Made by a program: the position numbers and the translations under genes. This document shows, piece after piece, positions 1-64,000 of a stretch of 64,000 bases of DNA. This DNA comes from Formivibrio citricus (GTDB lineage Bacteria; Pseudomonadota; Gammaproteobacteria; Burkholderiales; Chitinibacteraceae). Under the pieces are notes generated by a model that was given only the letters and a program-made list of their open reading frames with translations, was not told the DNA's origin and made no database searches. The DNA lies in NCBI RefSeq assembly GCF_900115065.1, contig NZ_FOVE01000010.1:1-64000 (forward strand). The letters are read 5' to 3'. Within the stretch, counting starts at the first letter, position 1; each line of letters starts with the position of its first letter.

Positions 1-208
1 CGGATTCGGACACGCCCGGCGGGACACGATTGGTGATCAGGTCCATCAGGAAGGCTTCTTCACCCTTGGGCGGGTTGCGCAGCAGGAAGGCGACCGCGGC
101 AGTTTGCGTCGGGTTCAGCGGCAGCGGCGGGATGCCCATGGCGGCGCGTTCGGCGGCATGCTTGCGGTAGGCATCGAAAATGACGGATTTGCTCTTGGCG
201 TCATCCAT
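1..208 (-). CDS. acnB: Aconitate hydratase B, N-terminal part (runs off the window edge).
   Basis: The reverse-strand translation gives ...FDAYRKHAAERAAMGIPPLPLNPTQTAAVAFLLRNPPKGEEAFLMDLITNRVPPGV, which closely matches the AcnB N-terminus (EEYRKHVAERAAEGI...LLKNPPAGEEEFLLDLLTNRVPPGV). The likely ATG is at 206-208 (MDDAKSKSVIFDAYRKH). An in-frame upstream ATG exists at 356-358. The gene is not in the ORF track because it is truncated by the window edge. Confidence 0.75.
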   Translation of the reverse strand, partial: MDDAKSKSVIFDAYRKHAAERAAMGIPPLPLNPTQTAAVAFLLRNPPKGEEAFLMDLITNRVPPGVSES

Positions 209-411
209 CGGGATGCTGACCGGTGCGCTGCCCTTGGCGGCGGCGCCTTTGCCCTTTTGGGCAATCGCTTCCTTGGCTTCAGCTTGCGAGGTGATCGCGA
301 TGGTGGCGGCTGCGGTGGTGGCGGCACTGCGGATGATGAAACTGCGACGGTTTAGCATTTCTTCATTCCTCCTACAGGATTGAATAAAACTTTTTGATAA
401 CTACTTTTTAT

Positions 412-1314
412 TTAGAACCGGAACAACTGTGCCGGTGTTTGCGCCAATACGATCTTGCGTTCCGCCGGATCGGGCAGCCAGCTATCCAGCTGCTTGCGCA
501 TCGCCGGATAGGTGATCGTCTTTTCAAACGCGGTATTCGGCCAGTCGCTGCCCCATACCAGTCGATCCAGGCCAAAGGTTTCTTTCAATAACGGAATGGC
601 GGCCAGTGCTGTCGCTTCACCCGCTCCGCCCTTGCCATTGCGATACGCCCCGGAAATCTTGACCCACACCCGCCGGGTTTGGGCCGTGGACAGCAAATAG
701 CGGAAGCCAGGATCGTTCACGCCCAATTTGCCATCGGGCCGGCCGAAGTGATCCACAACCACCTTGACCCCGGCTTTGAGCAAGGGCTCCATGACCGCTT
801 TCAGATCCTTCGCCTCGCGATGTATTTCCACCTGCCAATCCAGCTTGACCAGATTGGCCAGGAAGCGCGGCCACGGTCCGCTGGTAAAGTCAGGGATACG
901 CACGCCGCCAACCCAGTTCAGGCGGATACCCACCACGCCGGCTTGGGCCATTTCAATCAACTCCGCCACGGGAATATCCGGATTCACGACGGCGATGCCG
1001 CGCAGCCTCCTCGGCTCGGCTCGCAGCGCTTCCAGCATGAAACTGTTGTCGGTACCGAGAAAACTCGGCTGAACCAGCACCCCATGCGTCATGCCGTTGG
1101 CATCGAGCACCTGCAAGTAATCCGCGAGCGTCGCATCGTAGTCGGGGGCATAGCGCCGGACATTGGCCAATTTCAAACCGCGTTTGAATACGTGGGCATG
1201 CGTATCGATGGCCATCTCTCCGGAGCCCATCAGGGAGCTTGCGCATCCCGGCAAGGTCGAAATGGCTGCCGTACCCAAAACCCCAAGACCAAACGCTCGA
1301 CGACTGATCTGCAT
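412..1314 (-). CDS. Amidohydrolase-2 family (TIM-barrel metal-dependent hydrolase) with a Tat-type signal and a lipobox.
   Basis: The N-terminus is MQISRRAFGLGVLGTAAISTLPGCASS (RR motif plus LPGC lipobox). The motif AIDTHAHVF and the DHFG/WGSDWP-like motifs are typical of amidohydrolase 2. ATG verified at 1312-1314. Confidence 0.65.
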   Translation of the reverse strand: MQISRRAFGLGVLGTAAISTLPGCASSLMGSGEMAIDTHAHVFKRGLKLANVRRYAPDYDATLADYLQVLDANGMTHGVLVQPSFLGTDNSFMLEALRAEPRRLRGIAVVNPDIPVAELIEMAQAGVVGIRLNWVGGVRIPDFTSGPWPRFLANLVKLDWQVEIHREAKDLKAVMEPLLKAGVKVVVDHFGRPDGKLGVNDPGFRYLLSTAQTRRVWVKISGAYRNGKGGAGEATALAAIPLLKETFGLDRLVWGSDWPNTAFEKTITYPAMRKQLDSWLPDPAERKIVLAQTPAQLFRF

Positions 1315-1357
1315 AACTCGTTCCTCTCAAAAGATTGGTTACGGAAACGCTGAACAA

Positions 1358-1464
1358 TTGCTGCGAAGGCGCATGGCTGCGTCGCGCGGTGCTCGAAATC
1401 CTCATGTATTTGCACATACATTGCGGTTTCTGCGCTCCGGGCTCCTTGCCCTGCGCCTTCTCGC
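1358..1464 (+). repeat. 107-bp repeat, copy 1. It is about 95% identical to the inverted copy at 26290-26395 and contains the internal palindrome ATGTAT-N6-ATACAT.
   Basis: Direct comparison of the two sequences shows 4 substitutions and 1 indel over about 107 bp. The ORF track also yields near-identical spurious peptides (HEDFEHRATQ / RGARNPHVF) at both loci. Confidence 0.85.
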
Positions 1465-1484
1465 CGACTTGTTCAGTCGCCTCC

Positions 1485-2219
1485 TTAGCGGATTTCTACG
1501 TGATAACGGAAATGGCTGGCCAAGCCACAGTAACGACGCCACTCCAGCGGTTGCTGGTCATACCCGAATGCCACGCGCTCCACCGTGATCACCGCCGTGC
1601 CCTCGGCGATCTGCAGCAGCTCGGCATCCTTGGCGCCGACCGGCTCGACGGTCAGATACTCTTGAGCCGAGGCCACTGCACAGCCAACGCGTTCTTCGTA
1701 AAAGGGGTAAAGCAGGTTGCCGAATTCGCTCAAGGGAATATCCAGCAGCGCCGAGAATTTTTCCTTGGGCAACCAGATGGATTCGGAAAGGAGGGGGCGC
1801 TGATTGATCAAGCGCACGCGGGTCAAATGGATGACGGGAGAACCAGCCGTGATATTGAGCCCTTGCGCGACCTGCGCCGGCGCTTCAACGACCTCACGGT
1901 TCAGCACCCGCCCTTCCGGAGCCAGCGGTTCGCCGGTTTCACTCTGGAAACGGAAAAAACGGAACATCGCATTGTCAAAACTGGCCCGCCGCACGAAAGT
2001 TCCCCGCCCCTGGAAACGTTCCAGCACCCCTTCCGCTACCAGTTTGTCGACAGCCTTGCGCACGGTGCCGATCGATACGCCGTAATGACTGACCAACTCG
2101 GCTTCGGTCGGGATGGCCTCGCCGGGACGCCAGCGATTCTCGGCAATGTTGGCCGCCAGCTCATCGCGGAGCCTTTGGTAGAGCGGCAGACGGTCGTCGT
2201 TGGAGAAGGTGAATGTCAT
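1485..2219 (-). CDS. GntR-family transcriptional regulator, HutC/UTRA subfamily.
   Basis: The wHTH segment is LPLYQRLRDELAANIAENRWRPGEAIPTEAELVSHYGVSIGTVRKAVDKLVAEGVLERFQGRGTFV, followed by a UTRA-like C-terminal domain. ATG verified at 2217-2219 (MTFTFSND). The longer track ORF begins at an upstream alternative start. Confidence 0.85.
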   Translation of the reverse strand: MTFTFSNDDRLPLYQRLRDELAANIAENRWRPGEAIPTEAELVSHYGVSIGTVRKAVDKLVAEGVLERFQGRGTFVRRASFDNAMFRFFRFQSETGEPLAPEGRVLNREVVEAPAQVAQGLNITAGSPVIHLTRVRLINQRPLLSESIWLPKEKFSALLDIPLSEFGNLLYPFYEERVGCAVASAQEYLTVEPVGAKDAELLQIAEGTAVITVERVAFGYDQQPLEWRRYCGLASHFRYHVEIR

Positions 2220-2493
2220 GGCATCAAATTCATATATACGAATATATGTTATTATTGCCACAACTCGGAGCGAGGGTCAACGCCTGTCGGTGACGCGCAA
2301 TCGGGAATTATCTGCGACCGGATGAGCAGCAGCCTCCAACCGGATCAGGGGCTTGAGCCTTGCAGATTCAAACCCTGACGTGACAAGCTACCGGAACAGA
2401 CGGGCGGTTTGGGGAACTACGGATTTGAGCGGGCATCCTCGCGAATTTTCAACGCAAGGCCGCAAACTCGGGTGGGATTCAATCGTGACAGCA

Positions 2494-3774
2494 ATGATCA
2501 TCGTGGCAATCGTCGTTTCAATCGCCCTCGGCTATAAAACCGGGATCAACACCGGCTTGTTTGCGATTGCTTTTGCTTATCTGATTGGATGTTTTGGCCT
2601 GAATCTTGAACCGTCGACCGTCATTTCATTCTGGCCACTGCATATTTTCTTCATCATCTTTTCGGTCTCGGTCTTCTACAACTTTGCCATTGCCAACGGA
2701 ACGCTGGAAAAGCTGGCCGGCCACTTGATCCTGCGCTGCCAGAAACATCCTCATTCGCTGCCTTTCGCCGTGTTCTTTTCCGCCACACTGATCGCCGGAA
2801 TGGGGCCGGGCTTTTACACCGTATTGGCCTTCATGGCGCCGCTGACCCTGATGCTTTGCGACAAAACGGGGATGAGCCGGGTTCTGGGCGCCATGGCCGT
2901 CAACTACGGCGCACTGGCCGGCGCCAACTTGATGACCAGTCAGAGCGGGATCATCTTCAGGGAGCTGATGCAGTCTGCCGGAGCCACGCCGGAAGCGGCC
3001 TTCATCAACGCAACCGGCATTTTTGTCGTGACGCTCGTCATTCCCGTCGTTGTCATCACGGGCTTTTTTGCTTTATCCGGGAACAAAGACCGGGTGATTT
3101 TTGAAGCGGGCAAACCGGCGCCGTTCGATGCCCAACAAAAAACCACCCTGGCTCTTGTTTCAGTCATGCTGGGAATCGTGCTTCTGGTTCCGGTCCTGCA
3201 CATGCTGGTTCCCGGCAACCCAGGCATCACTTTCATTTATTCGAAGATGGATATTGGCCTGGTCGCGGCGATCTTTTCCGTGATCGCGCTCTTGCTGAAT
3301 CTGGCCGACGAGAAAAAAGTTCTTTCGATGGTGCCATGGAGCACCCTGATCATGATCTGCGGGGTCGGCATGCTGATATCGATCGCCATTGAGGCCGGCT
3401 CCATCGAGATGCTGTCCGGCTGGATCGGATCGCATCTTCCTGCCGCCATCATCCCGCTGGCGATGTGCCTGATCGCGGCGATCATGTCGCTCTTTTCAAG
3501 CACGCTGGGCGTTGTCACGCCGGCGCTCTTCCCGATTGTGCCGGCCATTGCGGCAGCGTCAGGCCACAGCGAAATGCTGCTGTTTGCCAGCATCGTCGTC
3601 GGCGCCCAAGCTTCGGCAATCTCGCCGTTTTCCTCGGGCGGAAGCCTGATTCTTGGCGCCAGTACTTCCGAAGAATGCCGCACCCGATTGTTTCCCGAAC
3701 TGCTTTTCAAGGCCGTCCCCATCGGGTGGCTCATGGCAATTACGGCGACGCTGGTTTTGTCCCGATTCGGCTAA
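2494..3774 (+). CDS. Polytopic membrane permease, ion-transporter-superfamily-like (DcuC/NhaC/YfcC-type). The family is not resolved.
   Basis: About 12 predicted hydrophobic helices, for example GIFVVTLVIPVVVITGFFALSG and MICGVGMLISIAIEAGSIEMLSGWIG. The first 47 aa of the track ORF are hydrophilic and read antisense to the GntR gene, so I place the start at ATG 2494 (GTG 2485 is an alternative). Confidence 0.55.
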   Translation: MIIVAIVVSIALGYKTGINTGLFAIAFAYLIGCFGLNLEPSTVISFWPLHIFFIIFSVSVFYNFAIANGTLEKLAGHLILRCQKHPHSLPFAVFFSATLIAGMGPGFYTVLAFMAPLTLMLCDKTGMSRVLGAMAVNYGALAGANLMTSQSGIIFRELMQSAGATPEAAFINATGIFVVTLVIPVVVITGFFALSGNKDRVIFEAGKPAPFDAQQKTTLALVSVMLGIVLLVPVLHMLVPGNPGITFIYSKMDIGLVAAIFSVIALLLNLADEKKVLSMVPWSTLIMICGVGMLISIAIEAGSIEMLSGWIGSHLPAAIIPLAMCLIAAIMSLFSSTLGVVTPALFPIVPAIAAASGHSEMLLFASIVVGAQASAISPFSSGGSLILGASTSEECRTRLFPELLFKAVPIGWLMAITATLVLSRFG

Positions 3775-3775
3775 A

Positions 3776-4537
3776 TCAGCTCCGCTGACGACGGAAACGC
3801 CAGGTCATGTCATCCGACTGCGCAGCCTCAAAACCGTACCCTTCCAGATCGAAGCCCTTGAGCTGCTGCGGGTCTTCCACACCGTTGAGCGCCGCCCAGC
3901 GCACCATCAAGCCGCGCGCCCGCTTGGCATGGAAGCTCACGATCTTGTATTTGCCGCCCGACCAGTCCTCGAACACCGGGGTGATCACCGGGCAGGCAAG
4001 CCGGCGCGTGTTCACCGCCTTGAAGTATTCGTTGGAGGCCAGGTTCACCACCACGCCGGGATTCAGTGCGTTGATCGCATCGGTCAGGGTATCGCCCCAG
4101 AAGGCATACAAATCCTTGCCGCGCGGGTTGGGCAGTGCCGTACCCATCTCCAGCCGATAGGGCTGCATCAGGTCGAGCGGGCGCAGCAGTCCGTAGAGGC
4201 CGGAAAGGATGCGCAGATGCCGGTTCAGGTAGTCGATCCTGGCCGCTTCGAGACTGGCCGCGTCCAGCCCTTCATAGACATCGCCCATGAACATGAACAG
4301 CGCCTGCTTGGCGTTCTGCAGATTGAATTCCGGGCTCCAGCCCTGATAGCGCTCATAGTTGAGGCGCGCGAGCTTGTCGGACAAGCCCATCAGTTCAGCG
4401 AGTTCCTGCGGGGCTTTCTGCTTGAGAAGGCCGACCAGCCCGGCAGAGCGGTCGAGAAAATCGGGGCGGGAATGGTCGGAAACGGGCGGGGGCGTCGTGG
4501 TGTCGAGCGTCTTGGCGGGGGAAATCAGCATCAGCAT
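3776..4537 (-). CDS. yaaA: Peroxide stress protein YaaA (UPF0246/DUF328).
   Basis: Characteristic N-terminus MLMLISPAKTLD, and the full-length sequence resembles YaaA. Confidence 0.9.
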   Translation of the reverse strand: MLMLISPAKTLDTTTPPPVSDHSRPDFLDRSAGLVGLLKQKAPQELAELMGLSDKLARLNYERYQGWSPEFNLQNAKQALFMFMGDVYEGLDAASLEAARIDYLNRHLRILSGLYGLLRPLDLMQPYRLEMGTALPNPRGKDLYAFWGDTLTDAINALNPGVVVNLASNEYFKAVNTRRLACPVITPVFEDWSGGKYKIVSFHAKRARGLMVRWAALNGVEDPQQLKGFDLEGYGFEAAQSDDMTWRFRRQRS

Positions 4538-4620
4538 GGCGGGCTCCGGCGATCTGTCATGCCCCGATCATAACGCCGGTGCCGCCATGAAAAAACCGCC
4601 TGAGCAAGGCGGTCTTTCGG

Positions 4621-5010
4621 TCAGTGCGGTTTCGCGTAGATGGCAGACGGGTCTTTGAGTACCGGATCGGTCACAACCCACTCGCCGTCCTTGAACGCGC
4701 GGTAGAAACAGCTTTCGCGCCCGGTATGGCAGGCGATGCCGCCCTCCTGTTCGATCAGGTAGATCAGCACATCGCCATCGCAATCGATGCGCATCTCGTG
4801 CACGCGCTGGAAATGGCCGGACTCTTCACCCTTGTGCCAGAGCTTCTGACGCGAGCGCGTCCAGTAATGCGCCGTGCCCTTCTCCGCCGTCAGCGCCACG
4901 GCTTCGCGGTTGGCATAGGCGAACATCAGCACGCGCCCGGAGGTCTTGTCCTGCGCAATCACCGGCACGAGGCCGGCACTGTCGAATTTGATTTCATCAA
5001 GCCAGGTCAT
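4621..5010 (-). CDS. hisI: Phosphoribosyl-AMP cyclohydrolase.
   Basis: [21 protein letters not shown]...[27 protein letters not shown] matches the HisI family. The track ORF starts at GTG 5026-5028. The in-frame ATG is at 5008-5010. No hisE follows. Confidence 0.9.
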
Positions 5011-5020
5011 GGGCAAAACC

Positions 5021-5100
5021 TTCACCACAGAGTCACAGAGACACGGAGAAAATATTGAGGGAGGGTTTTCTCCCCTTCTCTGTGTCTCTGTGGTTCAAAG
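5021..5100. repeat. REP-like palindromic intergenic element, copy A, between hisI and hisF.
   Basis: The arms are CACCACAGAGTCACAGAGACACGGAGAAAA and TTTTCTCCCCTTCTCTGTGTCTCTGTGGTTCAAA, which are imperfectly reverse-complementary around a short loop. Confidence 0.8.
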
Positions 5101-5103
5101 AAT

Positions 5104-5877
<774 letters not shown>

Positions 5878-5895
5878 GGAAATTCCTGAAAAGCT

Positions 5896-5999
5896 ATTCA
5901 CCACAGAGGCACAGGGAAAGGGAGAAAACCGGAAGAACCCAAGAGTTGAAAAAACTCCCGATTCTGGTTTTCCTCCTGCCCTCTGTGCCTCTGTGGTCC
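5896..5999. repeat. REP-like palindromic intergenic element, copy B, between hisF and hisA.
   Basis: The arms are TTCACCACAGAGGCACAGGGAAAGGGAGAAAACC and GGTTTTCCTCCTGCCCTCTGTGCCTCTGTGGTCC, separated by a loop of about 25 bp. Confidence 0.8.
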
Positions 6000-6006
6000 A
6001 AAAAAT

Positions 6007-6747
6007 TTAGGCAGACAGCTGGTCGGCCAGATCCTGTGCGGCCTGGAAGTCGATCGTGCCTTCGTAGATCGCGCGGCCGGTGATCACGCCTTCGATGCCT
6101 TCCTTCTCCACGGCGCACAATGCCTTGACGTCGTCGAGGTTGGTCAGGCCGCCCGAAGCGATAACCGGGATCGTCAGCGCCTGCGCGAGCTTGACCGTGG
6201 CTTCGATGTTCACGCCGGAGAGCATGCCGTCGCGGCCGATGTCGGTGTAGATCACGGATTCGACGCCGTAATCCTGGAAGCGCTTGGCGAGATCGATCAC
6301 GTCATGGTCGGTGACCTTGGCCCAGCCGTCGGTCGCCACCTTGCCGCCCTTGGCATCCAGCCCCACGATGATGTGGCCGGGGAAGGCGTCGCAGGCTTCG
6401 TGCAGGAAGCCCGGCTGCTTGACCGCAGCGGTGCCGATGATCACGTAATCGATACCGGCATCAAGGTATTGCTCGATGGTTTCCAGGCTGCGGATGCCGC
6501 CGCCCAGTTGCACCGGGATTTCACCGTCGATTTCCTTAAGAATGCCCTTGATGGCATTCAGGTTCTTCGGCTTGCCAGCAAAGGCGCCGTTCAGGTCGAC
6601 CAGATGCAGGCGACGCGCGCCCTTGTCCAGCCAGTGAGCGGCCATGGCGGCGGGTTCTTCGGAAAACACGGTCGCGTCTTCCATCAGGCCTTGGCGCAAA
6701 CGTACGCACTGGCCGTCCTTCAGATCAATGGCAGGGATAATCAGCAT
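6007..6747 (-). CDS. hisA: ProFAR isomerase.
   Basis: [20 protein letters not shown]...; the full-length sequence matches HisA. Confidence 0.95.
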
Positions 6748-6794
6748 GATGGTTCAGGCAATCAGATAAATGATTGATAAAAAAGTGGAACGGA

Positions 6795-7436
6795 TCAGAA
6801 GCAACCATTCCAGTGTACGAAATTTTCCAGGAGTTTGAGGCCCGCATTGTGGCTTTTTTCCGGGTGGCACTGGATGGCAAAAATATTGGCCCGCGCCACG
6901 GCCGCAGCAAAGCGGTAGGGGTAGGCACTTTCGATCACGGCGATATCGTCCGCCGGGACGAAATGGTAGCTGTGCACGAAGTAGAAGCGCTCGCCGTCGG
7001 GGATGCCCGCCCAGAGCGGATGATCCTTGAGGATGAACATCTCGTTCCAGCCCATGTGCGGCACCTTGAGCTTCTGGCCGTGTTCGTCGTGCATCTTGTC
7101 GGCCGGGAAACGGATGACCTTGCCCTTGAACACACCCAGGCCCGGCGTATCGCCTTCCTCGCTGAATTCGAACAGGAGCTGCGCACCGACGCAGATACCG
7201 AGGAACGGCTTGGTTTTGGCGGCATCGAGCACGGCCTGTTTCAAGCCGCGCGCTTCGAGCTCGCGCATGCAGTCGGGCATCGCGCCCTGACCGGGGAACA
7301 CCACCTTGTCGGCAGCGGCCACAACCGCCGGATCGGCGGTGAGGATGATTTCGGCGGCATCGCCCGCCACATGCTCCAGCGCCTTGGTTACCGAGCGCAG
7401 GTTGCCCATGCCATAGTCAACGACAGCAATTTTCAT
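6795..7436 (-). CDS. hisH: Imidazole glycerol phosphate synthase, glutamine amidotransferase subunit.
   Basis: MKIAVVDYGMGNLRSV...GICVGAQLLF...HPEKS, the class-I GATase triad context. Confidence 0.95.
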   Translation of the reverse strand: MKIAVVDYGMGNLRSVTKALEHVAGDAAEIILTADPAVVAAADKVVFPGQGAMPDCMRELEARGLKQAVLDAAKTKPFLGICVGAQLLFEFSEEGDTPGLGVFKGKVIRFPADKMHDEHGQKLKVPHMGWNEMFILKDHPLWAGIPDGERFYFVHSYHFVPADDIAVIESAYPYRFAAAVARANIFAIQCHPEKSHNAGLKLLENFVHWNGCF

Positions 7437-7437
7437 C

Positions 7438-8031
7438 TCAGCCTGCCAGTGTGCCCTTGGTGGAAGGCATCATGCCTGCCATGCGTTCGTCGAATTCCAC
7501 GGCCATGCGCAGCGCGCGGCCAAAAGCCTTGAATACCGTCTCGGCCTGATGGTGCGCATTGTCGCCACGCAGGTTGTCGATGTGCAGCGTCACGGCAGCG
7601 TGATTGACGAAACCGCGGAAGAACTCGCCGAACAGCTCGGTATCGAACTGGCCGATTTTCTCGCGCTTGTATTCGACTTCATGCACCAGACCGGGACGGC
7701 CGGACAGGTCGACCACGACGCGGCTCAGGGCCTCGTCGAGCGCCACATAGGCATGGCCGTAGCGGCGTACGCCCTTCTTGTCGCCGAGCGCCTTGGCAAA
7801 CGCCTGGCCGAGCGTGATGCCGATGTCCTCCACCGTGTGGTGCGCATCGATATGCAGATCGCCGCTGGCCGCGATCTCCAGATCGAACAGGCCGTGGCGC
7901 GCGATCTGGTCGAGCATGTGGTCGAGGAACGGCACGCCGGTATCGAATTTCGACTGGCCGGAACCATCCAGATTCAGCGTGACGGTGATCCGGGTTTCCA
8001 GCGTATTGCGGGTAACGGTAACTTGGCGCAT
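7438..8031 (-). CDS. hisB: Imidazoleglycerol-phosphate dehydratase.
   Basis: [25 protein letters not shown]...HHTVEDIGI...; ATG verified at 8029-8031. A 240-bp intergenic region lies upstream, with no hisC/hisD/hisG adjacent. Confidence 0.95.
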
Positions 8032-8187
8032 GGCTTTTTCAAAACGGAAACGGCCGCAAACGCGGCTAAGCCCTGATTGTCCAACAGAATTCGTGTGGCG
8101 TGAAGCCAAATATAAGGGTTATCCCCGAGAAATGGCTTGTGACTTCCCGGCATTGCAAAACCCTCTGCATAAAATTTCGGCATGGCC

Positions 8188-8214
8188 TCAAGTTTTTGAG
8201 CTGACAGCCGATCT
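8188..8214 (+). promoter_or_regulatory. Putative sigma-28 (FliA) promoter for the flagellin gene.
   Basis: tcAAGTTT-N11-GCCGATct compared with the consensus TAAAGTTT-N11-GCCGATAA. It lies about 60 bp upstream of the flagellin ATG. Confidence 0.55.
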
Positions 8215-8272
8215 TACGATAGCGATCCCTGTCATTGGGATGGCTTTACACGTTTGCGAGACATAAGCTGCC

Positions 8273-9982
8273 ATGCAGATCCAGACCAACGTGCCGTCGC
8301 TGTTTGTTCAGCGCCAGCTCGAAAAATCCTCCGAGGGGCTCAATACGAGCCTTCGGCGGTTGTCGTCCGGACTGCGCATCAATTCCGCGAAAGACGATGC
8401 CGCCGGACTGGCGATCAGCGAGCGCATGGATTCGCTGATACGCGGCAACACCCAGGCGCGCCGCAACGTGAACGACGGTGTTTCCCTGCTGCAGACCGCA
8501 GAGGGCGCCATGCAAACGGTAACGGACAGCATCCAGCGCATTCGCGAGCTGGCCGTGCAGGCCGCCAACGCCACCAACAGTTTGGGCGACAAACAGGCCC
8601 TGCAGCAGGAAGCCAACCAGCTCTTGCAAAACATCGACCAGATCGCCGGCCAAACCGAATTCAACGGCGAAAAAATCTTCTCGCAAAACCGCAACAGCCT
8701 GAGCGGCACCGCCGCCGAACGGGCCGTACTCGATGGCTTGAAGCTGGGCTGGCTCGAAGAATCCGTCGAGCGCATCCAGACCTATTACGGCATCACGGGC
8801 GACAACGCCGCCACGCTCGAAATCGTTCTGACGCCACCAGTCGGCTCCGGGCTCACCTCCTCGCCCGGCGGCGTACTGGCCGCGGTCGGCAGCCTGACCG
8901 GCACAGCCGACGGACAGGGCCGCACGCTCAATCCCTTCCTCTATGTTGACATGGCGGATTTCACCCCGCCCAACCTGCCCGACGGCGGCAGCGCGCCGAT
9001 CTACAACGACCGGATCATCGCGCACGAGATGGTGCATGCCGTCATGGGCCGATCGATGAATTTCAACAGCGTGGGCGCACTGCCAAGCTGGTTCAAGGAA
9101 GGCGCGGCCGAATTCATCCACGGCGCAGACGAGCGCCTGAGCACGGATTACAACGGCGGCGCCGGCCTGGCAACGATCCTCACGGCATTCGGCAACGACG
9201 ATGTATCGGCCAGCGCCGGCTATTCGGCAGGCTACGCCGCAGTTCGCTACATGCACCAGAAGATCAAGGAAGCGGGCGGGGACGGCATCAAGGACATCAT
9301 GGTCTACCTGAACCAGAATGCCGGTTCCGATCTCTCCCAAGCCCTGACCAATGCGAGCAGTGGCGCTTTTGCCGATCTGGCGGGCTTCAAGGCCGATTTC
9401 AATGCCGATGCCGGAGCATTCATCGGCGGCATGAACCTGACCAACTCCGACACCGGCGCCATCGGCGGATACGACACCGATCAGGGATCGGTCCTCTCGG
9501 CCAAGGATATTCTTCTGGATCGCGGCGACACCATCGCCGAAACGCAGGTCGACGGCTTCGCGCTGGATTACCAGAGCGTGGGCGGCGTGGACCGGAAGAG
9601 CTTTGCCCTGCAGGTTGGCGCCAAGAGCAACGAAACCATTACGGCCTCGATCGCAGCCATGAACGTCTCCGCGCTGGGAATCGACAGCGTCGATCTCGTC
9701 AACCTGCCGCAGTTTGCCCTGTACGACCTCGACAAGGCGCTGGATTTCGTCAGCAAGCATCGCGCGGAAATCGGTGGAGCCCAATCACGGCTGGAAAGCA
9801 CCGCCGCCCAACTGGAAACGTCCATCGAAAGCCAGTCGGCCGCCCGTTCGCGCATCCGCGACGCGGATTACGCCACCGAAACCGCCTCCCTCACCCGGCA
9901 GAACATCCTGCGGCAAGCGGGCACCGCGATGCTGTCGCAAGCCAACAGCATGCCCAACCTCGTCCTGCAACTGCTCCGCTAA
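8273..9982 (+). CDS. Flagellin with an embedded HExxH zinc-metallopeptidase-like central domain (flagellinolysin-type proteolytic flagellin).
   Basis: The N-terminal D0/D1 region is MQIQTNVPSLFVQRQLEKSSEGLNTSLRRLSSGLRINSAKDDAAG and the C-terminal D0 region is ...LTRQNILRQAGTAMLSQANSMPNLVLQLLR. The hypervariable region contains IAHEMVHAVMG followed by EGAAEFIHG, that is HExxH plus a downstream Glu. Confidence 0.8.
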   Translation: MQIQTNVPSLFVQRQLEKSSEGLNTSLRRLSSGLRINSAKDDAAGLAISERMDSLIRGNTQARRNVNDGVSLLQTAEGAMQTVTDSIQRIRELAVQAANATNSLGDKQALQQEANQLLQNIDQIAGQTEFNGEKIFSQNRNSLSGTAAERAVLDGLKLGWLEESVERIQTYYGITGDNAATLEIVLTPPVGSGLTSSPGGVLAAVGSLTGTADGQGRTLNPFLYVDMADFTPPNLPDGGSAPIYNDRIIAHEMVHAVMGRSMNFNSVGALPSWFKEGAAEFIHGADERLSTDYNGGAGLATILTAFGNDDVSASAGYSAGYAAVRYMHQKIKEAGGDGIKDIMVYLNQNAGSDLSQALTNASSGAFADLAGFKADFNADAGAFIGGMNLTNSDTGAIGGYDTDQGSVLSAKDILLDRGDTIAETQVDGFALDYQSVGGVDRKSFALQVGAKSNETITASIAAMNVSALGIDSVDLVNLPQFALYDLDKALDFVSKHRAEIGGAQSRLESTAAQLETSIESQSAARSRIRDADYATETASLTRQNILRQAGTAMLSQANSMPNLVLQLLR

Positions 9983-10347
9983 CCCGCTTTCTTGCCGCGG
10001 CGCGGGCCGGTTTTCTGCCGCGCCCGCAACGCCGCCCCGATGCCTTTCCTCGCCCAGTCGCAAAGCTCATGCGGGGTTTCCAGCGCGTAATCGGGCAAGG
10101 GATAGTAGGACATTGTCGATACCGAACCGTCCTTCATCGGATAGGTGAACGGCTGCAAGCCTTCGGCCTCGAACGCCGGGCGGCTGGTGTCGTCCACCTT
10201 CACGAACAGCACGTCGTCCGCGACGATGGCGAAGAACACCTCGTCGCAATACAGCCCGTAGCCACCGAACATGGCCTTGGCGCGGATTGAGCCGAGCGGG
10301 GCAAGTTGCTCGATCAGCCAGTCGAGGTATTCGTTACGGCGCGCCAT
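9979..10347 (-). CDS. TfoX/Sxy N-terminal-domain protein.
   Basis: MARRNEYLDWLIEQLAPLGSIRAKAMFGGYGLYCDEVFFAIVADDVLFVKVDD fits the TfoX_N pattern. ATG verified at 10345-10347. The longer track ORF overlaps the flagellin 3' end. Confidence 0.7.
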   Translation of the reverse strand: MARRNEYLDWLIEQLAPLGSIRAKAMFGGYGLYCDEVFFAIVADDVLFVKVDDTSRPAFEAEGLQPFTYPMKDGSVSTMSYYPLPDYALETPHELCDWARKGIGAALRARQKTGPRRGKKAG

Positions 10348-10349
10348 GT

Positions 10350-11951
10350 TTATTTTCCTTTCTGGTTGAAAACACTTACCTGCTGCCAATCCAGGCCAAA
10401 CCGGGCCAGATATTTTCGCAGCCGATCCGCATCGTTGGGTTGTTTTTTGTCTTTGCGCGAACAGGCAAACAATTTGCGACCTGCATCGGACAAACTGGTC
10501 GATTCGCGGCATACGCTCAATACCCCTTCCAGTTGAATCCGGTCAAAGACATCCAGCTCTGCCGCGGCATCCCCCAGTAGCTCAGCCAGGGCATCTGCTT
10601 TGCCTGGTAGCCGCCAGTTGGCCTGCAGCCGTTCAATTTCATCATCCACCACCGCCGTGGTGATTCGCCCGGACTCAGCCAAGGTAGCCATGCGGCTGAC
10701 CGAGGCCGAGAGCTCCCGGAAATTACCGCTCCAGCAGGCTTGAGTGGTGGTGGCAAACGCCAGATAGCGTAGCCGGGCTTCGGTATTGAAACGCACCTGT
10801 TCCCCCTGCTCGCGCGCGAACCGTGCCAATTCGAATTCAATATTTGGCTCGATATCTTCACTGCGCGCAGCCAGCCCCGGTAATTGGTAAGTCCATAGAT
10901 TGATCCGTGCAAACAGGTCTTCGCGGAATTTCCCTTCGGCAACCCACTGGCGAAGGTCACGGCAGGTGCCGGCGATCAACTGGAAATTACTGCTGGCCTC
11001 GCGATCCGAGCCAAACGGGAAGAAACGCTTTTCCTCGATGGCCTTCAGCAGCATGGCTTGTTCATCCAGTCCCAATTCGCCGATTTCATCCAGAAACAGC
11101 ACACCGCCATCAGCAGCGCGCAGCAAACCGGCCCGTTCATTCGCCGCGCCGGTAAAAGCGCCTTTGGCATGTCCGAACAGCGCAGACATTGCCGCATCGC
11201 CGCGCAAGGTAGCGCAATTGACTTCTACAAACTCGCCGGCAAGTTGCCGGCGCTGGCGCTTGAGCTCATACAGTCGCCGCGCCAGAAACGATTTGCCCGC
11301 GCCGGTCGGCCCAATCAGCAACAGTGGCGCTTTCGAGCGCACCGCTACACGTTCGATTTCCTCAATCATCCGGTTGAAAGCCGCATTGCGCGTGGCGATC
11401 CCCGACTTGAGAAAAGACACCGTTTCAGCCTGCTCGCGGGCAAACCGCTGGGCTATTTTGTCGTAACGGGACAAATCCAGATCAATGATCGTCGCCGTCC
11501 CCAGCGTCTCCCCTCGCCGTTTGACGGGCGGGGAAGTCTGGATCAATCGCGCAGGCAAGTAGCGCGATTCTGCCAGCAGGAACCAGCAAATCTGCGCCAC
11601 ATGCGTCCCGGTGGTGATGTGGATCAGGTAATCCTCGTTATCCAGATCAAACGGATAAGTCGCTGCAAAATCATGCAGCAGGCTATACACCTCTTCGAAA
11701 TCCCAGGGGTTTTGCAGCACCACCTCTCGCGGCTCGATCGTGGTTTCAGGGGATACCTGAGCAATATCCAGCGTAATCCGCGATACCAGCCCCCGGCTGC
11801 GCTCATCGTGCAGCAGCACCAAACGGTCGACGATCTGATCTTCCTGCTGGCACAGGCAAACCGTAGGCCGCCACTTGCTCCATCGCTCCGCCCCTTTCCC
11901 CACGTAATCGAGCACGGTGCCGACAAAGCCGATCACCACCGTTTTGCGCAT
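10350..11951 (-). CDS. rtcR: Sigma-54-dependent transcriptional regulator RtcR.
   Basis: The match to RtcR runs the full length: MRKTVVIGFVGTVLDYVGKGAERWSKWRPTVCLCQQ..., Walker A GPTGAGKS and the GAFTGA motif. ATG verified at 11949-11951. Confidence 0.92.
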   Translation of the reverse strand: MRKTVVIGFVGTVLDYVGKGAERWSKWRPTVCLCQQEDQIVDRLVLLHDERSRGLVSRITLDIAQVSPETTIEPREVVLQNPWDFEEVYSLLHDFAATYPFDLDNEDYLIHITTGTHVAQICWFLLAESRYLPARLIQTSPPVKRRGETLGTATIIDLDLSRYDKIAQRFAREQAETVSFLKSGIATRNAAFNRMIEEIERVAVRSKAPLLLIGPTGAGKSFLARRLYELKRQRRQLAGEFVEVNCATLRGDAAMSALFGHAKGAFTGAANERAGLLRAADGGVLFLDEIGELGLDEQAMLLKAIEEKRFFPFGSDREASSNFQLIAGTCRDLRQWVAEGKFREDLFARINLWTYQLPGLAARSEDIEPNIEFELARFAREQGEQVRFNTEARLRYLAFATTTQACWSGNFRELSASVSRMATLAESGRITTAVVDDEIERLQANWRLPGKADALAELLGDAAAELDVFDRIQLEGVLSVCRESTSLSDAGRKLFACSRKDKKQPNDADRLRKYLARFGLDWQQVSVFNQKGK

Positions 11952-12103
11952 TTTGACTTATCCAAAAAGATAAACAACGATTTTATCGTATCAGAAAGAT
12001 GACAATTGCGATAACCAAAAATTCCAGAATCATTATGCAATATCTATTTTTTATTGTTGTTTTTCAATGAATTACACATTCAATTCCCTCCAGTGCCTTT
12101 CTC

Positions 12104-12119
12104 TGGCACGCCTCTCGCT
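12104..12119 (+). promoter_or_regulatory. Putative sigma-54 (-24/-12) promoter driving the rtc locus.
   Basis: TGGCAC-gcctc-TCGCT compared with the consensus TGGCAC-N5-TTGCW. It is divergent from rtcR and upstream of the tRNA-like modules and rtcB. Confidence 0.5.
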
Positions 12120-12240
12120 ATTTATGATTTGCCGCAAAACTGCAGTCGCCCACGGTCCGGGGCTCAAAACCCCCGACGGTGCGCAAAAGCCGGACAAATC
12201 TGTTGCCGATGCGCATGCCGCACTGCCAAAGAAACGGTAC

Positions 12241-12358
12241 CGACGTTGCTGGTGCTTTGCCTGGGTTCGATTCCCGGAACGTCGCCTTCGATAGCTCAAT
12301 GGGTAGAGCCTCCGCCTAATAAGTGGACTGTCGCGGGTTCGAGTCCCGCTCGAAAATT
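12241..12358 (+). ncRNA. Tandem tRNA-like modules (Y-RNA / YrlA-like tRNA mimic). This is not a canonical tRNA.
   Basis: Module 1 is CGACGTT-[13 nt]-CTGGG TTCGATT CCCGG-AACGTCG, an acceptor-like 7-bp stem plus a T-arm with no D or anticodon arms. Module 2 is TTCGA-TA-GCTC AATGGGTA GAGC-C-TCCGC CTAATAA GTGGA-CTGTC-GCGGG TTCGAGT CCCGC-TCGAA, with a canonical D-arm and T-arm, a 5-bp frayed acceptor, no CCA, and an odd AAU anticodon position. Confidence 0.45.
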
Positions 12359-12581
12359 GCCTTGTAACGGCAAACATGGACGCAGTAAACCCGCCGGTGT
12401 GGCGCTTGCGCCACCGTCGATCCGGTCCGGCTTCAACGCCGGGTGATTGGCAGAATTGGCAAGATGGAATGGCCCCGAACCTTGGTACGGGACAACCAGG
12501 AAATCAAGCCCGTTCCCCCTCTTGCCCCGCGGCAAAGCCCGCCGGATCGATGCCCGCCGGCAATTATGAAGAGGTCAAAAA

Positions 12582-13727
12582 ATGATTATGTTCAAACGAT
12601 TGGTCATCAAGAAAAATCAGCGCGGATTGTTGCTGCGCGATGGCGACTTTGTCCGCATCGTCGAGCCGGGTGTTTTCCGTGCATTCGATCCGTTCAACCG
12701 CTATGGCATGGAGGTGTTTTCGCTCAACGATCCGCTGTTCAATAACCCGTTGGCCGATTACCTGCGCCAGAATGAATCCGGCGTACTGGATCAACACTTC
12801 CTGCGCATGGATTTGAGCGAAGACGAAGTCGGCTTGCGTTATGAAGACAATATCCTGGTGGAAATTCTGCCGCCGGGAACCCGCAACCTGTACTGGAAAG
12901 GCTTTATCGCCCAGCGACTGGAGAGAATCAACCTGCAAGAAGGGTTCCGTCTGCCTGCAGCGCTCGCGGCACGGTTGACCCAGCAGGCTTTGCGTAATCG
13001 CATCGTCAAAGGGTTGAACGCAGTACTGGCCGTACAAGTGCCGGAATGGAATATTGGCCTGTTGCGGGTCAACGGCGAGCTGACGGAACTGCTGTCGCCG
13101 GGGCAATATGCCTTCTGGCGCTTCAACCGCGAACTATCCGTGGAAGTGATCGACACCCGCTTGCAAGCCATCGAGGTTTCCGGCCAGGAAATTCTGACCC
13201 GAGACAAGGTGGCACTGCGGATCAATTTGGCGGCGTCCTGGCGTTTTACCGATATCAAGCAGGCATTTTCGACCATCAGCAAGCCGGTTGAGCATCTTTA
13301 CCGCGAACTGCAATTTGGTCTGCGTGCCGCGGTGGGCACCCGCACGCTGGATGAGTTGCTGGAAAACAAGCTGATTATCGACGAAGTCGTCACAGCACAT
13401 GTCGGCAAGAAGTTGGCAGGTATGGGTCTGGAAGTTTCGGCTATTGGCGTCAAGGACATCATCCTGCCGGGCGAGATGAAGACCATACTGGCTCAAGTGG
13501 TTGAAGCCGAAAAAGCCGCGCAAGCCAATGTCATCCGCCGCCGCGAAGAAACCGCAGCGACCCGCTCGCTGCTGAACACCGCCAAGGTGATGGAAGACAA
13601 CCCGACCGCGCTACGCCTGAAAGAACTGGAAACGCTGGAGCGTGTAGCCGAACGCATTGACCGGATCTCCGTCTTTGGCGGGCTGGATCAAGTGCTGAAC
13701 GGATTGGTCACCATCAAGGGCGCATAA
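12582..13727 (+). CDS. SPFH / band-7 (slipin-like) family protein encoded inside the rtc locus.
   Basis: A band-7 domain (...VALRINLAASWRFTDIK...IILPGEMKTILAQVVEAEKAAQANVIRRREETAATRSLLNTAKV...). No obvious N-terminal TM segment. An RBS-like AGAGG precedes the ATG. Confidence 0.75.
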   Translation: MIMFKRLVIKKNQRGLLLRDGDFVRIVEPGVFRAFDPFNRYGMEVFSLNDPLFNNPLADYLRQNESGVLDQHFLRMDLSEDEVGLRYEDNILVEILPPGTRNLYWKGFIAQRLERINLQEGFRLPAALAARLTQQALRNRIVKGLNAVLAVQVPEWNIGLLRVNGELTELLSPGQYAFWRFNRELSVEVIDTRLQAIEVSGQEILTRDKVALRINLAASWRFTDIKQAFSTISKPVEHLYRELQFGLRAAVGTRTLDELLENKLIIDEVVTAHVGKKLAGMGLEVSAIGVKDIILPGEMKTILAQVVEAEKAAQANVIRRREETAATRSLLNTAKVMEDNPTALRLKELETLERVAERIDRISVFGGLDQVLNGLVTIKGA

Positions 13728-13781
13728 ACAACGATGGTCTCTCCCTTCGCGGGGGAGACCATGCAAGAAAGGAAACGAAAC

Positions 13782-14999
13782 ATGAATTACGAACAAATCG
13801 ACGTGGCCCAAGGCGCACCGATCAAGATGTGGACGCAAGGCGTGCCGGTGGAAGACGATGCCCGCGCCCAATTGATCAACACTGCCAGGATGCCCTTCAT
13901 CTTCAAACATCTGGCCGTGATGCCCGATGTGCACCTGGGTAAGGGTTCAACCATCGGCAGCGTGATCCCCACGCGGGGCGCCATCATCCCGGCGGCAGTG
14001 GGTGTGGATATTGGTTGCGGAATGTCCGCTGTGCGGACCAACCTGACCGCGGAAGACCTGCCTGCCGATCTGGCCAACCTGCGCGCAGCCATCGAACGCG
14101 CCATCCCGCATGGCCGGACCGTGACCCGCGGAGGCCGGGACAAAGGTAGCTGGGAAAACCCGCCCGATAACGTGAACGCACTGTGGGCGCAGTTGCAACC
14201 GGGGTTCGAGCGCATTACCGGCAAGTATCCGCGACTGAAAAACACCAACAACCACAAGCATCTGGGAACGTTGGGAACCGGCAACCACTTCATTGAAGTG
14301 TGTCTGGATACCGAAAACCGCGTCTGGTTCATGCTGCACTCCGGCTCCCGCGGAATCGGCAACGCTATCGGCGAGCTGTTTATCCGGCTGGCGCAGGAAG
14401 ACATGCACGATCAGCTCGACACCCTGCCTGATCGCAACCTCGCCTGGTTTGCCGAAGGCAGTGCGCACTTCGACGATTATGTCGACGCCGTGCACTGGGC
14501 GCAGGAATTCGCCCGGCTTAATCGCGTCGCCATGCTGGATAACCTGGTTGTCGCGGTAGAAGCCCTGCTGGATCGCAAGATTGAATTCGACGGCGCACCG
14601 GTGGATTGCCACCACAACTATGTGCAGAAAGAAACGCACTACGGCGAAGAGATTTTCGTGACCCGCAAAGGCGCGGTGCACGCCGGAAAGGGCGAAATGG
14701 GCATCATCCCCGGCTCGATGGGCGCCAAGAGCTATATCGTGCGCGGGCTGGGGAATCCGGAATCCTTCTGCTCATGCAGCCACGGCGCAGGCCGAACCAT
14801 GAGCCGCAACCAGGCCATGAAGCGCTTCACGGTCGAAGACCAGATCCGCGCCACCGCGCATGTGGAATGTAGAAAAGACAAGGACGTGATCGACGAAATC
14901 CCGATGGCCTACAAGGACATCGACGCCGTCATGGCCGCCCAGAGCGATCTGGTCGAAATCGTGCATACCTTGCGGCAGGTGGTATGCGTGAAGGGGTAA
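13782..14999 (+). CDS. rtcB: RNA-splicing ligase RtcB.
   Basis: MNYEQIDVAQGAPIKMWTQGVPVEDDARAQL...HLGKGSTIGSVI...GTGNHFIEV...CHHN, the RtcB His/Cys metal-site motifs. ATG verified at 13782. Confidence 0.95.
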   Translation: MNYEQIDVAQGAPIKMWTQGVPVEDDARAQLINTARMPFIFKHLAVMPDVHLGKGSTIGSVIPTRGAIIPAAVGVDIGCGMSAVRTNLTAEDLPADLANLRAAIERAIPHGRTVTRGGRDKGSWENPPDNVNALWAQLQPGFERITGKYPRLKNTNNHKHLGTLGTGNHFIEVCLDTENRVWFMLHSGSRGIGNAIGELFIRLAQEDMHDQLDTLPDRNLAWFAEGSAHFDDYVDAVHWAQEFARLNRVAMLDNLVVAVEALLDRKIEFDGAPVDCHHNYVQKETHYGEEIFVTRKGAVHAGKGEMGIIPGSMGAKSYIVRGLGNPESFCSCSHGAGRTMSRNQAMKRFTVEDQIRATAHVECRKDKDVIDEIPMAYKDIDAVMAAQSDLVEIVHTLRQVVCVKG

Positions 15000-15003
15000 A
15001 AAA

Positions 15004-15663
15004 ATGGACATGCTCCAGCAACAATGCGAACGGCTGAAGTTTCTGGCAGGCAAGCCAGAAACCGAGGCGGCCCGTAATGAAGTATTGCTGGCTTTGACCA
15101 GCAAATGGGACGGGGTGCGGGTCAACGCTGCCAAAGTATTGGGAAGCTGGGGCGGCCCGGCCAATATGGCTGTTTTGTTGCACCGGTACGCCGAAACCAG
15201 GCAATACAGTGGAGAACGATCCGGTATCCGCAAGGCGCTCTGCCTTGCGGTGTCCGACAACGATGCTCACTGGCTTATCGATTGCTGTTTCAAGCCGGGA
15301 CTAGTGGAACGGTCTTGTGCCATCGAGATGCTCAGTCATCTTTCGGGAAATGTTTTGCACCAGGCGTTGGCCCGCTTGAATGGGCAAGATGATGAGGTGC
15401 GGCATCTGCACTGCGATCTGCTTTTCCGCACTCGAAGCTATCCAGACCGGATCAAGTCTTTGCAAGCCTTGAGCAGCGACATCAACCCCACAATCGCCTT
15501 GCGGGCCCGGCAATACTTATCCTGGTTGAAATGGGTTGAGCCCGCGTTGTTTAACACGGAACCGGCCAAACCCAACCATTCCTCTCGCGGGAAAGCCTTT
15601 GACCGCAAGTTCAACCGCGCAAAACAGAAACGGCAGCTCGCAATACGGAAGGAATCAATGTGA
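15004..15663 (+). CDS. Hypothetical HEAT-repeat-like protein between rtcB and rtcA.
   Basis: Alpha-helical repeat character (NEVLLALTSKWDGVRVNAAKVLGSWGG...). It is co-oriented with rtcB/rtcA and separated from each by a few bp. Confidence 0.45.
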   Translation: MDMLQQQCERLKFLAGKPETEAARNEVLLALTSKWDGVRVNAAKVLGSWGGPANMAVLLHRYAETRQYSGERSGIRKALCLAVSDNDAHWLIDCCFKPGLVERSCAIEMLSHLSGNVLHQALARLNGQDDEVRHLHCDLLFRTRSYPDRIKSLQALSSDINPTIALRARQYLSWLKWVEPALFNTEPAKPNHSSRGKAFDRKFNRAKQKRQLAIRKESM

Positions 15664-15707
15664 ACTCCAGAGTTATTCCCCCGGCGCAACACCAGAAAGA
15701 ACCCGAA

Positions 15708-16739
15708 ATGAACATGATTGAACTCAATGGCGCCCATGGCGAAGGGGGCGGGCAGATTCTTCGGACCGCCCTCACGCTGTCGATGCTGACCGGCATCCCG
15801 TTCCGGATTAACCGCATCCGGGCCAAGCGCGCCAAGCCGGGCTTGCTGCGCCAGCATCTGACGGCGGTATCCGCTGCGGCGGCCGTTTGCGGGGCCAACG
15901 TGGATGGGGCGGCACTGGGCTCGACGGCGCTCACGTTTACGCCCGGCGCCATTCGGGGCGGGGATTACCGCTTTGCCATTGGCAGCGCCGGCAGCACCAC
16001 ACTGGTCTTGCAAACCATTCTGCCCGCGCTGTGGTTTGCCGATGCGGCCTCTACGGTCCATGTATCAGGCGGCACGCACAACCCCGCTGCCCCGCCCGTG
16101 GATTTTCTGCAGCAGTCCTGGCTGCCTCTCATGCGGCGCATGAGGGTACAGACCGAGCTGGAATGTCTGCGACACGGGTTTTTCCCTGCAGGGGGCGGAG
16201 AAGTCTGCGCCAAGGTCGCGCCGGTTTCCGGCAAGCTTCAGCCGCTGACGCTGGAGTCTCGCGGAGAGTGGCGGGCAACCCGCGCCGTAGCCATTGTGGC
16301 GGGCGTACCGGGGGAAGTGGCCAAGCGGGAATTGGAACAGGTTGAATCGCTGTTGGGGCCAATGGACACCGAATTGCGCAGCCTGCCCGCACGGGAAGGG
16401 CCGGGCAATGTGGTCATGGTATCGCTGGCATACGAACACGTTTGCGAGACGTTTGTGGCTTTTGGCGAGCGGTCACTGGCCGCAGAAACGGTAGCCCAAA
16501 AAGTGGCTGGGGAAGCCCGGCGTTATCGGGAGGGAGGCGCAGCCGTCGGCGAACACCTTGCCGACCAATTGGCGCTGCCTTTGGCGCTGGCCGGCGGAGG
16601 CCGTTTCACCACAAACCGAGTCTCGGATCATCTCCGGACCAATCTGGACGTGATCGGTCAATTTCTGCCCGTACGCGGCGACATTTCCGAAATCACGCCG
16701 GGCGTTTGGGCCGTGGATGTGCAACCCTTGGCCGTTTGA
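15708..16739 (+). CDS. rtcA: RNA 3'-terminal phosphate cyclase RtcA.
   Basis: MNMIELNGAHGEGGGQILRTALTLSMLTGIPFRINRIRAKRAKPGLLRQHLTAV is highly similar to the RtcA N-terminus. The start is at 15708 or 15714. Confidence 0.9.
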   Translation: MNMIELNGAHGEGGGQILRTALTLSMLTGIPFRINRIRAKRAKPGLLRQHLTAVSAAAAVCGANVDGAALGSTALTFTPGAIRGGDYRFAIGSAGSTTLVLQTILPALWFADAASTVHVSGGTHNPAAPPVDFLQQSWLPLMRRMRVQTELECLRHGFFPAGGGEVCAKVAPVSGKLQPLTLESRGEWRATRAVAIVAGVPGEVAKRELEQVESLLGPMDTELRSLPAREGPGNVVMVSLAYEHVCETFVAFGERSLAAETVAQKVAGEARRYREGGAAVGEHLADQLALPLALAGGGRFTTNRVSDHLRTNLDVIGQFLPVRGDISEITPGVWAVDVQPLAV

Positions 16740-16740
16740 T

Positions 16741-17358
16741 TCAGCCTGCCTGAATCGCTTTCTGGATCAACGGCAGCAAGGCTTGCGGCAAGGCGATCTG
16801 CCCCGAGAGCGCAAACACCCGCCCGGCTTCCGACATCTTTTTCCACGTTTTGCCGATGATGCCGAGCCACTTTTCTTCGGAGTAGTCGGCTTTTTCTTCG
16901 GCAAAACCCGCCATGTACGATTCGAGGAACACCAGCGCCGCCACGTCTTCCAGCAACTGGGTATCCGGGTTCACCTTCAGCCCGCGCTTGCCGACGATCT
17001 GGCCGACGGCCTCTATCATGGCCGCGTCGTAGCCGACCTCGCGCATGATCTCGCCGGCGGTTTGCGCGTGGAAGCGGTACAGCGCGGTGCGCCAGCTCAG
17101 GTAGCCTTCGCGCGTCATCGGGTAATCCTGACGCGGAATCGCCCAGCGCCGGATATGCTGCGCCCGGCAAGCCAACTGCACCGCCTCGCCCGCCTGCGGC
17201 GCAAAACGCGCCAGCATCGCACTCATGCGCCGGCCGTAGAGCAACTCCTTCGGCCAGTTGCGCCCTTCGGCGAATTCCGAGCGAGGGTCTTCGGCGTTGG
17301 CGGCGTCGAAGCGGGACAGGCAGGATTCAAATCGAGGTGGTTGGGTGATTTCGGTCAT
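16741..17358 (-). CDS. Conserved hypothetical protein (DUF4202-like).
   Basis: MTEITQPPRFESCLSRFDAANAEDPR... The recall of the family is uncertain. Confidence 0.45.
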   Translation of the reverse strand: MTEITQPPRFESCLSRFDAANAEDPRSEFAEGRNWPKELLYGRRMSAMLARFAPQAGEAVQLACRAQHIRRWAIPRQDYPMTREGYLSWRTALYRFHAQTAGEIMREVGYDAAMIEAVGQIVGKRGLKVNPDTQLLEDVAALVFLESYMAGFAEEKADYSEEKWLGIIGKTWKKMSEAGRVFALSGQIALPQALLPLIQKAIQAG

Positions 17359-17543
17359 GATTTCTCTTGGACAATTCGCATCATTGTGCCGTGGGTCAAG
17401 AGGTGATTAGCGGTCACCATTTTGTGGAAGATTCGTTCTGGGAAACTACACAAACCGTGGTCTGCCCCCTATTGTCCAGGGTGTTGTGCTTATTAAACTT
17501 GACGCCGGCTCCAGAAAACGAAGCGAACGGGTTGAGTGCTGGG

Positions 17544-18143
17544 TTAACCATGAGTTTCACCGCCGGTCCACTGATATTGCGAAGAGGAAAAATCTCCAAG
17601 TTGAATACCGTGGCTTAGATCTATAGGTAGGCCGCCGTTGAATAGACTGGACCAACTACCGTCGTCTTTCCAAAGCGTCATTGCCCGTACGTGATGGTAT
17701 GGAAGCATATATAGGTCACGATCATAGTTGTCAGGTCTGGTATCAATCACCGCATGAGCCTCGTCGTTTCTAACGTGTACAACGCCCACCAAACGTCCCC
17801 AAGTAAGCATCGGGGGCGCGCTCCAAATCTTTGCAGCTAGGACTCTCGTGAATAGATCTAGTGATGATAAGGCCTTGAGTTCTGCTAAATTTTCTACGCC
17901 GAACACATGCGAAAGCGATCCACGTAACAGAATGCGAGCCTCCGAAATATTCTTAGCTCCCAAATCTTTCTTGCCAATTGTCGGGTTACTTCCCGACTGA
18001 GCCTCAAGAGCGAAAACTTGTCGCCGCTTGAAATCATCCAGGAATCTCGGATGTGCGAACGACGCGGCTAGACCGGCGCTTTTAGATGACAGCGCCCGCA
18101 GTATTTCAGTAACGACGATATCTGGCGATGTGTAATTTTCCAT
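17544..18143 (-). CDS. Hypothetical protein in a visibly AT-richer islet.
   Basis: The ORF has no recognisable motifs. ATG verified at 18141-18143 (MENYTSPDIVV). The local base composition is clearly lower in GC than the flanks. Confidence 0.35.
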   Translation of the reverse strand: MENYTSPDIVVTEILRALSSKSAGLAASFAHPRFLDDFKRRQVFALEAQSGSNPTIGKKDLGAKNISEARILLRGSLSHVFGVENLAELKALSSLDLFTRVLAAKIWSAPPMLTWGRLVGVVHVRNDEAHAVIDTRPDNYDRDLYMLPYHHVRAMTLWKDDGSWSSLFNGGLPIDLSHGIQLGDFSSSQYQWTGGETHG

Positions 18144-18292
18144 CGGTTGTTCGCTGGCTAACGGGGTATCGCCACCACTGGTGGCATATTCGGAGAAAAC
18201 GTCACCGTCGTTAACCTCACAGTGACACGACAATCTCTACTGAACAATAGTGAAATATATTCACATTTAATCAGTTAAAGTCACACCCGCCA

Positions 18293-19597
18293 TCACAACA
18301 CCCCCGCATCCTTGATCCCGTGATACCGGTCCACCAGCGCAGCCGGGAGCTGGTCGGGGGTGACGTCCAGCAGCATGCCGCCGCGCAGGCCGAGGCGGCG
18401 GCTGGATTCGCTGCGCTGGGTCAGGTAATCGTGGGTGGCGGCCAGCCGCAGGGCTTCGTTGAACTGCGTCACCGGGGTTTCCAGCACCGCGTCGAGCGCC
18501 GATTCGCGCAGGCTGGCGCACAGCACCAGATGCTTGCGCGATAGCAGGCGCACGGCGGCGGCCAGGGCCTGGTCGTCTTCGTCGCGCAGATTGGTCAGCA
18601 GCACCACGAACGCGCGCTTGCGCAGCCGCCCGAGCAGGGCTTCGGCGGCGAGCGCGTAGTCGGGGGCGACTTCGGAGGGTTGCAGGTCATAGACGCCGGC
18701 CAGCAAGCGGTCCAGCCCCACCCGCCCCTTCTGCGGTGGCAGCCAGCGGGTTTCCGCGCCGAAGGTCATCAGCCCGACCGCGTCGCCCTGCTTCTGCGCC
18801 ACCCACGCCAGAAGCAGCATGGCGTTGAGCGCGTGGTCGAAATGCGCCAGCTCGCCGTCGCGCGCGAGCATGCGCCGGCCGCTGTCGAGCAGGAACACCA
18901 CCTGCTGGTCGCGCTCTTCCTGATATTCGCGGCTGATGGGTTTCTGCTGGCGCGCCGTGGCTTTCCAGTCGATGGAGCGCAGGCTGTCGCCGATACGGTA
19001 TTCGCGCAACTGGTGGAAGTCCGTGCCCTCGCCGCGCTGGCGTTTGCGCAAGGTGCCGGCCTGCGGAACGCGCTGGTCGGTGGCGATGAGGTTGTGGCCG
19101 AGCACGCGCGCAAAATCGGGGAAGACCTTTACGCGCTGGCTCTCGCCCCAGCGCACCTGCCGCTGCCACAGACGCAGCGGGGATTCGACGCGCACATGCG
19201 CGGCGGAGAAGGTTTCGTCGCCCCGCGCCAGCGGACGCAGCCGGTAGCGGAACGTCAGGAAGCGCCTGGCCATGAGTTGCCCGCCATGCGGCAAGCCGTC
19301 CATTTCCCACGCGGTCGGGTAACCATCGAACAGCGAAAACCGCAAAGGCCGCCCGCCTTCGTGGTGCAGCGTCAGCGCCACTTCGCGCCATTGCCCCAGC
19401 GGCCAGACGCCGTTGAGCGTGCGCTCCAGCCGCACTTTCGGCACCTGCCGGCCCAGCTTGGCATCGCCCGCTGCCAGCACCAGCAGCAGCGCGCCGGCGG
19501 CCCACCAGAGTTCGACGAGCACAGCGAACCAGCCCGCGGCAAAGCCCAGCGCAGCCCAGAGTACGACCAGCCAGAGGAGGAGACGGGAGGGGATCAT
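18293..19597 (-). CDS. DUF58 (VWA-like) protein, the MoxR partner.
   Basis: N-terminal TM segment and a DUF58-type core (...DFHQLREYRIGDSLRSIDWKATAR...VVFLLDSGRRM...). ATG verified at 19595-19597. Confidence 0.8.
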   Translation of the reverse strand: MIPSRLLLWLVVLWAALGFAAGWFAVLVELWWAAGALLLVLAAGDAKLGRQVPKVRLERTLNGVWPLGQWREVALTLHHEGGRPLRFSLFDGYPTAWEMDGLPHGGQLMARRFLTFRYRLRPLARGDETFSAAHVRVESPLRLWQRQVRWGESQRVKVFPDFARVLGHNLIATDQRVPQAGTLRKRQRGEGTDFHQLREYRIGDSLRSIDWKATARQQKPISREYQEERDQQVVFLLDSGRRMLARDGELAHFDHALNAMLLLAWVAQKQGDAVGLMTFGAETRWLPPQKGRVGLDRLLAGVYDLQPSEVAPDYALAAEALLGRLRKRAFVVLLTNLRDEDDQALAAAVRLLSRKHLVLCASLRESALDAVLETPVTQFNEALRLAATHDYLTQRSESSRRLGLRGGMLLDVTPDQLPAALVDRYHGIKDAGVL

Positions 19598-19694
19598 TTC
19601 AAGCCCTTTGCCGCAGCGTCGCAGGGGGTGCAATTTGTTGCGCACGCGGTCCGAATTCCGGAGGAATGGTGCGCACAGCGCACCCTACTCCAAT

Positions 19695-19713
19695 CGTGCC
19701 TCTGTGGTTCAAA
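19695..19713. repeat. REP-like element, half copy (one arm only), between the MoxR and DUF58 genes.
   Basis: CGTGCCTCTGTGGTTCAAA matches the right arm of copies A, B and C. Confidence 0.6.
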
Positions 19714-19727
19714 TCCTTTCATGACGT

Positions 19728-20707
<980 letters not shown>

Positions 20708-20711
<4 letters not shown>

Positions 20712-21832
20712 AATTTTTTCCTCAGGAATTGCAAGATTCGGAGCCGGGAGGCGAAGTCATGCGGATTCTGGCTGACCGGCTTGTTCAGCGCCCGGTCCAC
20801 CTCGTCGGCGGAGAGCTTGAAGCGGCGCGCAATGCGCTGCGCCAGTTCATGTTGCGGCAGGCGCGCCCATTCCGGCATGCGCGCGAGCATGCGCTGGCGC
20901 AGCACCAACCGCGCTGCCTGCAACAGTCGGAATGCGCCGCCCTCCTGCCGCCACAGCCAGCGCCCGCTGGCATCGATATGTTCCAGCAGGGAGCGGCGCG
21001 ACAGATCGGGCTCCGGCAACAGCGGGCCGAAACGCCGCACGGCGCGCCAGAGCAGCAGCCCCAGCAGCAACGGCAACACCACCCAGCCCAAGGGGGTTTT
21101 CTTCCAGAACAGCACATACCAGCGCGGCATTTTCAGCGAGCTGACGATCAGCACCTGCGACGGCGGGCCGTTGAGCTCGACCAGCCGCCACAGCAGCTCG
21201 GCGTGGTCACGCTGTTGCAGCCACTTGTTGGTGAACCAATCCGGATCGCCCATCACAACGATCTGGCCGCGCCCGACAGCAAACGCGCGCAGGTATTCGC
21301 CGCTCTGATCCTGCCAGAGCGGCGCAACGGCGTCCGGCAACTGGCGCACCCGGTCGGCGTAGTGGGTTTCGATGGCCAGCGCGCGCGGCGAGCCGGGCGG
21401 TTGCACGCTGCCGGCCTTGTCCTGGGTCTTGACCGGGGTATCGCGCCGGATCGCGAATGCATCCAGCAGCGGATCGTTCTCCTCGTCCTTGAGCCGCAGC
21501 GCCCCCGTAATGAGCACGCCGCCGTTCTCCACCCAGCGCCGGATCGCTGCGGAATCCTTGTCGCCCTGGCGCAGCGAACGATACGGCAGCAACAGCACGC
21601 TGGCCGACGAAAGCTGCGCCGTGCCTTCGGCCATCATGTCCACGGTGCGCGTCTTGATTCCCTGTTTTTCCAGGAACAACCCGGCGGCGAGCAGCGGATT
21701 GGCGGCGGCTTCCGGTGTCTGGCGCGGCATCGCCACCGGGCGACGCTCCATGTGGGTCAACCACCACCACGCGCCGTAAACGGCCGCCGCCACGGCGATA
21801 AACCAGAGCAGATAGCGCACGGTGCGGGTCAT
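20708..21832 (-). CDS. DUF4350-like membrane-anchored protein.
   Basis: N-terminal TM segment ([19 protein letters not shown]) and a second TM near residue 250. The gene context is the MoxR cluster. ATG verified at 21830-21832. Confidence 0.65.
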
Positions 21833-23424
21833 GATGCAGCCTCAACCTGGTCAAGATCGGCCTGCCAGTGCTTGCAAAGCGCCCTGACCTTCTCGCCGTC
21901 CGGCCAGCGGTCGGCATACGCCGCGGCCTGCCAGACCTCGGTGACGCTTTTCACGACCCGGTAGCGTGCCTCATTCAGGCGCATGGCGCGCAGTGCCGCT
22001 TGGGCGGTCTGCAGGCATTCGCCCTCGGTCGCGCCCTTGGGCAAGGCGATGCCGTGCCGGTGCGCGAGCCGCGAAATGCTGGCGCGGTAGAGCAAGGCTA
22101 GCGCGGCGCGTTGCTCGCCGGCCTGCCAGGCTTGCCAGACCGCCGCCGCCACATCGTCGGGCAGCGTTTCCGGGCGAATGTCGAGACCGGCGATTTCCTG
22201 CGGCAACTCCGGCAGGGCTTTCTTGCGCAGAAGGCCCATCTTTTCCAGTACATGGCGATAGCGATACAACAGCCAGAACACCAGCGCAGCCGCTGCCATG
22301 ATCAGCAGCAACTTGATCAGACCCGCGGCCGAGTTGAGCAGATCGCCCAGCGCCGAAAGCACGTCGAAAACACTTTTCCAGAACGGGGCGGTTTCCTTGT
22401 TGGCAACTTCGTCTTTCTTTTTCGGCACCCAGCCCTGCTTGCATTCGTAACTGCGCAACTCTTCGCGCGCATAGATTTCGTCCACCTGCGCACGGATACG
22501 CGCCTGCTCGGCATCCTGAGGCTCGCCGCGCGCCTTGAGCATCCTGGCGACATGCGCCGGTGGCTCGCACTCGACGGCCCAAGCTTGCGGGGCGGGCGCG
22601 ATGAAACACAAACCCGCCACGGTGACGAACAGCACCGATGCCAGGGTTTTGCCGAACCTGCCGCAGCGCTCGGCCAGGCGGCGGAACGCCAGCTCGATAT
22701 CCCACGCTTCAAGCTCCGCGCGGCGGTTGAGATAGAGCGTGAAACAGCCGGCCACATACACCGGCCCGATCATGCCCGCTGCCAGCGCGTAGGTAGCCAA
22801 CATCAATAATGGGTACCAGAAGTTTTCGTTCTTGGCATTCATCGCGAACAGGGTGAACGGATTGGCCGCGCCGGGGTCGCTGATGAACAGGCCCAACAGG
22901 GCAATCAACCCCAGTTCGATCACGAATTCGAAATGCGCACAGACCACGCCGAACCACGATGCCGCCCCATATGCGCCGCGCCGCCCCAAAGCCTGACGCC
23001 GCTGCTTGGCAAATGCCCCGCGCGCGCCTTCGAGCTGCCAGATCGGCTGGTACAGGCCGCGACCGAGCATGATCGGCCGCCACCAGGTCAGCACGCGAAA
23101 CCAGCCGCCGGAAAGCTGGCCGGGCCAAGCGCGCACCGCCTCGCGCCAGGAAACCGCCTCGCCGAAAACCGCACGGGACAGCACGTAAATGACGATCCGC
23201 TCGACCAAGGGTTTGACCCACCAGATCAGCATCATGGGCACCCAGTTCCAGTCCAGCGGCAGCAATGCGGTCAGGGCCAGCATCGCGAGCGCCAGCGGCC
23301 CCCACAGCGCCCACCAGGCGGCGTAGGTCGTCGCGGCATTGCGGCGCAAGAGCGCGTAGCCGAGGTCGATGGCCTGCCAGTAGGGGCGCGGGCGCAGGTC
23401 GAGTTGCAGGTGTTCAAGCTTCAT
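21829..23424 (-). CDS. Multi-TM protein with a C-terminal DUF4129-like domain.
   Basis: ATG verified at 23422-23424 (MKLEHLQLDL). Several TM helices. The C-terminal soluble region is typical of the DUF4129 member of the MoxR cluster. Confidence 0.6.
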   Translation of the reverse strand: MKLEHLQLDLRPRPYWQAIDLGYALLRRNAATTYAAWWALWGPLALAMLALTALLPLDWNWVPMMLIWWVKPLVERIVIYVLSRAVFGEAVSWREAVRAWPGQLSGGWFRVLTWWRPIMLGRGLYQPIWQLEGARGAFAKQRRQALGRRGAYGAASWFGVVCAHFEFVIELGLIALLGLFISDPGAANPFTLFAMNAKNENFWYPLLMLATYALAAGMIGPVYVAGCFTLYLNRRAELEAWDIELAFRRLAERCGRFGKTLASVLFVTVAGLCFIAPAPQAWAVECEPPAHVARMLKARGEPQDAEQARIRAQVDEIYAREELRSYECKQGWVPKKKDEVANKETAPFWKSVFDVLSALGDLLNSAAGLIKLLLIMAAAALVFWLLYRYRHVLEKMGLLRKKALPELPQEIAGLDIRPETLPDDVAAAVWQAWQAGEQRAALALLYRASISRLAHRHGIALPKGATEGECLQTAQAALRAMRLNEARYRVVKSVTEVWQAAAYADRWPDGEKVRALCKHWQADLDQVEAAS

Positions 23425-24364
23425 GGCGCCCCGCCAGCGTGAAATAGGCGAGCACCAGCAGCCACGCGCCCCCGCCCACCGCATACTTGATCGCGGGCGC
23501 CAGCCCGGGCATGGCCGACCAGAACGCCTCGAAGAACGCCGCCAGCGCCGTGAGCAGCGCCGCACCGACGACCATCGGCAACATGCGCTGCGCGGTGCGC
23601 AGCAGCGAATGATGACGGCTGTAGCGTCCGGGGCTGATCAGCGACAGGCCCAGACGCATCCCGGCGACGGCGGACAAAATCAGCCCGGTGATTTCAAACG
23701 CGCCGTGGGTGATGACGAAAGACCAGAACGCCTCGCGCGTGACCGGGTCGCGCGAGAGCCAGCTCGCGATCACACCGCCGTGCAGGCCGTTGAAGGCCAG
23801 ACTCAAGAGCGCCGGAACGCCGCCAAGAATCCCGCCGGCAAAGGTCCGGAAGCCAATCGAGACGTTGTTCCAGATGTAGAAGCCGAACATCATGAGATCG
23901 CTGCCGCTGCCTTCGCGCCCCAGCCGCGCGGCGGCCTGGCTGTACATGCGCTTGTATTTGGCGAGCTCCTGCGGCGAAACCCAGCTATAGGCCCATTCGG
24001 GATAGAACCAGACCAGAAGACCGACAGCCAGCCCTGCCCCCCAGAAAATCAGCGAGGCAATCAGGAACAGGCGCCACTCCTCGCGCACTAGGCGCGGAAA
24101 CCGGCTGGTCAGCCAATGACGCAAGACCGCCGGGCGCTCGATGGCCGCGCCGTACAACTGGCGGTGCGCAGCCAGCGCCAGGGTGTGCAGGTGTTCGGTC
24201 AGGGAAGGTGAATACCCGCGCTGGCGCGCCAGCGAGAGCGTCTGGCACAAGGCACGGTAGAGGCGGGGCAATTCCTTGCGATCACCCTGCGGCTTGTCGG
24301 CGAGCAGCATTTCGATCTTGGCCCAGAGCGCGGCGTGTTGTTGCTCGAACAGGCTCTGCTTCAT
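23414..24364 (-). CDS. SpoIIM-like / DUF95 membrane protein.
   Basis: ATG verified at 24362-24364 (MKQSLFEQQ). Polytopic C-terminal half (GILGGVPALLSLAFNGLHGGVIASW...). Confidence 0.6.
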   Translation of the reverse strand: MKQSLFEQQHAALWAKIEMLLADKPQGDRKELPRLYRALCQTLSLARQRGYSPSLTEHLHTLALAAHRQLYGAAIERPAVLRHWLTSRFPRLVREEWRLFLIASLIFWGAGLAVGLLVWFYPEWAYSWVSPQELAKYKRMYSQAAARLGREGSGSDLMMFGFYIWNNVSIGFRTFAGGILGGVPALLSLAFNGLHGGVIASWLSRDPVTREAFWSFVITHGAFEITGLILSAVAGMRLGLSLISPGRYSRHHSLLRTAQRMLPMVVGAALLTALAAFFEAFWSAMPGLAPAIKYAVGGGAWLLVLAYFTLAGRHEA

Positions 24365-24379
24365 CTTGAAAAACCTCCG

Positions 24380-24521
24380 TTGAACCACAGAGGCACAGAG
24401 AACACAGAGAAAAACCAGCCGCTACGCTCTGAAATTGCCACACCCGACCAGTGAACTGCACAGCACGCGCGAAAGTCTGATTTCTCGCTTTTCTCCGTGT
24501 CTCTGTGTCTCTGTGGTGAGG
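24380..24521. repeat. REP-like palindromic element, copy C, between the SpoIIM-like and RDD genes.
   Basis: The arms are TTGAACCACAGAGGCACAGAGAACACAGAGAAAAACCAG and TTCTCGCTTTTCTCCGTGTCTCTGTGTCTCTGTGGTGAGG, separated by a loop of about 60 bp. Confidence 0.8.
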
Positions 24522-24530
24522 AATTCAGGT

Positions 24531-25211
24531 TCATCGCGTCAGCCCCGCCGCGAAGTTGAGCAACTTGGCCAGCGAGGCATGGCCGATGCCCTTGGTCAGC
24601 GGCTCGGCCAGATCGGCGAGCTCCAGCCGGCGCTCATCGGACAGGCGCGGCGCACGCCCGACAAAATCCAGCAGCGCGCGCTGCTCGTCGGGCGTCAGGG
24701 GAAACGGCAAGGGCTGGGGCTGCCCGTCTTCGATCCTGGCCGGTTTGGCGGGCGGGTCGCGATAGATCACCATCGTTCCGGCCACCAGATCGCCCAAGCG
24801 GCGGAAGCGTCCGTCGAGCAGCATGCAGAAGAGTCCAACACCATAGAGGAAAGGCAGGAAATCGGCGACCAGCAACAGGTTGCGCAGGACCGATTCACGC
24901 CACCCCACCGGCAGACCGTCGGCGCGCACCACCTGCAAGCCCATCCAGCGCTTGCCGAGCGTCATGCCCTTGCCGTAGACCTCGAACAGGATCGGGTAGC
25001 CCCAGTAGCTCACGAACAGCACCAGCAGCATGATGCCGCGCCCGGCCTGGCTACCGCCGAGTATCCCCATGAGCATGCTGATGGAAATGAGCCACAGAAA
25101 AGTATCGACCGCCCAGGCCATGGCCCGGCGCGCGGGACCGGCCGGCGTCAGCGCCAGACTGACCCCTTCGGGTGTCAACAGCTCCAGCCGGCCATCGAGA
25201 ATCGATGTCAT
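24531..25211 (-). CDS. RDD-family membrane protein.
   Basis: RDD-domain topology. The ATG at 25209-25211 overlaps the stop codon of the upstream RDD gene (TGATG). Confidence 0.75.
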   Translation of the reverse strand: MTSILDGRLELLTPEGVSLALTPAGPARRAMAWAVDTFLWLISISMLMGILGGSQAGRGIMLLVLFVSYWGYPILFEVYGKGMTLGKRWMGLQVVRADGLPVGWRESVLRNLLLVADFLPFLYGVGLFCMLLDGRFRRLGDLVAGTMVIYRDPPAKPARIEDGQPQPLPFPLTPDEQRALLDFVGRAPRLSDERRLELADLAEPLTKGIGHASLAKLLNFAAGLTR

Positions 25212-25714
25212 CAAGCCTTTACCACGATGGTGTCGGCGATTTCATCGTGCAGGCACTTGCGGGATTCGCGGAAGATCAGCAGCGGATCGACGAGGGAGAT
25301 GACAACCCCCAGGAAGGGAATCGCGCCCAGAATCGCGGTGATGAGGTAGCGCATGAAAAAGTAGCGCGCCACGCTGCAACGGCTGCCATCGCTGCGCACC
25401 ACCTTGATCTTCAGCAGGCGCTTGCCAATGGTTTGCCCGTTGCGATGGATCAGGACGAGGTTGTAGATCAGCAGGGCCAGAAAGGCGCCGCCCATCAGCA
25501 ACCCGATGATGGCCGCTGCGGCTTTGCCGCCCCCTTTGCCAAACATCGGAATGAAAATCGCCATCAGGATGCCGATACCGGCAAAGCACAGGATATCGAT
25601 CACCACGGCGCCGAGCCGGACGCCGCGGTCGGCCAGTTCAAGTTCTTCGGATGGCCCCGGTTCGTTCAGGACCAGATGGGTTGCTGCATAGGGGTTCTGT
25701 TGCTGTTGATCCAT
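25211..25714 (-). CDS. RDD-family membrane protein (second copy).
   Basis: MDQQQQNPYAATHL...GQTIGKRLLKIKVVRSDG..., the RDD motif context. Confidence 0.75.
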   Translation of the reverse strand: MDQQQQNPYAATHLVLNEPGPSEELELADRGVRLGAVVIDILCFAGIGILMAIFIPMFGKGGGKAAAAIIGLLMGGAFLALLIYNLVLIHRNGQTIGKRLLKIKVVRSDGSRCSVARYFFMRYLITAILGAIPFLGVVISLVDPLLIFRESRKCLHDEIADTIVVKA

Positions 25715-25796
25715 TTCTGCCTCGCCTCTTCAAACAGGTTGAACGTGCAAAAAACATGACTAGCAACAGCCATCGTAAACAAGAAATCAGTCTGTG

Positions 25797-26258
25797 TCAG
25801 CCGTCCTCGAACGGTGCACCGCAGCAACCTGCTCCGCCATTTTCCGACAACGCCGGGTTATTTTCTCGCGGCAGGGTGCGCGGTCGACCATCCTTGCCCA
25901 CAGCTACATAGGTAATCACGCCTTCGGTTACGCAGTAACGCTCGCCTATCGGCTCGTTCGCCACCTTCTTGACCCAGACTTCGAGCTTCACCTTGAGCGA
26001 GGTGTTGCCGATGTGCACGCATTGTCCGTAGCAGCACACCACGTCGCCGACCGACACCGGCTTGAGAAAGGTCATGGCATCGACCGCGACGGTCACGACC
26101 CGCCCGCGCGCCATTTCCTTGGCAAGAATCGCGCCGCCCATGTCCATTTGCGCCATGATCCAGCCACCGAAAATATCGCCGCTGGGGTTGGTGTCGGCGG
26201 GCATGGCAAGCGTACGCAACAGCAGGACGCCAGCGGGTTGGCGGGGATTGATAGCCAT
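25797..26258 (-). CDS. yciA: Acyl-CoA thioesterase YciA (hotdog fold).
   Basis: MAINPRQPAGVLLLRTLAMPADTNPSGDIFGGWIMAQMDMGGAILAKE... is near-collinear with E. coli YciA. ATG verified at 26256-26258. Confidence 0.9.
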   Translation of the reverse strand: MAINPRQPAGVLLLRTLAMPADTNPSGDIFGGWIMAQMDMGGAILAKEMARGRVVTVAVDAMTFLKPVSVGDVVCCYGQCVHIGNTSLKVKLEVWVKKVANEPIGERYCVTEGVITYVAVGKDGRPRTLPRENNPALSENGGAGCCGAPFEDG

Positions 26259-26289
26259 GATGCTTCTCCTTGTTTGGGAGGAACACGCA

Positions 26290-26395
26290 GCGAGAAGGTG
26301 CAGGACAAGGAGCCCGGAGCACAGAAACCGCAATGTATGTGAAATACATGAGGATTTCGAGCACCGCGCGACGCAGTCATGCGCCTTCGCAGCAA
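26290..26395 (-). repeat. 107-bp repeat, copy 2 (inverted relative to copy 1 at 1358-1464).
   Basis: Its reverse complement aligns to 1358-1464 with about 95% identity. It sits between the hisD stop codon and the yciA start. Confidence 0.85.
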
Positions 26396-26399
26396 GTGT

Positions 26400-27692
26400 T
26401 TATTTCAGACGCAGCTCCGCTGAGCGAGCATGCCCCTGCAAGCCTTCTCCATGCGCCAGCACCGAGGCAATCTGCCCCAGCTTCTGCGCGCCGGTTTCCG
26501 AGACCATGATCAGGCTGGTGCGCTTCTGGAAGTCGTACACGCCGAGCGGGCTGGCAAAACGCGCCGTGCGCGCGGTCGGCAGCACATGGTTCGGGCCGGC
26601 ACAATAATCGCCGAGCGATTCCGAGGTGTATTTGCCCATGAAGATGGCGCCGGCATGCCTGAGTTGCGGCAGCCAGGCTTGCGGCTCTGCGACCGACAAT
26701 TCCAGGTGTTCCGGCGCAATCCAGTTGGCGATTTCGCAGGCTTCTTCAAGGCTGCGCACCTGGATCAACGCACCGCGGTTGGAGAGCGAGGCGCGGATGA
26801 TTTCCTGGCGCGGCATGGTCGGCAGCAGTTTCTCGATGCTGGCCCGCACTTTTTCGATGTAAGCGGCGTCCGGGCAGAGCAGGATGGATTGGGCAATTTC
26901 GTCGTGCTCGGCCTGGCTGAAAAGATCCATGGCAATCCAGTCCGGATCGGTCTGCCCGTCGCAGATCACGAGGATTTCCGACGGCCCGGCGACCATGTCG
27001 ATCCCCACCACGCCGAATACGCGGCGCTTGGCGGCGGCCACGTAGGCATTGCCCGGCCCGGTGATCTTGTCCACCGGCGGGATGGTTTCGGTGCCGTAGG
27101 CCAGCGCCGCCACGGCCTGCGCGCCGCCGACGGTAAACGCACGGCTCACGCCAGCGATGTAGGCCGCAGCCAGCACCAGATCGTTCTTCTCCCCGCGCGG
27201 GGTCGGCACCACCATGATGATTTCGGCCACGCCGGCTACGTGCGCCGGAATGGCGTTCATGAGCACCGACGACGGGTAGCTCGCCTTGCCACCGGGGACA
27301 TAGATACCCACACGATCGAGCGCCGTGACCTGCTGCCCCAGCACCGTGCCGTCGTCTTCGGTGTATTGCCACGAGGCCATTTTCTGGTGCTCGTGATAGC
27401 GCCGCACGCGCTCGGCGGCTGCCTGCAGGGCCTCGCGCTGCGCAACCGGCAGGCGGTCAAAAGCGGCCTTCAGCTCGGACTGAGTCAGTTCCAGTTCGGA
27501 CATGACCTGCGCATTCATGCTGTCGAAGCGGTTGGTGTATTCCAGCACCGCGGCATCACCGCGGGTTTTGACGTCCGCGAGAATCGTAGCCACGCGCTCC
27601 TCGACCTGCGGGTCTTGCGAGGTTTCGAAAGCCAGCAGGGCTTCAAGCTGTTGGCGGAATTCGGGAAGGGAAGAATCGAGGCGACGCAGCAT
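26400..27692 (-). CDS. hisD: Histidinol dehydrogenase.
   Basis: The HisD match runs the full length (...[28 protein letters not shown]...HLEL...). ATG verified at 27690-27692. Confidence 0.95.
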
Positions 27693-27781
27693 GGCGGTAT
27701 CCGGGAAAACGGGTATGGAATTGGCAGGAATTATACGGCTGAGTGGTGTGGTCGTGCGAAGATCGGGATTATTACATCCCA

Positions 27782-28297
27782 TCAATCCACAACCAGCCTT
27801 TTGAGCTTGCGCCAGCGGATCAGGATGTCGCGCACATGGTCGGTCACGGCATCTTCGTCGACCACGCCGTCGGGGCCGGGCGGGACTTCCGCCAGATCGA
27901 GCGCAAGCCTGGCGGCGAGGCTTGCGGCTTCGGGCGCCACCGTCAGCGTGCCGTTCTGTCTGTCAACGGCCGCGGGCTTGGCCTCAGGCAAGGTACACGC
28001 TGGCGCGAAACCGGGCTCTTCGTCCAGCAAGGGAAAAAGCTGCATGGCTTTTTCCTCGATTTCCATGGTCAGCAACAGGTCGCCGGAAGAAACCGCTTCG
28101 TCACGCTCGACGACAAAACTGCCGACGAGACCGGCTTCCGGCGCGCAAACTTCCTGCGCCTGGCCATCCACGTGCAACAGCACCAGCGGCGTATCCGCTA
28201 CAACACTCTCGCCAGGCGTTGCCAGCAAGGCGCCAATCGTCGCCGCACCATTTAGTTGCGGCGCACAAATCAAATGCGTGGTATATGGTGTATTCAT
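27782..28297 (-). CDS. Protein with a lipoyl-like domain (no lipoyl-Lys) and an E3-binding (PSBD) domain, but no E2 catalytic domain.
   Basis: [13 protein letters not shown]...[21 protein letters not shown] is a lipoyl-like fold with Gln where the Lys would be. [37 protein letters not shown] is PSBD-like. Confidence 0.45.
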
Positions 28298-28470
28298 TGT
28301 CAGAAAAACCGTATCGCGTTGATTTAAACCAAATATTGCCGACAGTTACCCTTGTAAGATACGCGCCGGCGTAATTTTTTGCATTGCAGCGCAACATCAG
28401 GCACTTATAATCGCGCCCGCTCCAAAATATGAACCCAACCGCTGATCACGGTTGCACGAGGAGTCACGAG

Positions 28471-29826
28471 ATGTCCGACGAAAACCTGCTTTTCGATGAT
28501 ATCGCGCCGGGAATGTCCTACGAGCGCAGTCACATAGTCACGCCCAACGATTTCGCCCTGTTCGCCATGCTCGCAGGCCAGGACGGCGAAGGCGACGATG
28601 CGCGTGTTCCCGCCGTCGGCGCGTTCCCGCTGATTTCCTCATCCACCATCAATTTCTTCCCGGGCAACGGCTCGGTCGTGAAGGATCACCATCTTGATTC
28701 GCACGGCTGGATCCGCAACGGCGACACGCTCGGAATCGAATTCACTGTAAAAGAAAAAGACGCGGCTTCCAAGCAGGTTGTGCTTGATGCGCGTTTGCGC
28801 AACCAGAACAACGAGGTGCTGGTTTCAGGCCCCGTGACCATCATCGCGCCGACGCGCAAGCATGCCGCCACCTATGCCGAGCCGCCGCAGCTCACGCTGG
28901 TGCAGCATCGCGTCTTTGCCGAACTGCGCGACCGCGTGGACCAGGAACCGCCGATTCCCACCGCCGTCGTCCACCCCTGCGACCGCGAATCGCTGACCGG
29001 CGCCATGGAAGCGGCCCGAGCCAACCTGATCGTGCCCCTCCTGGTTGGCCCGGAAGCCCGCATCCGCGAACTGGCGGACAAGGAAGGCATCGACCTCTCC
29101 GGCGCGACCATCGTCGACACGCCGCACAGCGTCGCCTCCGCCGCCAAAGCGGTCGAATTGTGCCGCGAAGGCAAAGCCGAAGCGATGATGAAAGGCTCGC
29201 TGCACACCGATGAAATGATGGGCGCGGTCGTATCGTCCAGTACCGGACTGAAATGCGGACGCCTGATCAGCCATGTGTATGTCATGGACGTGCCGGCCTA
29301 TGGCCGCCCGCTGCTCGTGACCGATGCCGCGATCAATATCGCGCCGACACTGGAGGACAAAGTGCATATCGTGCAGAACGCCATCAACGTCGCGCACGTG
29401 ATCGGCATCGATTGTCCCAAGGTCGCCATTCTCTCCGCCGTGGAAACGGTCTACCCGAAAATGGCTTCCACGCTGGATGCCGCCGTGCTGTGCAAGATGG
29501 CCGACCGTGGCCAGATCACCGGTGGCGTGCTCGACGGCCCGCTGGCATTCGACAACGCCATTTCGATGGCCGCAGCCAAAACCAAGAAAATCAGTTCTCC
29601 CGTGGCAGGCCAGGCCGATATCCTGGTCATGCCCAATATCGAATCCGCCAACATGGTAGGGAAGGAAATGACCTACTTTGCTGGCGCCCAAACCGCGGGT
29701 ATCGTCATCGGCGCCCGCGTACCGATCGTCCTCACTAGCCGTGCGGATGATGTAAAGACCCGCATGGCCTCTACCGCCGTGATGGCTCTTGTTGCCCTCG
29801 CTAACCGCTCAGGAAAGAAAGTCTGA
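28471..29826 (+). CDS. pta: Bifunctional MaoC-like hotdog domain / phosphate acetyl- or butyryl-transferase (Pta/Ptb family).
   Basis: The N-terminal region is MaoC-like. The C-terminal region is PTA_PTB-like (...ADILVMPNIESANMVGKEM...). ATG 28471 is preceded by GAGGAG. Confidence 0.8.
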   Translation: MSDENLLFDDIAPGMSYERSHIVTPNDFALFAMLAGQDGEGDDARVPAVGAFPLISSSTINFFPGNGSVVKDHHLDSHGWIRNGDTLGIEFTVKEKDAASKQVVLDARLRNQNNEVLVSGPVTIIAPTRKHAATYAEPPQLTLVQHRVFAELRDRVDQEPPIPTAVVHPCDRESLTGAMEAARANLIVPLLVGPEARIRELADKEGIDLSGATIVDTPHSVASAAKAVELCREGKAEAMMKGSLHTDEMMGAVVSSSTGLKCGRLISHVYVMDVPAYGRPLLVTDAAINIAPTLEDKVHIVQNAINVAHVIGIDCPKVAILSAVETVYPKMASTLDAAVLCKMADRGQITGGVLDGPLAFDNAISMAAAKTKKISSPVAGQADILVMPNIESANMVGKEMTYFAGAQTAGIVIGARVPIVLTSRADDVKTRMASTAVMALVALANRSGKKV

Positions 29827-29828
29827 AA

Positions 29829-31025
29829 ATGAAAGAACTTATCCTCGTTATCAATGCTGGCTCCTCCAGCATCAAGTTCCAGTTGTTCGAAAACGCCGCT
29901 ACCGATCCGGCCGTGCTGTACAAGGGCCAGATCGACGGTATCTACGTCGATCCGACCTTCACCGCCAAGGATGCTGCCGACAACAAGCTCGCCAGCGAAA
30001 AGCTGCCGGCCGACAAGCCGAAGGGCCACGACACCTCCCTGCACCACATCCTCGACTGGCTCAAGGACAAGACCCACGGGGGCAAGATTTCCGCCATCGG
30101 TCACCGCGTTGTGCACGGCGGCACCAAGTTCTCCGAGCCGGTACTGATCACTCCGGAAGTCATCAAGGAACTGGAAGCCCTGATCCCGCTGGCCCCGCTG
30201 CACGAGCCGCACAACATTGCCCCGATCAAGATCATGAACGATCTGCTGCCGGGCGTTCCGCAAGTGGCTTGCTTCGACACCGCTTTCCACACCACCCAGC
30301 CGGAACTGTTCCAGATGTTCGCGCTGCCGTATGAGTTCGCGCAGAAGGAAGGCATCCGCCGCTACGGCTTCCACGGCCTGTCCTATGCCTACATCGCCAG
30401 CGTCCTGCCGGAACTCGATCCGAAGGCCGCCAAGGGCTGCACCGTGGTTGCTCACCTGGGCAACGGCTCCTCCATGGCCGCCCTGAAGGACTGCAAGTGC
30501 CAGGCTACCACCATGGGCTTCACCGCCGTGGAAGGCCTGCCGATGGGCACCCGCACCGGTACGCTCGACGCCGGCGTGATCCTGCACTGCCTGAACCACC
30601 TGAAGATGGATGCCAAGCAGATCGAAGACCTGATCTACAAGCAATCCGGTCTCTTGGGCATGTCCGGCGTGTCCTCCGACATGCGCGACCTGCACGCTGC
30701 ATCCCCGACCAACCCGCGCGCCAAGCTGGCCGTGGATTTCTTCTGCCACCGCGTTTCCCGCGAAGCCGCTTCCCTGGCCCAAGCCATGGAAGGCTTCGAT
30801 GCACTGGTCTTCACCGCCGGTATCGGTGAAAACGACAACATCGCCCGCGCTGAAATCTGCAAGCAACTGGGCTGGATGGGCGTGAAGATCGATCTGGAAG
30901 CCAACGACAAGCGTTCCGGCGAACCGCGCAAGATTTCCACTCCGGACAGCAAGATCCCGGTATGGATCATCCCGACCAACGAAGAGCTGATGATCGCTCG
31001 TGCTGCGGTGAAGAACCTGGCCTGA
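29829..31025 (+). CDS. ackA: Acetate kinase.
   Basis: MKELILVINAGSSSIKFQLF...; the full-length sequence matches AckA. Confidence 0.95.
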   Translation: MKELILVINAGSSSIKFQLFENAATDPAVLYKGQIDGIYVDPTFTAKDAADNKLASEKLPADKPKGHDTSLHHILDWLKDKTHGGKISAIGHRVVHGGTKFSEPVLITPEVIKELEALIPLAPLHEPHNIAPIKIMNDLLPGVPQVACFDTAFHTTQPELFQMFALPYEFAQKEGIRRYGFHGLSYAYIASVLPELDPKAAKGCTVVAHLGNGSSMAALKDCKCQATTMGFTAVEGLPMGTRTGTLDAGVILHCLNHLKMDAKQIEDLIYKQSGLLGMSGVSSDMRDLHAASPTNPRAKLAVDFFCHRVSREAASLAQAMEGFDALVFTAGIGENDNIARAEICKQLGWMGVKIDLEANDKRSGEPRKISTPDSKIPVWIIPTNEELMIARAAVKNLA

Positions 31026-31046
31026 TCGTTCCTTCTTTGAAGGCAA

Positions 31047-31080
31047 AACGGCCGGCGGAATATTCCGTCGGCCGTTTTTT
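31047..31080 (+). terminator. Rho-independent terminator after ackA.
   Basis: The hairpin ACGGCCGGCGGAAT / ATTCCGTCGGCCGT is followed by a run of six T. Confidence 0.65.
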
Positions 31081-31172
31081 CATGCAAATTTCATCGTTTC
31101 GTCACAACTTGTCTACCATTCACCGCTATTCTTCCGGGGCTATACTGCCTTGTCCCCAATTGCAAAACTGAC

Positions 31173-31574
31173 ATGAATAATCCTTCTGCAAACCTTCCTC
31201 CCGACCAGAATAGTCCGTTCAAGGGAAAAACCGGCATCCGGCGCATCCTCAACGCGCTGGGTTATTCGCTCGACGGCCTGCATGCCGCGTGGAGCAACGA
31301 AGCAGCGTTCCGCCAGATTTCCCTGTTGGCCCTGATTGGCATCCCGCTCTGCCTGATCCTGCCTTTTCCGCTCTGGATGCGCGCCCTGCTGATCGCCAGC
31401 CACATGGCAACGCTGGCTGTTGAACTGATCAATTCGGCCATCGAAGCAGCAGTAGATCACACCTCGCTGGAACACCATGCCCTGGCCAAGCGCGCCAAGG
31501 ATTTGGGTAGCGCTGCGCAACTGGTCGGATTGACCAATTTGGGCCTGATGTGGATCGTTGCAGTAGCGATTTGA
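31173..31574 (+). CDS. dgkA: Diacylglycerol kinase.
   Basis: Three-TM protein with the DgkA signature region (...SNEAAFRQISLLALIGIP...AVELINSAIEAAVD). Confidence 0.8.
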   Translation: MNNPSANLPPDQNSPFKGKTGIRRILNALGYSLDGLHAAWSNEAAFRQISLLALIGIPLCLILPFPLWMRALLIASHMATLAVELINSAIEAAVDHTSLEHHALAKRAKDLGSAAQLVGLTNLGLMWIVAVAI

Positions 31575-31979
31575 CTATTTCGGGGGCAATTCGCCGATGT
31601 CCGCCAGCAGCACGTTGAGTGCCGTATCGGACAGCATGACTTCGATCAGGCAAAGAACCAGCGAAGCCACCATCAGCAACAAGCTGACGATGAACAGTCC
31701 GAAAGCCATTTGTTCGGCATGAAAGGCAAACGAGCCCATCGAAACGATGCAGACCAAGAGGCTCATCACCCCGGCCGCCTGCATCCAGCGAATCAGCCAG
31801 ACACGACGGCGCAAATTGTCGATCTGCAGCAGATTGCCTTCGTTCGGGCTGCGCCGATGACTTTCGTGCAACTGGCGTATTATGCTGGATATGGTCAGAA
31901 ACCGGTTGGTATACGCCAGCATCAAGAGCGAAATGGCGGGAAAAAGCAAAGAAGGGGTAGTAATGCTGAAACTATCCAT
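31575..31979 (-). CDS. DUF2721-like small membrane protein.
   Basis: Three or four TM helices. ATG verified at 31977-31979. The longer track ORF would overlap the response-regulator gene by 41 bp. Confidence 0.45.
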   Translation of the reverse strand: MDSFSITTPSLLFPAISLLMLAYTNRFLTISSIIRQLHESHRRSPNEGNLLQIDNLRRRVWLIRWMQAAGVMSLLVCIVSMGSFAFHAEQMAFGLFIVSLLLMVASLVLCLIEVMLSDTALNVLLADIGELPPK

Positions 31980-32739
31980 CGTGTTCCGGTTTTCCAAAAT
32001 CCTTGATGACATGCTGTTGGCGGCGGCTCACGGGCAATCGCTCGGGCAGGTCCCGTAGCAGCGCCACCCAGTGGGCATCGCCACCCGATTGTACCTCACG
32101 TTCAAATCCAACCAGCGCATCACACGCCACCAGACAGTTGCGATGGATACGCACAAAACGCGCGCCAAATTCCTCTTCGATACGCGTCAGGGAGTCTTCC
32201 AGCAGATATTCACGCGCGAGAGTCCGCAACGTGATGTACTTCTGCTCGGCCTTGAGATAGACCGCATCCTGTACCGGGATCAGGTGCACCCGGCCACGCT
32301 CGGTCACGCTGAAATGTGTACGCGCGCCAACCATCTGGCCGGATTGGGCCGGGCGTGCCAAGCGCATCTCCTCGGCGCGATGCAAGGCGGCAATCAGGCG
32401 ATCCTGGCGAATCGGTTTCAGCAGATAATCCACCGCGCGCACGTCGAAAGCCGCCACACCGTAGTCTTCGAATGCCGTGGCAAAGATAACCACCGGCGGC
32501 TGGGAAAAATCCAGCAACTTGCGCGCCACTTCGATCCCGCTCATCTGCGGCATCTGGATGTCCAGAATCACGACATCGGCATGCGCTTCTGCAAGCTGGG
32601 CCAGCGCCGTCATGCCGTTGGCTGCCGTCCCAACCACTTCATGCGGACAAGCTGCGGCGCAATCGGCCAAGACATCCCTCAACCGGTTAAGGGCAGGGAT
32701 TTCATCATCGACCAAAAACAGGCGTAATGGTTTCTGCAT
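31972..32739 (-). CDS. LytTR-family response regulator (AlgR/LytR-type).
   Basis: Receiver domain (LFLVDDE...VILDIQMP) and a C-terminal LytTR DNA-binding domain. Confidence 0.85.
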   Translation of the reverse strand: MQKPLRLFLVDDEIPALNRLRDVLADCAAACPHEVVGTAANGMTALAQLAEAHADVVILDIQMPQMSGIEVARKLLDFSQPPVVIFATAFEDYGVAAFDVRAVDYLLKPIRQDRLIAALHRAEEMRLARPAQSGQMVGARTHFSVTERGRVHLIPVQDAVYLKAEQKYITLRTLAREYLLEDSLTRIEEEFGARFVRIHRNCLVACDALVGFEREVQSGGDAHWVALLRDLPERLPVSRRQQHVIKDFGKPEHDG

Positions 32740-33754
32740 CGGCGATCTCCTGATAGGGCAGCACGATATGGACCTGGTAATGCTCGCCCACGGTCTTGGC
32801 AGTCAGCGTTGCTGCCGCGTCAAAATGCAACAACAAGCGTTCGCGCACATTTTCCAGTGCCATGCCATTGCCGATGCGGCGGGCTCGCTCATCGCCGCCC
32901 TTGGGCAAGGGATTGCGGATATCGATGTGCACCTCGTCGCGAACGCGAAAAATGTTCACCTGCACCACGCCGGGAAACAGCGAGGGCTCTATTCCATGAT
33001 AGACGGCATTTTCAAGAAGTGGCTGCAAAATCAAGGGCGGAATGGCTGCTTTCCACGGCATTTTGTCGATGAACCATTCCACGCTCAGCCGTTCTCCGAG
33101 TCTGACCTTCTCGATTTCCAGATAGCCGCGCGCCAACTCCACTTCACGCGCGAGCGTCGACAACCCCTGCTTCTTGCCCATCGCCACACGAAACAAGTCG
33201 GAGAGGTTCTCCAGCATGGTTTCCGCCCGGCGCGGATCGGAACGGATCAGCGACAACACTGCATTGAGGCTGTTGAAAAAGAAATGTGGACGGATCCGTG
33301 CCTGCAGGGCCGCCAGCCGCGCCTCGGTAATCCGCGGCGACAGCGCCCGCATCCACAGCCGGTAATAGGCAAGCAGCCCCAGCGCCGAGGCACCGGCACT
33401 CAACTCGTAACGCCACGGCAACTGGCCGGCCAGCGCTTCCGAAATATCGCCGTAGAAAACCCGCACGGCCCAGGCACTCAGCATCGCAAGCAGCACGGTA
33501 AAAAGTACACCCTGCCGGTAGGGCGCCCTGGCCAACCACGGTGACAACACGGCCAGCACGGCCAGCGTCAGCAGCAGCATCGGTTCGCACCACAGCGCCG
33601 CGGCAAACAGGCGGTCACGCCAGCTCGGCCAGTCGGGAACGATCAGCAGCAAATGAAACATCATGCCGAGATTGACCCCGATCAAGGCGCGCGAGATCAC
33701 CCCTACATTGCGGAAGTCGGGCAGCCTTGCTGGCGTATCGTCAGGACGAAACAT
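32705..33754 (-). CDS. Sensor histidine kinase, LytS/AlgZ-type (His_kinase domain).
   Basis: Multi-TM N-terminal region. The HK core has ...RARMNPHFFFNSLNAV... then an ATPase domain. The gene overlaps the response-regulator start. Confidence 0.8.
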   Translation of the reverse strand: MFRPDDTPARLPDFRNVGVISRALIGVNLGMMFHLLLIVPDWPSWRDRLFAAALWCEPMLLLTLAVLAVLSPWLARAPYRQGVLFTVLLAMLSAWAVRVFYGDISEALAGQLPWRYELSAGASALGLLAYYRLWMRALSPRITEARLAALQARIRPHFFFNSLNAVLSLIRSDPRRAETMLENLSDLFRVAMGKKQGLSTLAREVELARGYLEIEKVRLGERLSVEWFIDKMPWKAAIPPLILQPLLENAVYHGIEPSLFPGVVQVNIFRVRDEVHIDIRNPLPKGGDERARRIGNGMALENVRERLLLHFDAAATLTAKTVGEHYQVHIVLPYQEIADAETITPVFGR

Positions 33755-33868
33755 CGCATATCCTTGCGTTAATCTTTTTTGTATTATTCATTATTTGTCA
33801 GAATAGTCCGGTGATCGGGGCATGCAACAATTTAACATCACTATAAGCAATTTTTCCGGATAGCCATC

Positions 33869-34713
33869 ATGTCACTGGCCATCGTCCAATCCCGCGCCCT
33901 GGAAGGCCTGTCCGCCCTGCCGGTAATGGTGGAAGTCCATCTCGCCAACGGTTTGCCCGCCTGCAATATCGTCGGCCTGCCCGAAGCCGAAGTGCGCGAA
34001 GCACGTGACCGGGTTCGTGCGGCCTTGGCCGTTTCCGGCTTCGAATTTCCCAACCGCCGCATCACCGTCAATCTGGCGCCGGCCGATCTGCCCAAGTCTG
34101 CCGGGCATTTCGATCTGCCGATCGCCATCGGCATCCTTGCCGCGAGCGGGCAACTCCCCGCCGACCGGCTCAAGGAATACGAATTTGCCGGCGAACTCGG
34201 GTTGACCGGCGAGCTGCGCGGCTTCCGCGGCGCGCTGGCGCTATCCATTGCCGCCGGCATGGCCAAGCGCACGCTCATCATCAGCGAAGCCAGCGCTGCA
34301 GAGGCCGCGCTGATTGCCGAAACCCCGGTACTGGCAGCCCCGCACCTGCTGGCGGTCTGCCGCCACCTGCTGGGCGTTGATCCGCTGCCGACCGGCCAAG
34401 CGCCCCCCTCCCCCGAAACCCGGCACTATCCCGACCTCGGCGAGGTCAAGGGTCAGCAGCAGGCCAAGCGCGCGCTGGAAATTGCCGCCGCGGGCGGACA
34501 TTCGCTGTTGATGATCGGCCCGCCCGGCACCGGCAAATCCATGCTGGCGCAACGCCTGCCGGGCCTGCTGCCGCCGATGACCGCCGAAGAGGCACTGGAA
34601 GCGGCAACGGTACAATCGATCGGCAACAAGGGGCTGGATGCCCGCGCGTACGGTATCCGCAATTTCAGGGCACCCCATCACACTTCATCCGGCGTCGCCC
34701 TGGTCGGCGGCGG
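33869..34713 (+). pseudogene. comM: comM (YifB/ComM Mg-chelatase-like ATPase) 5' fragment, interrupted by a transposon.
   Basis: MSLAIVQSRALEGLSALPVMVEVHLANGLPACNIVGLPEAEVREARDRV...HHTSSGVALVGGG is then followed by unrelated sequence. Conserved ComM continues directly at 56117. Confidence 0.9.
34709..34713. repeat. Target-site duplication GGCGG (left copy).
   Basis: The same 5-mer directly abuts the other transposon end at 56117-56121. Confidence 0.6.
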
Positions 34714-34763
34714 TGTAAAACCGAACGCTATTTGCGAACGGACACGTTTTGCAGGAGAATTAA

Positions 34764-35483
34764 ATGCGACTGATGTCATGGATCCTCAACGTGGGTACTC
34801 CTGAAGCAGTACGAAAAATCCCCATCAACACGGTCAGTCTGACCGGGGAAGTGCTCGGCCAAGAGTTTGAGTCTTCTCTGGAGCGCGACCTGATCATGCT
34901 TATGGCATGGGACGCAGACATCGACTGGTTTCAGGTTCAGCCGGTCAAAATCAGATACACCAACCCAAACGGCAATCGCCGTAGTTATACGCCAGACCTG
35001 CTGGTTCACTTTCTTCGAAATCCCAAGCCCGAAACAGATCGTAAACCTATCCTTTGCGAAGTGAAATATCGGGAAGAATTGGCTAGGAACTGGAAAGAGC
35101 TCAAGCCAAAGTTCAAAGCGGCCAAGGCGTATGCCAATGAGCAGGGCTGGGACTTTCAAATTTTCACAGAAGACCGCATCAGAACGCCTTACTTCCGCAA
35201 TATTCAGTTTCTCTGGTCTTACCGGTATAGCCCTCTGTACGAAACACACCATGAGCGCTTGCTTCAAGCATTAAGCGAAATGGAAGAGGCCAGCATCAAC
35301 AGGTTGCTTGACCATTGTTATGGCTCCCGTGATCGCGTGGGGCGCGGTGAGGGCATTTGGACATTGTGGTGTATGGTCGCGAGGCGGGAAATCGTCTGCG
35401 ATCTCCATGTACCTCTTGCGATGGACTGCAAGATTCAGCGGAATCCGAAGAATTCAATTTGGGTACCGAGTGATCAGGAGTAG
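34764..35483 (+). CDS. tnsA: TnsA-like endonuclease.
   Basis: LGQEFESSLERDLIMLMAWDADIDWFQVQPVKIRY...RSYTPDLLVHF...ILCEVKYREEL matches the TnsA pattern (E..LE.D...L.WD...EQP..I.Y...YTPDFLV...EVK). The first ATG lies inside the terminal repeat. An alternative ATG is at 34773. Confidence 0.8.
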   Translation: MRLMSWILNVGTPEAVRKIPINTVSLTGEVLGQEFESSLERDLIMLMAWDADIDWFQVQPVKIRYTNPNGNRRSYTPDLLVHFLRNPKPETDRKPILCEVKYREELARNWKELKPKFKAAKAYANEQGWDFQIFTEDRIRTPYFRNIQFLWSYRYSPLYETHHERLLQALSEMEEASINRLLDHCYGSRDRVGRGEGIWTLWCMVARREIVCDLHVPLAMDCKIQRNPKNSIWVPSDQE

Positions 35484-35485
35484 AG

Positions 35486-37384
35486 ATGACCAGACTGGAC
35501 AGAGTTAGCCTTATTCCAGGATCCCACGTCACCGATGTCGACGGCTCCTATGTGGTTGTTGATCTCTTGGATACGCAAACTGTTTTGGTCGAAAACGCTG
35601 AAGGAAAACGCAAGAAGCGCAAGGTTACGGACCTAGCTATTGGCGAGGTTGCCCCAACCAACCGACTTGTCGATTTGGCATTGGTTCCGAGAGAAGACTG
35701 GGATCGTGTGTGCCAAATCGTCGAAGTACTAAAGCCGTTGATCCTGCTAGGACCGAAAAAACGTACGAAACAAGAAGTTGAAGCTGCTGCTGACTTACTG
35801 GAGAAACACTGTGCCACGGTGTACAGATGGCTCAAGGAGTACGAAAAAACAGGGGTGCTTTCCTGCTTGCTTCGTAAACCGCGAAGCGACAAGGGTGTAA
35901 ACAGGCTCGACGCACGCGTTGAGCAAATCATCAAAGATTGCATCGATACACTTTATCTCAGCGATCAGTGTAGAAGTGTTGCAAAAACGGCGGAAGAAGT
36001 CCGAAAACGCTGCAAGGACGAGCGTTTGACTCCCCCTGATCCTGCGACAGTATCTGCGCGTATCGACGCAATAGATGACGCCCTGAAAGTCCGTAAACGC
36101 AAGGGCTACAAAGCTGCGGACGAACAATTTAGCCCGATTTACGGCTCGTTCCCGGATGCAGAACAGCCGCTCGCAGTCGTGCAGATCGACCATTCCCCGA
36201 TGGATGTGATCGCCGTTGACGATATTCATCGCCTCCCGATTGGCCGGGCCTATTTGACGATTGCCATCGATGTGTACAGCAAAATGGTCGTGGGATTTTT
36301 TATATCCCTGGACAACCCGGGTGCCATGGCCACAGGCGTTTGTATCGCTCGGGCTATTTTGGGCAAAGAACGCCTCTTGAAAAGGCTTGATCTTGAGGAT
36401 TTAGAATGGCCGTGCTGGGGCATGATGCGTGTCATTCATACCGATAATGCCAAGGAATTCCGGGGAACGATGTTGGGCCGTGCGGCTAGAGAATATGGAA
36501 TCATCGCGCAGCGCAGACCGAGAGGACGTCCACGGTACGGTGGTCATGTAGAACGCGCATTCCGCACATACATGAGTGAAATCCACGGAGAACTGCCCGG
36601 AACAACGTTTTCCAACCCAAAAGAACGGCTTGAATACGATTCTGAAGGTCGGGCCGTGATGAGTATGGATGCACTGGAAAAATGGTTCGCGATGTTTATC
36701 TTGGGCGTGTACCACCAGCGTCCGCATAAAGGAAACGATGGGCTTCCTCCGATCGTCAAATGGGAACGGGGTATTCTTGGGGATCCTCAAGCAAACGGTA
36801 TCGCACGCGGAATTCCTGCGAGATTTCCTGATGAGCATCGTCTTTTTCTGGATTTCTCCCCGTATGTGGAAAGAACGGTTCAGGAGTATGGCATTGCTTT
36901 CGAAGGAATCTATTACTGGTGCGACGCGTTACGGCGGTTTATCCATGCTCGGGACAACGAAACAGCTAAGCTGAAGCGCCAGTTTATTTGCCGCTACGAT
37001 CCGCGTGACTTGTCCAAGCTATGGCTCTATGACGAAGACAGCAGCCAGTACATTGAAGTGCCGTATCGTAATTTGACTCGTCCGCCGGTCAGTTTGTGGG
37101 AGGTGCGACAGGCCAAGAAACGATTACGTGAAGACTCAAAGCAATCGACCAACGAAGAACTGATCTTCAGAACGATTGATCGTATGCGCAAGCTGGTGGT
37201 CGAGGAGTCCGAGAAAACCAAAAGTGCCCGCCGTATGCGGCAGCGGCAAAAAGGTTGGGAACGCAGTCGAAAAAAATCGGACGCACCAGTTGCTCCCAAA
37301 GCGGTACCGGGACCTAAACCAGTGCCAGTTATCGATCATGACGATGGCGATATTGAGCCTTTCGAGGGCATCAGCGAGGGTTGA
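35486..37384 (+). CDS. tnsB: TnsB-like DDE transposase (Mu-transposase family).
   Basis: IDHSPMDVIAVDD...HTDNAKEFRG... in the DDE core. 632 aa. Confidence 0.88.
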   Translation: MTRLDRVSLIPGSHVTDVDGSYVVVDLLDTQTVLVENAEGKRKKRKVTDLAIGEVAPTNRLVDLALVPREDWDRVCQIVEVLKPLILLGPKKRTKQEVEAAADLLEKHCATVYRWLKEYEKTGVLSCLLRKPRSDKGVNRLDARVEQIIKDCIDTLYLSDQCRSVAKTAEEVRKRCKDERLTPPDPATVSARIDAIDDALKVRKRKGYKAADEQFSPIYGSFPDAEQPLAVVQIDHSPMDVIAVDDIHRLPIGRAYLTIAIDVYSKMVVGFFISLDNPGAMATGVCIARAILGKERLLKRLDLEDLEWPCWGMMRVIHTDNAKEFRGTMLGRAAREYGIIAQRRPRGRPRYGGHVERAFRTYMSEIHGELPGTTFSNPKERLEYDSEGRAVMSMDALEKWFAMFILGVYHQRPHKGNDGLPPIVKWERGILGDPQANGIARGIPARFPDEHRLFLDFSPYVERTVQEYGIAFEGIYYWCDALRRFIHARDNETAKLKRQFICRYDPRDLSKLWLYDEDSSQYIEVPYRNLTRPPVSLWEVRQAKKRLREDSKQSTNEELIFRTIDRMRKLVVEESEKTKSARRMRQRQKGWERSRKKSDAPVAPKAVPGPKPVPVIDHDDGDIEPFEGISEG

Positions 37385-38289
37385 CCAACGTGACTGCTTC
37401 AAACCCATCCAGAAGACTTTCCGAGCGTGCCCTGAAACTGCTAGATGCTTCAGATGATGAGCGTATCGCCGCAATTGGCCAGCAGATTTTCATTCCCTAC
37501 ACGAGAGCAAATGAGTTGCTGGAGGAAATGGAGGGGTTACTTCTCCATCCGAAAACAAACCGTATGCCCAACATGCTGATTGTTGCCCGATCCAACAATG
37601 GCAAAACCGAAATTCTCCGGCAGTTTTTGAAACGCCATCCTGCGGAAGAGCGCGCAGATTTTGATACAGCCCACGTCCCTGTGGTGTATATCCAGTCACC
37701 ACCAGGTCCCAGCGAACATATTTTTTTGAACATGCTTCTGGGTAGTTTGGGAATGATGACAAGTACCAACGAGGCGGCAGATCGGAAGCTATTGCAGGTT
37801 CTTGAAATCCTACGAATGGTTGAAACAAAGGTACTTCTGGTTGATGAGGTGAACGCTTTACTGGCGGGGAGCGTGGCAAAGCAGCGATTTTTCTTGAACA
37901 TGCTCAAGTATCTCAGCAACGAGCTGAAAATTTCGATTGTTGCGGCCGGTACTCTGGATGCAGTTCATGCGATGAAGACCGATCTCCAGATCGAAAGCCG
38001 GTTTCCGGTACGACCGATCAACCTTTGGCAGGAAGGCGAGGACTTCAGGCGCTTACTGGTCAGTTTTGAATCCGTTTTACCGCTCAAAAAGCCGTCAGTA
38101 CTTCATAAAGGCATGTTGCCCAAAAAGTTGTATGGCGTCAGCGAAGGCATGATTGGAGAGCTCGCAAAAACACTGCGCAGCGCCGCGCAGCATGCCATAA
38201 AAACAGGAGTCGAACAGATTACCGAAGAGGTGATCGATGAGTGCCCCCACGTCGTCAACAGGCAGACATTTAACCCAGAAAAGCTTTGA
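37381..38289 (+). CDS. tnsC: TniB/TnsC-like AAA+ ATPase (short form).
   Basis: Walker A IVARSNNGKTEI and Walker B VLLVDEVNAL. About 300 aa, as in TniB. Confidence 0.85.
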   Translation: MTNVTASNPSRRLSERALKLLDASDDERIAAIGQQIFIPYTRANELLEEMEGLLLHPKTNRMPNMLIVARSNNGKTEILRQFLKRHPAEERADFDTAHVPVVYIQSPPGPSEHIFLNMLLGSLGMMTSTNEAADRKLLQVLEILRMVETKVLLVDEVNALLAGSVAKQRFFLNMLKYLSNELKISIVAAGTLDAVHAMKTDLQIESRFPVRPINLWQEGEDFRRLLVSFESVLPLKKPSVLHKGMLPKKLYGVSEGMIGELAKTLRSAAQHAIKTGVEQITEEVIDECPHVVNRQTFNPEKL

Positions 38290-39805
38290 GCTTCAGCCTG
38301 GCCTTTCCGGCAAGCTTTGGCCCATCCACCCCAAGCCCAGGCCCGACGAGCTGCTGAGTTCTTGGCTAATTCGGTTTGCACACGCGCATGGCATCAAGGC
38401 TGAAACCGTCTGCACCATGTTGTTCAAGCGGTATACCCCAGTTTGGAACAGGGATATTGATCGCCTTGCTCCTGATTATCTTCTGGAAGGATTGTGTCGA
38501 GTAACTGGCGCCACGCCAGAGCAGGCATGGAATACCACATTACCCGCTTACGAAGGATGGTTGTCGGAAAGAGTAAACCGCCATGGAAACAGCAGATGGA
38601 TATTGCCACTTGGCGTGTATCACCGTGAGCGGACTCGGCCAAGTCTGCTGTTCTGTCCACAATGTCTTGCTGAGCCTGATGGCAGATATTATCGGCGCAA
38701 ATGGAGACTGGCTTGGACAACTGTCTGCACAAAGCATGGATGTTTGCTGCTGGATCAATGCCCCTTCTGTGGCGCCGCCATTGAACCGCATCGAACGGAT
38801 ATGACGACGAGGCGGATATTCCCGAACAAGGACATGCTGGTTTCATGTCACCATTGTTCAAAATCGTTGCTGCGTGCCCCCGTCACTTCTGCTGATCCGT
38901 CGTTAATCGTTTTCCAGCGAGACCTGGAAGCAATTCTTGAGACGGGATACGTGGATTGGGCTGGCAATCCCAATCTGCATTCGGTTCTTTATTTCAACGG
39001 GCTGCGGTCGATGCTGGCCGGCATACTGACCGGACGCATGGTGTCCAAGAGAGACCAACAACTTGCGCACCTTAGCGGGAAAGAGATCGAGCGCTTGGCG
39101 TTGGCAGATAGGCAGATGTTGATGGGGAAAATGGCCTCTTTGCTCCACGAGTGGCCAAGTGTTTTTAAGAGGTACGTTTCCGAGTATCACATCAGGTGTT
39201 CCGATCTAACGAATTCCGCCACCAACCCTCCGTTTTGGTATGCCTCAGTCATGGCGAGCTTTGCACGCCGTTCGACACCGTTCTCAGAAAATGAGGCATA
39301 CGCGATTTACGATGCCGCGTACAAGCAAGGAAAGCCCACGACAAATCAGGCTCTGAGAGAATTTTCAGGGCGGGATTTTTCGCGCCTGCAGGGATTCAAT
39401 AGACGCAAGCGTATGACCGATGAAGAATACGAGCAGTTCATGGTGGACATTGATCACCGCATTGCTGGGACTTTGAACGAGCGGAAACGGCTGCTCTATC
39501 TGCGCACCAAGTTTATGTTTGCGGCGGCAAGACAGTTCAAGTTGTCTCAGGAAAAAGTGATTTTGCTCACGATGGATGATGTGCGGCAGTGGGTGCCAGA
39601 AATACCGGAAGCTAGCTTTTACACGGAGCCTCGGTCAAAGAGAGAGGCTGCAGCGTGGATGGTGTGGTTTTGGGAGAACGTTCGTCCTCATTTTCGACCT
39701 GATCTTAAAGAAGCATGCTTGTTTACATCTGTATTGACTGGGCGCCGATTATCGGCTGAGGCGTGTTGGTCTGCTCTTAAGAGCAAAAATTTAGTGCCAG
39801 AATGA
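38237..39805 (+). CDS. tniQ: TniQ/TnsD-family target-selection protein.
   Basis: The N-terminal region LWPIHPKPRPDELLSSWLIRFAHAHGI fits the TniQ motif (P.P...E.L.SWL.R.A). The ATG at 38237 overlaps tnsC by 53 nt. Confidence 0.75.
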   Translation: MSAPTSSTGRHLTQKSFELQPGLSGKLWPIHPKPRPDELLSSWLIRFAHAHGIKAETVCTMLFKRYTPVWNRDIDRLAPDYLLEGLCRVTGATPEQAWNTTLPAYEGWLSERVNRHGNSRWILPLGVYHRERTRPSLLFCPQCLAEPDGRYYRRKWRLAWTTVCTKHGCLLLDQCPFCGAAIEPHRTDMTTRRIFPNKDMLVSCHHCSKSLLRAPVTSADPSLIVFQRDLEAILETGYVDWAGNPNLHSVLYFNGLRSMLAGILTGRMVSKRDQQLAHLSGKEIERLALADRQMLMGKMASLLHEWPSVFKRYVSEYHIRCSDLTNSATNPPFWYASVMASFARRSTPFSENEAYAIYDAAYKQGKPTTNQALREFSGRDFSRLQGFNRRKRMTDEEYEQFMVDIDHRIAGTLNERKRLLYLRTKFMFAAARQFKLSQEKVILLTMDDVRQWVPEIPEASFYTEPRSKREAAAWMVWFWENVRPHFRPDLKEACLFTSVLTGRRLSAEACWSALKSKNLVPE

Positions 39806-39938
39806 TGGCAGAGTTGTTTTTTTTGCGTATTATTTCACTCCTTAGTAAGTAAACAGGCCCCAAGACCTCTTTTTCTTAGGTTGAGGGGTATTTTACTCGC
39901 CGAGCCAAAAATGCTTCAGAAAAAGGTGTGTAGCTTAA

Positions 39939-40151
39939 ATGACTACTTTGCGTGACTTAGAAACGTCTCAAGGCGCACAAAAAGCAGCAACTACTGTAGC
40001 TGATTATTATCAGAAAGATATAGAGGCGTGGGCAAAAACGTCCATGAATAATGGATTTAAGAATGCTCAAGAAATTGTTGGAAAGTTTCGAGTGAATTCT
40101 ATTTCTAAAATAAACGCTAGAGTGCTTTTGGAAGATGCCGTCAAATATTGA
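39939..40151 (+). CDS. Hypothetical small protein (AT-rich cargo gene).
   Basis: 70-aa ORF that overlaps the next ORF by 17 nt. Low GC. Confidence 0.3.
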   Translation: MTTLRDLETSQGAQKAATTVADYYQKDIEAWAKTSMNNGFKNAQEIVGKFRVNSISKINARVLLEDAVKY

Positions 40152-40629
40152 TATTAGTAAGTTGCAATTTATTAATACGAGAGAAGATGTAGAGTTTTTA
40201 TTTGACCGTTACAAAGATATAGTAATAGAAATAGTCGGTAAATCTGCTGGTTATGCAGATATTGTCATATCTGAGCAAGCATTTTCGAGTGCAATTTTGG
40301 AGTGTTCAAAAGATCTCCAAATGCTTTCGGCGCGAAGACTCCCAAATAGTATTTCACCTGGAAAAGTTGCTGGCGTTTATGCATTTCGTTTGAGTCGATG
40401 GAGTATCGTGCATATCCCGGAGTGTCTTTCTGATGACAAGGCGATTTTGCAGCTTAATTATTTGGCCGCCTTGGCGTTTGCATACAATCTTCTTGATATT
40501 GATGTGACGACAATAGATAACACGATTCGGCTCGAGATTCAGTATAACTTGGTTAGGCGTCATAGTAATCAAGAAACTTTGGGGCTTTGTTTTGATATCT
40601 TGCTGGATTCAAAAAGAGTCTACTCTTAA
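40135..40629 (+). CDS. Hypothetical protein (AT-rich cargo gene).
   Basis: 164-aa ORF with no recognised motifs. Markedly AT-rich. Confidence 0.35.
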   Translation: MPSNIDISKLQFINTREDVEFLFDRYKDIVIEIVGKSAGYADIVISEQAFSSAILECSKDLQMLSARRLPNSISPGKVAGVYAFRLSRWSIVHIPECLSDDKAILQLNYLAALAFAYNLLDIDVTTIDNTIRLEIQYNLVRRHSNQETLGLCFDILLDSKRVYS

Positions 40630-40729
40630 ATATAAAAACCGAATGTGTAACTTGATCTGATGGTATTGAAATTAGTTCGTGCCTTCATCATATCTACCAA
40701 AGAGGCAAGCACATCCTTCGCGCAGATAC

Positions 40730-42358
40730 TCAACAAGGGGTATATTGCGGAATAGATGGTGCTTGGACTATTGCCAGTGCCACAACACGTTGTATATCTA
40801 TATTATTTGAGAACGTACCATCTTTGCCCGCATCGATCTTGATGATCTGAAGGCGTGTTTCTCGTGTCGAACCTTCGAGTACAACCACATAATCTGTCTG
40901 GCAAGGTTTAGCCACTATCAGGACGGCGGCCTTTCTTGGTCGGCGAGAGCCATTTGTATACTGGAAATGGCAGCCTAAGTGGATTTCGCCTTCGTCGTTG
41001 ATTATCTTGGGGACGATTATTACCGGGGAGCGCGAGCTATCGGGATATAGCAAGCGAATCTTTAAGTTTCCATTCTCCTGTAGAGTTTTCAGCGCCTCTC
41101 TCAAAAAACGGGGGAGTGTTGCTTGCCTGATTGTACTGAGCATGCCTTTACCCAAAGTCAGTTCAACTGCGCGGATCGAGTCATAGGCAACAGGCGTGCC
41201 TGTTGCGTGGACCTCTACACTATTGTCTGCATGAATAAGCGCCACGCTTCCATGGTCAGATTTATCGATTTCGGCGGCTCGCCAGACTTCCTTATTCTCA
41301 AGGTCCGGGAATCGAATATCGTTTCCATGGGAGGTTAGGGCCGAGCTCAGATTTTTCCCCGGGTCTACGTTTTTCAGAATGATGTTTTCGTTTTCTTGCG
41401 ACGTACGCGCTATGGATGGCTTGGTTTCAGAGGAAGACTCTTTCTGTTGTGCGATTGCCGGGTTCTTCTGAGTCGAGCATTCATATTTCAGTGATTCAAA
41501 AGGGAACGGGTGAGAACAGGATCGAATGTTAAAGACCATGAAGGTCATATTTTCCTGTTTGCCGAGAGGCAGCCATTTCCCAGCCACAACTAGATTCGTT
41601 TTTCCTTCAAATGGGAAAAATGTGTTCGGATAAATTAGCTCGCCTTGTGTTGATGCTCTCAAGCAAGAAGAAGCTACGCGTAGAACTGAACGCCACGCGA
41701 CATTACTCATGGCAATTCGACCAATATCTGCGGCAGATCGCCCTGGTATGCCATCGGCCAGAACAAGATGAAGTCCATGCCCTCCGTGCGTGGTGATGTT
41801 ATCCGTAAACAGCATCTCCTTTTTCAGGGTGTACTGAAAAATCGTATGGATAAGGCGGCTAGAGGAGCCAAAGTAGAAGCGAATCAGTTCCCAACAAGGA
41901 ATAACGATCTGGTGATCATCCGGCAGTTGGATCCTCAAACAATATGCTTGGGTATGTGACCGATGCCAAGGGTGTTCTCGCAAAGGCAGTAGGAACTGCT
42001 TGTTTTCTGTGCTCAGCCCCGCTTTGATCAAGGCGGTTGTGTCTTGATTGATCTCCAAATTTACGAAGGTTTGAAGCTGGTAGTCTGGCTGGCGAAGGAG
42101 CTTGCCAGATTTCCAGATATCTCCAACTCGAAGAAATGGCAAAATGCCAAGTGAGCACCAAGGTCGTCGTTGTTCACTGATATCGGTAGCTGTAGGTGAT
42201 AACAAGGCCTGAGTATCGTTTAGGTCGACTAAGATAGGGGACATGGCCACCTGAAACGATGGCTGTGTGCGCCGGTAGGACAAGTTCGGGTAAGCGAGGT
42301 CACCAATCGAATCGATCCGCCAAGGACGATCGTCTTGGTTGAGAGCTTCGATTTTCAT
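40730..42358 (-). CDS. Large hypothetical protein, apparently co-transcribed with the DEDDh exonuclease.
   Basis: ATG verified at 42356-42358 (MKIEALNQ), giving 542 aa. It starts 30 bp downstream of the exonuclease stop. Confidence 0.45.
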   Translation of the reverse strand: MKIEALNQDDRPWRIDSIGDLAYPNLSYRRTQPSFQVAMSPILVDLNDTQALLSPTATDISEQRRPWCSLGILPFLRVGDIWKSGKLLRQPDYQLQTFVNLEINQDTTALIKAGLSTENKQFLLPLREHPWHRSHTQAYCLRIQLPDDHQIVIPCWELIRFYFGSSSRLIHTIFQYTLKKEMLFTDNITTHGGHGLHLVLADGIPGRSAADIGRIAMSNVAWRSVLRVASSCLRASTQGELIYPNTFFPFEGKTNLVVAGKWLPLGKQENMTFMVFNIRSCSHPFPFESLKYECSTQKNPAIAQQKESSSETKPSIARTSQENENIILKNVDPGKNLSSALTSHGNDIRFPDLENKEVWRAAEIDKSDHGSVALIHADNSVEVHATGTPVAYDSIRAVELTLGKGMLSTIRQATLPRFLREALKTLQENGNLKIRLLYPDSSRSPVIIVPKIINDEGEIHLGCHFQYTNGSRRPRKAAVLIVAKPCQTDYVVVLEGSTRETRLQIIKIDAGKDGTFSNNIDIQRVVALAIVQAPSIPQYTPC

Positions 42359-42387
42359 AGTCTGCCTATTATGTGCTGATCGAGATC

Positions 42388-42948
42388 TTAAGTAACAATC
42401 GGTTGCAACGCGCGCTCCCCGAAAACCCACGGCATCAGTCGTGCAATATTCAACGCATCGTCTAGCCCCCGATGGTGTGTGCCTTCGAGTATCAGGCCTG
42501 CCAGCTGGCAGGCCTTGGCCATGCCCACTTCTTTTCCGATTTTCTGCTTTTTCGCGAACATGCGCTTTGCATTGATGTGTTCCATGCCGATCGGGTCAGA
42601 GATCCCGTGGCGAGCGCACTCCCGCTCGATCTGTTTGCGGTCATAGGCACCCCAACTGGCCCAGAACGAATCTGGAGTTCGGTGCCGCGCAACGAACTCG
42701 CGCAAAGCCCCCGCTGCAGTAGGGAATAGCGCTGCATGGTCGACATCTGCTTGGTGGATGCCTGTCAGAGCGGTGCAGAAGGGGGTGAGCTGGGGCCGCT
42801 CAAGCGGACGGACCAATGACTGGAAACGATCGATGACCGTTCCATCGATATCTGCCCAGCATGCGCCAATTTCGATGATCTCCATGGCTTCGGCCGGAAT
42901 GGAGTCATCGTCAGAACAGGTAGCTTCAAGATCAATGATCAGGAGCAC
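42388..42948 (-). CDS. DEDDh-family 3'-5' exonuclease (DnaQ-like).
   Basis: Exo I LLIIDLEATC, Exo II AMEIIEIGAC and Exo III H...D (THHRGLDDALNIARL). Confidence 0.75.
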   Translation of the reverse strand: MLLIIDLEATCSDDDSIPAEAMEIIEIGACWADIDGTVIDRFQSLVRPLERPQLTPFCTALTGIHQADVDHAALFPTAAGALREFVARHRTPDSFWASWGAYDRKQIERECARHGISDPIGMEHINAKRMFAKKQKIGKEVGMAKACQLAGLILEGTHHRGLDDALNIARLMPWVFGERALQPIVT

Positions 42949-43159
42949 TATTTTTCTCCGCTTTGAGTTTGCTTCGCCGACCTTGGCATTTCCTGCGATG
43001 GTGCCATGGAAATGCTCGCAGACAATTCTTCATCTTATCCCACGGATGCGGCAATTCGCAGGCTCCCTTTGAGTGCCCAGCAAAGGTGAATAGTTATGGG
43101 GTGGGCGGTCTTGTCTTGGTATGGCACAGTAATGGTATCCGTCCAATCTCGGCTTTCTC

Positions 43160-44455
43160 ATGCGCAGCACGATTGAAATTCACCATAAAGGCCTGTGGCT
43201 GCCTGCGGCTGAATTCAGCCCGTTGAGTGCTGTCGCGCACGCGGCAACCTTCGAATATTTGCCGGAGTATGTATATGCCGATGAGTCGTTGCCGGCGCTT
43301 TCGTTGAATCTACCGGTCAGCGATGAGCGTTTGGGCTATTTCGAAGAACAAGCGCCTCTGTGTCCTTCTTCCCTGATCGACCTGGTGCCCCATGGTCGCG
43401 GCCGGAAATTCTTGCTGAATCACTTGGGATTGAAGGCGCGCGAGGATGCTGCCGATTTGTTGCTCGCCCAGTACGGGGCATTCAACCCGATCGGCAATCT
43501 GCGGATCAACACGGCAGTTTCGTTCTATGAGAAGCACCGTAAAGAACATCCTGGCATTCGCACGGGCGGGTTTACCTTTGAAGAAATTACCCGGCCGGAT
43601 GGCTCGTTTGCCGAGTATGTCTGGCAGCATCTGATGCTCGCCGCCGGCGCGACCGGCGTCCAAGGTGCCGCTCCCAAGTTTATGCTGACTCAGAGTAAGG
43701 ATGGGCTGTGGCATGCCGATGCCGCACTGCCGGATGAAGAAGCGCAGAAACATTGGCTGGTCAAATTTGCCCGTGGGACAGATGAGTCGGACCAAAAGGT
43801 GCTTCGCAACGAAGCGGCATATTTGCGCGTAGCCGCCCGCTGTGGCCTGCGCTGCGCCGGCGAACCGATCCTCGCCGGCAACATGCTCTTCGTGCCGCGC
43901 TTCGATCGGCAGGTGCTACCGGACGGCTTGCGCCGATTGCATCAGGAAACGCTCGCCTCGCTGGCCGGTCTGCGTGATAGCGGCTTGCGCACTTCCCAGT
44001 TCGACCTGGTAAATGCTTTTATCCCGCACGTGACCCATCCAGCACAGGAAGTCGCCGAGTTCATTCGGCGCGATATTCTCAACCTCGCCATGCGCAACCC
44101 GGACAACCACGCCCGGAATACCTCCGTGCAAATTCTGCCCGATGGCACAGTACAACTGACCCCGTTTTACGACTTCGCGCCGATGTATCTGGATAAGGAT
44201 CTGATCACCCGTGGCTGCCGTTGGGCGCTACCGGGCAAGAACGAAATGACGGACTGGGGGGATATCGTCGGGGCGCTGCAGATCGACGACTCAGACAAAC
44301 GGCAGGTGATGGTATCCCTGCGCAGCTTCTACGGAATGATCCATCAACTGCCGGAAACCATGTTGGCTTGCGGTGTCGATCGACAGATTATCGATGATTG
44401 CGAGCAGGGTATTGAGCAGCAGATGACTCGACTGGCGAGAATTCGTCCAATTTAA
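43160..44455 (+). CDS. HipA-like Ser/Thr kinase.
   Basis: GVQGAAPKFMLT (compare HipA GAQEKF), NPDNHARNTSV (compare the catalytic DxHxKN) and PFYDFAPMYL (compare the YD/DFG-like motif). Confidence 0.75.
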   Translation: MRSTIEIHHKGLWLPAAEFSPLSAVAHAATFEYLPEYVYADESLPALSLNLPVSDERLGYFEEQAPLCPSSLIDLVPHGRGRKFLLNHLGLKAREDAADLLLAQYGAFNPIGNLRINTAVSFYEKHRKEHPGIRTGGFTFEEITRPDGSFAEYVWQHLMLAAGATGVQGAAPKFMLTQSKDGLWHADAALPDEEAQKHWLVKFARGTDESDQKVLRNEAAYLRVAARCGLRCAGEPILAGNMLFVPRFDRQVLPDGLRRLHQETLASLAGLRDSGLRTSQFDLVNAFIPHVTHPAQEVAEFIRRDILNLAMRNPDNHARNTSVQILPDGTVQLTPFYDFAPMYLDKDLITRGCRWALPGKNEMTDWGDIVGALQIDDSDKRQVMVSLRSFYGMIHQLPETMLACGVDRQIIDDCEQGIEQQMTRLARIRPI

Positions 44456-44470
44456 CCCACTAGGATTTTT

Positions 44471-45262
44471 ATGCGGTACCTGTTTTCTACACTGCTGTTC
44501 TCTGCGGTACTGCTTGCAGGCTGTAAAGACTCTCCTGCTGCCCAGCAAGCTGTGGCAACTCCGCCGGAATCTCAACCTAACTCGGTGATGGCCGTTGAAC
44601 TGGTCACCAGCAAAAAACAGGTCGGGCATCGTAATTTCAGCTCGGCAAAAAAAATCCTACCTGAGGTCTATGCCGGACTGGCAGAAGACATTTATTGCGG
44701 TTGCAAATACACAGGCAAGGACGTGGATCTCGCGTCCTGCGGGTATGTGCCGCGCAAGAATGCAAACCGCGCCCAGCGAATCGAATGGGAGCATGTGGTT
44801 CCGGCCAAACACCTTGGTTCACAACGCCAATGTTGGCAGGACGGTGGCCGGAAAAATTGCAGCGGCAAAGACCAGCTCTTTGATCAGATGGAAGGCGACC
44901 TCAATAACTTGGTGCCAGCCGTGGGCGAAGTTAACGGAGATCGGGGTGATATGAGCTATGGCGCTTGGACCAACAACCCGACTCCGGTCTATGGGCAATG
45001 CAAAAGTGTGCCAGATTTTAAGAACCGGCGTTTCCAGCCAAGAGAAGAAGTACGGGGGAGAGTCGCCCGGATCAGTCTGTACATGCACACACGCTATAAC
45101 CTCAGCATGAGCAACCAAGACAAAAATCTCTGGTGTGCGTGGGCTAAAACCTACCCGGTGGATGCGTGGGAGATTGAGCGAAACAGACGGGTCAGTCGCT
45201 GGCAGGGTGAGGGGAATTTGCTAGTTGAATCTCCAGAGAAATTAACTGGTATATGTCAGTAA
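44471..45262 (+). CDS. endA: Endonuclease I (EndA/Dns family) with a lipoprotein signal.
   Basis: LLAGC lipobox. IEWEHVVPAKHLGSQRQCWQDGGRKNCSGKD...VGEVNGDRGDMSYGAW is near-collinear with E. coli EndA. Confidence 0.88.
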   Translation: MRYLFSTLLFSAVLLAGCKDSPAAQQAVATPPESQPNSVMAVELVTSKKQVGHRNFSSAKKILPEVYAGLAEDIYCGCKYTGKDVDLASCGYVPRKNANRAQRIEWEHVVPAKHLGSQRQCWQDGGRKNCSGKDQLFDQMEGDLNNLVPAVGEVNGDRGDMSYGAWTNNPTPVYGQCKSVPDFKNRRFQPREEVRGRVARISLYMHTRYNLSMSNQDKNLWCAWAKTYPVDAWEIERNRRVSRWQGEGNLLVESPEKLTGICQ

Positions 45263-45329
45263 CGCAGTGGTTGTGCCGGGAAATTAGACCGTGTCCATGA
45301 GGCGTGTCCTTGGGTTTGGCGAGTTCAAC

Positions 45330-45520
45330 CTTGCTTGCAAGCATTCACGCCATGGACAACAAATACATTCTTGGCGAGAGCGATACCAACGGTGATAATA
45401 ACCATTAATTTCCCATTCTGTAAGCGATCCAATGCAATTTGGAAATCCTGTTATGTCACTTCGTTGCGGCTACGGGACGGGGAAGCCCCGATCATACGTT
45501 AGGTATACCCATGGAATACG
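45330..45520 (+). repeat. Direct repeat of about 190 bp with mosaic conservation, copy 1 (the second copy is at 52795-52990).
   Basis: Shared blocks are cattcacgccatg, acattcttggcgaga, cggtgataata, gtaagcgat, tggaaat, cacttcgttgc, cgggacggggaag and cgttaggt. Variable segments and an 18-bp indel lie between them. Confidence 0.7.
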
Positions 45521-45972
45521 ATCTTCGTTCAGCGTTGCCGCAGTTAGTTCCAAAGGCTATTGCATGGGCAGAAGCCCAAAATTCTTTCATTGGGCAGATT
45601 GGCCAGCCCCTAAATGATGCTCTGCTTTCCGTTGCACGAAATGTCGGAGTAATGCGTCCAGAGCTTATTCGCGTCGCTGAAGTCCCTCAGCTTCCTTTGC
45701 CAGAAGATCAGGCGTTGCAACAGGCTGCCATCGCAACTGGACTACTAGGTCCACATATGACTGGAATGACTTTTGGTTACGCTATCTACATATGTCGAGG
45801 GCAAAGCACTATCAGACTTCTGTCCCATGAATTTCGCCATTCGTTCCAGTATGAGCAGGCTGGCTCGATTGCGGCATTTCTCCCGACGTATCTTCAACAA
45901 ATTGCTACCGTTGGATATCACAATGCTCCATTTGAAATCGATGCCCGCGCCCATGAAATAGACCACGCTTAA
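45511..45972 (+). CDS. Small hypothetical protein with an HExxH motif (possible ImmA/IrrE-like or other zincin).
   Basis: LLSHEFRHSFQYEQAG contains HEFRH. ATG verified at 45511 (MEYDLRSALPQ). Confidence 0.3.
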   Translation: MEYDLRSALPQLVPKAIAWAEAQNSFIGQIGQPLNDALLSVARNVGVMRPELIRVAEVPQLPLPEDQALQQAAIATGLLGPHMTGMTFGYAIYICRGQSTIRLLSHEFRHSFQYEQAGSIAAFLPTYLQQIATVGYHNAPFEIDARAHEIDHA

Positions 45973-46002
45973 CTTCCTTCTAACATTGGGCATCACATCA
46001 CA

Positions 46003-46704
46003 ATGACACCTCATCAAGCCAATCTACTGGAAAAGGAAGACTGGCGCTTCCATGCAATCGATGCCACCGGAACAGGACTCGGCATACTTGCCACAACAGA
46101 GATGCTAGCTAAGCGGCATCTCAGTTTTGGCCTGCCTTCTGCACCGGCACTCTATTTGAGTTTGGCGCGCAATGCGCATGCCCGCCGCGTCGCAATCGAC
46201 GTTGATATGTGCTTTGTCAGCCATCCCAAACCACAGGGAACTTGGCCTGAAGATCACCGAGTTCTTTTCGACTTCTTTGAGCTATTTATCGCTGAAGTCA
46301 TTTTTTCCTTCACTGCCATTGAAGCGTTTGCAAACGAGTCGATTCCGGCGAACTTCATCTACTTATGGAAGAACGCGAAAGAAGTGAAGCAGCTTTCCCG
46401 CGCTGACATCGAACGGTTCGTTCAACTCGACGAAAAGCTGAAGCGCGTTCTCCCGATGGCCCACAATATTAAGAGCCCTGCAGGAACCAAGGCTTGGCAA
46501 GGGTTCAAGGAATTAAAAACCATTCGCGACCGTGTCATTCATATGAAGTCTGTCGACCGCCGAGCGTCAGGTCCAGAGCATCAGACTTTATGGGGGCTCA
46601 TGCTCGAACAGAAACAACAGGACTTTGCGGAAGTCGCCTATCGACTAATCGGCGGCTATCCGGCACTTGTCGGCGAGCGCCGTTGGTACCGGTCATGCCC
46701 GTGA
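46003..46704 (+). CDS. Hypothetical protein.
   Basis: 233-aa ORF with no recognised motifs. Confidence 0.35.
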   Translation: MTPHQANLLEKEDWRFHAIDATGTGLGILATTEMLAKRHLSFGLPSAPALYLSLARNAHARRVAIDVDMCFVSHPKPQGTWPEDHRVLFDFFELFIAEVIFSFTAIEAFANESIPANFIYLWKNAKEVKQLSRADIERFVQLDEKLKRVLPMAHNIKSPAGTKAWQGFKELKTIRDRVIHMKSVDRRASGPEHQTLWGLMLEQKQQDFAEVAYRLIGGYPALVGERRWYRSCP

Positions 46705-46869
46705 CGTCCACCCCATCAATCGAGCGAACCTCGCGCGAAAAGCTGCGCGAGGCTGCTTATTTCAAACGTTGAAGTTGCCGCTTCTAACACCAGTTCTTGT
46801 AGGCCCGATTAACGGCCACCGATTCAGCTAACGTCGAACAGGCGACCTGCGCAAAGAAAAGGGATTAGC

Positions 46870-48240
46870 ATGATTGAGTTTGAAGTCTTTAGCGACGACC
46901 CGGAGGTCGTCGAACTCGTGGAAAAATACTGGAGCACCGACAATAACGGCAAATACCTCCATAATGTGGCCGACCTGCTGCCATTCCGCGAAATTACCAC
47001 CACCCCCAAACTCCTTACTTTCATCAGCGGCGAGTCGAGAGCATGGAACCCAGACAACTTTTGTCCTATCTGCGGGGACAACATATCCGTTCGTAGCCGC
47101 ACGGATCCTGCAATTAAGAAACTCCGCAGGTTATCCCCTTGCAATCACTGCCAAGAGCTACAAGCAAGGGACCGAGCGCGAAATTTGGCTGTTGAGCAGG
47201 AAGCGCTTGCCGAGGCAATGCGTAAAGCCTCCGATTCGGCGAGGATGCTTGAGATCGAATACGGCCAATTACCGGATGACATCGCTTTGATCGTACTTGC
47301 GTTGGAACGTGCCATCTGTCCCAAATTGGTCGAGGGAGTTTTTGAGACGGCCGATTTACGCTCTCTCATTAATGGCCCCGTGTCCCCGTTGATCGAGCGA
47401 CTTATTAATGCGAATGTCATCTCCGACGATCCCGCCTTCTCCCAATCTGGTGCCTATTGGTTGGAGGACGGAGAACTCTGGTTCAATATGGCAAAAGCCC
47501 GTTATTTTCTCGTGCCAGACAGAACCTATGGGGCAAGCGAGGATGCACTGACCTACCTCGATAATCGCCCGTGGGACAAGAATGACGAGTTGCGTTCACT
47601 TTGGCTGGATTATGCGACTGCCGAATGCATCACTTATTTTTTAAACCAGTGTGGTCGATATTCGCTTAATCCAGAATCAAAGGACGTCGACAACATCACC
47701 AGTCAGATCAGGGTCGCACTTGACCAATACAGCATTCAGGAACTTTGGTGTGCCACATGGATAGTCGTGAAGGATGCCGCATCCCTATGCAAACGCGAGT
47801 TCTACAACGTGACCAAAGCGACAGCCACGATGCCAGGGAAGTTACAACGCCTTCTCGAAACCGTACGCAAAAAACAACGGTTGCCTCTTAAGGCATGGAC
47901 CCGGCCGCAACAGCAACCTGCTGGCACACTAGGAGAACTTTTCTACGAGCGCTATGGATTGAATGAATCGACGCCAGGTGCTGAGGCTATGCGAATATTT
48001 GCCAGTCCAGCGCCTCCCGCATACGACCCATTCTTGGAAAGCGAAATTGTCCAAAAGGGATTGATCGATGTGCTGGTCGAGCGTATTCACCACTACAAGT
48101 TAGGGGCGCAATCGCTCTCGATTTTCGCTGCAGGAATCCGGGAAGGACTAAGTATCGAGGACGCTATTGCTAGGCTGCTTTGCGGCCTGCCAAGCTTGCA
48201 ACAAGGGATCAATAATGGCGGCAATTTATCGGATTGCTAG
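46870..48240 (+). CDS. Hypothetical protein.
   Basis: 456-aa ORF with an N-terminal Cys cluster (CPICGDN...CNHC). Confidence 0.35.
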   Translation: MIEFEVFSDDPEVVELVEKYWSTDNNGKYLHNVADLLPFREITTTPKLLTFISGESRAWNPDNFCPICGDNISVRSRTDPAIKKLRRLSPCNHCQELQARDRARNLAVEQEALAEAMRKASDSARMLEIEYGQLPDDIALIVLALERAICPKLVEGVFETADLRSLINGPVSPLIERLINANVISDDPAFSQSGAYWLEDGELWFNMAKARYFLVPDRTYGASEDALTYLDNRPWDKNDELRSLWLDYATAECITYFLNQCGRYSLNPESKDVDNITSQIRVALDQYSIQELWCATWIVVKDAASLCKREFYNVTKATATMPGKLQRLLETVRKKQRLPLKAWTRPQQQPAGTLGELFYERYGLNESTPGAEAMRIFASPAPPAYDPFLESEIVQKGLIDVLVERIHHYKLGAQSLSIFAAGIREGLSIEDAIARLLCGLPSLQQGINNGGNLSDC

Positions 48241-48253
48241 TCATTACCAATAA

Positions 48254-49618
48254 TCAGCAAGAGGCTTGGGCGGCGGAGGCATCCCAAGCCTGTAACTTTC
48301 TCCATACCTCTGGAAACAGAAAAGCGGTGACCGGGTCTTTGGCTCGGTCCCGGTTAAACCGTGCATCTCCCTGGGCTTTGGCTTCGCGACATTCTTTCTC
48401 TTTTCTTTCCCATTTCAGCCCTTGGGCGTCGCGGGTATCCTCTTGTTTAAGCTGCTCCCGTCGACCATAGACGGCTATCGCGGCCAGGAAAGGCTGTAAC
48501 ACTTCCGGATAGTCGTTTACCACGGTATGCGCGGCAGAGATTAACTTGGCGTGTCTCCAGTGCACGGGTTTCCCAGCCTGAGCCGAGAATAGCGCACTAA
48601 GTAGGCCAAGGGCGTCGTCAGGCCACTGTGGTAGCAATACGCCATACTGCAAGAACTCTGTTTGAAATCGGCGCCAGGTTTCCAGGTCATGGTTCTTTCG
48701 TGACCACCACTGGACAAAGCGCTGCTTCAGATCGATTTTTGCTCCGTCCTGGGCTTGCTGGGCTCGGCTTTGGTCATAGTCGAAGTGAAATACCCGGTAA
48801 TTGTCAATGTCGTGGTGCAGCTCCGGCAAGGTGACAAAAGCGTTATTCCAGACGTCCTCTATACCGCTTGCCGTCCAACGAGGCTCTTGCCAGTGGCAAT
48901 CCAGCATGAATGCCTGACTTTCCTTAGATAGGGCGAGCGTTTGCTCCGAGGCCAGAAACAGATTCCGATTATTGTTGTAGAAAATATCGTCCTGGGTCAT
49001 CCGGGCATCGGTCGGGTCAAAAGACTGAAACACCCAGCATAACAAGGCGCCATACTGGCGATAAAACAGCCGGCGTTCAGCAATTACATGCAGGAAAGTG
49101 GTCGACAGCTGAATTTCAAAGACTACCGGGATTTTTCCATCCAAGACCGCGCGCACATCTGGTTTACGCCACGCACCACCGTCGCCTTTGCAGACCTGTT
49201 CTATCTCGATAGGGCTGCTGGAAAATCGCGGGTCCTGTGCCAAGCTTTCGGCGATGATTTCCTTCATCCGGAAATGCGCAGCACTCTCTTTCACCCCGTT
49301 GTACTTCCGGGCGGTAATCTCGTCCTTATTCAAGGCCCCGCGCGTGATGGCTGGGCAATTTCCATCCTCAATACGATGCTTGAAGTAGAAGCGCTTCCCG
49401 AATTCCTTGGTTTTGTGCACGCACAGATAGACACCTACCCGGCATATGGGGCAGATGACTTGGTGGCTATCGGTGGCATTTTCTTCCGCAAGACGCATTC
49501 GAAATTGCTCTGCCACGCCATAATCTGTGCCGATGGCAGCCTGCGCCGTCAATAATTGACCTGTTTCTAGGTTCAAAACCTCTTCAATTTCTGGATTGCG
49601 TACACACAAAGAATCCAT
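48254..49618 (-). CDS. CoiA-like competence/nuclease-family protein (tentative).
   Basis: N-terminal CPICRVGVYLCVHK...KHRIEDGNCP and a central VVFEIQLSTTF (the EIQ motif recalled from the CoiA family). ATG verified at 49616-49618. Confidence 0.4.
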   Translation of the reverse strand: MDSLCVRNPEIEEVLNLETGQLLTAQAAIGTDYGVAEQFRMRLAEENATDSHQVICPICRVGVYLCVHKTKEFGKRFYFKHRIEDGNCPAITRGALNKDEITARKYNGVKESAAHFRMKEIIAESLAQDPRFSSSPIEIEQVCKGDGGAWRKPDVRAVLDGKIPVVFEIQLSTTFLHVIAERRLFYRQYGALLCWVFQSFDPTDARMTQDDIFYNNNRNLFLASEQTLALSKESQAFMLDCHWQEPRWTASGIEDVWNNAFVTLPELHHDIDNYRVFHFDYDQSRAQQAQDGAKIDLKQRFVQWWSRKNHDLETWRRFQTEFLQYGVLLPQWPDDALGLLSALFSAQAGKPVHWRHAKLISAAHTVVNDYPEVLQPFLAAIAVYGRREQLKQEDTRDAQGLKWERKEKECREAKAQGDARFNRDRAKDPVTAFLFPEVWRKLQAWDASAAQASC

Positions 49619-49824
49619 CCCCGGATACCTCTGAGGGCAAAAGCCCAGTTTAGCTCGCTCACAAAGGTAGAGCACCGCAATCCCGATTACCTCGTCCTGA
49701 CGATCAGTTCATTTAAACTGTTGTGCAGGCGAGCGATCTCTTGAGACTCAGTCAAGAAGGACTGAGGCTTTGTACGGATAAAGAAAAACCCGACCGAGGC
49801 CGGGTTTGTCGTGCGACTTTTGGG

Positions 49825-50799
49825 CTACGGCTGCAGCGTGACGGAGACAACCGTCGCCGTTGTAACCTCTCCGCGCAACTCCGTAGCATTAATACTCAGA
49901 TACACCTTGCTTCTATCCCACTCAGCTCTTTGTAGGATCTTGATCTGTTCCTGATCCAGGCTTGCATCCCTGAATTTCGCATAGAACTCTTTACCATCAC
50001 TGCAACGATTCAATTTCAAGCGAACCTCATCAGGATGACTGTGGTGCACCTCAATGATGATGTAATTACCATTCAATTGGACATCAATCGATTCTGCTCG
50101 GGCAGAATGAGCAAGCTTACGAGCAGATTCTCCGGACAGCGTCAGGTCCCCGACCTGTATCATTTTTGCGTCCGCTGTCCCCTTCAATATTTCATTTCGC
50201 GCCTGATCAAAATCACTCTTTACGTGCAATAGCCGCTCATCGCGACTAAGTGCCTTTGCCATAATTTCAGATCGTTTAGTTTCTTGCTCAGACAGGGCGA
50301 TGGCTTTATGCGTTTCCGCATCAACTTCTTTTTCACGCACTCGTGCGTTAAGAAATGCCTTGTAAGCCCAACATCCTCCTGCGATCAGCGCGATGGAAAC
50401 CACCATCGTAACAACTTGCTCCGGAGTCACTTTGTCTATCACCTGTGTGGTCACGGTCTTGAGATACTCAGTTAAATCAACTGGCAGATTTGTGCTTCCC
50501 TTCTGGACTTTAACCTTCAGGCGCAGTTGATCTTTCTCAGTTCCATTCAAGCATCTGGCGTTGCTTTTGTTGTGGACAATGCGAGCATAAGAACGGTGAA
50601 TGGCATGCTGTAGCTCAATGATTGCATTAGCCATCTCTGGGGTGATTGTACTATCGTAACCTTCGCCACACACCCGGATGTTGACGACTGGCCACCCTTT
50701 AAAATCCAGTTCCAGCGCGTCCATGCCAATCTTTCCGCCAAGGGCATCCTCTAGCAGCAAGAAAGCTTCAGACTCGTTCTCAATCGTGTACTTCATCAA
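49825..50799 (-). CDS. Hypothetical protein with one central TM segment.
   Basis: 324-aa ORF containing VVTMVVSIALIAGGCWAYKAF. Confidence 0.35.
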   Translation of the reverse strand: MMKYTIENESEAFLLLEDALGGKIGMDALELDFKGWPVVNIRVCGEGYDSTITPEMANAIIELQHAIHRSYARIVHNKSNARCLNGTEKDQLRLKVKVQKGSTNLPVDLTEYLKTVTTQVIDKVTPEQVVTMVVSIALIAGGCWAYKAFLNARVREKEVDAETHKAIALSEQETKRSEIMAKALSRDERLLHVKSDFDQARNEILKGTADAKMIQVGDLTLSGESARKLAHSARAESIDVQLNGNYIIIEVHHSHPDEVRLKLNRCSDGKEFYAKFRDASLDQEQIKILQRAEWDRSKVYLSINATELRGEVTTATVVSVTLQP

Positions 50800-50855
50800 C
50801 GCCCCCAGTGTTTATTGTAGAAAAGTATCCAAATACGATTTATCGTCCATTCCAA

Positions 50856-51131
50856 TCATTGTCTCCCCGTCTTCCACTCCGCAACCATTGCCTTCGTCAC
50901 ATCCTTCGGGTAGCACTGCGGGGCATAGCCACCCGGTCGACTGTACGCGCTGCGTTTTCCACAACTACGCCCAGCCCGATCTGTGTTGTAGGGACACGGG
51001 CAGTTGCCTGGATAGTTCGCGATGGAGTCCTTGATGATTAGCTGCTTTATCTGGGCGTCAGAGAGCGGAACGCGGGCGATAACCGCTCCGGGAAAGATGA
51101 GCGCGAAAACGATGGCAAGGCGGAACATCAT
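50856..51131 (-). CDS. Small secreted Cys-containing protein.
   Basis: Signal peptide MMFRLAIVFALIFPGAVIA. Confidence 0.35.
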   Translation of the reverse strand: MMFRLAIVFALIFPGAVIARVPLSDAQIKQLIIKDSIANYPGNCPCPYNTDRAGRSCGKRSAYSRPGGYAPQCYPKDVTKAMVAEWKTGRQ

Positions 51132-51134
51132 GAC

Positions 51135-51386
51135 TTATCGCCGCTTGGTATAGTGATCATTTGTCCGACGGTTTTTATACTTCCCTCCCTTGTGGGATGA
51201 ACCTTTACCCCCGGCATAATGCCCGCCTCTGTTGGGGTATGTTTTTTTGGAATACGATTTCTTCGAGTAAGACTTGCTGGCGTGGGATTTGCCGCCACCT
51301 CGGCTGCCGCGAGCCTCTGCCGGCATAGAAGCAAGACCAAAGCAAACAAGAAGCACAATCAGAAAATTACGCATACATCCCCTCAT
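51135..51386 (-). CDS. Small secreted basic Gly/Lys/Tyr/Ser-rich protein.
   Basis: Signal peptide MRGCMRNFLIVLLVCFGLASMPAEA, then the low-complexity KSYSKKSYSKKTYPNRGGHYAGGKG. Confidence 0.35.
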   Translation of the reverse strand: MRGCMRNFLIVLLVCFGLASMPAEARGSRGGGKSHASKSYSKKSYSKKTYPNRGGHYAGGKGSSHKGGKYKNRRTNDHYTKRR

Positions 51387-51446
51387 TTATAAAAAACGTG
51401 AACGATCCATCTTCCAGTGGGCAACTGGGGCGATGTGCAGCACCGC

Positions 51447-51932
51447 TCATTGCACATCGAATTCAAAAACGTGTGCCAAAGACCCTTCGATAAAAACGCG
51501 AATGACATATCGTCCCTTTGGGTCTCCCGGAGCTACGGCCCAAGAATTGAAAATAATGCCGCGCTCCGGGGAAACTTCCCGCTCTGTTATCGAGACGCGT
51601 CCATCGGTCGAGACCGAGCGAGTTCCTTGCGATTCGGGGGCTCCCCAAGTGTCTGGCTTGGTAGGAAGGGTGAACTCTTCCCGCCATTTGATCGTAGGCT
51701 TGTTCGTTCGAAGCAGAATGACCCAGCCGTAGCTTTGGTCTGGTGTTAAGGGCACTACTTTCACGGACTCGAACAGAGGTCTTCCGGATTCCGCTGAATT
51801 GAAAAGGCCGAAATCGGCGCTGACCACTTCGAATACCCTGGATGGGCCGTCAGTCGGGTTCAGAGGCAAGGCAACGGCTGGGCCGCAAAGAACAAGAGCA
51901 ATCAGTGAAAGCAGGGCGATCAGTCGGTTCAT
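51447..51932 (-). CDS. Secreted hypothetical protein.
   Basis: Signal peptide MNRLIALLSLIALVLCGPAVA. Confidence 0.4.
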   Translation of the reverse strand: MNRLIALLSLIALVLCGPAVALPLNPTDGPSRVFEVVSADFGLFNSAESGRPLFESVKVVPLTPDQSYGWVILLRTNKPTIKWREEFTLPTKPDTWGAPESQGTRSVSTDGRVSITEREVSPERGIIFNSWAVAPGDPKGRYVIRVFIEGSLAHVFEFDVQ

Positions 51933-52153
51933 GTGCGTACTCGCAAAAAGGGGTGATCCGTGTCGATACTACGGTCGAAGCTGCATGGGCAACGAAGTGC
52001 AAATTCTTATAATTACCATGCCTTGTTTAATTGCTTACGAAACGAGAAAATCATGGTTATTATCACCGCTGGCTTCCATCTCGCCAAGCATGCCATTCAG
52101 CAAATTTCGTGAATGAAAAGATGTGATTTACATGACCGAAATCCGGGGAAACC

Positions 52154-52639
52154 ATGATCTTTAGCATCCACGGGTACAGACATTGTTTTCAGGTTGCCCA
52201 TCCCGGCAGCCCAGTGACCGTCGAGCGGTACACGCGTTACCGTGAGCCCGTCTATCTTCACTGCCCAATCCATGGGGAAGTGAAAGCATCTTCAGCGGCC
52301 AACGTGCTGCTCGCCACGCACGCTTGTCCAAAGTGCGGAGAAGAGGCCAGTCAGGCAACGAGCTATCCATCGCCAGAAAATGAAGGCCATAAAAGACGGC
52401 TGAGCGATAGTGTCCTGCAACGGAGGATGGCAAAATCATCCACCCCTGATTGCTTCGATGTTCATCGAGACCCGTCGGACCCCTTGTTTGCGCTTTTTAT
52501 ATGCCCCCGCCATGGGCCGCAAAAAGTGCGAATCGGGGCTTTGGTCTGTGGCTGCGTCTTGTGTCGGAAGGATCGGAATCAGGCAAAACGTGAGGCCAAG
52601 CAGCAAATGGCATCAAGTCGGACGAAGATTCGCAAATAA
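52154..52639 (+). CDS. Cys/His-rich hypothetical protein.
   Basis: CPIHG...CPKCGEE...CPRHG...CGCVLC, zinc-ribbon-like pairs. Confidence 0.3.
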   Translation: MIFSIHGYRHCFQVAHPGSPVTVERYTRYREPVYLHCPIHGEVKASSAANVLLATHACPKCGEEASQATSYPSPENEGHKRRLSDSVLQRRMAKSSTPDCFDVHRDPSDPLFALFICPRHGPQKVRIGALVCGCVLCRKDRNQAKREAKQQMASSRTKIRK

Positions 52640-52794
52640 AACAGTGTGGACATCCCGGGAAAACAGCCGTGCCAAGTGATGGGCGCCGGAACAGGACTCC
52701 AGCCCGATCAGGCAGGGAGGCAGCTAGGCGATCAAATCCAGCAACTGACTACGTGGTATCTTGGGTTTAATGAGTTCCGCCTTGCCTGTTTCAT

Positions 52795-52990
52795 TCACGC
52801 CATGCACTGCAAAGACATTCTTGGCGAGATGGAAGCCAGCGGTGATAATAGCTATGGATTTCCCCTTCCGTAAGCGATTTGATGAAATCTGGAAATTCCA
52901 TTATGGCACTTCGTTGCCGCAGCGGCTTCCGCCGCAGCCTCGGGACGGGGAAGTCCCTTTATTCGTTAGGTTGCATCAGTCATTTGCAAC
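52795..52990 (+). repeat. Direct repeat of about 190 bp, copy 2, immediately upstream of the TIR gene.
   Basis: See copy 1 at 45330-45520. This copy contains an extra palindromic 18-mer, cagcggcttccgccgcag. Confidence 0.7.
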
Positions 52991-53020
52991 GACCATCAAA
53001 ACTTCATACATAGGGCCACG

Positions 53021-53764
53021 ATGGCGATTCCAAAAGCGTTCATTTCTTACTCACATGATTCCCAGGATCATAAAAAATGGGTTCTTGACCTTGCCACTCG
53101 CCTTCGAAACAACGGCATTGACGCCATCCTAGATCAATGGGATTTGAAGCCTGGCGATGACCTCCCTCGTTTCATGGAGCAGGGGTTGATAGCTGCGGAT
53201 CGTGTGCTCATGGTCTGCACAGATAAATACGTAGAAAAAGCGAACGCGGGCGCTGGCGGAGTCGGATATGAAAAGATGATCGTCACGGCTGACCTACTAA
53301 AGACGATCGATTCAAATAAGGTCATTCCATTGATTCGTCAAAGCGGGAGCCACAACGTTCCGACCTTCCTTCGTTCAAAACTGTTCTTGGATTTTTCGCG
53401 CCCAGATCAATTCGAATTCTCATTTGATGAACTGATTCGTACATTGCACAATGCACCTCTCTACGAGAAGCCTATCATTGCGAACAATCCATTCACCCCA
53501 GTAACGGAAACCCCGCCCAATCGCACAGGAGATGGGGTTTTGGTAGTTATGAAGCTAGTCGTCGCCAAATTTGAAAGTCAATCGACCGATTACATTAACT
53601 ATGGATCACTCGTCAGGCATGCTCCGATGTCCAGAATTATGTTTGATTTATATATCGAGGAAGCCAAGTCAGAAGGCCTAATTACTCAAGACCCTGACAG
53701 AGATATTCGTCTCACAGGTAAGGGTAAGCATTACGCGATTCAGCACAAAATTATTAGGCAGTGA
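53021..53764 (+). CDS. TIR-domain protein with a C-terminal helical/wHTH-like extension.
   Basis: KAFISYSHDSQDHKKWVLDLATRLRNNGIDAILDQWDLKPGDDL...RVLMVCTDKYVEKAN is the classic bacterial TIR N-terminal pattern, including the catalytic-Glu region in ...FMEQGL. Confidence 0.75.
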   Translation: MAIPKAFISYSHDSQDHKKWVLDLATRLRNNGIDAILDQWDLKPGDDLPRFMEQGLIAADRVLMVCTDKYVEKANAGAGGVGYEKMIVTADLLKTIDSNKVIPLIRQSGSHNVPTFLRSKLFLDFSRPDQFEFSFDELIRTLHNAPLYEKPIIANNPFTPVTETPPNRTGDGVLVVMKLVVAKFESQSTDYINYGSLVRHAPMSRIMFDLYIEEAKSEGLITQDPDRDIRLTGKGKHYAIQHKIIRQ

Positions 53765-53860
53765 GAAATGCAACCTAACAATTCCGTCCAAGCCGACGCG
53801 GCTAGGCGGCCTGGCTTAACTCGGGTGGTTGTGCACAAATCCAGTCAATGATCGAGAAAT

Positions 53861-54301
53861 ATGGAATCAATAATTAAGACCCTATCAGACCCAGGCGCTT
53901 GGGTTAGCGGCATTCTGTTCAGTTTAGTCGCCACAGTTATCTACAAATGGTTTAGCGTACTTCCAAGCCAAATCCGAGGCGTTTCACGTACCAAACGCTT
54001 GAGCGCCCATCGCAAGTTACGGGCGGCAAGGCAAAACCCAATGGAAATCGCCTACGTTATCGGGAATGCAAATGCGCAGTTCGTTGCGTTCCTCTTAATG
54101 TGTTTTTTTTACATCGGTGCAATACTTGTTTCCGAGACATTTAGGAAAATCCTCGGTCAGTCAATATTTGTGGGGCTCGTCGCTGGTTCGCCAATTCTTA
54201 TCTTCGAACTCGTTTGGCTTTTTAACGACTTATTTGCTAAGCGTCTTGTTCGCGAGCATGGGAAGTTACTCAAGTATCGCTCTCGCAAGAATGTGTCCTA
54301 A
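53861..54301 (+). CDS. Small multi-TM protein (3-4 helices) next to the TIR gene.
   Basis: WVSGILFSLVATVIYKWF; FVAFLLMCFFYIGAILV; IFVGLVAGSPILIFELVWLF. Confidence 0.5.
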   Translation: MESIIKTLSDPGAWVSGILFSLVATVIYKWFSVLPSQIRGVSRTKRLSAHRKLRAARQNPMEIAYVIGNANAQFVAFLLMCFFYIGAILVSETFRKILGQSIFVGLVAGSPILIFELVWLFNDLFAKRLVREHGKLLKYRSRKNVS

Positions 54302-54412
54302 CGAATAGCGTTTATCCGCCGCTATGATGCAGCTATCTCATCAACCATTTCCGCTGCGGCGGATAAACGCTATTCGTTCGGCCTAAATCCACGTCATCAC
54401 AGGAGTTTTTTA

Positions 54413-54745
54413 ATGGACACGGTTTATTCAGTAGCAGAGCAAGTCAAGATCAAGAACGAGGTAGGCACATCGCAACGCCCCAAATGCAGTTGCGGGGCTT
54501 GGATCGATCATTGGAAAAAATACAGCAAAAAGAGTCCTGGCAAATGTTCAGTTGCAGGCTGCAACAACGATGCAACCCTCGGCGCGCATGTAACAAGGCC
54601 CGCCGCGAAAAACGAAGACTACAAAACTCACTCCTATCTTGTTCCCATGTGCGCTGAACACAACGGGAAACACGGCGAAACGTTCACGTCCAAGCCGAAC
54701 TGTACTTTCGTGTGGGCAAACGTTAGCCAAACCTGCGGGAGCTAA
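54413..54745 (+). CDS. Small Cys/His-rich protein (zinc-ribbon/HNH-like, tentative).
   Basis: CSCGAWIDHW...CSVAGCNN...PMCAEHNGKHG. Confidence 0.3.
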   Translation: MDTVYSVAEQVKIKNEVGTSQRPKCSCGAWIDHWKKYSKKSPGKCSVAGCNNDATLGAHVTRPAAKNEDYKTHSYLVPMCAEHNGKHGETFTSKPNCTFVWANVSQTCGS

Positions 54746-54862
54746 TCCTCTTGGCTTGTCATCCGAGGCCGAACCCATCATTCCACCGGACCTGCGCGAA
54801 AAGCCGCGCAGTCCGGTGAATTCAGACGTTATGCACCTAACTAGTCGCTGTCGAAAGGTCTA

Positions 54863-55795
54863 TTGATGGAAAACTTTGAAGCCAAGGGACTACTGTCCGT
54901 CGAGGTGAAGGCTTCCCCGATAGTAGCGGGCACCCCTGCGACAGTGAGTTTGATAATTCGAAATCCGTTTTCGGAACAGGTTGTCATCGAGTCAATTCAA
55001 GCGCCATCGTCAGCCCCATTGCTTCCGTCGCAAGTTGGAGAGGACGAAAAGTCGTCTCACGGAATGGACAAGAAACCGGGTTTTTTTGAAAGTTTTGTTT
55101 CAGCCTTCGTCATGTTTAAGGTAAAGGAAATTAGCGTCGGCCCACTTACTGCGGAGTTTCCGGCACCACGAGGGCGGCATTTCCACATAAACATGGAGCC
55201 ACAGTCAAAGCTGACTGTGAAAACCCCGTTTGGTCCTAATGACAACGTACATATCAATAATGCCGAGGGCGCAGAGGTCGTGTTCGACACTCCTGACGCA
55301 AAAGCCGATCCCGGAGACAGTAAAGAGAGAGTAATTCCGCCTCATCAGGAAGACTTGGCTTCGTTTGAGTTGAAGACTGCTCATTGGCTATTGGTGAAAC
55401 CAAAAGTGCTCGACTTATATGCGCTCATAAGATTCAGGGTTGGTGATGAACCGCGCAGCCAAGTTGTTCCAGTCACGGTATCTGTTCAACCGCCCGTGAA
55501 GTCGATTGTCCTCGGCACAGTTTCCGGTGGCATTCTCGGATGGCTCGCCCGGCAGTTGAATAAAGGCATTCTTTCCTCTGAGTTTTCAGCAGCCGCGTCA
55601 ATTGTTAGCGTGCTTGGAATCATCGTAATGGCCATGATTCTTGCCATCGTTTTGTCTCGGCAGGAATCGTCGAAAGGGTTCGTTACGCTTGAAGACTTCT
55701 ACGGCGCTTTTGTTGTTGGAGCTATTCTCGGATATACAGGAACGCAATATTTCGAAGCGTCAATTAAGGCTGCAGTAGGTAGTTCAGGTGTATAA
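54863..55795 (+). CDS. Hypothetical protein with C-terminal TM helices.
   Basis: 310-aa ORF. The C-terminal region IVSVLGIIVMAMILAIVL...FVVGAILGY is hydrophobic. Confidence 0.35.
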   Translation: MMENFEAKGLLSVEVKASPIVAGTPATVSLIIRNPFSEQVVIESIQAPSSAPLLPSQVGEDEKSSHGMDKKPGFFESFVSAFVMFKVKEISVGPLTAEFPAPRGRHFHINMEPQSKLTVKTPFGPNDNVHINNAEGAEVVFDTPDAKADPGDSKERVIPPHQEDLASFELKTAHWLLVKPKVLDLYALIRFRVGDEPRSQVVPVTVSVQPPVKSIVLGTVSGGILGWLARQLNKGILSSEFSAAASIVSVLGIIVMAMILAIVLSRQESSKGFVTLEDFYGAFVVGAILGYTGTQYFEASIKAAVGSSGV

Positions 55796-56116
55796 CATGG
55801 AAGCTCCGCTGATAAGGCCGGCTCCGCGCCGGTTAACTCTACTACAAGGGCTTCCCCGTCGAATGCAATAGTTTCGACGTTCTTTTCGGTTTGAGTTTTG
55901 CGGCATCGCCGGCCTGATTGGCTGAGAAGGAGAAGGACTGCGAAACTACACCGGTCATTGCGGGCTCATGGCTCATACCTGATAAGGGCGCGCACGGCGC
56001 CACTTATCTTATATACATGTCGGTTTCTAGATGGCTAAATAGTGGTGTCTAGTCGCAAATACTGTTCCTCAGTCGCATTTATCGTTCTTGATTCGCAAAT
56101 AATTTTCCTTCTAACA

Positions 56117-56121
56117 GGCGG
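56117..56121. repeat. Target-site duplication GGCGG (right copy).
   Basis: Matches 34709-34713. Confidence 0.6.
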
Positions 56122-56776
56122 CGCCAACCCGCAACCGGGGGAGATTTCCCTCGCACATCACGGCGTATTGTTCCTCGATGAGCTGCCGGAGTTCGACCGC
56201 AAGGTGCTGGAAGTTCTGCGCGAACCGCTCGAATCCGGGCGCATCCTGATTTCCCGCGCCGCCCGGCAGGCAGAGTTCCCCGCGCGCTTCCAGCTCGTCG
56301 CCGCCATGAACCCCTGCCCTTGCGGCTATCTGGGGCACCCACGGCATGCCTGCCGCTGCACGCCCGATCAGGTCAGCAAATACCGCGGAAAAATTTCCGG
56401 CCCGCTGCTCGACCGCATCGACATGATCGTCGAAGTCCCTGTGCTGCCGGAATCGGCGCTGCTCTCCGCCGCCGATGGCGAATCGAGTGCGACGGTGCGC
56501 GAGCGCGTCGCTCAAGCCCGCGAACGGCAGCTAACCCGCCAGGGGCACCCCAACAACGCCCTGCAACCCAAGGCCATCGACATGCATTGCGTTCCGGACA
56601 ATGCCGGCCTCTCCCTGTTGAGCGCCGCCATCAACAAACTGGGGCTGTCGGCGCGCGCCAGCCACCGCATCCTGCGCATGGCACGCACGATTGCCGATCT
56701 GGACAATGCCTCTGCCATACAGTCAAGACACATTGCCGAGGCCATCCAGTACCGGCGAACATTGTCCGGTTCGTAA
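56117..56776 (+). pseudogene. comM: comM 3' fragment.
   Basis: GGANPQPGEISLAHHGVLFLDELPEFDRKVLEVLREPLESGRILISRAAR...FQLVAAMNPCPCG... is collinear with ComM/YifB residues from about 300 onward. It is in the same reading frame as the 5' fragment once the element is removed. Confidence 0.9.
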
Positions 56777-56848
56777 AGCCTTGTTTCAGCCTCTGCCCGA
56801 ATCTTGTAGACTCCCCTGCAACTCGAACCACACTGTTCCACGTGAAAC

Positions 56849-58825
56849 ATGGCTGCTGCACCCAAGTATGACGAATCCTCGGTCAAGGTTCTCAAAGGCC
56901 TTGATCCGGTCCGGCACCGTCCGGGCATGTACACCCGCACCGACAATCCACTGCATATCTGCCAGGAAGTGATCGACAATGCGGCCGACGAAGCCCTTGC
57001 CGGCTTCGCCAGCAAGATCGAAGTTACGCTCTACCGCAACCAGACCATGCATGTGGCCGACAACGGTCGCGGCATCCCGGTCGGTATCCACCCCGAAGAA
57101 GGCGTACCGACCGTGCAGGTTGTCTTCACGCAACTGCACGCCGGCGGCAAGTTCGACAAAAAATCCGGCGGGGCGTATGCGTTCTCCGGAGGCCTGCATG
57201 GGGTGGGCGTATCGGTCACCAATGCGCTGTCCACGCAACTGATCGTCGAGGTCAAGCGCGATGGGCAACAGCACCGTATCGAGTTCGGCGGCGGCGAAGT
57301 CGTCAGCCCGCTCGCGGTCTCCGGCTCGTGCGCCAAGAAAGACACCGGCACCGCCGTGTTTGTCGCGCCCGATCCCAAGTATTTCGACAGCGCCACGATC
57401 CCGGTCGGCGAGCTCGAACACCTGCTCAAATCCAAGGCCGTGCTGTTGCCGGGGCTGGTCGTCACGCTGCAGATCGAACAGGCCAGCGGCGAATTCATTG
57501 CGCGCGAGTGGTGCTACCCGGACGGGCTGACCGGCTACGTGGGCGAACTCGTCGCGGGGTTCACGCAACTGATTCCGATCTTCAAGGGCGAGAAATATGT
57601 CGGCGACGAAGACGAAACCTTCGCGCCTGGCGAAGGCTGCGCCTGGGCACTGACCTGGACCGAGGACGGCCCGGTCAGCCGCGAATCGTACGTGAACCTG
57701 ATTCCGACGCTCGCGGGCGGCACACACGAATCCGGTCTGCGCGACGGCGTGTTCCAGGCCGTGAAAACCTTCATCGATTTCCACAGCCTGCTGCCCAAGG
57801 GCGTGAAGCTGCTGCCGGAAGACCTGTTCAGCCGCTGTACCTTCGTGCTCTCCGCCAAGGTGCTCGACCCGCAATTCCAGGGCCAGACCAAGGACAAACT
57901 CACCAGCCGCGACGGACTGAAGCTGGTCTCGGCCATGGTCAAATCGCCGTTCGAGCTGTGGCTCAACGAACACGTCGACCTCGGCAAGAAGCTCGCCGAG
58001 CTCGCGATTCGCGCAGCCCAGGCCCGGCAGAAGAATGCGCAGAAGGTCGAAAAGAAGAAATCCTCCGGCGTGGCAGTGCTGCCCGGCAAGCTCACCGATT
58101 GCGCCAGCGACGAATCCCAACGCTGCGAGTTGTTCCTCGTCGAAGGGGATTCAGCTGGCGGTTCGGCCAAGCTGGGGCGGGACAAGGACTACCAGGCCAT
58201 CCTGCCCTTGCGCGGCAAGGTGCTCAACACCTGGGAAGTCGATCGCGACCAGATTTTCGCCAACAACGAAGTCCACGACATCGCCGTGGCCATCGGCGTC
58301 GACCCGCACAAGCCCGACGACGCCGCCGATCTTTCCGGTCTGCGCTACGGTAAGATCATCATCATGTCCGATGCCGACGTCGACGGCTCGCATATCCAGG
58401 TGCTGTTGCTGACGCTGTTCTACCGCCATTTCCCGCAACTCATCGCCCACGGCCATGTGCACGTAGCGCAGCCGCCGTTGTATCGCGTCGACGTAGCGGG
58501 CAGCGGCAAGAACAAGCCACCACGCAAATTCTACGCGCTGGATGAAGGCGAGCTCACCGCGATCCTCGACAAGCTGCGCGCCGAGAAAATCCGCGAGGGT
58601 GCCTGGGGCATCAGCCGCTTCAAGGGCCTGGGTGAAATGAACGCCGAGCAATTGTTCGAAACCACCATGAACCCGGAGACCCGCCGCATGCTGCGCGTCT
58701 CAATCCCGCAGGACGTTTCGGCCAACACGCGCGACGTGATGCACATGCTGATGGGCAAATCCGAGGCCAGCAGCCGCCGGGCCTGGCTGGAAGCGCGCGG
58801 CAACGAGGTCGAGGCCGACATCTAA
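56849..58825 (+). CDS. parE: DNA topoisomerase IV subunit B.
   Basis: GHKL ATPase and TOPRIM motifs (...LHICQEVIDNAADEA..., EGDSAGGSAKLGRD). At 658 aa it is ParE-sized rather than GyrB-sized, and it is followed by parC. Confidence 0.88.
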   Translation: MAAAPKYDESSVKVLKGLDPVRHRPGMYTRTDNPLHICQEVIDNAADEALAGFASKIEVTLYRNQTMHVADNGRGIPVGIHPEEGVPTVQVVFTQLHAGGKFDKKSGGAYAFSGGLHGVGVSVTNALSTQLIVEVKRDGQQHRIEFGGGEVVSPLAVSGSCAKKDTGTAVFVAPDPKYFDSATIPVGELEHLLKSKAVLLPGLVVTLQIEQASGEFIAREWCYPDGLTGYVGELVAGFTQLIPIFKGEKYVGDEDETFAPGEGCAWALTWTEDGPVSRESYVNLIPTLAGGTHESGLRDGVFQAVKTFIDFHSLLPKGVKLLPEDLFSRCTFVLSAKVLDPQFQGQTKDKLTSRDGLKLVSAMVKSPFELWLNEHVDLGKKLAELAIRAAQARQKNAQKVEKKKSSGVAVLPGKLTDCASDESQRCELFLVEGDSAGGSAKLGRDKDYQAILPLRGKVLNTWEVDRDQIFANNEVHDIAVAIGVDPHKPDDAADLSGLRYGKIIIMSDADVDGSHIQVLLLTLFYRHFPQLIAHGHVHVAQPPLYRVDVAGSGKNKPPRKFYALDEGELTAILDKLRAEKIREGAWGISRFKGLGEMNAEQLFETTMNPETRRMLRVSIPQDVSANTRDVMHMLMGKSEASSRRAWLEARGNEVEADI

Positions 58826-59389
58826 ATGAAAAAGATCTACCTCGCCGGCCCTGGCGTCTTCCGCGCAGACTGTGCCGCTTGGGGTGAACGCCTCAAAGCC
58901 GCTTGCTCCGCCAACGGCCTGGAAGGGCTTTACCCACTCGATGGCGAGATTCCCGCAGGGCTCACGGAAGTCGCCGAGAAGCGCTTCTGGATCTTTGCCA
59001 ACAATTGCGCGCTGATCCGCCAGGCCGACGCCGTTTTTGCCGACCTGCGTGCCTTCCGTTCCACCAGCGAGCCGGATTCCGGCACCGCCTTTGAAGTCGG
59101 TTTTGCCCACGCACTGAGCAAACCGGTCTGGCTCTGGCTACCCGATTGCGAAGCGGGGATTGAGTTGCGCCAGCGCGTACCCTGCCGGCAGACTCCTGCG
59201 GGCTGGATTGACGCCGATGGAATGAACGTCGAAGACTTTGCCGCCCCGCTCAACCTGATGCTCTGGGAAGCCGCAGCCGGTGTCAGCTACCAGAACGAAC
59301 CCGAAGCGGCCCTGCACGAAATGGCGCAACAACTGCTTGCCGATCTCACAAACCGCCCTGATCCAACTTTGGTTTCACGTGAAACATGA
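58826..59389 (+). CDS. Nucleoside 2-deoxyribosyltransferase-like protein inserted between parE and parC.
   Basis: [10 protein letters not shown]...[19 protein letters not shown]...[18 protein letters not shown] fits the NDT-family pattern. Its ATG directly follows the parE TAA, and its TGA overlaps the parC ATG. Confidence 0.55.
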
Positions 59390-61773
59390 CCCAAGAATTC
59401 GAACCCCAAGAACTCAATCTCGCTGAAGAAGTTACGGAAGCCGACCCGCCTGTTGCCGACGACGGAGGGAATCTTCGCTACATCCAGGCCCAGATTTCCT
59501 CTGAGCCCGGCGATGGCGAATCGGTCCAGCTCGGCCTTTATGCGGAAAAGAGCTATCTCGAATACGCAATGAGCGTGGTCAAGAGCCGCGCCCTGCCGCA
59601 GGTCGAGGACGGCCAGAAACCGGTACAGCGCCGCATTCTCTTCGCCATGCACGGCCTGGGGCTGACGGCGGGCGCCAAACCGATGAAGTCCGCGCGGATT
59701 GTCGGCGACGTGCTGGGCAAGTATCACCCGCACGGCGACCAGTCGGCCTACGATGCCTTGGTGCGCATCGCGCAGGATTTCTCGCTGCGCTACCCGCTGA
59801 TCGACGGCCACGGCAATTTTGGCTCGCGCGATGGCGATGGCGCAGCGGCATACCGCTATACCGAGGCGCGTTTGACGCCGATTGCGGAACTGCTGCTCTC
59901 GGAAATCGACAAGGGCACCACGGATTTCATCCCCAACTACGACGGCGCTTTTGAGGAACCGGTGCTGCTGCCGGCGCGCCTGCCGGTGCTGCTGCTCAAC
60001 GGCGCAACCGGCATCGCAGTGGGCATGGCCACGGAAGTTCCTTCGCACAATCTCGGCGAAGTCGCCGATGCGGCCGTCGCCCTGATCCGCAACCCGGAGC
60101 TTTCCACGGCCGACCTGATGTCCTATATTCCCGGCCCCGATCTGCCGGGCGGCGGGCAGATCATCTCGGCTGCCCGCGACATCCAGAACGCCTACGAAAC
60201 CGGACGCGGATCGCTGAAGTTGCGCGCCCGCTGGGAAAAGGAAGACCTCGCACGCGGCCAGTGGCAAATCGTCGTCACCCAACTGCCGCAAGGCGCTTCG
60301 GCACAGAAGGTGCTCGAAGAAATCGAGGAACTCACCAATCCGAAGGTGAAGAAGGGCAAGAAAGCCCTGAGCCAGGATCAACTGCAAACCAAGCAGTTGA
60401 TCCTCTCGGTGCTCGACCGCGTGCGCGACGAATCCGGCAAGGATTGTCCGGTACGGTTGGTCTTCGAACCCAAATCCTCGCGCCAGAATCCGGACGAGTT
60501 GATGACACTGCTGCTGGCGAATACTTCGCTCGAAACCAACCTGCCGATCAACATGGTGATGATCGGCCGTGACGGGCGTCCGGCGCAGAAATCGCTGAAG
60601 ACGCTGCTCAGCGAATGGATCGATTTCCGCTTCGTCACGGTCACGCGCCGCACCCGACACCGTCTGGGGCAGGTCAACGACCGCATCCATATCCTGGAAG
60701 GTCGCCTGATTGTCTTCCTCAATATCGACGAGGTCATCCGCATCATCCGCGAGTCGGACGAGCCCAAGGCTGCCCTGATCGCCCGCTTCAACCTCAGCGA
60801 CCGGCAAGCCGAAGACATCCTGGAGATCCGGCTGCGGCAACTGGCACGCCTCGAAGGCATCAAGCTGGAGCAGGAGCTCTCTGATTTGCGCAAGGAAAAA
60901 GACGACCTGGAGCACTTGCTGGCGAACCCGTCCGCGATGCAGAAGCTGGTCGTCAAGGAGATCGAGGCCGACCGCAAGAAGTACGCCGACCCGCGCCGCA
61001 CCCTGATCGAGGAAGCGGAGCGCGCCGTGGTCGAAGTCGCCGTCGTGGACGAACCCACCACGATCATCCTCTCCGACAAGGGCTGGCTGCGCAGCCGGCA
61101 AGGGCATGGCATCGACCTGCAATCGCTCGCCTTCAAGGATGGCGACAAGCTGCTCGCTGCGATCGAATGCCGGACCGTCGACCAGATTGCCTTGTTCGGC
61201 AGCGACGGGCGCGTTTACACGATTGCCGCTTCCAGCGTACCGGGCGGGCGCGGCGATGGTGTACCCGTTACCACGCTGGTCGATCTCGTCGCCAAGAGCC
61301 GCATCACGCAGATGTTCACCGCCAAACCGCAGGATTGGCTGGTCATTGCCAACAGCGCCGGATACGGTTTCACCTGCCAGTTTGAAAACCTGCTCTCGCG
61401 GCAGAAGGCCGGCAAGAGCTTCATCACACTGGAAACGGGTGAAACGCTGCTCAAGGTCACGAGCTATGTTCCACGTGAAACATCGCTGGTGGCCTGCCTG
61501 GCCAAATCGGGCAAACTGCACCTGTTCCCGCTCGCCGAATTCAAGCAGCTCACTGGCGGCGGCAAGGGTGTCATCACCATGGCACTGGACGACAAGGATG
61601 CGCTCTCGGCGATCACAATCAGCGATGGCGAGGTATTGAAGCTTTCCGGAACGGGGCGCGGCGGCAAGGCGGTGGAATTGACGCTGGACGCCAACGACAT
61701 GGCGCCCTATATAGGCAAGCGCGCCCGGAAAGGGAAACCGATCAATGCCGGCTTGAAGTTCCCCGGTTTTTGA
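59386..61773 (+). CDS. parC: DNA topoisomerase IV subunit A.
   Basis: ...[29 protein letters not shown]...HPHGD, the active-site Tyr region. 795 aa. Confidence 0.9.
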
Positions 61774-61790
61774 AACTTCCCATCCCCATA

Positions 61791-61824
61791 AAACAAGGCC
61801 GCCTCTCCGGGCGGCCTTGTTTTA
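61791..61824. terminator. Bidirectional rho-independent terminator between parC and thiE.
   Basis: AAACAAGGCCGCC-tctccg-GGCGGCCTTGTTTT, a perfect 13-bp stem with A/T runs on both sides. Confidence 0.75.
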
Positions 61825-61837
61825 TGGATCGGGTCAA

Positions 61838-62446
61838 TCAGAATAATTCAGCAAATCGCTCCGCCGTTTGCCTGATATTGCCCGACTCGAACAATGCTCC
61901 GATCACCGCCACGCAATCCGCCCCAGCCGCAACCACCTGCGCGGCATTGTGCGGCGTGATTCCGCCAATGGCGACGATCGGCAGGGTAATTTCCGCGCGC
62001 GCCTGCTTGATCAGCTCCAGACTCGCTCGCCGCGCTTCGGGCTTGGTGCCGGATGCAAACACCGCGCCGAACGCCACGTAATCCACGCCAGCCGCTACCG
62101 CCGCATGCGCCAGCGCCAGATCGTTGTAGCAGGAAGCACCGAGCAGCATCCCTTGAGACAGCCTGGCGCGCGCTTCTATGAGATCGCCGTCCTCGCCCCC
62201 CAGATGCACGCCATCGGCTCCGACCTGCACGGCCAACTGCACATCGTCGTTGATGATCAGGCAGGCGCCATATTGCTTCGTCAGTGCGCGCAAGGCCCGA
62301 GCCTGCTCCAGGCGCAAGGCCGCATCGGCCTGCTTGTTGCGGTATTGCAAAATCGCCGCCCCGCCCTGCAAAGCTTGCTCGACCTTGCCCAGAAATTCGG
62401 CCGTATCTTTCAGGTTGGGCGTGATGGCATACAGTCCGCGCATCAT
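61838..62446 (-). CDS. thiE: Thiamine-phosphate synthase.
   Basis: MMRGLYAITPNL... and the ThiE family signature region. Confidence 0.9.
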   Translation of the reverse strand: MMRGLYAITPNLKDTAEFLGKVEQALQGGAAILQYRNKQADAALRLEQARALRALTKQYGACLIINDDVQLAVQVGADGVHLGGEDGDLIEARARLSQGMLLGASCYNDLALAHAAVAAGVDYVAFGAVFASGTKPEARRASLELIKQARAEITLPIVAIGGITPHNAAQVVAAGADCVAVIGALFESGNIRQTAERFAELF

Positions 62447-63285
62447 TCCGGTTTGTCCTCGTCTTCATTCTCGGCAGGGCGCGCCCAGAACATGCGGTCC
62501 GGAATGAATTGCCCCATTCCCGGCCGAAACCCTTTGGACAGCGCTTGCCAGGTGTATTCCTGCGCTTCCTTCACGGCTGTAGCCACATCCGCACCGCTGG
62601 CAATCAACCCGGCCACTGCGGATGCCAGCGTGCATCCGGAACCATGGTAACTGCCAGGCAAGCGCGTCCAGGCTGCCGAAGCACCCCTGCCCATCTGGGT
62701 ATAAAGCGTATTCACCACCTGGGGCGTGTTTTCGTGCGTACCCGTAATCAGCGCATATTCGCAGCCGCATTCGATCAGACGTGCGGCAGCCACGTCCAGC
62801 GGCAGGTCTTCCTGCTCGTCCGGGTCGTCGGAAGCCAGATGCCGTGCCTCGACGCTGTTGGGCGTGACCAGGAATGTATGCGGCAACAGCAGTTCGCGCA
62901 TGGCCTGGATCAGCGCTTCTTCGGCCAGCGCATCGCCGCGCCCGCTGGCCAGCACCGGATCAAGAATCAGCGGGATATCCGGGTAATCCGAGGCGATCTC
63001 GGCAATCACGGTCAGGTTCTCCACACTGCCGATCATGCCCACCTTGATCGCATCGACACGCATGTCTTCGAGCACCTGCCGTGCCTGGTCTTCCAGCCAA
63101 TCCGGCTCCACCGCCATGAATTCCTGTACTCCGGCCGTATCCTGCACCGTGATGGCCGTGACCACCGGCAGCGCATGGCAACCCAGCGAAGCCAGCGTCA
63201 GGATGTCGGCCGCCAGCCCCGCGCCCCCGGAAGGATCGTTACCGGCAAAAACAAGAACCACGGGCGGTTTGGTACTCATGCTCAT
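62443..63285 (-). CDS. thiD: Hydroxymethylpyrimidine / phosphomethylpyrimidine kinase.
   Basis: VLVFAGNDPSGGAGLAADILT... and the ThiD/PdxK fold. ATG at 63283-63285 (or 63277-63279). Confidence 0.9.
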   Translation of the reverse strand: MSMSTKPPVVLVFAGNDPSGGAGLAADILTLASLGCHALPVVTAITVQDTAGVQEFMAVEPDWLEDQARQVLEDMRVDAIKVGMIGSVENLTVIAEIASDYPDIPLILDPVLASGRGDALAEEALIQAMRELLLPHTFLVTPNSVEARHLASDDPDEQEDLPLDVAAARLIECGCEYALITGTHENTPQVVNTLYTQMGRGASAAWTRLPGSYHGSGCTLASAVAGLIASGADVATAVKEAQEYTWQALSKGFRPGMGQFIPDRMFWARPAENEDEDKPE

Positions 63286-63349
63286 AAAGTCTGCTAGTTG
63301 GTTAAAATGGGATTCTACCTCTTTCAAGAACCCGCATTCCGGAATTCAA

Positions 63350-63808
63350 ATGGCCATCGAAATCGAACGCAAATTCCTGCTGGCAAACGACGCCTGGCGC
63401 AGCCAGATACAGCACTCCACCCGCATCGCCCAAGGCTATCTGGCCACCGATCCCACCGTGCGGGTACGGGTCAAGGGCACAACGGGTTTTCTTACCATCA
63501 AGGGCAAGAGCGCGGACGGTATCAGCCGCGCCGAATTCGAATACCCGATCCCGGTGGAAGACGCGCTGGAACTGCTGAACCTGTGCCCGAACGTTCTCGA
63601 CAAGACTCGCCACCTGATCAGCCAGGGCAATCTTACTTGGGAGATCGACGAATTTCACGGCGATAATGCCGGCCTGATCGTGGCCGAACTAGAACTCCCC
63701 GCCATCGATACACCCTTTGAAAAACCGGACTGGCTGGGACAGGAAGTCACCGGTGACGTGCGCTATTACAACAGCATGCTGTCGCAAACCCCCTACTGCC
63801 GCTGGTAA
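63350..63808 (+). CDS. CYTH-domain protein (triphosphate tunnel metalloenzyme).
   Basis: MAIEIERKFLL... and the EIERKFL motif. ATG verified at 63350. Confidence 0.7.
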   Translation: MAIEIERKFLLANDAWRSQIQHSTRIAQGYLATDPTVRVRVKGTTGFLTIKGKSADGISRAEFEYPIPVEDALELLNLCPNVLDKTRHLISQGNLTWEIDEFHGDNAGLIVAELELPAIDTPFEKPDWLGQEVTGDVRYYNSMLSQTPYCRW

Positions 63809-63817
63809 AGGAAAATC

Positions 63818-64000
63818 ATGTCCAACAACGAACACCTTTTCGCCCGCGCCCAGCGCCACATCCCCGGCGGCGTGAATTCCCCGGTGCGCGCCTTCGGCTC
63901 GGTCGGCGGCACGCCGCGCTTCTTCGTCCGCGGCGAAGGCCCCTATGTCTGGGATGCCGACGGCAAACGCTACATTGATTATGTGGGTTCGTGGGGACCG
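63818..64000 (+). CDS. hemL: Glutamate-1-semialdehyde 2,1-aminomutase, N-terminal part (runs off the window).
   Basis: [26 protein letters not shown]... Confidence 0.85.

Follow-up and report, generated by a model that had tools for sequence, protein, structure and literature searches.

Which kind of RNA-repair system places tRNA-like RNA modules, an SPFH/Band-7 protein and a HEAT-like protein beside RtcB and RtcA, and what might its RNA do? The locus lies in the window, the 64,000-nucleotide stretch of DNA that was analysed, and it was compared with 80 Band-7 loci of gamma- and beta-proteobacterial origin, with 81 intergenic regions examined. On the minus strand, rtcR (10350..11951) encodes a CARF, AAA+ sigma-54 activator and HTH protein (Pfam RtcR, E 8e-86; Sigma54_activat, E 1e-48) that scores 841 bits against the NCBIfam RtcR equivalog, for which the cut-off is 650. 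Divergent from it, a sigma-54 promoter is followed on the plus strand by two tRNA-like modules, a stomatin-like SPFH/Band-7 gene (12582..13727; 381 aa, 'slipin'; Pfam Band_7, 97 bits), the RNA 3'-phosphate/5'-OH ligase gene rtcB (13734..14999; Pfam RtcB, 430 bits), a gene for a 219-aa HEAT-like protein (15004..15663) and the RNA 3'-terminal phosphate cyclase gene rtcA (15660..16739; Pfam RTC, 272 bits; NCBIfam equivalog, 456 bits, cut-off 352). This order of the four genes had been proposed in an earlier note on the same DNA, and open reading frames and Pfam matches bear out all four; they also agree with its remark that Rsr is missing, as no Ro/TROVE gene was found among the operon genes. Since RtcA homologues align only from about residue 17 of the annotated protein, the ATG at 15708 may be the true rtcA start. 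A terminator search from the promoter to rtcA returned nothing except weak, chance-level matches within genes, and the terminator that, according to the note, might have divided the SPFH gene from rtcB was not found in the gap of 6 nt between the Band-7 stop and the rtcB start.

The locus very probably belongs to the Band-7/b7a-tRNA/RtcB class of RNA-repair operons, under the control of RtcR and sigma-54. According to 10.1101/312249, RtcB beside Band-7 and a b7a-tRNA was predicted as a class by Burroughs & Aravind 2016, with the b7a-tRNA as a predicted cofactor analogous to Y RNA; as in the window, an RNA resembling a tRNA lies directly 5' of Band-7/SPFH and RtcB, and it does so in many genomes. 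The class as described there has one tRNA-like RNA, whereas the window has two adjoining modules between two structured domains. The class usually includes an RlaP nucleotidyltransferase, which is missing from the window, where a small HEAT-like protein stands instead. In P. aeruginosa, the locus consists of rtcR (PA4581), PA4581.1, annotated as a tRNA ('tRNA-Arg4'), PA4582 (SPFH, PaFlo8), rtcB (PA4583), PA4584 and rtcA (PA4585) (PMC8619066, PMC13086221, PMC13637947). Its gene order and divergent rtcR are as in the window, the SPFH proteins are 69% identical, and its tRNA-like gene, which lacks CCA, has the same intergenic position as the window modules. Because PA4581-PA4585 has this layout, the combination of an SPFH gene with a tRNA mimic is not new. 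Related Pseudomonas loci carry a 262-276-aa RlaP family protein between rtcB and rtcA, in contrast to the HEAT-like protein of the window; PA4584 is taken, by position only, as the counterpart of that family. The E. coli rtcR/rtcBA system shares with the window the RtcR CARF activator, the divergent sigma-54 promoter, RtcB and RtcA, but it lacks the structured tRNA-like leader as well as SPFH and HEAT genes. Salmonella rsr-yrlBA-rtcBA is likewise under RtcR/sigma-54 control and combines RtcB and RtcA with an RNA that mimics tRNA and a protein that forms rings, although its protein is Ro/TROVE (a Ro60 orthologue) rather than SPFH.

The promoter, TGGCACGCCTCTCGCT (12104..12119, plus strand), is the sole TGGCACG-N4-TYGCW match in the 64 kb (chance expectation 0.11), and 57 of the 81 intergenic regions carry the motif at a distance of about 150 nt from the start of rtcR, which supports the sigma-54-type site divergent from rtcR that had been read at 12104. 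From the usual -12 spacing, transcription is predicted to start near 12130. The palindrome TTATCCAAAAAGATAA (11958..11973) occupies the same position beside the rtcR start across genera in the alignment, with a relaxed form of the pattern in 40 of 54 rtcR loci, and it is probably the upstream activating site to which RtcR would bind. Between palindrome and promoter lies an IHF-like site, TTCAATGAATTA (12063..12074), where IHF may bind; 32 of 54 loci have a WATCAA-N4-TTR-like motif on the 5' side of the promoter, at 25-60 nt. The rtcR gene itself is placed as in the window, about 650 nt upstream of Band-7, in 59 of the 80 related loci.

The two tandem tRNA-like modules adjoin each other on the plus strand at 12241..12284 and 12285..12356, as had been proposed. 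Module 1 was delimited by sequence reading and T-arm covariation. The 7-bp acceptor stem (12241-12247 with 12278-12284, CGACGUU/AACGUCG) and T arm (12261-12277, CUGGG-UUCGAUU-CCCGG) already noticed in it are confirmed by sequence, together with a 13-nt insert, a mini D-like hairpin (12248-12260) that replaces the D and anticodon arms. For 21 of 47 distinct 3' acceptor strands among related loci, a perfect 7-mer complement was present upstream, compared with 5.6% after shuffling (P ~2e-14). In contrast to the reduced form in the window, module 1 is a complete cloverleaf in the related Pseudomonas loci, left unannotated in PAO1 according to the published description; in most beta-proteobacteria it has no anticodon arm. 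Module 2, the b7a-tRNA homologue, has the shape of a cloverleaf; its acceptor is 5 bp long (12287-12291 with 12350-12354), and its D, anticodon and T arms lie at 12294-12309, 12311-12327 and 12333-12349. The outermost two pairs of the acceptor do not match and CCA is absent, and the earlier description of canonical D and T arms with a frayed acceptor is upheld by ARAGORN (tRNA-Ile(AAT), 12284-12358) and by the Rfam tRNA model (53.1 bits, 12285-12357); RNAalifold returned the same cloverleaf from an unbiased alignment. Directly downstream, an anticodon-stem-loop-like hairpin (12357..12373, plus strand, UUGCC-UUGUAAC-GGCAA) has four of its five pairs covarying and a loop consensus of C/U-U-NNN-A-C/A, in which the 'anticodon' differs between species. 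Over the modules and this hairpin, the paired share of cells is 95%, falling to 37-48% when the partners are slid.

This arrangement recurs across the comparison set. Twin T-arm modules 62-90 nt apart were present in 68 of the 81 intergenic regions, the spacer between modules 1 and 2 ranges from -1 to +5 nt, and tRNA-like genes were called 5' of Band-7 in 60 of the 81. The D stem (GCUC/GAGC) and T arm of module 2 are near-invariant. Its anticodon loop varies from 4 to 9 nt; it has the canonical 7 nt in only 34 of 68 and frequently takes the form of a GNRA or UUCG tetraloop. The conserved part of the modules is the D/T elbow and not the decoding region, and the anticodon arms are expendable. 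In three Pseudomonas loci (L007, L018 and L023), plain hairpins replace both modules while the flanking domains and the operon are retained, indicating that tRNA mimicry is not indispensable; the anticodon-stem-loop-like hairpin persists even where both modules are lost.

The modules are part of a larger folded leader, with strong covariation support in domain A, the modules and domain C alike. Domain A (12127..12243, plus strand) is a three-way junction of helix P2 (12142-12149 with 12220-12226), hairpin P3 (12155-12162 with 12171-12177) and a long hairpin, P4 (12178-12219). With 37 loci aligned by MAFFT, its cells are 94% paired, compared with 36-56% with slid partners, and 157 cells are compensatory versus 49 in shuffles. 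Its covariance model, R1, found one match per locus in 79 of the 80 loci (80.2 bits in the window), including rtcR-less loci outside the seed, and none elsewhere in the 889 kb searched. The RNA is tightly co-inherited with Band-7, and to judge from these matches it travels with that gene, not with rtcR. Domain C (12393..12561, plus strand) is a long rod with a closing helix (12393-12398 with 12556-12561), a small hairpin (12399-12414) and a long-range helix (12415-12426 with 12541-12552), an architecture also found in the minimum-free-energy folds of seven divergent orthologues. Its cells are paired in 81.8% of cases, against 30-43% with slid partners, with 213 compensatory cells versus 88 in shuffles; in the long-range helix, 94.8% are paired and nine of ten pairs covary. 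Rfam has no family for domains A and C. As a single sequence, the leader (12130-12561, about 430 nt) does not fold exceptionally (z = -1.72).

The SPFH and HEAT-like proteins had been put forward as undescribed members of the RtcR regulon. For the SPFH protein this did not stand, as it is already part of the P. aeruginosa layout; co-occurrence with rtcB was found in at least 66 of the 80 loci, with rtcB 3' of Band-7. It has at least 8000 homologues, and the 120 matches listed, which span Pseudomonas, Burkholderia and Rhodocyclales, are 57-92% identical. Among solved structures, stomatins come nearest to it (E 7e-23), and several of these were deposited as assemblies of 16 chains; no membrane segment was found in it (highest 19-residue hydropathy, 1.28). 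Only the small HEAT-like protein is unusual in the window, and it has just three close homologues, one of them between rtcB and RlaP; a HEAT-like domain is fused to zf_Tbcl in locus L080. The 219-aa sequence matches HEAT_2 under the Pfam threshold, its family profile matches HEAT-like alphaRep proteins (E 1e-16), and its AlphaFold2 model (pLDDT 92.8) is an alpha-solenoid with TOG/alphaRep proteins as best Foldseek matches and a basic C-terminal helix (11 K/R within the last 34 residues). The gene is a rare accessory in the place of the usual RlaP nucleotidyltransferase, rather than a conserved regulon member.

By analogy with Y RNA and Ro, we tentatively propose that the leader RNA may be the scaffold, or a cofactor, of a stomatin-like assembly that is soluble and works with RtcB and RtcA. 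RNA damage would activate RtcR, for which the signal in Salmonella is tRNA halves with 2',3'-cyclic phosphate, and transcription would proceed from 12104-12119. The first ~430 nt (12130-12561) would fold into a multi-domain RNA of three-way junction, two modules, free anticodon-stem-loop look-alike and long rod, in which the modules would preserve the D-loop/T-loop elbow together with the acceptor/T stack, but no working anticodon or CCA end. Either as the leader of the mRNA or once excised by nucleases that process tRNA, this RNA would associate with the stomatin-like protein, a soluble one with ring-forming relatives among the solved structures, and the assembly would present or organise RtcB and RtcA, with the HEAT-like protein as an adaptor, and might affect ligation. 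In favour of an expressed RNA, the module 2 homologue PA4581.1 of P. aeruginosa is detectable by qRT-PCR (PMC13637947). Several points count against the scaffold. The leader is contiguous with the mRNA, with no terminator, which fits a cis-acting leader equally well; the three Pseudomonas loci do without both modules; the single-sequence fold is not exceptional; and PA4581.1 RNA stays at an unchanged level when the Rtc proteins are strongly induced (PMC13637947), which does not agree with simple co-transcription from the RtcR promoter alone.

Such a cis-acting leader, with no trans-acting particle, is unlikely but deserves real weight. The modules would be processing signals for RNase P and 3' tRNA nucleases, and the flanking domains would set the stability or translation of the band-7/rtcB mRNA. 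The structure lies between promoter and ribosome-binding site, 79 of the 80 loci preserve its length and position, domains A and C persist in lineages without the modules, and as an acceptor/T-arm minihelix module 1 has the smallest shape known to serve RNase P as a substrate. On the other hand, the ribosome-binding site (12570-12574) lies beyond the closing helix of domain C, a helix that in other loci is followed by an A-rich linker, so that no sequestering helix is apparent, and the elbow nucleotides are conserved though processing alone would not need them. Moreover, PA4581.1 RNA in P. aeruginosa stands at about half the canonical tRNA level, with or without induction (PMC13637947).

It is improbable that toxins which cleave tRNA are baited by the modules and the anticodon-loop look-alike, whose cleavage would release 2',3'-cyclic phosphate fragments that feed back on the RtcR CARF domain or compete with real tRNAs for the nuclease. 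tRNA 5' halves bearing a terminal cyclic phosphate are activators of RtcR, and competitive inhibition has been raised as a possible role of YrlA (PMC7790460); the conserved free 5-bp/7-nt hairpin, with its U33- and A37-like loop and species-variable 'anticodon', would suit a bait. However, the degenerate anticodon loop of module 2, the missing anticodon arm of module 1 in most beta-proteobacteria and the presence of the RNA in rtcR-less loci argue against it.

The view of the earlier note, a YrlA-type Y RNA working without Ro, is very improbable, and membership of the YrlA/Y RNA family was rejected. YrlA is also a tRNA mimic and lies beside rtcB in other bacteria (PMC4201824 and 10.1101/312249), but the Rfam YrlA model misses the window RNA, giving only a weak match (12260-12309) whose 18.3 bits fall far short of the gathering score of 69. 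That match runs from the T arm of the first module into the D arm of the second and leaves the intervening 'acceptor' hairpin unpaired, a false positive of the kind given by dimeric tRNAs (Chen et al. 2014, PMC4201824). No Ro gene is present in the operon, and both modules are in normal tRNA strand order, whereas Salmonella YrlA is a single, circularly permuted mimic whose ends form the Ro-binding stem. That module 2 takes part in decoding as a true tRNA-Ile(AAU) is scarcely credible despite the ARAGORN and Rfam calls and the tRNA-Arg annotation of its P. aeruginosa homologue, as its acceptor has only 4-5 pairs and no CCA, its orthologues have unrelated 'anticodons' in loops of 4-9 nt, it adjoins module 1 within a larger conserved structure and, to our knowledge, no other bacterial tRNA than tRNA-Arg(ACG) carries A34.

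As a whole, the locus is best explained, on balance, as a member of the Band-7/b7a-tRNA/RtcB class in which the RNA would act as scaffold or cofactor. Relative to the class as described in 10.1101/312249, the comparison adds the twin-module rule and two flanking folded domains across 80 loci.

The five genes that the earlier note had read at this locus (rtcR, an SPFH gene, rtcB, a 219-aa HEAT-like gene and rtcA) were all recovered by Pfam, NCBIfam, profile comparison and AlphaFold2 modelling, and the observation behind that note proved to be real and well above chance. The divergently encoded RtcR (10350-11951, minus strand) matched the NCBIfam RtcR equivalog model over its full length (841 bits against a cut-off of 650) together with Pfam RtcR and Sigma54_activat, and carries the CARF, AAA+ sigma-54 interaction and HTH domains expected of an rtc regulator. 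On the plus strand follow the 381-aa Band_7/SPFH protein (12582-13727; Pfam Band_7, 97 bits), RtcB (13734-14999; Pfam RtcB, 430 bits), the HEAT-like ORF of 219 aa (15004-15663; recognised by its family profile and AlphaFold2 fold) and RtcA (15660-16739). The Band-7 gene and rtcB lie on the same strand 6 nt apart, and the gene junctions of the operon consist only of 6-nt and 4-nt gaps or overlaps. A terminator scan found no credible terminator between the promoter and rtcA, an interval that includes the junction of the SPFH gene and rtcB, where one would have counted against the earlier note's reading. Alignments with RtcB and RtcA homologues begin only at about residue 15-17 of the ORFs, and judging from the sequence the true starts are probably internal ATGs near 13782 (RtcB) and 15708 (RtcA) and not the first possible start codons. 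The operon neighbours are unrelated, with TfoX and flagellin on one side and DUF4202 on the other, and PADLOC listed RtcR alone, with no match to a known defence system. The flagellin gene (8273-9982, plus strand) has an insert with a HEXXH motif (IAHEMVHAV) between Flagellin_N and Flagellin_C that scored 25.8 bits with Pfam Peptidase_M9, just below the threshold of 26, and its product looks like a proteolytic flagellin of the 'flagellinolysin' type.

The sigma-54-type promoter proposed at 12104, divergent from rtcR, was borne out. The -24/-12 element TGGCACGCCTCTCGCT (12104-12119) is the single match to TGGCACG-N4-TYGCW in 64 kb, where 0.11 would be expected by chance, in the version TGGCACG-N4-TCGCT, and 57 of 81 intergenic regions have this motif at a distance of about 150 nt from the start of rtcR. 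Two further elements are conserved across genera: a TTATC-N6-GATAA palindrome, TTATCCAAAAAGATAA (11958-11973), which adjoins the rtcR start, and an IHF-like site, TTCAATGAATTA (12063-12074), upstream of the promoter. The palindrome is probably the RtcR binding site and the IHF-like site probably a DNA-bending site; together with the promoter they form the classical layout of an enhancer-dependent promoter, and we infer that RtcR acts at 12104-12119.

Of the 80 Band-7 loci fetched (L numbers below), 59 have rtcR some 650 nt upstream, at least 66 have rtcB downstream, and about 35 contain rtcA, at variable distance. In P. aeruginosa the layout is the same as here: PA4582 is the SPFH protein PaFlo8 (PMC13086221), and between rtcR and the operon lies PA4581.1, annotated as tRNA-Arg4, which lacks CCA, gave qRT-PCR levels about half those of canonical tRNAs and stayed constant when the Rtc proteins were induced (PMC13637947). 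A passage of a preprint that cites Burroughs & Aravind 2016 places RtcB beside a Band-7 protein and a predicted non-coding RNA in certain bacteria, and describes this Band-7-linked RNA as lacking experimental validation as of 2018 (bioRxiv 10.1101/312249). Full-text literature searches on b7a-tRNA, the tRNA-resembling RNA of that prediction, or on Band-7 with RtcB returned only the Wang et al. preprint. Because the P. aeruginosa layout and the 2016 prediction of an RNA with Band-7 and RtcB were already known, the earlier view of the SPFH gene and the tRNA mimic as undescribed additions to the rtc operon was wrong. With an SPFH gene adjoining rtcB in one operon, a tRNA-resembling RNA beside Band-7, a divergent RtcR and a -24/-12 promoter, the locus is a member of this known, predicted kind. 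Possibly new are the rule of two fused tRNA-like modules, the two structured domains that flank them and the small HEAT-like accessory.

Sequences from different genera align over the entire interval between the promoter and the ribosome-binding site. The single-sequence fold of the window leader is not exceptional (z = -1.72), and RNAalifold on one global alignment of the whole leader gave only fragments; the leader was therefore analysed domain by domain. Domain A (12127-12243) is a three-way junction in which 94% of cells are paired, against 36-56% with slid partners, and compensatory cells number 157, against 49 in shuffles. Its covariance model found exactly one match per locus in 79 of 80 loci and one in the window, all on the Band-7 strand and about 380-560 nt upstream of the Band-7 gene, including in loci without rtcR that had been left out of the seed; no further match occurred in the 889 kb searched. 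Domain C (12393-12561) is a long rod whose closing-helix strands lie about 130-165 nt apart, and its minimum-free-energy architecture is the same in seven divergent orthologues. In its alignment 81.8% of cells are paired against 30-43% when slid, with 213 compensatory cells against 88; 9 of the 10 pairs of a long-range helix covary, and its pairing reaches 94.8%. The last leader helix does not include the ribosome-binding site (12570-12574). No Rfam 15 family matched domain A or C, and the weak Rfam matches in the leader (mascRNA, plastid motifs, atoC) were rejected as far below threshold and explained by generic tRNA-like features. These results demonstrate that linkage between the RNA and the Band-7 gene is near-obligate. 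In L011, from Chitinimonas lacunae, Band-7 and the leader (domain A, 51 bits) are followed by a small ORF, and rtcR and rtcB are absent within 5 kb; since both are kept there without rtcB, the RNA/Band-7 pair can exist apart from the ligase.

Between these domains lie two tRNA-like modules, both in the standard strand order of acceptor, D, anticodon, T and acceptor. Module 1 (12241-12284) has a 7-bp acceptor stem and a canonical T arm, as the earlier note had described, with a 13-nt insert in place of the D and anticodon arms; its last acceptor base (12284) abuts position 1 of module 2. Module 2, which that note had described as having D and T arms, a frayed acceptor and no CCA, was called by ARAGORN as tRNA-Ile(AAT) at 12284-12358 and by the Rfam tRNA model (RF00005) with 53.1 bits, against a gathering score of 29, at 12285-12357, 225 nt upstream of Band-7. 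Its acceptor is only 4-5 pairs long, pairs 1:72 and 2:71 being mismatched and the outer one of the five remaining pairs broken in 10 of 21 beta-type orthologues, and the CCA is indeed missing; the next hairpin begins immediately at 12357. This hairpin (12357-12373) has a 5-bp stem with four of five pairs covarying and a 7-nt loop of the anticodon-loop pattern C/U-U-NNN-A-C/A. RNAalifold, run on an unbiased MAFFT alignment of 22 beta-type sequences, recovered the module 2 cloverleaf and the module 1 T arm, and in the structure of the modules with the following hairpin 95% of cells are paired, against 37-48% with slid partners, thirteen pairs showing compensatory changes. A free search for the module 1 5' strand, locus by locus, was not significant alone, as about 43% of random cases reach 6/7 pairs, and the excess of perfect 7/7 matches over shuffled controls was therefore used: a perfect upstream 7-mer complement exists for 21 of 47 distinct 3' strands, against 5.6% in shuffled sequences (P ~2e-14), which supports the module 1 acceptor.

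Across the 81 intergenic regions, ARAGORN called a tRNA-like element upstream of Band-7 in 60, usually two tandem, slightly overlapping genes in Pseudomonas loci and one in beta-proteobacterial loci, with "anticodons" unrelated between loci and many loops of abnormal length. By a T-arm search, 68 regions contain a pair of modules spaced 62-90 nt apart and six contain a single module; three Pseudomonas loci have none. The module 1 insert measures 39-42 nt in Pseudomonas, equivalent to full D and anticodon arms, 19-24 nt in Comamonadaceae, and 12-16 nt in the window, Rhodocyclales and Burkholderia, where it forms a small hairpin with a GG-containing loop. The anticodon loop of module 2 varies from 4 to 9 nt, with 37 distinct loops in 68 loci, a length of 7 nt in only 34 of the 68, and frequent GAAA, GCAA or UUCG. 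Almost no variation affects U8, the D stem (GCUC/GAGC), the GG of the D loop or the T arm, so the elbow is conserved and decoding is not; on this sequence evidence, selection acts on the elbow of the L shape and the acceptor/T stack and not on decoding. In Pseudomonas aegrilactucae (L007, 4679-4740), P. donghuensis (L018) and P. rubra (L023) no T-loop-bearing module is present and two plain hairpins stand in place of the modules, with domains A and C, Band-7 and rtcB retained.

Homologues of the SPFH protein number at least 8000; among the 120 matches listed, identities range from 57 to 92% in Pseudomonas, Burkholderia, Cupriavidus, Rhodocyclales and Chitinimonas. Pfam Band_7 covers residues 152-323, and a profile matched stomatin over residues 188-374 (E 7e-23). 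In its SPFH core and long C-terminal helices the protein most resembles stomatins, of which several were deposited as 16-chain assemblies. The AlphaFold2 model, built from 11 sequences and of a confidence (pLDDT 62.7) too low for reading the N-terminal domain, has helices at 297-339 and 342-362 and a beta-rich, hydrophilic N-terminal region of about 185 residues. The protein has no membrane segment, N-terminal anchor included, the highest 19-residue Kyte-Doolittle mean being 1.28. Residues 1-185 (window 12582-13140) repeat the first SPFH strands (RGLLLRDGDFVRIVEPGVFRAFDPFNR against IGLLRVNGELTELLSPGQYAFWRFNR), a pattern suggesting that part of the domain was duplicated internally and takes the place of a membrane anchor. 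Viral contigs gave only one Band-7 relative, hence no phage link. The database Band-7 entries P0003, P0007, P0011, P0021 and P0031 and the protein of L072 (4560-6137) have 511-534 aa instead of the usual 378-381 aa; their start codons look to have been set too far upstream, extending the ORFs through the GC-rich structured leader, an annotation problem that appears to affect some Band-7 ORFs.

The analysis thus establishes what the parts of the locus are, its promoter, the structure of the RNA and the linkage of this RNA to Band-7. For the function of the leader we lean, with less than even confidence, towards a scaffold or cofactor RNA, acting whole or after processing, in which the tRNA-like elbows and the other leader domains would engage a soluble stomatin-like assembly and tRNA-recognising repair enzymes. 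The Ro/Y RNA of the Salmonella operon is the functional parallel that we propose for such an RNA and assembly. A more daring version, held with somewhat greater doubt, is that the leader of about 430 nt, made up of the three-way junction, the two fused elbow modules, the hairpin resembling an anticodon loop and the long rod, represents an undescribed class of large structured RNA that is co-inherited with the soluble stomatin-like protein and builds a ring-shaped RNA-repair particle with it. A little less probable again is a purely cis-acting processing or stability element. The loss of modules in some Pseudomonas lineages and the constant level of PA4581.1 during Rtc protein induction are awkward for any model. 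An unlikely role is that of bait or feedback element for tRNA-cleaving toxins, against which speak the degenerate anticodon loops and the presence of the RNA in loci without rtcR.

Very improbable is the YrlA-type Y RNA that the earlier note had suspected, a proposal that did not survive comparison with Rfam RF02553 (18.3 bits, with the gathering score at 69; E 0.49 when 671 nt were searched). The weak match spans the module 1 T arm to the module 2 D arm with the intervening "acceptor hairpin" unpaired, and dimeric tRNAs are known to produce precisely such a false positive, as Chen et al. 2014 warned (PMC4201824). The permuted YrlA order (T arm, acceptor hairpin, D arm, 5'/3' closing stem) is absent, no hairpin lying between the first T arm and the second D arm. 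In keeping with the earlier note's reading that Rsr is lacking, neither the operon (Band-7, rtcB, HEAT-like, rtcA) nor the flanking TfoX, flagellin and DUF4202 genes include a Ro60/Rsr (TROVE) gene. The sub-threshold score, the normal tRNA strand order, the unpaired acceptor hairpin and the operon without Ro led us to reject YrlA membership; the functional analogy stands. As a side speculation, tandem tRNA-like dimers could be the source of the permuted YrlA topology through loss of the two outer halves. That module 2 is a real tRNA is scarcely credible, for it attains the cloverleaf score but not the seven-pair acceptor with a free CCA end or the conserved 7-nt anticodon loop of a canonical tRNA.

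The HEAT-like protein, which the earlier note had paired with the SPFH protein beside rtcB, proved rare, occurring in only 1 of 80 related Band-7 loci by tblastn and phmmer. It is 100% identical to Formivibrio citricus SAMN05660284_01567 and stays below threshold with Pfam HEAT_2 (22.3 against 27.7); a profile of its 16-sequence family matched HEAT-like alphaRep proteins (E 1e-16). Its AlphaFold2 model (pLDDT 92.8) consists of stacked helical hairpins (helices 3-178) followed by a basic helix, with TOG/alphaRep structures as best PDB matches. Relatives comprise three close homologues and 104 remote cluster representatives, and three remote homologues lie on short contigs. In one Band-7 operon (L082/L083) a close homologue is encoded between rtcB and RlaP, and Ottowia (L080) has the HEAT-like domain as a fusion with zf_Tbcl, a treble-clef zinc finger; position and fusion tie the protein to the Band-7/rtcB system. 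Encoded by a small gene of its own, zf_Tbcl is the accessory most often seen between Band-7 and rtcB, one that the window lacks; in L003 (6143-6567), L012, L039, L042, L049 and L054 this gene of about 140 aa combines a basic N-terminus with zf_Tbcl (E 2e-12). The RlaP nucleotidyltransferase (262-276 aa; PF10127, E 1e-97) is the product of the gene that precedes rtcA in most related loci; the window operon lacks it. Other loci have in the same region unrelated HEAT proteins of 450-470 aa, a Barstar-like protein, a weak HEPN match or an NfeD-like protease. Kinship with these larger HEAT proteins was rejected, as profile comparison (probability 33%) gave generic repeat similarity only. Because RlaP, HEAT, Barstar-like, HEPN and NfeD-like genes alternate there, the slot after rtcB holds variable cargo, of which the HEAT-like gene is one example. 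Between Band-7 and rtcB, L022 (7697-8176), L042 (7888-8520), L071 and L077 likewise encode Barstar-like, weak HEPN and ClpP/NfeD-like serine protease products. Such accessories suggest links with toxin-antitoxin and SPFH-NfeD biology.

How an SPFH protein and a tRNA-like RNA contribute to bacterial RNA repair is a question that dates from the 2016 prediction. The "tRNA-like gene beside Band-7", annotated in genomes in error as tRNA-Ile, tRNA-Arg, tRNA-Met and others, is now a defined RNA of about 430 nt with four domains, mapped helices, an invariant elbow and expendable anticodon arms, which can be probed directly in P. aeruginosa, from PA4581.1 to PA4585. If the ring-shaped particle is true, bacteria would have in it a counterpart to Ro/Y RNA or vault-type particles.
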